A program made the translations under genes and the position numbers. This document shows, one piece after another, positions 1 through 5,345 of a DNA stretch of 5,345 nucleotides. The number at the start of each line of letters is the position of its first letter. Position 1 is the first letter of the stretch. Under the pieces are notes generated by a model that was not told the origin of the DNA, made no database searches, and saw nothing but the letters and a program-made list of their open reading frames with translations. The DNA is from Naegleria gruberi (lineage: Eukaryota), in the NCBI GenBank assembly GCA_000004985.1, contig GG739164.1. One strand, written 5' to 3'.

Positions 1-32
1 AGTTGGAGGTATGGTCAATCAAGTTATACAAT

Positions 33-427
33 TTACCAACAACATCCACTACCTCCTTCACTTTCGTTTGGTTCACTAGTTGAAATATTTACATTATCAG
101 TTGGCTTATTTCTGACTGGTTCAGTACTTTCGAGAAGATTAGTTGTGTTGAGTATTTGATAGACAACTTCCTCAAATGCCTTATCAACATTTTCCTTTGT
201 TTTGGCTGATGTTTCAATATAGACCATATTATTGGATTTGGCAAAGTTTTGAGCGTCTTGGAGTGAAACTTTTCTTTCTTCCTTCAAATCAATCTTGTTT
301 CCAATCAATAATTTTACACATTCCTCAAATGTTGAATATAAATCACATTCCTTAAGCCAATTCTTAATATTATTAAATGTTTCCTCTCTAGTAACATCAT
401 AAACAAGAATTATTCCATGAGCATTTC
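33..427 (-). CDS. RAB18: Rab18-like exon 8 (terminal exon: (R)[92 protein letters not shown]...GGSGCCW, stop TAA at 33-35)
   Basis: The ORF track reports 33..308, but its initial 'M' is a TTG Leu codon. The reading frame stays open upstream to 427, where the acceptor TTTAG sits (plus 428-429). It contains the G4 NKxD motif (NKID), G5 ETSAK, the Rab YYR.A.G motif and a C-terminal di-cysteine prenylation motif. Confidence 0.9.
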
Positions 428-467
428 CTAAATATTTTGATTAAAATATAAATCTCAAAATACATAC

Positions 468-491
468 TATAATAACTTGATGTAAGAGTTC
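468..491 (-). CDS. RAB18: Rab18-like exon 7, 24-nt micro-exon ((R)TLTSSYY + first base of Arg)
   Basis: Reverse complement is GAACTCTTACATCAAGTTATTATA. The upstream intron carries TTCTAAC (branch-point-like) 12 nt before the acceptor AAG (plus 492-493). The donor is GTATGT (plus 462-467). The result is [17 protein letters not shown]. Confidence 0.8.
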
Positions 492-538
492 CTTAAATTT
501 TGTTAGAATTGATCAGTGAATTTTGGAAGCAAACTTAC

Positions 539-553
539 TAAATCTCTCTTGAC
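539..553 (-). CDS. RAB18: Rab18-like exon 6, 15-nt micro-exon ((G)QERF + first base of Arg)
   Basis: Reverse complement is GTCAAGAGAGATTTA. It is flanked by the acceptor AG (plus 554-555) and the donor GTAAGT (plus 533-538). It completes DTAG|QERF exactly. Confidence 0.8.
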
Positions 554-599
554 CTAATTCAATTCTTTAGAGAATTCTGTTTCTTATTTATACACTTAC

Positions 600-615
600 C
601 TGCAGTATCAAATAT
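600..615 (-). CDS. RAB18: Rab18-like exon 5, 16-nt micro-exon (IFDTA + first base of Gly)
   Basis: Reverse complement is ATATTTGATACTGCAG. It is preceded by AG (plus 616-617), with an in-frame TAA further upstream, and followed by the donor GTAAGT (plus 594-599). The split Gly codon G|GT is completed by exon 6, giving DTAGQERF. Confidence 0.8.
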
Positions 616-660
616 CTTTATCAATTATTTAGAAAAATTCAAATCTATTATTTTACCTAC

Positions 661-706
661 AGTCAATTTTACTTTCTTCCTATTTACATTCATAAATTTA
701 ACCTTG
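661..706 (-). CDS. RAB18: Rab18-like exon 4 ((F)[15 protein letters not shown])
   Basis: Reverse complement is C AAG GTT AAA TTT ATG AAT GTA AAT AGG AAG AAA GTA AAA TTG ACT. The acceptor AG is plus 707-708 and the donor is GTAGGT (plus 655-660 acctac). It supplies exactly 15 residues between TIGVDF and IFDTAG, matching the Rab spacing (K.K......K..KL.I.DTAG). Confidence 0.65.
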
Positions 707-770
707 CTATTTATAAAATCGTCATCATCATATTAAATCCAAATTCAATAATTATTCATTAAAAACATAC

Positions 771-841
771 AAATCCACACCAATTGTTGGCGACATTTGT
801 TCTTTAAACTCATCCTCAGTAAATTGTGTAATAATACTACT
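771..841 (-). CDS. RAB18: Rab18-like exon 3 ([23 protein letters not shown] + 2 nt of Phe codon)
   Basis: Reverse complement is AGTAGTATTATTACACAATTTACTGAGGATGAGTTTAAAGAACAAATGTCGCCAACAATTGGTGTGGATTT, followed by the donor GTATGT (plus 765-770 acatac). The switch-I TIGVD(F) motif is present, and the phase-2 end is completed to TTC by the first base of exon 4. Confidence 0.8.
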
Positions 842-884
842 CTATCGGAATTAATTATCTTCATCAATCTTTAAAAAAACAAAC

Positions 885-911
885 CTTTCCTGTGGCACTA
901 TCACCAACAAG
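885..911 (-). CDS. RAB18: Rab18-like exon 2, 27-nt micro-exon ([9 protein letters not shown]; P-loop first half)
   Basis: Reverse complement is CTTGTTGGTGATAGTGCCACAGGAAAG. The minus-strand acceptor AG is plus 912-913 (ct), and in-frame TAA TAG stops lie immediately upstream in that frame. The donor GTTTGT follows at plus 879-884 (acaaac). Joining to exon 3 gives GDSATGKSS, the G1/P-loop GxxxxGKS. Confidence 0.75.
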
Positions 912-950
912 CTATTAAATCCCGAACCGAACCAAACCAAAATAATCGAT

Positions 951-968
951 TCATCATCATCATCGTCG
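951..968. repeat. Trinucleotide microsatellite (TCA)4(TCG)2 inside Rab18 intron 1
   Basis: Direct reading: tcatcatcatcatcgtcg. Confidence 0.6.
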
Positions 969-1000
969 TTGCAAATACTCTAATAAATTGGAAAACTCAC

Positions 1001-1039
1001 CACAAGTTTGAAATTATGATCAAAAGCCTTTGAAGTCAT
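1001..1039 (-). CDS. RAB18: Rab18-like exon 1 ([13 protein letters not shown]), phase 0 end, donor GTGAGT on minus strand (plus 995-1000 actcac)
   Basis: Reverse complement of 1001-1039 is ATGACTTCAAAGGCTTTTGATCATAATTTCAAACTTGTG. An A-rich context precedes the ATG, with an in-frame stop 7 codons upstream. FKLV joins exon 2 LVGDS to give the Rab N-terminal FKLVLVGDS pattern. Confidence 0.75.
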
Positions 1040-1155
1040 TTTTTTATTTTTAGATTTCTATTAAGAAACACGTTTGCAGTTTTTATTTGAAAGTTCTTCC
1101 CAGTGTCCAAACAATCAATTGAATAATATTGAAAAGAAATTGAAGAATTGAATCG

Positions 1156-1161
1156 ATAGCA
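1156..1161 (-). promoter_or_regulatory. Putative polyadenylation signal AATAAA (tttatt on plus) 28-33 nt downstream of the ApoL-like stop codon
   Basis: Motif position relative to the stop at 1189-1191. Additional TTTATT copies lie at 1082-1087 and 1043-1048. Confidence 0.35.
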
Positions 1162-1188
1162 ATGGTTTATTTACAAAATTTAAAAAAA

Positions 1189-2259
1189 TCAATTCAAATT
1201 GCAACCAATTGCCTTGTTTGTTTGCACCTTAATTGAATGTAAAATTGGAGTTAATTTGGCAGTTAACTTGGATGGAACCTTTCCATTGGCCTTTTTTGAT
1301 TCATCCATCAATAATACCAAGTCAACTGGAATTGCAACTATTGGAATGGCACTTTTAATCATCAATCCTGTTAAACTCATAATACCTGTGTGGCCATTAG
1401 TCAATCCATCAGATTTATCCAAATCTTGATGCTTGTGGCCTGTCAGAGATTCAACAAATTGAAGAACGTTGACATTTCTATTACCAATTTTCATAACTCT
1501 ACTATCAATGTATGGATCAGTCAACCTTTGTTCATAAATCTTTCTAATCATTGCATTTACTGCTTGAGTATCCCTTTGTAAGAGTTCTTGAATGGACTTG
1601 GCTGATTTCTTGGCATGTTTCCATTCAGCAATTGATGCAGCAACTGTTGCTGTTGTTCCCACACCAACACAACCAATACCAGCACCTGAGGCAATTAATG
1701 AAACACCAAAAGTGAAAGGAGCAGCTACGATACCACCAAGAATCAAGGAAGCTCCAACAATATTGGTTTTTGTACCTTTCACTTTGGTCTTTGCTGTACT
1801 TTGTTGTTTCTTTTCTAATGATTGGATTAAATTGTCCAGCATTTTAATGATTTCCAATCGTTGGACAAGCCACTCATTTGCAGATTGTTCAATGACAGCA
1901 AATCCACAATTTGGATTATCAAAATTGGTACTTTCAAATGTTGGGGTTTGAGGAAGAATTACATTGGTCTGGAAATTTGTTTGTTGACCACCTTTTTCAT
2001 AGCTACTATTACTAGTTGTGGATTGAATTGGTTTAAAGTTGTTGGTTAGTTGTAATGGTTGGGGAGTTATTGGTTGTTGTACAAATTGAGGATTAGAAGT
2101 GATAACTGGAAAATATTGAGCGTTTGGTTGTGGATACATGTATTGAGGAGGATTAGGTGGGTAAAGTTGATATTCTGGTGGTTGATAATTCACTCCAGGT
2201 TCTGTAATGTTTGGTTGAGTAGAGAAATGTGGATATTGAGGAGAAACTTGTTGATGCAT
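1189..2259 (-). CDS. ApoL (apolipoprotein L)-like membrane protein, 356 aa, single exon. It has an N-terminal P/Q/Y-rich low-complexity region with PPxY motifs, a central ~45-residue Gly/Ala-rich hydrophobic hairpin, and a C-terminal amphipathic region
   Basis: The 1071-nt ORF is intact. The ATG at 2257-2259 is the first after an in-frame stop 10 codons upstream. The segments KVKGTKTNIVGASLILGGIVAAPFTFGVSLIASGAGIGCVGVGTTATVAASIAEWKHAKK and PVDLVLLMDESKKANGKVPS align, from memory, with human APOL1 [42 protein letters not shown]...TSSTMDYGKK and LDVVYLVYESKHLHEGAKSE. The N-terminus contains PPEY and PPQY. Confidence 0.8.
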   Translation of the reverse strand: MHQQVSPQYPHFSTQPNITEPGVNYQPPEYQLYPPNPPQYMYPQPNAQYFPVITSNPQFVQQPITPQPLQLTNNFKPIQSTTSNSSYEKGGQQTNFQTNVILPQTPTFESTNFDNPNCGFAVIEQSANEWLVQRLEIIKMLDNLIQSLEKKQQSTAKTKVKGTKTNIVGASLILGGIVAAPFTFGVSLIASGAGIGCVGVGTTATVAASIAEWKHAKKSAKSIQELLQRDTQAVNAMIRKIYEQRLTDPYIDSRVMKIGNRNVNVLQFVESLTGHKHQDLDKSDGLTNGHTGIMSLTGLMIKSAIPIVAIPVDLVLLMDESKKANGKVPSKLTAKLTPILHSIKVQTNKAIGCNLN

Positions 2260-2549
2260 TTTGTTTAAATTGTATTGAATAGAAAATAGATCATGAGTTT
2301 CTGATTTATTCTTTTCCTCAATTCCTTGTTTTGTTTCGAATTGAGGTACACCAATGTCAAATCTATAATTCGAAACCCGACTTCAATTTAGAAGGTTGAT
2401 TCTCGATTTCAAGGAGAAATAAATTTGAGCGCAAAACAACGACAGCCGATATCTCTTTCTAAAACTGCGAACTTCAAATTGTCCACATTTGACTTGCAAG
2501 AATCAATTATTGTTTCATCAACGTGCATGATCATTGCAATTCAGTTTTA

Positions 2550-2769
2550 TCACAAAATGTTAACAATTTCATATTCAATGCAATTATTTTCTTGTTTTAT
2601 TTTGTTCATTGTTGAACTAATTGATTTGATATTATGTACATTTGATTTTCTTTCTTTACTACCACTAATTATGTCAATAGTTTCAAATTCAGATAATAAA
2701 CCATGGTAGTTATTTATCTTATCAGTGATTGATTCTTGTTTGATGCATTCCACAGTGAATGTTGATTCG
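2550..2769 (-). CDS. Hypothetical ORF fragment (>=72 codons, ...ESTFTVECIKQESITDKINNYHGLLSEFETIDIISGSKERKSNVHNIKSISSTMNKIKQENNCIEYEIVNIL*) that runs out of the assembly gap. It may be the 3' end of a gene whose body lies in the gap
   Basis: The open frame continues from the stop at 2550-2552 up to the first N at 2770. The track 'M' at 2753 is a GTG. The product is hydrophilic. I recognise no domain. Confidence 0.2.
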
Positions 2770-3817
2770 NNNNNNNNNNNNNNNNNNNNNNNNNNNNNNN
2801 NNNNNNNNNNNNNNNNNNNNNNNNNNNNNNNNNNNNNNNNNNNNNNNNNNNNNNNNNNNNNNNNNNNNNNNNNNNNNNNNNNNNNNNNNNNNNNNNNNNN
2901 NNNNNNNNNNNNNNNNNNNNNNNNNNNNNNNNNNNNNNNNNNNNNNNNNNNNNNNNNNNNNNNNNNNNNNNNNNNNNNNNNNNNNNNNNNNNNNNNNNNN
3001 NNNNNNNNNNNNNNNNNNNNNNNNNNNNNNNNNNNNNNNNNNNNNNNNNNNNNNNNNNNNNNNNNNNNNNNNNNNNNNNNNNNNNNNNNNNNNNNNNNNN
3101 NNNNNNNNNNNNNNNNNNNNNNNNNNNNNNNNNNNNNNNNNNNNNNNNNNNNNNNNNNNNNNNNNNNNNNNNNNNNNNNNNNNNNNNNNNNNNNNNNNNN
3201 NNNNNNNNNNNNNNNNNNNNNNNNNNNNNNNNNNNNNNNNNNNNNNNNNNNNNNNNNNNNNNNNNNNNNNNNNNNNNNNNNNNNNNNNNNNNNNNNNNNN
3301 NNNNNNNNNNNNNNNNNNNNNNNNNNNNNNNNNNNNNNNNNNNNNNNNNNNNNNNNNNNNNNNNNNNNNNNNNNNNNNNNNNNNNNNNNNNNNNNNNNNN
3401 NNNNNNNNNNNNNNNNNNNNNNNNNNNNNNNNNNNNNNNNNNNNNNNNNNNNNNNNNNNNNNNNNNNNNNNNNNNNNNNNNNNNNNNNNNNNNNNNNNNN
3501 NNNNNNNNNNNNNNNNNNNNNNNNNNNNNNNNNNNNNNNNNNNNNNNNNNNNNNNNNNNNNNNNNNNNNNNNNNNNNNNNNNNNNNNNNNNNNNNNNNNN
3601 NNNNNNNNNNNNNNNNNNNNNNNNNNNNNNNNNNNNNNNNNNNNNNNNNNNNNNNNNNNNNNNNNNNNNNNNNNNNNNNNNNNNNNNNNNNNNNNNNNNN
3701 NNNNNNNNNNNNNNNNNNNNNNNNNNNNNNNNNNNNNNNNNNNNNNNNNNNNNNNNNNNNNNNNNNNNNNNNNNNNNNNNNNNNNNNNNNNNNNNNNNNN
3801 NNNNNNNNNNNNNNNNN
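2770..3817. other. Assembly gap, 1,048 consecutive N
   Basis: Direct count: 51 N on the line starting at 2761, 16 full lines of 60, and 37 N on the line starting at 3781. Confidence 1.
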
Positions 3818-3971
3818 ATCAGTTCAATCAAATTGAATATTGTAGATTTTCAAATCATAAACAGATGACAACTTTTGATTGAGCATTTTGATTCTGAAAT
3901 TAAATCACTTCTTTGTTGAAATTTCCAGCTTGTGATTTATTTTCCAATCTCCAATTTTTTTGAGTTTGACG

Positions 3972-4480
3972 ATGAAAAAAATACCTCAACAAGACCATCC
4001 TCCGGATACGGAAGGGAGTAATTTGCTTGCTGACAGGATTTTTGTGTTAGAGAGAGCAATTGAAACCTACCAAAAGGAAAACAATAATCTCCGTGACTAT
4101 CTTCAACAACTTGTAAATATATGTAATGGTCACCCGTTATTGAATAATAATAATAATAATCCCATCAAACCTGTAAATAATAATCTGATCAATACCCAAC
4201 CATCAGAAAATGAAAATCTATTTATTACTAGAAATCCAGTAAATGTTAGAAATCTACCAACTAGTAGAAATTTAATTAATGGTGGAAATTTCTTGACTGA
4301 GACAGTTCAAATATGCGATAGTAATCCTAAAAATAGAACTGTCAGTTATGCTGATATTACAAGATTAGCTCCTATTAAAGCTCAGCCATCTATTAAGAAA
4401 ACAATAGCAAAACAAAAATCAACAACTAATAAGATGAAAAGAAATATGGCAACTAATACTAGACCTAACAAACGTAAATC
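3972..4480 (+). CDS. 5' part of an N-rich uncharacterised protein gene (MKKIPQQDHPPDTEGSNLLADRIFVLERAIETYQKENNNLRDYLQQL...NNNNNN...KRKS), interrupted at 4480/4481 by a transposon. In the present sequence the frame reads 4 more codons into the element (RVY*) and stops at 4491-4493
   Basis: The first ATG is at 3972; the track start at 3960 is TTG, and an in-frame TGA lies at 3933-3935. There is a predicted coiled-coil-like N-terminus and a poly-Asn run. The frame continues after the element, see 4903..5293. Confidence 0.6.
4143..4160 (+). repeat. (AAT)6 microsatellite encoding poly-Asn within the CDS
   Basis: Direct reading: aataataataataataat. Confidence 0.9.
4473..4480. repeat. Target-site duplication, left copy (CGTAAATC)
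   Basis: An identical 8-mer sits immediately outside both terminal inverted repeats (4473-4480 and 4895-4902). Confidence 0.8.
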
Positions 4481-4500
4481 GAGAGTATATTAATATCCAA
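4481..4500. repeat. Left terminal inverted repeat of MITE
   Basis: gagagtatattaatatccaa, a perfect reverse complement of 4875-4894. Confidence 0.85.
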
Positions 4501-4874
4501 TATCTATCCCAAACCGCTTTTTTTGGATATGGCTTTTTAAAAAGGGCAATCTGGCTAAATTTTTACGGGCTTGGCTTTTTGGATAAATCTTGGATTGGAT
4601 AATATTATTTGAAAATGTGTCGTGTTTGAGCAATTGTCAACAAGGAATGCAGGCAAATCACTCTACGAATATTTATTAGATTATTATCAATACTAATTGC
4701 AATAAATCAACAATTTTTCGATATAAATTTGGAATAATTTATTTTTGAAATAATTCATTTTTTAGTGGAAATTTCTTGACTTATTTTTGGATTTAGGTTT
4801 TGGCTTTTTGGTTCAATTTGGCTTTTTGCCGATTTTTTATTCACCTATATCCAAAAACTGGTTTGGGATGGATT

Positions 4875-4894
4875 TTGGATATTAATATACTCTC
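4875..4894. repeat. Right terminal inverted repeat of MITE
   Basis: ttggatattaatatactctc. Confidence 0.85.
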
Positions 4895-4902
4895 CGTAAA
4901 TC
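4895..4902. repeat. Target-site duplication, right copy (CGTAAATC)
   Basis: Identical to 4473-4480. Confidence 0.8.
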
Positions 4903-5293
4903 TAATTACAATCTTAATCAAATAATTAATGTAATTTGCTACAAAGATGTTACTAACGAATTTGTTGAACAAATTACAGACCTACTCGGTGACTCTGTAA
5001 TCATTAGAGTTAATCGATACTGTAATAATATTATTAATGTAATTTGCCCTGATGAAACCAGTTATAAAGAGTGTTTCAATCAATTAGTGCAAGGAAGTCA
5101 TGGAGGAAAATTCATATTAGAATGCTTTCCATCTCCAGCAATCTTTAATCCTAAACCTTTAGCACTTTCACATACTACTTCCAGTAAAACTACTCACCTT
5201 AAAATGCTAGAAAACATTATTAGCAAATATATATTGGAAGATAATATTTCTGTTGAGGACTCTACACTAACTATTCTCATAACCAATTTATAA
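4903..5293 (+). CDS. 3' part of the same N-rich gene (NYNLNQIINVICYKDVTNEFVEQITDLLGDSVIIRVNRYCNNIINVICPDETSYKECFNQLVQGSHGGKFILECFPSPAIFNPKPLALSHTTSSKTTHLKMLENIISKYILEDNISVEDSTLTILITNL*). It is in frame with 3972..4480 once the element and one TSD copy (422 bp) are removed
   Basis: I translated 4901 onward by hand. There is no stop for 130 codons, up to TAA at 5291-5293. The frame (positions congruent to 2 mod 3) is exactly the one predicted from the upstream frame 0 plus a 422-bp insertion. The ORF track saw only its distal half, 5087..5293. Confidence 0.55.
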
Positions 5294-5345
5294 TTAGAAT
5301 ATCATTTGAGGATCAAACTATTTGCTCTCAAATGGCACAAAATCT

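Follow-up and report, generated by a model that had tools for sequence, protein, structure and literature searches.

Does a free-living amoeba encode a member of the apolipoprotein-L (ApoL) family, and what might such a protein do behind a P/Q/Y-rich N-terminus that carries two PPxY motifs? The question is raised by an open reading frame in the window, that is, the whole 5,345-nucleotide stretch of Naegleria gruberi DNA analysed here, in which an earlier note had recognised an ApoL-like pore-forming-domain protein. ApoL research has been almost wholly concerned with primates and mammals, where the family stands for trypanosome lysis, APOL1 kidney disease, the killing of cytosolic bacteria by APOL3 and the rupture of phagosomes by APOL7C. 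The reviews consulted on APOL evolution or function treat the origins of the APOLs within primates or mammals only (PMC7891394, PMC12248677). Our literature search returned nothing relevant on ApoL in Naegleria or protists, nor on the evolution of invertebrate ApoLs; when ApoL was combined with PF05461, an algal-virus ORF table alone was found, and the Acrasis genome paper does not mention ApoL.

A divergent apolipoprotein-L family protein in Naegleria gruberi

The reading frame runs uninterrupted from ATG to TAA (Table 1), and its product of 356 residues matches a 'predicted protein [Naegleria gruberi]' of NCBI and UniProt (P0001) with 100% identity over 100% of the length. The surrounding DNA is AT-rich and of the Naegleria type, a multi-intron Rab gene adjoins the frame, and the ORF represents a genuine nuclear gene in N. 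gruberi. It encodes a divergent ApoL family protein, in which a P/Q/Y-rich tail is followed by an ApoL domain, and which is a lineage-specific addition to an already known family. Public databases already assign the protein to PF05461 automatically; the function discussed below is predicted from sequence.

Table 1. Features of the N. gruberi ApoL gene and its product (positions are those of the window)
Feature	Residues	Position	Strand	Basis
Complete single-exon CDS (356 codons + TAA)	1-356	1189..2259	-	ORF list; identity to annotated N. gruberi protein
Low-complexity tail, predicted disordered	1-114	1918..2259	-	Composition, hydropathy, AlphaFold2
PPEY, first PPxY	27-30	2170..2181	-	Read from sequence
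PPQY, second PPxY	37-40	2140..2151	-	Read from sequence
MYP	41-43	2131..2139	-	Motif enumeration, Naegleria tails
ApoL domain	115-356	1192..1917	-	hhalign, profile search, PF05461 in relatives, AlphaFold2
Direct Pfam ApoL (PF05461) match	136-241	1537..1854	-	hmmscan; profile positions 66-171 of 298
Uncharged Gly-zipper TM helical hairpin	165-211	1627..1767	-	Hydropathy, invariant columns; APOL1 membrane-insertion domain counterpart
Second hydrophobic segment	295-320	1300..1377	-	Hydropathy; APOL1 pore-lining region counterpart
C-terminal amphipathic helix	329-351	1207..1275	-	Both AlphaFold2 models; position of APOL1 leucine-zipper helix

Family membership was supported directly by hmmscan, in which the protein scored 32.9 bits against PF05461 (gathering score 25.9; E 6.1e-8), a modest score that covers part of the profile only. 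That this match lies mainly over the hairpin, and that Gly/Ala-rich hydrophobic segments can inflate scores, would suit the reading that the likeness is to a generic glycine-zipper TM hairpin, which the earlier note had itself named as what would overturn its proposal. Profile-profile comparison contradicts this reading, as does the tree described below: in hhalign, the Naegleria profile matched an alignment of named animal ApoLs (lizard, fish, mollusc and starfish sequences) with a probability of 99.5% and an E value of 1.1e-22 over 222 columns, so that homology spans the whole of a domain of about 240 residues, amphipathic helices and C-terminal PxD..LV..SK block included. An intermediate sequence from Acrasis (P0021) matches Pfam ApoL positions 63-292 at 89 bits. 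Likewise, a family profile search retrieved lizard and fish 'apolipoprotein L3-like' proteins as well as mollusc ApoLs, an exhaustive search yielded 1001 representatives at E<=1e-3, many with full-length alignment, and PF05461 was matched by 91-93 of the 95 relatives sampled. Judged by these comparisons, the ApoL similarity of the N. gruberi protein is far above chance.

The protein lacks the first ~60 Pfam positions, which in vertebrate APOLs belong to the N-terminal helical bundle, and has the disordered tail ahead of the match. A start at positions 61-69 is also seen in many members from invertebrates and protists whose match extends over nearly the whole profile, and Pfam positions 1 to ~62 are therefore not universal in the family. 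AlphaFold2 modelled a helical hairpin bundle (pTM 0.66), with low confidence for the tip of the hairpin and for the stretch that precedes the pore-lining segment. The colicin- or BH3-like character that had been attributed to the domain did not survive comparison of folds, as no similarity was seen to the colicin pore-forming domain or to the Bcl-2 globular helical bundle.

The APOL1-type sequence motifs that the earlier note had quoted could be located, two of them with small differences. The KVxKGT-type and AAPFTxGxSL motifs occur as KVKGTKTNIVG (159-169) and AAPFTFGVSL (179-188) together with the Gly-rich hairpin, and ASIAEWKH (208-215) comes near to the quoted SSI.EW.K; the C-terminal ESK block is present as VDLVLLMDESKKANGKVPSK (312-331), the quoted spacing after ESK being wrong by one. 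Hydropathy revealed an uncharged hydrophobic hairpin within the region (~160-215) proposed for membrane-helix prediction, D, E, K, R and H being absent between K164 and E212, and five residues in or beside it (G162, T183, G185, S187 and G194) show no variation among the 24 family members compared. In the second hydrophobic segment, D313 (encoded at 1321-1323) lies in a column where 23 of the 24 have Asp, and E320 lies downstream of it within ...VDLVLLMDESKK. From the family alignment columns, the published residue numbering and the D-x-x-x-x-x-x-E-S-K context, D313 is the probable counterpart of D348 of APOL1, a residue that is kept in APOL1-6 and that governs cation selectivity and pH gating (PMC8358165). 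The predicted C-terminal helix aligns with that of animal ApoLs and shows a heptad-like series of L332, L336, I339, I343 and I350, in a helix that is short (~3 heptads), contains Pro338 and is only partly regular in its hydrophobic positions. In APOL1, the open channel needs the C-terminal leucine-zipper helix.

Relatives and origin of the gene

The gene is of phylogenetic interest, as the earlier note had anticipated, since its source is a heterolobosean and not an animal. Homologs from three Naegleria species, Acrasis kona and one further eukaryote form a distinct clade apart from the animal ApoLs with 99% bootstrap support. The tree is a crude neighbour-joining tree, built on distances from an alignment to an HMM in which some of its own sequences are included, and it misplaces one partial catfish sequence, so that strongly supported clades alone were relied on. 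Because the heterolobosean relatives form this separate clade, contamination and recent transfer from animals are unlikely, and both were rejected on the contig context as well: besides the Naegleria-type DNA and the neighbouring Rab gene, homologs in Naegleria lie on contigs of 358 kb and 492 kb, those of N. fowleri sit in large nuclear contigs amid ordinary eukaryotic genes, and homologs were also found in N. lovaniensis and Acrasis kona. An origin by animal contamination or recent transfer, or a resemblance confined to a generic hairpin, thus has very little probability left to it. The neighbours of the Naegleria homologs differ, and synteny comparison found no conserved gene cluster among them. 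The ApoL domain is well conserved, with a mean column identity of 68% across the five homologs of Naegleria type that the first search returned, whereas the tail cannot be aligned.

The presence of such a clade in Naegleria, including the brain-eating N. fowleri, and in Acrasis means that the ApoL domain pre-dates or escapes the animal lineage. Naegleria, a simple unicellular phagocyte, may thereby help to show what the ancestral function of ApoL was, and the very divergent heterolobosean sequences reveal which residues are indispensable, namely the G/T/G/S positions of the hairpin and the pore-lining Asp.

The P/Q/Y-rich tail and its PPxY motifs

The tail consists of 18% P, 17% Q, 11% T, 10% N and 7% Y, with 6% charged residues. 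In the full-length AlphaFold2 model, residues 1-116 have a pLDDT of about 30 and no secondary structure, and hydropathy showed no signal-peptide-like hydrophobic stretch in residues 1-114. An N-terminus of this kind is indeed not a feature of canonical ApoLs; among 85 sampled relatives, it was confined to the heterolobosean clade. Both PPxY motifs noticed in the first ~110 residues were confirmed, and they had led the earlier note to propose that they are functional WW ligands, which would place a membrane-permeabilising domain under the control of Nedd4/Rsp5-type ubiquitin ligases or of ESCRT. The motifs would be accessible in a tail predicted to be disordered, and the pair goes beyond what composition leads one to expect, as shuffled versions of the N. 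gruberi tail contain 0.22 PPxY on average and at least two in 1.9% of shuffles. This excess is marginal, however, and it is not matched among the relatives: the closest, P0002, carries two PPQY, a count that is not significant (6.8% of shuffles), while P0003, P0004, P0005 and P0006 have none, leaving the motif in two of the six Naegleria homologs. In a survey of HECT ligases with N. gruberi among its organisms, the C2-WW-HECT (Nedd4-like) type was restricted to Opisthokonta and Apusozoa, and the Excavata were HECT-poor (PMC3673628). No P[ST]AP motif was found, and the idea of a YPxL/ALIX-type late domain was dropped, as YPVL and YPFL occur only in P0003/P0004. The regulatory reading of the PPxY motifs is hence weak, and we regard control through WW-domain ligases or ESCRT as improbable. 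A looser link to ubiquitin has some support, as it recurs in the wider ApoL family through fusions of a RING E3 domain to ApoL, known from two Acrasis kona proteins and from lampreys, which makes ubiquitin-linked control plausible in general.

The sole short tail motif common to five of the six Naegleria homologs is MYP, a recurrence that was reached in 0 of 1000 composition-preserving shuffles and to which shared ancestry could contribute. We speculate that this disordered tail has a regulatory or targeting function particular to the lineage, with MYP rather than PPxY as its best-conserved element.

Predicted membrane activity and likeness to known systems

With the steps of mechanism and role taken together, the best explanation is that the N. 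gruberi protein is an ApoL pore-former with a disordered tail, a reading to which we give a probability of roughly 60%. As suggested by its conserved residues, by the absence of a signal peptide and by work on APOL1-6, the protein would be synthesised in the cytosol, where it would be a soluble helical bundle of elongated shape, and its uncharged Gly-zipper hairpin would then insert into a target membrane. The role of the membrane-insertion domain has been described for APOL1-6, and in the human proteins acidic residues of the hairpin dictate acid-dependent insertion (APOL1/2), whereas uncharged hairpins insert at neutral pH (APOL3-5) (PMC8358165). Acid pH should be unnecessary for insertion of the N. 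gruberi hairpin because acidic residues are absent from it, as in APOL3-6. The second hydrophobic segment, with D313 and E320, might then give rise to a cation-selective, pH-sensitive conductance or, at higher dose, to membrane disruption. Each of APOL1-4 gives cation conductance in bilayers (PMC8358165); the N. gruberi protein is a candidate pore or channel. As to its role, we speculate that it acts most likely in a cell-autonomous manner, by permeabilising phagosomal, endolysosomal or pathogen membranes in this bacterivorous amoeba; alternatively, it might serve in regulated cell death or organelle remodelling.

Some APOLs work through detergent-like membrane disruption or in membrane trafficking instead of forming discrete channels. 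The N. gruberi protein could accordingly be a hairpin-anchored membrane scaffold or trafficking factor, with the ApoL domain as a tether to ER, Golgi or lipid droplets and the tail as a part that brings about condensation or recruits proteins. This would fit the lack of a signal peptide and the composition of the tail, which is like that of prion-like or annexin-A7/A11-type low-complexity regions, and a review proposes that the human intracellular APOLs control PI(4)P, actomyosin and membrane fission-fusion instead of causing lysis (PMC7891394). Nevertheless, the retention of a near-invariant pore-lining Asp and of the ESK block across about 1000 relatives is difficult to reconcile with the role of a simple anchor, and together with the bilayer conductances of APOL1-4 (PMC8358165) it leads us to consider a scaffold the clearly less likely case.

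Beyond the eukaryotes, the closest comparators of the predicted pore-former are the B-type subunits of ClyA-superfamily tripartite toxins, namely MakE of Vibrio cholerae (PDB 6w08), the NheB-like 6tao, AhlB and SmhB. As in the fold predicted for ApoL, a long bundle of helices carries a hydrophobic hairpin as its 'head', and the hairpin motif is near-identical (GGIVAAPFTFGVSL in ApoL, GVVLAPFTLGGSL in the toxin). Matches to 6tao/6w08 strengthened as the query was broadened, E falling from 0.05 (single protein) to 0.009 (Naegleria profile) and on to 5.7e-7 (profile of 24 ApoL sequences); those to AhlB (E 0.26) and SmhB (E 0.88) were weaker. The NCBIfam MakE model was matched at 23.7 bits, far under its cut-off of 360, and among 95 relatives the Pfam models HBL and ClyA show no recurrent matches, while SseC is matched in 18. 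Foldseek gave nothing significant, the fold matches could not be told apart from those to generic helical bundles, and our literature search found no publication that links ApoL to ClyA-type toxins. MakE/NheB-type toxins also differ from ApoL in being secreted, multi-component and bacterial. The profile evidence suggests, short of proof, a deeper kinship of ApoL with these alpha-pore-forming toxins, and the rising match offers a testable hypothesis for the structural ancestry of ApoLs. More tentatively, and with the odds rather against it, the heterolobosean proteins could be an ancient, pre-metazoan branch of ApoL, and ApoL the eukaryotic arm of a bacterial alpha-pore-former superfamily of the ClyA/MakE/NheB type, and perhaps also of the SseC-translocon type. 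If so, membrane attack by ApoL would be a long-standing means of cell-autonomous defence or cell death that amoebae use and not a vertebrate innovation, and one that was repeatedly wired to ubiquitin ligases (through RING fusions), caspases and lectins.

P/Q/Y-rich tails and PY motifs are otherwise known from Ndfip/LITAF-type Nedd4 adaptors, which are membrane proteins, and from annexin A7/A11 and ALIX. What the N. gruberi protein has in common with such PY-motif proteins is a Pro-rich, Tyr-containing N-terminus with PPxY beside a membrane-inserting hairpin domain; it shares no sequence homology with them, its motifs are unconserved, and Nedd4-type ligases are unreported in Excavata (PMC3673628). 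Its architecture is that of the heterolobosean clade, in which N. fowleri FDP41_001341 and FDP41_005038, N. lovaniensis C9374_008068 and Acrasis kona KAL0490335, all annotated as 'hypothetical' proteins, likewise join a Pro-rich or P/Q/Y-rich N-terminal extension to an ApoL domain. The Naegleria members are 44-66% identical to the N. gruberi protein in the domain, whereas the tails of the clade range from 104 to 217 aa and differ in sequence and motifs, PPxY being confined to the N. gruberi protein and P0002. Identity to animal ApoLs is about 20-25%. Compared with the human intracellular APOL3-APOL6, the N. gruberi protein comes from a free-living heterolobosean amoeboflagellate, has its 114-residue tail in place of the N-terminal helical bundle, and has a pore activity that is predicted; what it shares with them is the PF05461 domain family, the lack of a signal peptide, a TM hairpin free of acidic residues and a pore-lining Asp, after which come an ESK-type block and a predicted C-terminal amphipathic helix.

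An ApoL-family gene in Naegleria

The 356-residue protein encoded at 1189..2259 (-) is a member of the ApoL family, as the earlier note had proposed, and scores 32.9 bits (E 6.1e-8) against Pfam PF05461, above the gathering score of 25.9, in a direct match limited to profile positions 66-171 of 298. Profile-profile comparison of a Naegleria-only alignment with named animal ApoLs gave 222 aligned columns at 99.5% probability (E 1.1e-22). An exhaustive HMMER search, using a 244-position profile of the trimmed domain of five Naegleria-type homologs, returned 1001 cluster representatives at E<=1e-3, 108 of them reaching E<=1e-10, with many matches aligned across nearly all profile positions. Intermediate sequences, for example an Acrasis kona protein (positions 63-292, 89 bits), match Pfam ApoL nearly end to end, and PF05461 is matched by 91 of 95 sampled relatives at E<=1e-4 and by 93 at E<=0.05. 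In addition, a 24-sequence family profile recovers NCBI-named 'apolipoprotein L3-like' proteins (lizard, anchovy, Labeo) and mollusc ApoLs. The alternative that the resemblance comes from a generic glycine-zipper hairpin only is excluded by the Pfam match, the breadth of the profile search and the profile-profile alignment. The sequence features quoted in the earlier note are all present, two of the patterns having been given slightly imprecisely.

The window is one complete 5345-bp contig of Naegleria gruberi, on which the open reading frame (ORF) of the ApoL protein runs from ATG to TAA without a break, and the product matches an annotated 'predicted protein [Naegleria gruberi]' at every residue (100% identity from end to end). 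Since the frame is unbroken and the public gene model equals it, the gene has a single exon, and the ORF is a real gene. Its promoter region is readable only to 2769, where an assembly gap follows. The neighbouring Ras/Rab gene has a last exon that aligns with positions 109-161 of Pfam Ras and a product that ends in ...GGSGCCW, an ending unusual for a prenylated Rab. The MITE-like element beyond the gap has imperfect terminal inverted repeats of 69 nt, whose first 20 nt agree exactly (GAGAGTATATTAATATCCAA), and on either side of it stands a perfect direct repeat of 8 bp, CGTAAATC, the length of a hAT-like target-site duplication. When 422 bp (the element and one repeat copy) are taken out, the ORF at 3960-4493 continues in frame into the one that ends at 5293, and the resulting uninterrupted 303 codons have no Pfam match; either the element entered a gene recently or it is now spliced out as an intron.

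Features of the contig and motifs of the ApoL protein (motifs read from the sequence; residues refer to the 356-residue protein, other positions to the contig)
Feature	Position	Strand	Remarks
Ras/Rab-family GTPase gene	33..1039	-	downstream of the ApoL gene, same strand; several short AT-rich introns
MYP	2131-2139	-	N. gruberi tail; likewise in N-termini of homologs P0002-P0005
Assembly gap	2770-3817		run of N, 1048 positions, separating the ApoL upstream region from the next gene
ORF, function unassigned	3960..5293	+	broken by small inverted-repeat element
MITE-like element	4481-4894 (with flanks 4473-4902)	+	414 bp; terminal inverted repeats
PPEY	residues 27-30		
PPQY	residues 37-40		
KVKGTKTNIVG	residues 159-169		
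AAPFTFGVSL	residues 179-188		
Gly-rich hairpin			present
ASIAEWKH	residues 208-215		
VDLVLLMDESKKANGKVPSK	residues 312-331		

Distribution and kinship

Two paralogs of the same architecture occur in N. fowleri, one of them flanked by protoglobin and Piwi genes on a nuclear contig of 358 kb, and further such homologs are found in N. lovaniensis, Acrasis kona and two environmental Naegleria-like contigs. Two metagenomic contigs of 19-32 kb (L005, JGI 3300062526; L006, JGI 3300037860) also encode ApoL-domain proteins, with clearly eukaryotic housekeeping genes around them (Nup192, DHHC, PIP5K, PPR and poly(A) polymerase, for example), and the protein on one of them, P0009, groups with Acrasis within the heterolobosean clade. 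A neighbour-joining tree built from 24 labelled domains unites the six Naegleria proteins with Acrasis KAL0490335 and one further eukaryote in a clade of 99% bootstrap, set apart from animal ApoLs and from Acrasis RING-ApoLs; within it the Naegleria proteins fall into at least two or three paralog lineages. The phylogenetic interest earlier claimed for the homolog is borne out. Contamination or recent transfer from animals is unlikely, because the heterolobosean clade is separate and its homologs lie in eukaryotic gene settings. Vertical inheritance from an ancient source with later losses fits the present data no better and no worse than an ancient horizontal transfer; for the latter, viruses could be vehicles, as the algal virus TsV-N1 has an ORF with an ApoL domain (PMC4517135).

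Among solved structures, the best sequence matches come from the B-type subunits of tripartite alpha-pore-forming toxins of bacteria, the NheB-like 6tao and Vibrio MakE (6w08), with AhlB and SmhB further down the list obtained with the 24-sequence profile. The match grows stronger with a broader ApoL profile, from E 0.05 for the N. gruberi protein by itself through 0.009 for the Naegleria profile to 5.7e-7 (32.5 bits, about 113 positions) for the 24-sequence profile against PDB. The NCBIfam MakE model gave E 2.2e-5, far under its cut-off, and the Foldseek result was not significant. A common origin of ApoLs with bacterial helical pore formers is suggested by these matches, and we put it forward as a hypothesis less likely than not, as the hydrophobic hairpin could inflate the scores. 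Weak matches to Pfam SseC (type-III translocon) in 18 of 95 family members and to plant DUF677 in 6 of 95 relatives were also seen, and there may be a superfamily of helical-hairpin pore formers across bacteria, plants, protists and animals. The earlier note had described ApoLs as colicin- or BH3-like; neither a colicin nor a Bcl-2 fold is among the top structural matches.

The N-terminal tail

In residues 1-114, P makes up 18%, Q 17%, T 11%, N 10% and Y 7%, and charged residues account for 6%; no hydrophobic stretch fit for a signal peptide was found there. A full-length AlphaFold2 model predicts residues 1-116 to be disordered, at a pLDDT of about 30 and devoid of secondary structure. Among 85 scorable relatives, a long P/Q/Y-rich extension (>=60 aa, >=30% P+Q+Y) is confined to the heterolobosean clade, and the median N-terminal extension across the family is 20 aa; the tail is therefore a lineage-specific addition, in line with the claim that it is not canonical for ApoLs. 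It evolves fast, to the point that the tails of paralogs are unalignable. A Thr-rich tract directly before the ApoL domain is common to five of the six Naegleria proteins.

The PPxY motifs had been read as ligands of Nedd4/Rsp5-type ligases. Two are present in the N. gruberi protein and two in its closest relative, P0002, and none in P0003, P0004, P0005 or P0006; composition-preserving shuffles attain the observed counts in 1.9% and 6.8% of cases for the first two, respectively. Furthermore, a HECT survey that included N. gruberi found C2-WW-HECT (Nedd4-like) ligases in Opisthokonta and Apusozoa alone and called Excavata poor in HECT ligases (PMC3673628). On these grounds the specific Nedd4/Rsp5 reading is weak, and the mechanism proposed earlier goes unsupported. 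A looser coupling of ApoL domains to ubiquitin ligases is backed independently by proteins that fuse RING to ApoL, which occur in Acrasis kona (KAL0483500, P0021; KAL0477050, P0027) and in lampreys, where the Petromyzon marinus protein (XP_032837184, P0097) has a TRIM-like RING.

An unbiased motif count singled out MYP, found in five of six Naegleria tails (QYMYPQP, QGMYPQQ, SSMYPVLPP, SSMYPFLPP and YSMYPQP) and in 0 of 1000 shuffles. As the only motif conserved across these tails, MYP is the candidate linear motif if the tail has a conserved one; shared ancestry may contribute to its conservation. The Pfam assignment of the protein was already precomputed in public resources, and our literature search found no description of ApoL-family proteins from Naegleria, Acrasis or other protists. 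The N. gruberi protein belongs to a known family, of which it is a divergent member specific to its lineage, and it bears an unusual tail predicted to be disordered.

Putative channel residues and proposed role

An AlphaFold2 model of residues 115-356 (24-sequence alignment, pTM 0.66, mean pLDDT 71) predicts an elongated helical bundle, in which two very long helices (domain residues 2-65 and 73-133) meet at a Gly-rich hydrophobic tip, together with a small beta-hairpin and three to four shorter helices; the tip and domain residues 164-197 are modelled with low confidence. By hydropathy, segments 165-211 and 295-320 are membrane-competent, the former agreeing with the hairpin expected around residues 160-215. 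None of D, E, K, R and H occurs in it from after K164 to before E212, and this insertion hairpin is conserved, with G162, T183, G185, S187 and G194, in or beside it, invariant in 24 of 24 family members. Segment 295-320 carries the conserved pore-lining Asp, D313 (Asp in 23 of 24 members), followed by E320-S321-K322. In P0046, a relative of 1092 aa, the ApoL domain is present in three tandem copies, every one of which has a hairpin and a C-terminal LVxDSKEL-type block.

RING E3 (4 of 95), caspase (1 of 95) and ricin-type lectin (1 of 95) domains are found fused in ApoL relatives, P0094 from Haliotis rubra being among these fusion proteins; this is company typical of immune or cell-death effectors, and the ApoL domain seems to be an effector module joined to ubiquitin, cell-death and recognition domains. 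Since Naegleria is a phagocyte that feeds on bacteria, and given these fusion partners, we speculate that the protein serves in cell-autonomous defence, in permeabilising phagosomes or endolysosomes, or in regulated cell death.

Naegleria ApoL would be a soluble cytosolic helical bundle whose uncharged hairpin could insert into membranes without a need for acidification. In human APOLs the membrane-insertion domain is made up of the first two transmembrane helices, and acidic residues there (APOL1, APOL2) lead to acid-dependent insertion; APOL3, APOL4 and APOL5 have no such residues and insert at neutral pH when the voltage is positive, and APOL6, likewise without them, destabilises the bilayer (PMC8358165). 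The fourth transmembrane segment lines the pore, and its D348, kept in APOL1-6, acts with Y351 and E355 to set pH gating and cation selectivity (PMC8358165); by spacing and that numbering, the Naegleria D-x6-E-S-K would correspond to D348...E355. Once inserted, the protein might form a cation-selective, pH-sensitive conductance or, at high dose, a detergent-like lesion, as intracellular human APOLs do, and its hairpin is uncharged, just as the hairpins of human APOL3-6 are without acidic residues.

What the first reader, a model, noticed from the sequence alone, without database searches (positions are those of the whole stretch)
4473..4902. MITE with perfect TIRs and exact 8-bp TSD inserted inside a protein-coding exon
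A 414-bp element is bounded by 20-bp perfect inverted repeats: 4481-4500 gagagtatattaatatccaa and 4875-4894 ttggatattaatatactctc. The exact 8-bp direct repeat cgtaaatc flanks it on both sides. The arms remain similar for ~50 bp and the interior is non-coding. This is the textbook signature of a cut-and-paste DNA transposon derivative. An 8-bp TSD points to the hAT, P or Merlin superfamily. The element sits inside an otherwise continuous 303-codon ORF. The host stop codon now in use (TAA at 4491-4493) is contributed by the element's own TIR.
Basis: seen in the sequence. Interest (0 to 1): 0.75.

Follow-up and report, generated by a model that had tools for sequence, protein, structure and literature searches.

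The report
Recent MITE insertion in Naegleria ORF
A 414-bp non-coding "cut-and-paste" transposon remnant has recently jumped into an open reading frame of the amoeba Naegleria gruberi and cut the annotated protein short; a second, uninterrupted copy of the same gene in the same genome proves the insertion, and the case is an ordinary, textbook one.

Summary
Positions 4481-4500 and 4875-4894 are perfect 20-nt inverted repeats. The arms stay alignable for about 52 nt. An exact 8-bp CGTAAATC flanks both ends. The 414-bp interior is non-coding.

The window is a whole 5,345-bp scaffold of Naegleria gruberi. Removing the element and one CGTAAATC restores a 299-codon ORF (303 counted from an upstream TTG). 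The annotated protein XP_002668281.1 (173 aa) ends ...KRKSRVY*, so it reads into the repeat and uses its TAA.

The key result is an empty site. A second N. gruberi protein (XP_002678260.1, 938 aa, on a 502-kb scaffold) is identical over residues 1-278 and reads ...RPNKRKS|NYNLNQ... across the junction. Canonical splicing of a filled site cannot give this reading. This is therefore a genuine, recent insertion of a non-autonomous DNA transposon.

Two things remain untested because no N. gruberi DNA could be reached: copy number and superfamily. hAT-like is the best guess. The 8-bp duplication fits, but the GAGAG terminus misses the YARNG motif by one base.

The host ORF belongs to a Naegleria-only family. 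In the intact copy it runs into a 5'-truncated LINE, so it may not be a healthy cellular gene. The finding is ordinary: a new member of a known kind.

The parts
4473..4480 (.). Left copy of the 8-bp target-site duplication CGTAAATC
   Evidence: identical to 4895-4902; the neighbouring bases differ, so it is exactly 8 bp.
4481..4894 (.). The 414-bp non-autonomous element (MITE-like), 29% G+C, no coding capacity
   Evidence: As single-stranded DNA it folds end to end with z = -6.7 against shuffles. It is absent from the paralogous/allelic copy P0002.
4481..4500 (+). Left terminal inverted repeat, 20/20 perfect; holds the 10-bp palindrome ATATTAATAT and the TAA now used as stop codon (4491-4493)
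4875..4894 (-). Right terminal inverted repeat, 20/20 perfect
4501..4549 (+). Left subterminal arm, still alignable with the right arm (47/52 with two small indels over the first ~52 nt of the element; 75% over 69 nt ungapped). Carries TTTTTGGAT and GGCTTTTT motifs; further motif copies lie out to 4600
   Evidence: (I1, D4, D9).
4784..4874 (-). Right subterminal region with the same short motifs. GGCTTTTT starts at 4531, 4573, 4802 and 4820, all on the + strand. TTTTTGGAT starts at 4520, 4576 and 4784 (+) and 4849 (-). Neither occurs elsewhere in the window. These are candidate transposase-binding repeats (inferred)
   Evidence: TRF array 4798-4828.
4895..4902 (.). Right copy of the 8-bp target-site duplication CGTAAATC
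3972..4493 (+). Truncated host ORF as annotated (P0001 = XP_002668281.1, NAEGRDRAFT_76809, 173 aa); the last 4 codons and the stop come from the junction and repeat (S-R-V-Y-*)
4903..5293 (+). Displaced downstream part of the host ORF (129 codons open), in frame with 3972-4480 once the element and one duplication copy are removed. A 1-nt deletion relative to P0002 near 5266-5268 shifts the frame; the shifted frame stays open to the scaffold end (5345)
   Evidence: the paralogue P0007 supports the P0002 frame.
4765..4781 (+). 17-nt stretch inside the element identical to host CDS 4282-4298 (25/30 over 4752-4781 vs 4269-4298); possible filler or captured host DNA, unexplained
   Evidence: D1; 5 of 1000 shuffles reach 17 nt.

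Best explanation
It is a 414-bp internally non-coding derivative of a class II (cut-and-paste) DNA transposon in Naegleria gruberi. A transposase encoded elsewhere in the genome would bind the 20-bp terminal inverted repeats, and probably also the repeated subterminal TTTTTGGAT / GGCTTTTT motifs. It would excise the element and join it to target DNA cut with an 8-bp stagger. Repair of the two single-stranded gaps then produced the CGTAAATC duplication. The element landed inside an ORF, between the codons for ...NKRKS and NYNLNQ.... Translation now runs four codons into the repeat and stops at its TAA, which gives the 173-aa annotated product. The insertion is recent: the repeats and the duplication are perfect, and the flanks are identical at protein level (278 of 278 aa) to an uninterrupted copy elsewhere in the same assembly. 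Shown here: the anatomy, the statistics, the restored frame, the empty site and the truncated annotation. Inferred: trans-mobilisation by a DDE transposase, the role of the subterminal motifs, and the superfamily. hAT-like is my best guess at about 0.4; Mutator-like, P, Merlin, Zisupton or an unclassified family share the rest.
For: There are perfect 20-nt repeats and an exact abutting 8-bp duplication, far beyond shuffles. The arms are alignable for ~52 nt. There is no coding capacity and no protein or RNA-family match. Excision restores one frame of 299 codons. The empty site is in P0002, in the same 90% cluster as P0001 but on a 502,116-bp scaffold; it reads ...RPNKRKSNYNLNQ... and is identical over aa 1-278. 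Homology with the paralogue P0007 runs across the insertion point (P0002 155-322, E 6e-29), so the uninterrupted state is ancestral. A filled site cannot be spliced canonically to give P0002, because only GT..CC ends are available. hAT elements are characterised by 8-bp duplications and YARNG termini (PMC3014272), and GAGAG matches 4 of those 5 positions. Subterminal short repeats occur in both arms.
Against: No other copy and no autonomous partner could be looked for. Scans with the repeat in metagenome, viral and prokaryotic collections gave only single chance hits inside unrelated genes. The first base of the terminus (G) breaks the hAT YARNG rule. The target CGTAAATC does not fit the common hAT nTnnnnAn pattern, although it does fit NNTNNANN, seen for some hAT families in PMC3014272. 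The empty site is seen only at protein level, not as DNA.
Confidence: 0.9

Rival explanations
1. The element behaves as an intron (an 'introner'-type MITE): it is removed from the mRNA, so the ORF is not really truncated.
For: A good donor-like C|GTAAAT lies in the left duplication copy (4474). The first AG after the element (4945-4946) is in phase with it and gives a 473-nt in-frame removal. Introns of the neighbouring Rab gene use GTRNGT...YAG.
Against: No precise removal is possible with canonical sites, because all nine equivalent 422-nt deletions lack GT..AG. The only in-frame cryptic intron would delete 17 codons that are conserved in P0002 and P0007. At 473 nt it would be several times longer than the ~60-110-nt introns seen in the window. 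The existing gene model reads into the repeat and stops. No transcript data were available.
Confidence: 0.04
2. The filled state is ancestral and the uninterrupted copy (P0002) arose by precise excision or deletion of the element.
For: Cut-and-paste elements do excise, and recombination between the two 8-bp direct repeats could delete exactly 422 bp.
Against: Excision of elements with 8-bp duplications normally leaves footprints, which would shift the frame; P0002 is in frame with a single copy of the target. The divergent paralogue P0007 (34% identity) is also uninterrupted across this point, so the uninterrupted state predates the two near-identical copies. The perfect repeats and duplication point to a young insertion.
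Confidence: 0.03
3. It is a non-mobile structured palindrome or an assembly artefact of a small, gap-containing scaffold.
For: The window is a 5.3-kb scaffold with a ~1-kb gap. Its two halves match genes on two different large scaffolds. The element folds into a long hairpin.
Against: A chimeric join would not create an exact 8-bp direct repeat abutting perfect 20-nt inverted repeats in the middle of an otherwise continuous frame. Presence in one copy and absence in the other at exactly element plus one duplication is the signature of transposition.
Confidence: 0.02

Closest known systems
Non-autonomous hAT elements / hAT-type MITEs (e.g. Ds, and the hAT-N families described in PMC3014272)
   Same: 8-bp target-site duplication; short (10-25 bp) terminal inverted repeats; terminus xAGAG like hobo/Hermes-type CAGAG; short repeated subterminal motifs in both arms; size of a few hundred bp; no ORF; presence/absence polymorphism at a gene.
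   Different: The first base is G, not the Y of YARNG. The target does not fit nTnnnnAn. No hAT transposase sharing these ends was identified. Copy number is unknown.
Mutator-like elements (MULEs) and their short derivatives
   Same: The terminus begins GAGA, as in maize Mu (own knowledge). The element is AT-rich, has arms longer than the perfect core, and inserted in a genic region.
   Different: MULEs typically make 9-11-bp duplications and have repeats of 100 bp or more (own knowledge). Here the duplication is exactly 8 bp and the arm is ~52 nt.
Introner-type MITEs (Micromonas, Aureococcus and others; own knowledge of Huff et al. 2016 and Gozashti et al. 2022)
   Same: A short element with inverted repeats and a target duplication, inserted in coding sequence; the duplicated target happens to contain GTAAAT.
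   Different: There is no 3' AG at or near the element end, so no precise canonical splice is possible. The annotated protein is truncated rather than rescued.
Zisupton / KDZ, P and Merlin superfamilies
   Same: All make duplications of about 8 bp (Zisupton 8 bp: PMC12730594; P 7-8 bp and Merlin 8-9 bp: own knowledge).
   Different: Nothing beyond the duplication length could be compared. The P-type terminus CATG is not present.

Membership tests
MITE (structural class) | Short (<~800 bp) with terminal inverted repeats | tested here: met
   414 bp; 20/20 perfect repeats; arms ~52 nt.
MITE (structural class) | Flanked by a target-site duplication of fixed length | tested here: met
   Exact 8-bp CGTAAATC on both sides; a single copy of the target in the empty site of P0002.
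MITE (structural class) | No coding capacity | tested here: met
   Longest ATG-led ORF is 21 aa; six-frame peptides have no hit in 5.8e9 proteins.
MITE (structural class) | Many homogeneous copies in the genome, each with a different duplication | not testable with these tools
   No N. gruberi genomic DNA is reachable. Scans with the repeat in metagenome, viral and prokaryote collections gave only chance hits.
hAT superfamily | 8-bp target-site duplication | tested here: met
   criterion from PMC3014272 and PMC12730594.
hAT superfamily | Terminal motif 5'-YARNG | tested here: not met
   The terminus is GAGAG. Positions 2-5 fit ARNG, but position 1 is G, not C/T (criterion).
hAT superfamily | Autonomous partner with the same ends encoding a hAT (BED/DDE/hATC) transposase | not testable with these tools
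   No route to N. gruberi DNA or to a family-wide transposase search.
Mutator-like elements | 9-11-bp duplication and long (>=100 bp) repeats | tested here: not met
   8 bp exactly; arms ~52-69 nt. The criterion is from own knowledge.
Introner elements | Element plus duplication supplies functional GT...AG so that it is spliced out precisely | tested here: not met
   The nine equivalent excision windows give CG..TC, GT..CC, TA..CG and so on, and none gives GT..AG.

The most novel reading that the evidence does not exclude
The element may represent a still-active, so far unclassified DNA-transposon family of Heterolobosea (8-bp duplication, GAGAG termini), heterozygous or copy-specific in the reference clone NEG-M. 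Its interior carries a 17-30-nt piece copied from the very ORF it sits in (4765-4781 = 4282-4298). That could mean the short element was generated in situ, by interrupted gap repair with local filler DNA, from a longer autonomous copy that once occupied this site.
Probability: 0.1. Interest if true: 0.45.

Novelty: new member of a known kind. Interest (0 to 1): 0.22.

Why it matters
The finding has modest value in three respects.

- It gives direct evidence of recent DNA-transposon activity in Naegleria gruberi. Repeats make up only ~5% of this genome (PMC6125883), and most remain unclassified (PMC12344493).
- It corrects an annotation. XP_002668281.1 is a transposon-truncated product whose last residues and stop codon come from the terminal repeat.
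- It provides a clean query (repeat plus duplication) for cataloguing the family and finding its transposase.

It does not bear on any open question about transposition itself.

Tried and rejected
- Other copies through proteins: all six-frame peptides of the element were concatenated and searched against 5.8e9 proteins. Nothing scored at E<=10.
- Other copies through DNA: the 20-mer repeat in metagenome contigs and genome contigs, and the 18-mer in viral contigs, each gave a single hit. The metagenome and viral hits, which I read, lie inside unrelated coding sequence. The prokaryote hit is a lone match in a Treponemataceae MAG with no second arm. All three are chance. A 26-nt subterminal consensus in viral contigs gave nothing.
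- Genomic DNA of the empty-site locus and of paralogues: the look-up of encoding contigs has no record for P0001, P0003, P0002 or P0007.
- Known RNA or tRNA origin: none.
- Introner or precise splicing: rejected.
- Identity of the host ORF: no Pfam family, no PDB sequence match with a two-sequence profile, and a single-sequence AlphaFold model too poor to use (pLDDT 38). HMMER over 1.84e9 representatives found only one real relative, the N. gruberi paralogue P0007.
- Literature: no paper in the library describes N. gruberi MITEs or assigns its DNA transposons to superfamilies. The genome paper is not held.

Full report
**1. The observation**

Positions 4481-4500 (GAGAGTATATTAATATCCAA) are the exact reverse complement of 4875-4894. 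The octamer CGTAAATC lies directly outside both repeats, at 4473-4480 and 4895-4902. The next bases outward differ, so the direct repeat is exactly 8 bp.

The repeat finder extends the arms to 69 nt at 75% identity (I1). A gapped alignment gives 47/52 over the first ~52 nt.

This is not chance. In 300 dinucleotide-preserving shuffles of the two contigs, the longest perfect inverted repeat was 16 nt (mean 12), against 20 observed. With up to three mismatches the 20-mer occurs only at these two places, where 0.01 is expected.

The 414-bp element is 29% G+C (window 31%). Its longest ATG-led ORF is 21 aa. It has no Rfam or tRNA match. As single-stranded DNA it folds end to end (z = -6.7).

**2. 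The frame and the organism**

Removing 4481-4902 (the element plus one octamer) joins two open segments into one frame, from ATG 3972 to TAA 5291-5293.

A protein search with the restored ORF returned one hit. It is a 173-aa 'predicted protein' of Naegleria gruberi (XP_002668281.1, NAEGRDRAFT_76809), 100% identical, whose contig is 5,345 bp. The window is therefore an entire small scaffold of the N. gruberi assembly. The annotated protein ends ...KRKSRVY.

**3. The empty site**

This is the decisive result. The 90%-identity cluster of that protein has a second member, P0002 (XP_002678260.1, NAEGRDRAFT_66315, 938 aa), on a 502,116-bp scaffold. Its sequence reads ...MATNTRPNKRKS|NYNLNQIINVICYKD.... 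This is exactly the junction predicted for an unoccupied target. It is identical to the window's restored ORF at every one of residues 1-278.

I checked whether splicing out a resident element could have produced this model. The nine equivalent 422-nt deletions have ends CG..TC, GT..CC, TA..CG and so on, and none has GT..AG. The only in-frame canonical alternative (4474-4946) would remove 17 codons that P0002 retains.

A divergent N. gruberi paralogue also aligns continuously across the insertion point. This is P0007 (NAEGRDRAFT_75497, 34% identity, E = 6e-29 over P0002 155-322). The uninterrupted state is therefore ancestral, and the window carries a young insertion. The caveat is that the empty site is seen at protein level only.

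**4. What the host ORF is**

The ORF has no Pfam domain. It has no homologue outside Naegleria, either in the word-indexed search or in a full HMMER pass over 1.84e9 representatives.

In P0002 the ORF continues beyond residue 316 into sequence that is 63% identical to P0006. P0006 begins with an APE-type 'endonuclease-reverse transcriptase' domain. P0002 itself has an RNase H domain at 651-720. Residues 317-938 of P0002 are therefore the post-endonuclease part of a non-LTR retrotransposon ORF2.

Homology to P0007 ends at about 322, and the window scaffold ends at the residue equivalent to 316. The assembly evidently broke at the edge of the repeated LINE sequence. The simplest reading is that a Naegleria-specific gene was first truncated by a 5'-truncated LINE, and one copy was later hit by the MITE.

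The window copy also has a 1-nt deletion near 5266-5268 relative to P0002. P0007 supports the P0002 frame. So 'protein-coding exon' is correct in the sense of an annotated ORF with a conserved paralogue, but the ORF may already have been non-functional.

**5. Allele or paralogue**

The left contig of the window encodes an ApoL-domain ORF (1189-2259, minus strand). It is identical over 337 aa to P0004, which lies on a different 707-kb scaffold. The right contig matches the 502-kb scaffold.

Two readings remain. The small scaffold could be an alternative haplotype bridging two main scaffolds, which would make the insertion heterozygous. Or it could be a separate near-identical locus. I could not decide between them. 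Either way, presence versus absence at otherwise identical sequence demonstrates transposition.

**6. Mechanism**

The anatomy is that of a non-autonomous class II element. A trans-acting transposase recognises the terminal repeats and makes an 8-bp staggered cut in the target. Gap repair then duplicates the octamer.

Both arms carry short repeated motifs that occur nowhere else in the window:
- GGCTTTTT occurs four times, all on the + strand.
- TTTTTGGAT occurs three times on the + strand and once on the - strand.

Such subterminal repeats are typical transposase-binding sites in hAT, P and CACTA elements (own knowledge). This step is inferred, not shown.

**7. Superfamily**

- hAT: elements are characterised by 8-bp duplications and YARNG termini (PMC3014272; PMC12730594). 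GAGAG fits ARNG at positions 2-5 but has G instead of Y at position 1. CGTAAATC does not fit nTnnnnAn.
- Mutator-like: these elements share a GAGA start, but normally give 9-11-bp duplications and have long repeats (own knowledge).
- Zisupton, P and Merlin: Zisupton (8 bp), P and Merlin remain formally possible.

I rate hAT-like at about 0.4 and do not file the element as a member.

**8. What could not be tested**

None of the DNA collections holds it:
- The look-up of encoding contigs has no record of any N. gruberi protein that I tried.
- Scans with the repeat in metagenomes, viral contigs and prokaryotic genomes gave one isolated hit each. The two I read lie inside unrelated coding sequence, and none has a second arm, so all are chance.
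- Six-frame peptides of the element hit no predicted protein.

The literature held here says that N. gruberi has ~5% repeats in 784 scaffolds (PMC6125883). It also says that only a small fraction of those repeats can be classified as known transposable elements (PMC12344493). No paper describes this family.

**9. Rivals**

- Introner-like splicing is excluded as a precise event and is unsupported as a cryptic one.
- Precise excision in P0002 is unlikely, given the absence of a footprint and the uninterrupted paralogue.
- A structural palindrome or an assembly artefact cannot explain an exact 8-bp duplication together with presence/absence.

**10. One unexplained detail**

A 17-nt stretch inside the element (4765-4781) is identical to host coding sequence 483 nt upstream (4282-4298). 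The match is 25/30 over the wider stretch. Only 5 of 1000 shuffles reach 17 nt. It could be chance, or filler DNA from interrupted gap repair.

**11. Verdict**

This is a real and recent insertion of a MITE-type DNA transposon into an N. gruberi ORF, with an empty site in the same assembly. It is a textbook case: a new, unclassified member of a known kind, of low to moderate interest.

Noticed in passing
window 4282-4298 and 4765-4781 (wider: 4269-4298 vs 4752-4781): A 17-nt exact direct match (25/30 over 30 nt) between the host coding sequence and the interior of the element. Only 5 of 1000 dinucleotide shuffles of the element reach 17 nt. It may be filler or captured host DNA, or chance.
   Followed up: partly
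window 5266-5268 and 5269-5345: The window copy of the ORF lacks 1 nt relative to P0002 (VED-STL... vs VEE-LYTNYSH...). The shifted frame stays open to the scaffold end and is the one conserved in paralogue P0007. It is either a real frameshift or a sequencing error in a low-coverage scaffold.
   Followed up: partly
window end (5345) = P0002 residue 316; P0002 residues 317-938: The intact copy continues into a 5'-truncated, internally deleted non-LTR retrotransposon ORF2 (63% identity to P0006, which has an APE endonuclease; RNase H at 651-720). The scaffold ends exactly at the LINE boundary. The 938-aa gene model is probably a host-ORF/LINE chimera.
   Followed up: partly
window 1189-2259 (-) and 2550-2753 (-): An ApoL-domain (apolipoprotein L-like) ORF, an unusual domain for a protist. 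It is identical over 337 aa to P0004 on a different 707-kb scaffold. A 98%-identical 356-aa version (P0005) comes from an ENA assembly on a 2.4-kb contig.
   Followed up: no
window 33-1040 (-): A Rab/Ras-like small GTPase gene split by several short (~60-110 nt) GT...AG introns, ending in a CCW-type C-terminus. It served as the local reference for N. gruberi splice sites.
   Followed up: no
window 2770-3827: A 1,058-N assembly gap separates two contigs. Their genes match two different large scaffolds (707 kb and 502 kb). The small scaffold may be an alternative haplotype bridging them, or a mis-join.
   Followed up: no
window 4486-4495 and 4880-4889: Each terminal repeat contains the perfect 10-bp palindrome ATATTAATAT.
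   Followed up: no

What the first reader, a model, noticed from the sequence alone, without database searches (positions are those of the whole stretch)
3972..5293. Host ORF is restored exactly by virtual excision; the gene is either disrupted or the MITE has been intronized
Removing 4481-4902 (the element plus one TSD copy, 422 bp, which is 2 mod 3) joins frame 0 upstream to frame 2 downstream. The downstream frame is open for 130 further codons, to 5293. That is very unlikely by chance in AT-rich DNA, so the insertion post-dates a functional gene. Two outcomes are possible. The first is a truncated or pseudogenised allele, a 174-aa product ending ..KRKSRVY*. The second is splicing-out of the insert: a GTAAAT donor at 4474 and the first downstream AG at 4945-4946 would also preserve the frame (..NK|HVTNEFVEQ..). 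MITE exonization or intronization is a known but rarely documented route to new gene structures.
Basis: partly seen in the sequence, partly recalled or inferred. Interest (0 to 1): 0.6.

Follow-up and report, generated by a model that had tools for sequence, protein, structure and literature searches.

The report
Transposon insertion splitting a Naegleria ORF
A 414-bp inverted-repeat transposon has recently landed inside one copy of a Naegleria gruberi open reading frame, and an uninterrupted, nearly identical copy elsewhere in the same genome shows the junction predicted by removing it, so this is an ordinary disrupted copy and not a new intron.

Summary
The window is a whole 5345-bp Naegleria gruberi scaffold. 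A 414-bp element (4481-4894) has terminal inverted repeats, with the first 20 nt perfect, and a perfect 8-bp target-site duplication (CGTAAATC). It splits an ORF.

Removing 4481-4902 gives a protein whose first 289 residues match 287/289, without gaps, a 938-aa N. gruberi protein on a 502-kb scaffold (XP_002678260, NAEGRDRAFT_66315). That protein reads ...NKRKSNYNLNQ... across the junction, exactly as predicted. A 31%-identical paralog (XP_002669051) is also collinear across the site.

- **Counts corrected.** The restored ORF is 299 aa and the truncated product is 173 aa. The truncated product is the annotated protein XP_002668281.
- **Stop at 5293 is not ancestral.** The window lacks one base near 5259. 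Homology continues in another frame to the scaffold end.
- **Intronization is not supported.**
  - No GT..AG pair removes exactly the 422 bp.
  - The proposed donor lacks the +5 G seen in all seven introns of the neighbouring gene.
  - 21 of 102 nearby GT/AG pairs also keep the frame.
  - The proposed splice would delete the conserved first strand of an RRM-like domain.
- **The "host gene" may itself be a retroelement.** It may be the ORF1-like part of a non-LTR retroelement: the intact copy carries an RNase H domain and an RT-thumb-like stretch.

Interest is low.

The parts
3972..4480 (+). 5' part of the interrupted ORF (codons 1-169 plus 2 nt): a coiled-coil-like N-terminus, an Asn-rich linker and a basic stretch
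   Evidence: Identical to aa 1-170 of P0006. tblastn with paralog P0005 gives 3981-4451 against aa 1-165, E 2e-15. Annotated as XP_002668281.
4473..4480 (.). Target-site duplication, copy 1 (CGTAAATC)
4481..4894 (.). 414-bp non-coding TIR element (MITE-like), 28.7% GC
   Evidence: TIR arms are 4481-4549 and 4826-4894 (I1). The terminal 20-mer is perfect. There is no ORF longer than 48 aa and no protein match for the six-frame peptides. The element is absent from the otherwise identical copy P0006.
4491..4493 (+). Premature TAA supplied by the element. It ends the annotated 173-aa product (..KRKSRVY*).
4895..4902 (.). Target-site duplication, copy 2 (CGTAAATC)
4903..5259 (+). Continuation of the ORF (frame +2), encoding an RRM-like beta-alpha-beta-beta-alpha-beta domain
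5258..5260 (+). Site of a 1-nt deficit relative to the intact copy (GAGGA[N]CTC). It shifts the frame and creates the stop at 5291-5293.
   Evidence: P0006 reads ISVEELYTNYSH here. Adding one base at 5259/5260 gives 315/317 identity to P0006.
5260..5345 (+). Further continuation of the ORF in frame +1, running off the scaffold end
   Evidence: LYTNYSHNQFIIRISFEDQTICSQMAQN equals P0006 aa 290-317. tblastn with P0005 aa 295-316 gives E 3e-5.
4474..4946 (+). AG). It is not supported.

Best explanation
A 414-bp non-autonomous DNA transposon inserted very recently into one copy of a repeated Naegleria gruberi ORF.

The element has terminal inverted repeats, made an 8-bp target-site duplication and has no coding capacity. 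The insertion puts a TAA three codons into the element. This copy can therefore encode only a 173-aa N-terminal fragment: the coiled coil and the linker, without the RRM-like domain.

The pre-insertion state survives elsewhere in the same assembly as NAEGRDRAFT_66315. The interrupted copy is a dead or truncated copy, not a gene that splices the element out.

Sub-claim, inferred, about 0.65: the ORF is not an ordinary cellular gene. It is the ORF1-like module (coiled coil plus RRM-like domain) of a decayed non-LTR retroelement, which would make this a transposon nested in a retroelement copy.

Shown here: the TIRs, the TSD, the empty site at protein level, the premature stop and the absence of an exact splice. 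Inferred: that the insertion is recent, that no splicing occurs, and the retroelement nature of the ORF.
For: TIR and TSD anatomy, with the 20-mer beyond chance.

Empty site: restored aa 1-289 against P0006 gives 287/289 with no gap, reading NKRKSNYNLNQ. With one base restored at 5259/5260, 315/317 residues match, up to the scaffold end.

Paralog P0005 (31% identical) is collinear over aa 4-299, E 3e-38, with no gap at the junction. tblastn finds three collinear pieces in three frames.

Coding signature is present in both halves and absent from the element.

The annotation ends in the element.

Splicing is not favoured.

For the sub-claim:
- P0006 carries Pfam RNase_H above its gathering score (31.5-33.8 bits against 25.8).
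- The only PDB sequence hits to P0006 aa 290-938 are the R2Bm reverse transcriptase thumb region (..IRKAVGQWLRLPADVPKAYYHAAVQDGGLAIPSV).
- The gene to the left of the ORF in the window (P0007) has its identical twin on a 707-kb scaffold, while the intact ORF copy sits on a 502-kb scaffold.
- The paralog also exists as two near-identical copies on two large scaffolds.
- ORF1p of L1-type LINEs is a coiled-coil RNA-binding protein (abstract of PMC6428221).
Against: No second copy of the 414-bp element was found. There is none elsewhere in the window. The single metagenome match was a chance hit inside a coding region. No protein matched its six-frame peptides. The N. gruberi genome DNA could not be reached with these tools, so copy number and superfamily are untested.

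No transcript data were available, so the absence of splicing is inferred.

The empty site is known only at protein level.

For the sub-claim:
- Pfam detects no RT core and no endonuclease.
- The R2 match is weak (E 0.4).
- P0006 is a computed gene model and may fuse a cellular gene to a neighbouring LINE fragment.
- The two-locus argument fails if the small scaffold is mis-joined across its 1048-N gap.
- The model has mean pLDDT 62.5, from a 3-sequence alignment.
Confidence: 0.85

Rival explanations
1. The element has been intronized. Transcripts splice from the GTAAAT at 4474, which was created by the TSD, to the AG at 4946 or another downstream AG. This would give an in-frame, slightly shortened protein.
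For: The pair exists and keeps the frame. The mean N. gruberi intron length is 203 bp, so 473 nt is long but not excluded (PMC8296547, Table 2). The downstream frame is intact to 5259.
Against: - 21 of 102 nearby GT/AG pairs keep the frame.
- The donor has A at +5, against G in 7/7 local introns, which are 39-95 nt long.
- No exact 422-nt GT..AG intron exists.
- The splice deletes the conserved IINVIC strand.
- Nine competing AGs lie inside the element.
- The intact frame is explained by recency: 278/278 residues are identical to P0006 before the scaffold end.
- The annotation stops in the element.
Confidence: 0.04
2. The ORF is an ordinary lineage-specific cellular gene. The small scaffold is the second haplotype of the NAEGRDRAFT_66315 locus, carrying a heterozygous MITE insertion. 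The assembler split it off because of the 422-bp difference.
For: - The right-hand contig (3818-5345) extends only 663 and 451 bp beyond the element. That is what reads containing an allele-specific insert would give.
- It is about 100% identical to P0006.
- The assembly holds redundant small scaffolds (P0007 equals P0008).
- No Pfam RT hit.
- Only two annotated copies exist.
Against: - The scaffold links the ORF to a gene whose twin lies on a different large scaffold (707 kb against 502 kb).
- P0006 contains RNase H and an RT-thumb-like stretch.
- The paralog is also duplicated on two large scaffolds.
- No homolog was found outside N. gruberi.
Confidence: 0.3
3. The element was ancestral in the ORF, and the uninterrupted copy arose by precise excision.
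For: Presence or absence alone does not give the direction of change.
Against: - The divergent paralog (31% identical) also lacks any insertion and is collinear at the site.
- Cut-and-paste excision normally leaves footprints, not one clean TSD copy (general knowledge, not tested here).
- An ORF with a stop inside the element would not have kept its coding periodicity downstream.
Confidence: 0.02
4. The insert is an assembly or cloning artefact: a chimeric read joining unrelated DNA.
For: The scaffold is small, has low coverage and contains a gap. Both differences from P0006 lie in the last 120 nt, which suggests poor read ends.
Against: A chimera would not produce perfect 8-bp direct repeats flanking perfect 20-nt inverted termini and restore the frame exactly.
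Confidence: 0.02

Closest known systems
[quoted passage not shown]
   Same: It is small (414 bp), AT-rich and non-coding. It has terminal inverted repeats, a perfect target-site duplication, and a filled site with a matching empty site in near-identical copies.
   Different: High copy number, part of the usual definition, could not be tested. No related autonomous transposase is known. Subterminal TTGGCTTTTTG repeats are present (D1/D5), but their role is unknown.
hAT superfamily, and other superfamilies with 8-bp TSDs (P, Merlin, some Mutator-like elements)
   Same: An 8-bp TSD. The termini GAGAG fit 4 of the 5 positions of the hAT YARNG motif (motif recalled from memory).
   Different: The first base is G, not C or T. 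The TSD does not fit nTnnnnAn (also recalled from memory). There is no transposase to classify. The long, imperfect 69-nt arms and the GAGA start are equally reminiscent of Mutator-like elements. The element remains unassigned.
Introner elements: transposons that create spliceosomal introns (Micromonas, Aureococcus, fungi and others)
   Same: A short TIR/TSD element sits inside coding sequence, and the TSD happens to contain GT.
   Different: No GT..AG pair is positioned to remove the element plus one TSD exactly. There is no evidence of a family sitting in genes. The two library papers that mention both N. gruberi and introners are general studies of intron and splicing evolution and were not read.
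L1-type (type II) ORF1p of non-LTR retrotransposons
   Same: The interrupted ORF has an N-terminal coiled-coil-like segment, a basic linker and a non-canonical RRM-like domain. The intact copy continues into RT-thumb-like and RNase H sequence.
   Different: There is no sequence match to any solved ORF1p and no Pfam Transposase_22 hit. The RT core and endonuclease were not detected. Linkage of the ORF1-like and RT/RNase H parts rests on a computed gene model.

Membership tests
MITE / non-autonomous TIR transposon | Terminal inverted repeats at both ends | tested here: met
   20/20 at the termini, 35/40, and 69-nt arms at 75%. 0/200 shuffles gave two matches.
MITE / non-autonomous TIR transposon | Target-site duplication flanking the element | tested here: met
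   CGTAAATC at 4473-4480 and 4895-4902, 8/8.
MITE / non-autonomous TIR transposon | Small size and no coding capacity | tested here: met
   414 bp. The longest stop-free stretch is 48 aa. No codon-position GC pattern. No protein hit for the six-frame peptides.
MITE / non-autonomous TIR transposon | An empty site with a single copy of the target in a related sequence | tested here: met
   P0006 reads NKRKSNYNL, equal to AAC AAA CGT AAA TCT AAT, at protein level only.
MITE / non-autonomous TIR transposon | Many related copies in the same genome | not testable with these tools
   N. gruberi DNA is not in any searchable collection. No further copy in the window, in the metagenome scan or in proteins.
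hAT superfamily | 8-bp TSD | tested here: met
   Not specific to hAT.
hAT superfamily | Terminal YARNG motif, nTnnnnAn target, and relation to a hAT transposase | tested here: inconclusive
   GAGAG fits 4/5 positions. The TSD CGTAAATC does not fit nTnnnnAn. Both motifs were recalled from memory. The transposase relation is not testable.
Introner (intron-generating transposon) | Splice sites placed so that the element plus one TSD is removed exactly | tested here: not met
   All nine 422-nt registers were checked. None is GT..AG or AT..AC.
Introner (intron-generating transposon) | Transcript evidence of splicing | not testable with these tools
   No RNA data were available.
Non-LTR retrotransposon (applied to the interrupted ORF) | Reverse transcriptase domain | tested here: inconclusive
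   Pfam RVT_1 was not detected. The only PDB sequence hits are the R2Bm RT thumb, E 0.4. This lies outside the window, in P0006.
Non-LTR retrotransposon (applied to the interrupted ORF) | RNase H domain downstream of the RT (present in several clades) | tested here: met
   PF00075, 31.5-33.8 bits against a cut-off of 25.8, partial domain. In P0006, outside the window.
Non-LTR retrotransposon (applied to the interrupted ORF) | ORF1p with coiled coil plus RRM | tested here: inconclusive
Non-LTR retrotransposon (applied to the interrupted ORF) | Dispersed copies at different loci | tested here: inconclusive
   The neighbours point to two different large scaffolds, but the small scaffold could be mis-joined across its gap.

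The most novel reading that the evidence does not exclude
The insertion is a presence/absence polymorphism within strain NEG-M, between haplotypes or between recent copies. That would show a DNA transposon family still mobile in Naegleria gruberi. The resulting 173-aa fragment, with the coiled coil only, might be expressed and interfere in trans with the retroelement protein it derives from, as truncated L1 ORF1 proteins are reported to do (PMC5605252, title and abstract only). Alternatively, the TSD-borne GTAAAT might be used as a donor, so that the element is caught at the first step of intron birth.
Probability: 0.05. Interest if true: 0.55.

Novelty: new member of a known kind. Interest (0 to 1): 0.2.

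Why it matters
It gives a cleanly documented filled site and empty site for a TIR element with an 8-bp TSD in Naegleria gruberi, where most repeats remain unclassified (PMC12344493). That points to recent DNA-transposon activity.

It also flags three public gene models as probably not ordinary genes:
- XP_002668281 is a truncated fragment.
- XP_002678260 is a likely retroelement-derived chimera.
- XP_002669523 and XP_002669051 are the same sequence on two scaffolds with different models.

It does not bear on intron origin, because nothing supports splicing.

Tried and rejected
- **Related genomes.** No homolog of the restored protein was found outside N. gruberi. The word-index search gave only its own cluster. 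The full HMMER search with the C-terminal half gave one real hit, also from N. gruberi, plus two spurious hits to repetitive proteins, P0003 and P0004.
- **Hidden cluster member.** The intact copy was hidden inside the 90% cluster of P0001 and appeared only through the listing of cluster members.
- **Other copies of the element.** The window scan found none. The metagenome scan gave one chance 20-mer inside a coding region of an unrelated AT-rich contig. A concatenated six-frame peptide query gave nothing at E<=10.
- **DNA of the other N. gruberi loci.** Four encoding-contig look-ups all returned 'not on record'.
- **Pfam.** Nothing on the restored protein, on P0005 or on the C-terminal half.
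- **PDB sequence search with the ORF1-like module.** Nothing.
- **Literature.** No paper on Naegleria MITEs or introners was found. The genome paper itself is not held.
- **Intron length as an argument against splicing.** Kept only in weakened form. Local introns are 39-95 nt, but the genome mean is 203 bp.

Full report
**What the window is.** The only database protein matching the upstream ORF is a 173-aa 'predicted protein' of Naegleria gruberi, encoded on a contig of 5345 bp. It is XP_002668281 / NAEGRDRAFT_76809. The window is therefore a whole small scaffold of the N. gruberi assembly. It consists of two contigs (1-2769 and 3818-5345) joined across 1048 N. On the minus strand, the left contig carries a Rab-type GTPase gene with seven short introns and an ApoL-like 356-aa ORF.

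**Checking the observation.**
- The element is bounded by inverted repeats starting at 4481 and ending at 4894. The first 20 nt are perfect, 35 of the first 40 match, and the arms extend to 69 nt at 75%. The 20-mer occurs only at these two places, and 0 of 200 shuffles gave two matches.
- It is flanked by a perfect 8-bp direct repeat, CGTAAATC, at 4473-4480 and 4895-4902.
- Deleting 4481-4902 (422 bp) joins the frame of ATG 3972 to a frame with no stop until 5291-5293. The other two frames of the same stretch carry 21 and 10 stops.
- At the local stop frequency (0.075 per codon), 130 open codons have probability about 4e-5. Requiring the phase set by the TSD brings this to about 1e-5.
- Both halves show the same codon-position GC gradient, and the element does not.
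- The downstream frame has no Met until near its end, so it cannot be a separate gene.
- Small corrections apply. The restored ORF from ATG 3972 is 299 aa, and 303 only from TTG 3960. The truncated product is 173 aa.

The C-terminal half alone (4895-5290) found a real homolog in a full HMMER scan of 1.8 billion representatives. This is P0002, also from N. gruberi, E 4e-13. The two other hits are repetitive proteins and are spurious.

P0002 has a longer near-identical twin on another scaffold, P0005 (546 aa, XP_002669051). The restored protein aligns with P0005 collinearly from residue 4 to 299, at 31% identity and E 3e-38, with no gap at the insertion point.

The 90% cluster of the annotated 173-aa protein then turned out to hide a second member. 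This is P0006, 938 aa, XP_002678260 / NAEGRDRAFT_66315, on a 502,116-bp scaffold. Residues 1-289 of the restored protein match P0006 at 287/289 without gaps. P0006 reads ...RPNKRKSNYNLNQIINVICY... across the junction, exactly what virtual excision predicts. So the uninterrupted form exists in the same genome.

P0006 continues ...ISVEELYTNYSHNQFIIRISFEDQTICSQMAQN.... In the window this sequence is encoded in a third frame, from 5260 to the scaffold end. The window lacks one base at 5259/5260. With that base restored, 315 of 317 residues equal P0006. The two exceptions are Y279C (nt 5229) and the placeholder codon.

The stop at 5293 is therefore a consequence of a frameshift and not the natural end of the ORF, and the ORF runs off the scaffold. 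Both differences from P0006 lie in the last 120 nt of the scaffold. They may be read-end errors rather than mutations, and I cannot tell which. Apart from them, the interrupted copy is identical to the intact one over 278 residues. The insertion is therefore very recent, or the two are alleles. The intact downstream frame needs no selective explanation.

**Intronization.** The proposed GTAAAT (4474) and AG (4945-4946) exist and keep the frame. However:
- 21 of the 102 GT/AG pairs in the neighbourhood do the same.
- No register allows a GT..AG or AT..AC intron of exactly 422 nt.
- All seven introns of the Rab gene in this window have donors of the form GTNNGT and are 39-95 nt long, by my reading. 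The proposed donor has A at +5 and the intron would be 473 nt. The genome-wide mean intron length is 203 bp (PMC8296547), so length alone is a weak argument.
- Nine AGs lie inside the element.
- The splice would remove RKSNYNLNQIINVICYKD. This includes the IINVIC strand conserved in the paralog (LNIICY), which is beta-1 of the predicted domain.
- The public gene model ends in the element.

No transcript data were available, so splicing is rated unlikely but not excluded.

Beyond the part shared with P0005 (aa 1-~325), the intact copy P0006 has two retroelement-like features:
- It contains a Pfam RNase H domain above the gathering score.
- It contains a stretch whose only PDB sequence matches are the thumb region of the R2Bm reverse transcriptase, at a weak E of 0.4.

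By eye, a CCHC motif follows (CHDC..HYIHEC).

The ApoL-like gene next to the ORF in the window (P0007) has an identical twin, P0008, on a 707,703-bp scaffold. The intact ORF copy lies on a 502,116-bp scaffold. The paralog also occurs twice on large scaffolds.

Taken together, I think it more likely than not (about 0.65) that the 'host gene' is the ORF1-like module of a decayed non-LTR retroelement, and that this is a transposon nested in another repeat. The alternative is a lineage-specific cellular gene with a heterozygous insertion on a split-off haplotype contig. That reading fits the short reach of the right-hand contig on either side of the element, and it remains open (about 0.3).

**The element itself.** It is 414 bp, 28.7% GC and non-coding, with subterminal TTGGCTTTTTG-type repeats in both arms (D1 and D5). 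An 8-bp TSD is compatible with hAT, P, Merlin and some Mutator-like elements. The termini (GAGAG...) do not settle the superfamily, so I leave it unassigned. Copy number could not be tested, because the N. gruberi genome is in none of the searchable DNA collections. The window, the metagenome scan and the protein database yielded no second copy.

**Verdict.** The 'intronized' half is not. This is an ordinary, recent transposon insertion, probably into another repeat. It is useful mainly as evidence of recent DNA-transposon activity in Naegleria and as a correction to several gene models.

Noticed in passing
window 4282-4298 and 4765-4781 (30-nt context 4269-4298 vs 4752-4781): A 17-nt exact match, GTGGAAATTTCTTGACT, links the interrupted ORF (encoding ..GGNFLTE..) and the interior of the inserted element; the 30-nt context is 83% identical. 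0 of 300 Markov-shuffled elements reached 17 (maximum 16). It could be filler or captured DNA, or a chance tail.
   Followed up: partly
window 5229 and 5258-5260: The only two differences from the intact copy P0006 are an A/G substitution giving Y279C and a 1-nt deficit. Both fall within the last 120 nt of the scaffold, which suggests low-quality read ends, not real divergence.
   Followed up: partly
window 1189-2753, minus strand: The ApoL-like ORF (Pfam PF05461, E 6e-8; XP_002668283) is identical over 336 aa to a 488-aa model, XP_002681528, on a 707-kb scaffold. That model adds an upstream exon matching window ~2640-2700 (..EFETIDIIS..). The 356-aa model here is therefore probably N-terminally truncated by the N gap, and this contig is redundant with the main assembly. 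A further member at 90% or more comes from a 2424-bp ENA contig (P0009).
   Followed up: partly
window 33-1040, minus strand: A Rab-family GTPase gene has seven very short introns (about 39-95 nt), all with GTNNGT donors. My hand-spliced 210-aa product is not in the protein collection as an exact sequence, so the public model differs or is absent.
   Followed up: partly
P0002 / P0005 (other N. gruberi scaffolds): The same sequence, with 1 aa difference in 387, is annotated on two large scaffolds (182,562 and 99,287 bp) with different models (387 and 546 aa). The shorter model starts at an internal Met just before the RRM-like domain. This means either duplicated loci or repeats.
   Followed up: no
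window 4915-4939 and 5023-5047: A 25-nt direct repeat at 88% (..ATTAATGTAATTTGC) encodes IINVIC twice. The two copies correspond to strands beta-1 and beta-3 of the predicted RRM-like domain.
   Followed up: no
P0006 aa ~440-938 (outside the window): The gene model XP_002678260 appears to stitch together an ORF1-like module, a pre-RT region, an RT thumb, a shortened RNase H and a CCHC motif, without the RT core. This suggests a decayed or internally deleted LINE forced into a single gene model.
   Followed up: partly
L001 2667-2686 (metagenome contig JACCEE012387068.1): An exact 20-nt match to the TIR lies inside a coding region of an unrelated AT-rich contig. There is no similarity beyond the 20-21 nt, so it is a chance hit.
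   Followed up: yes
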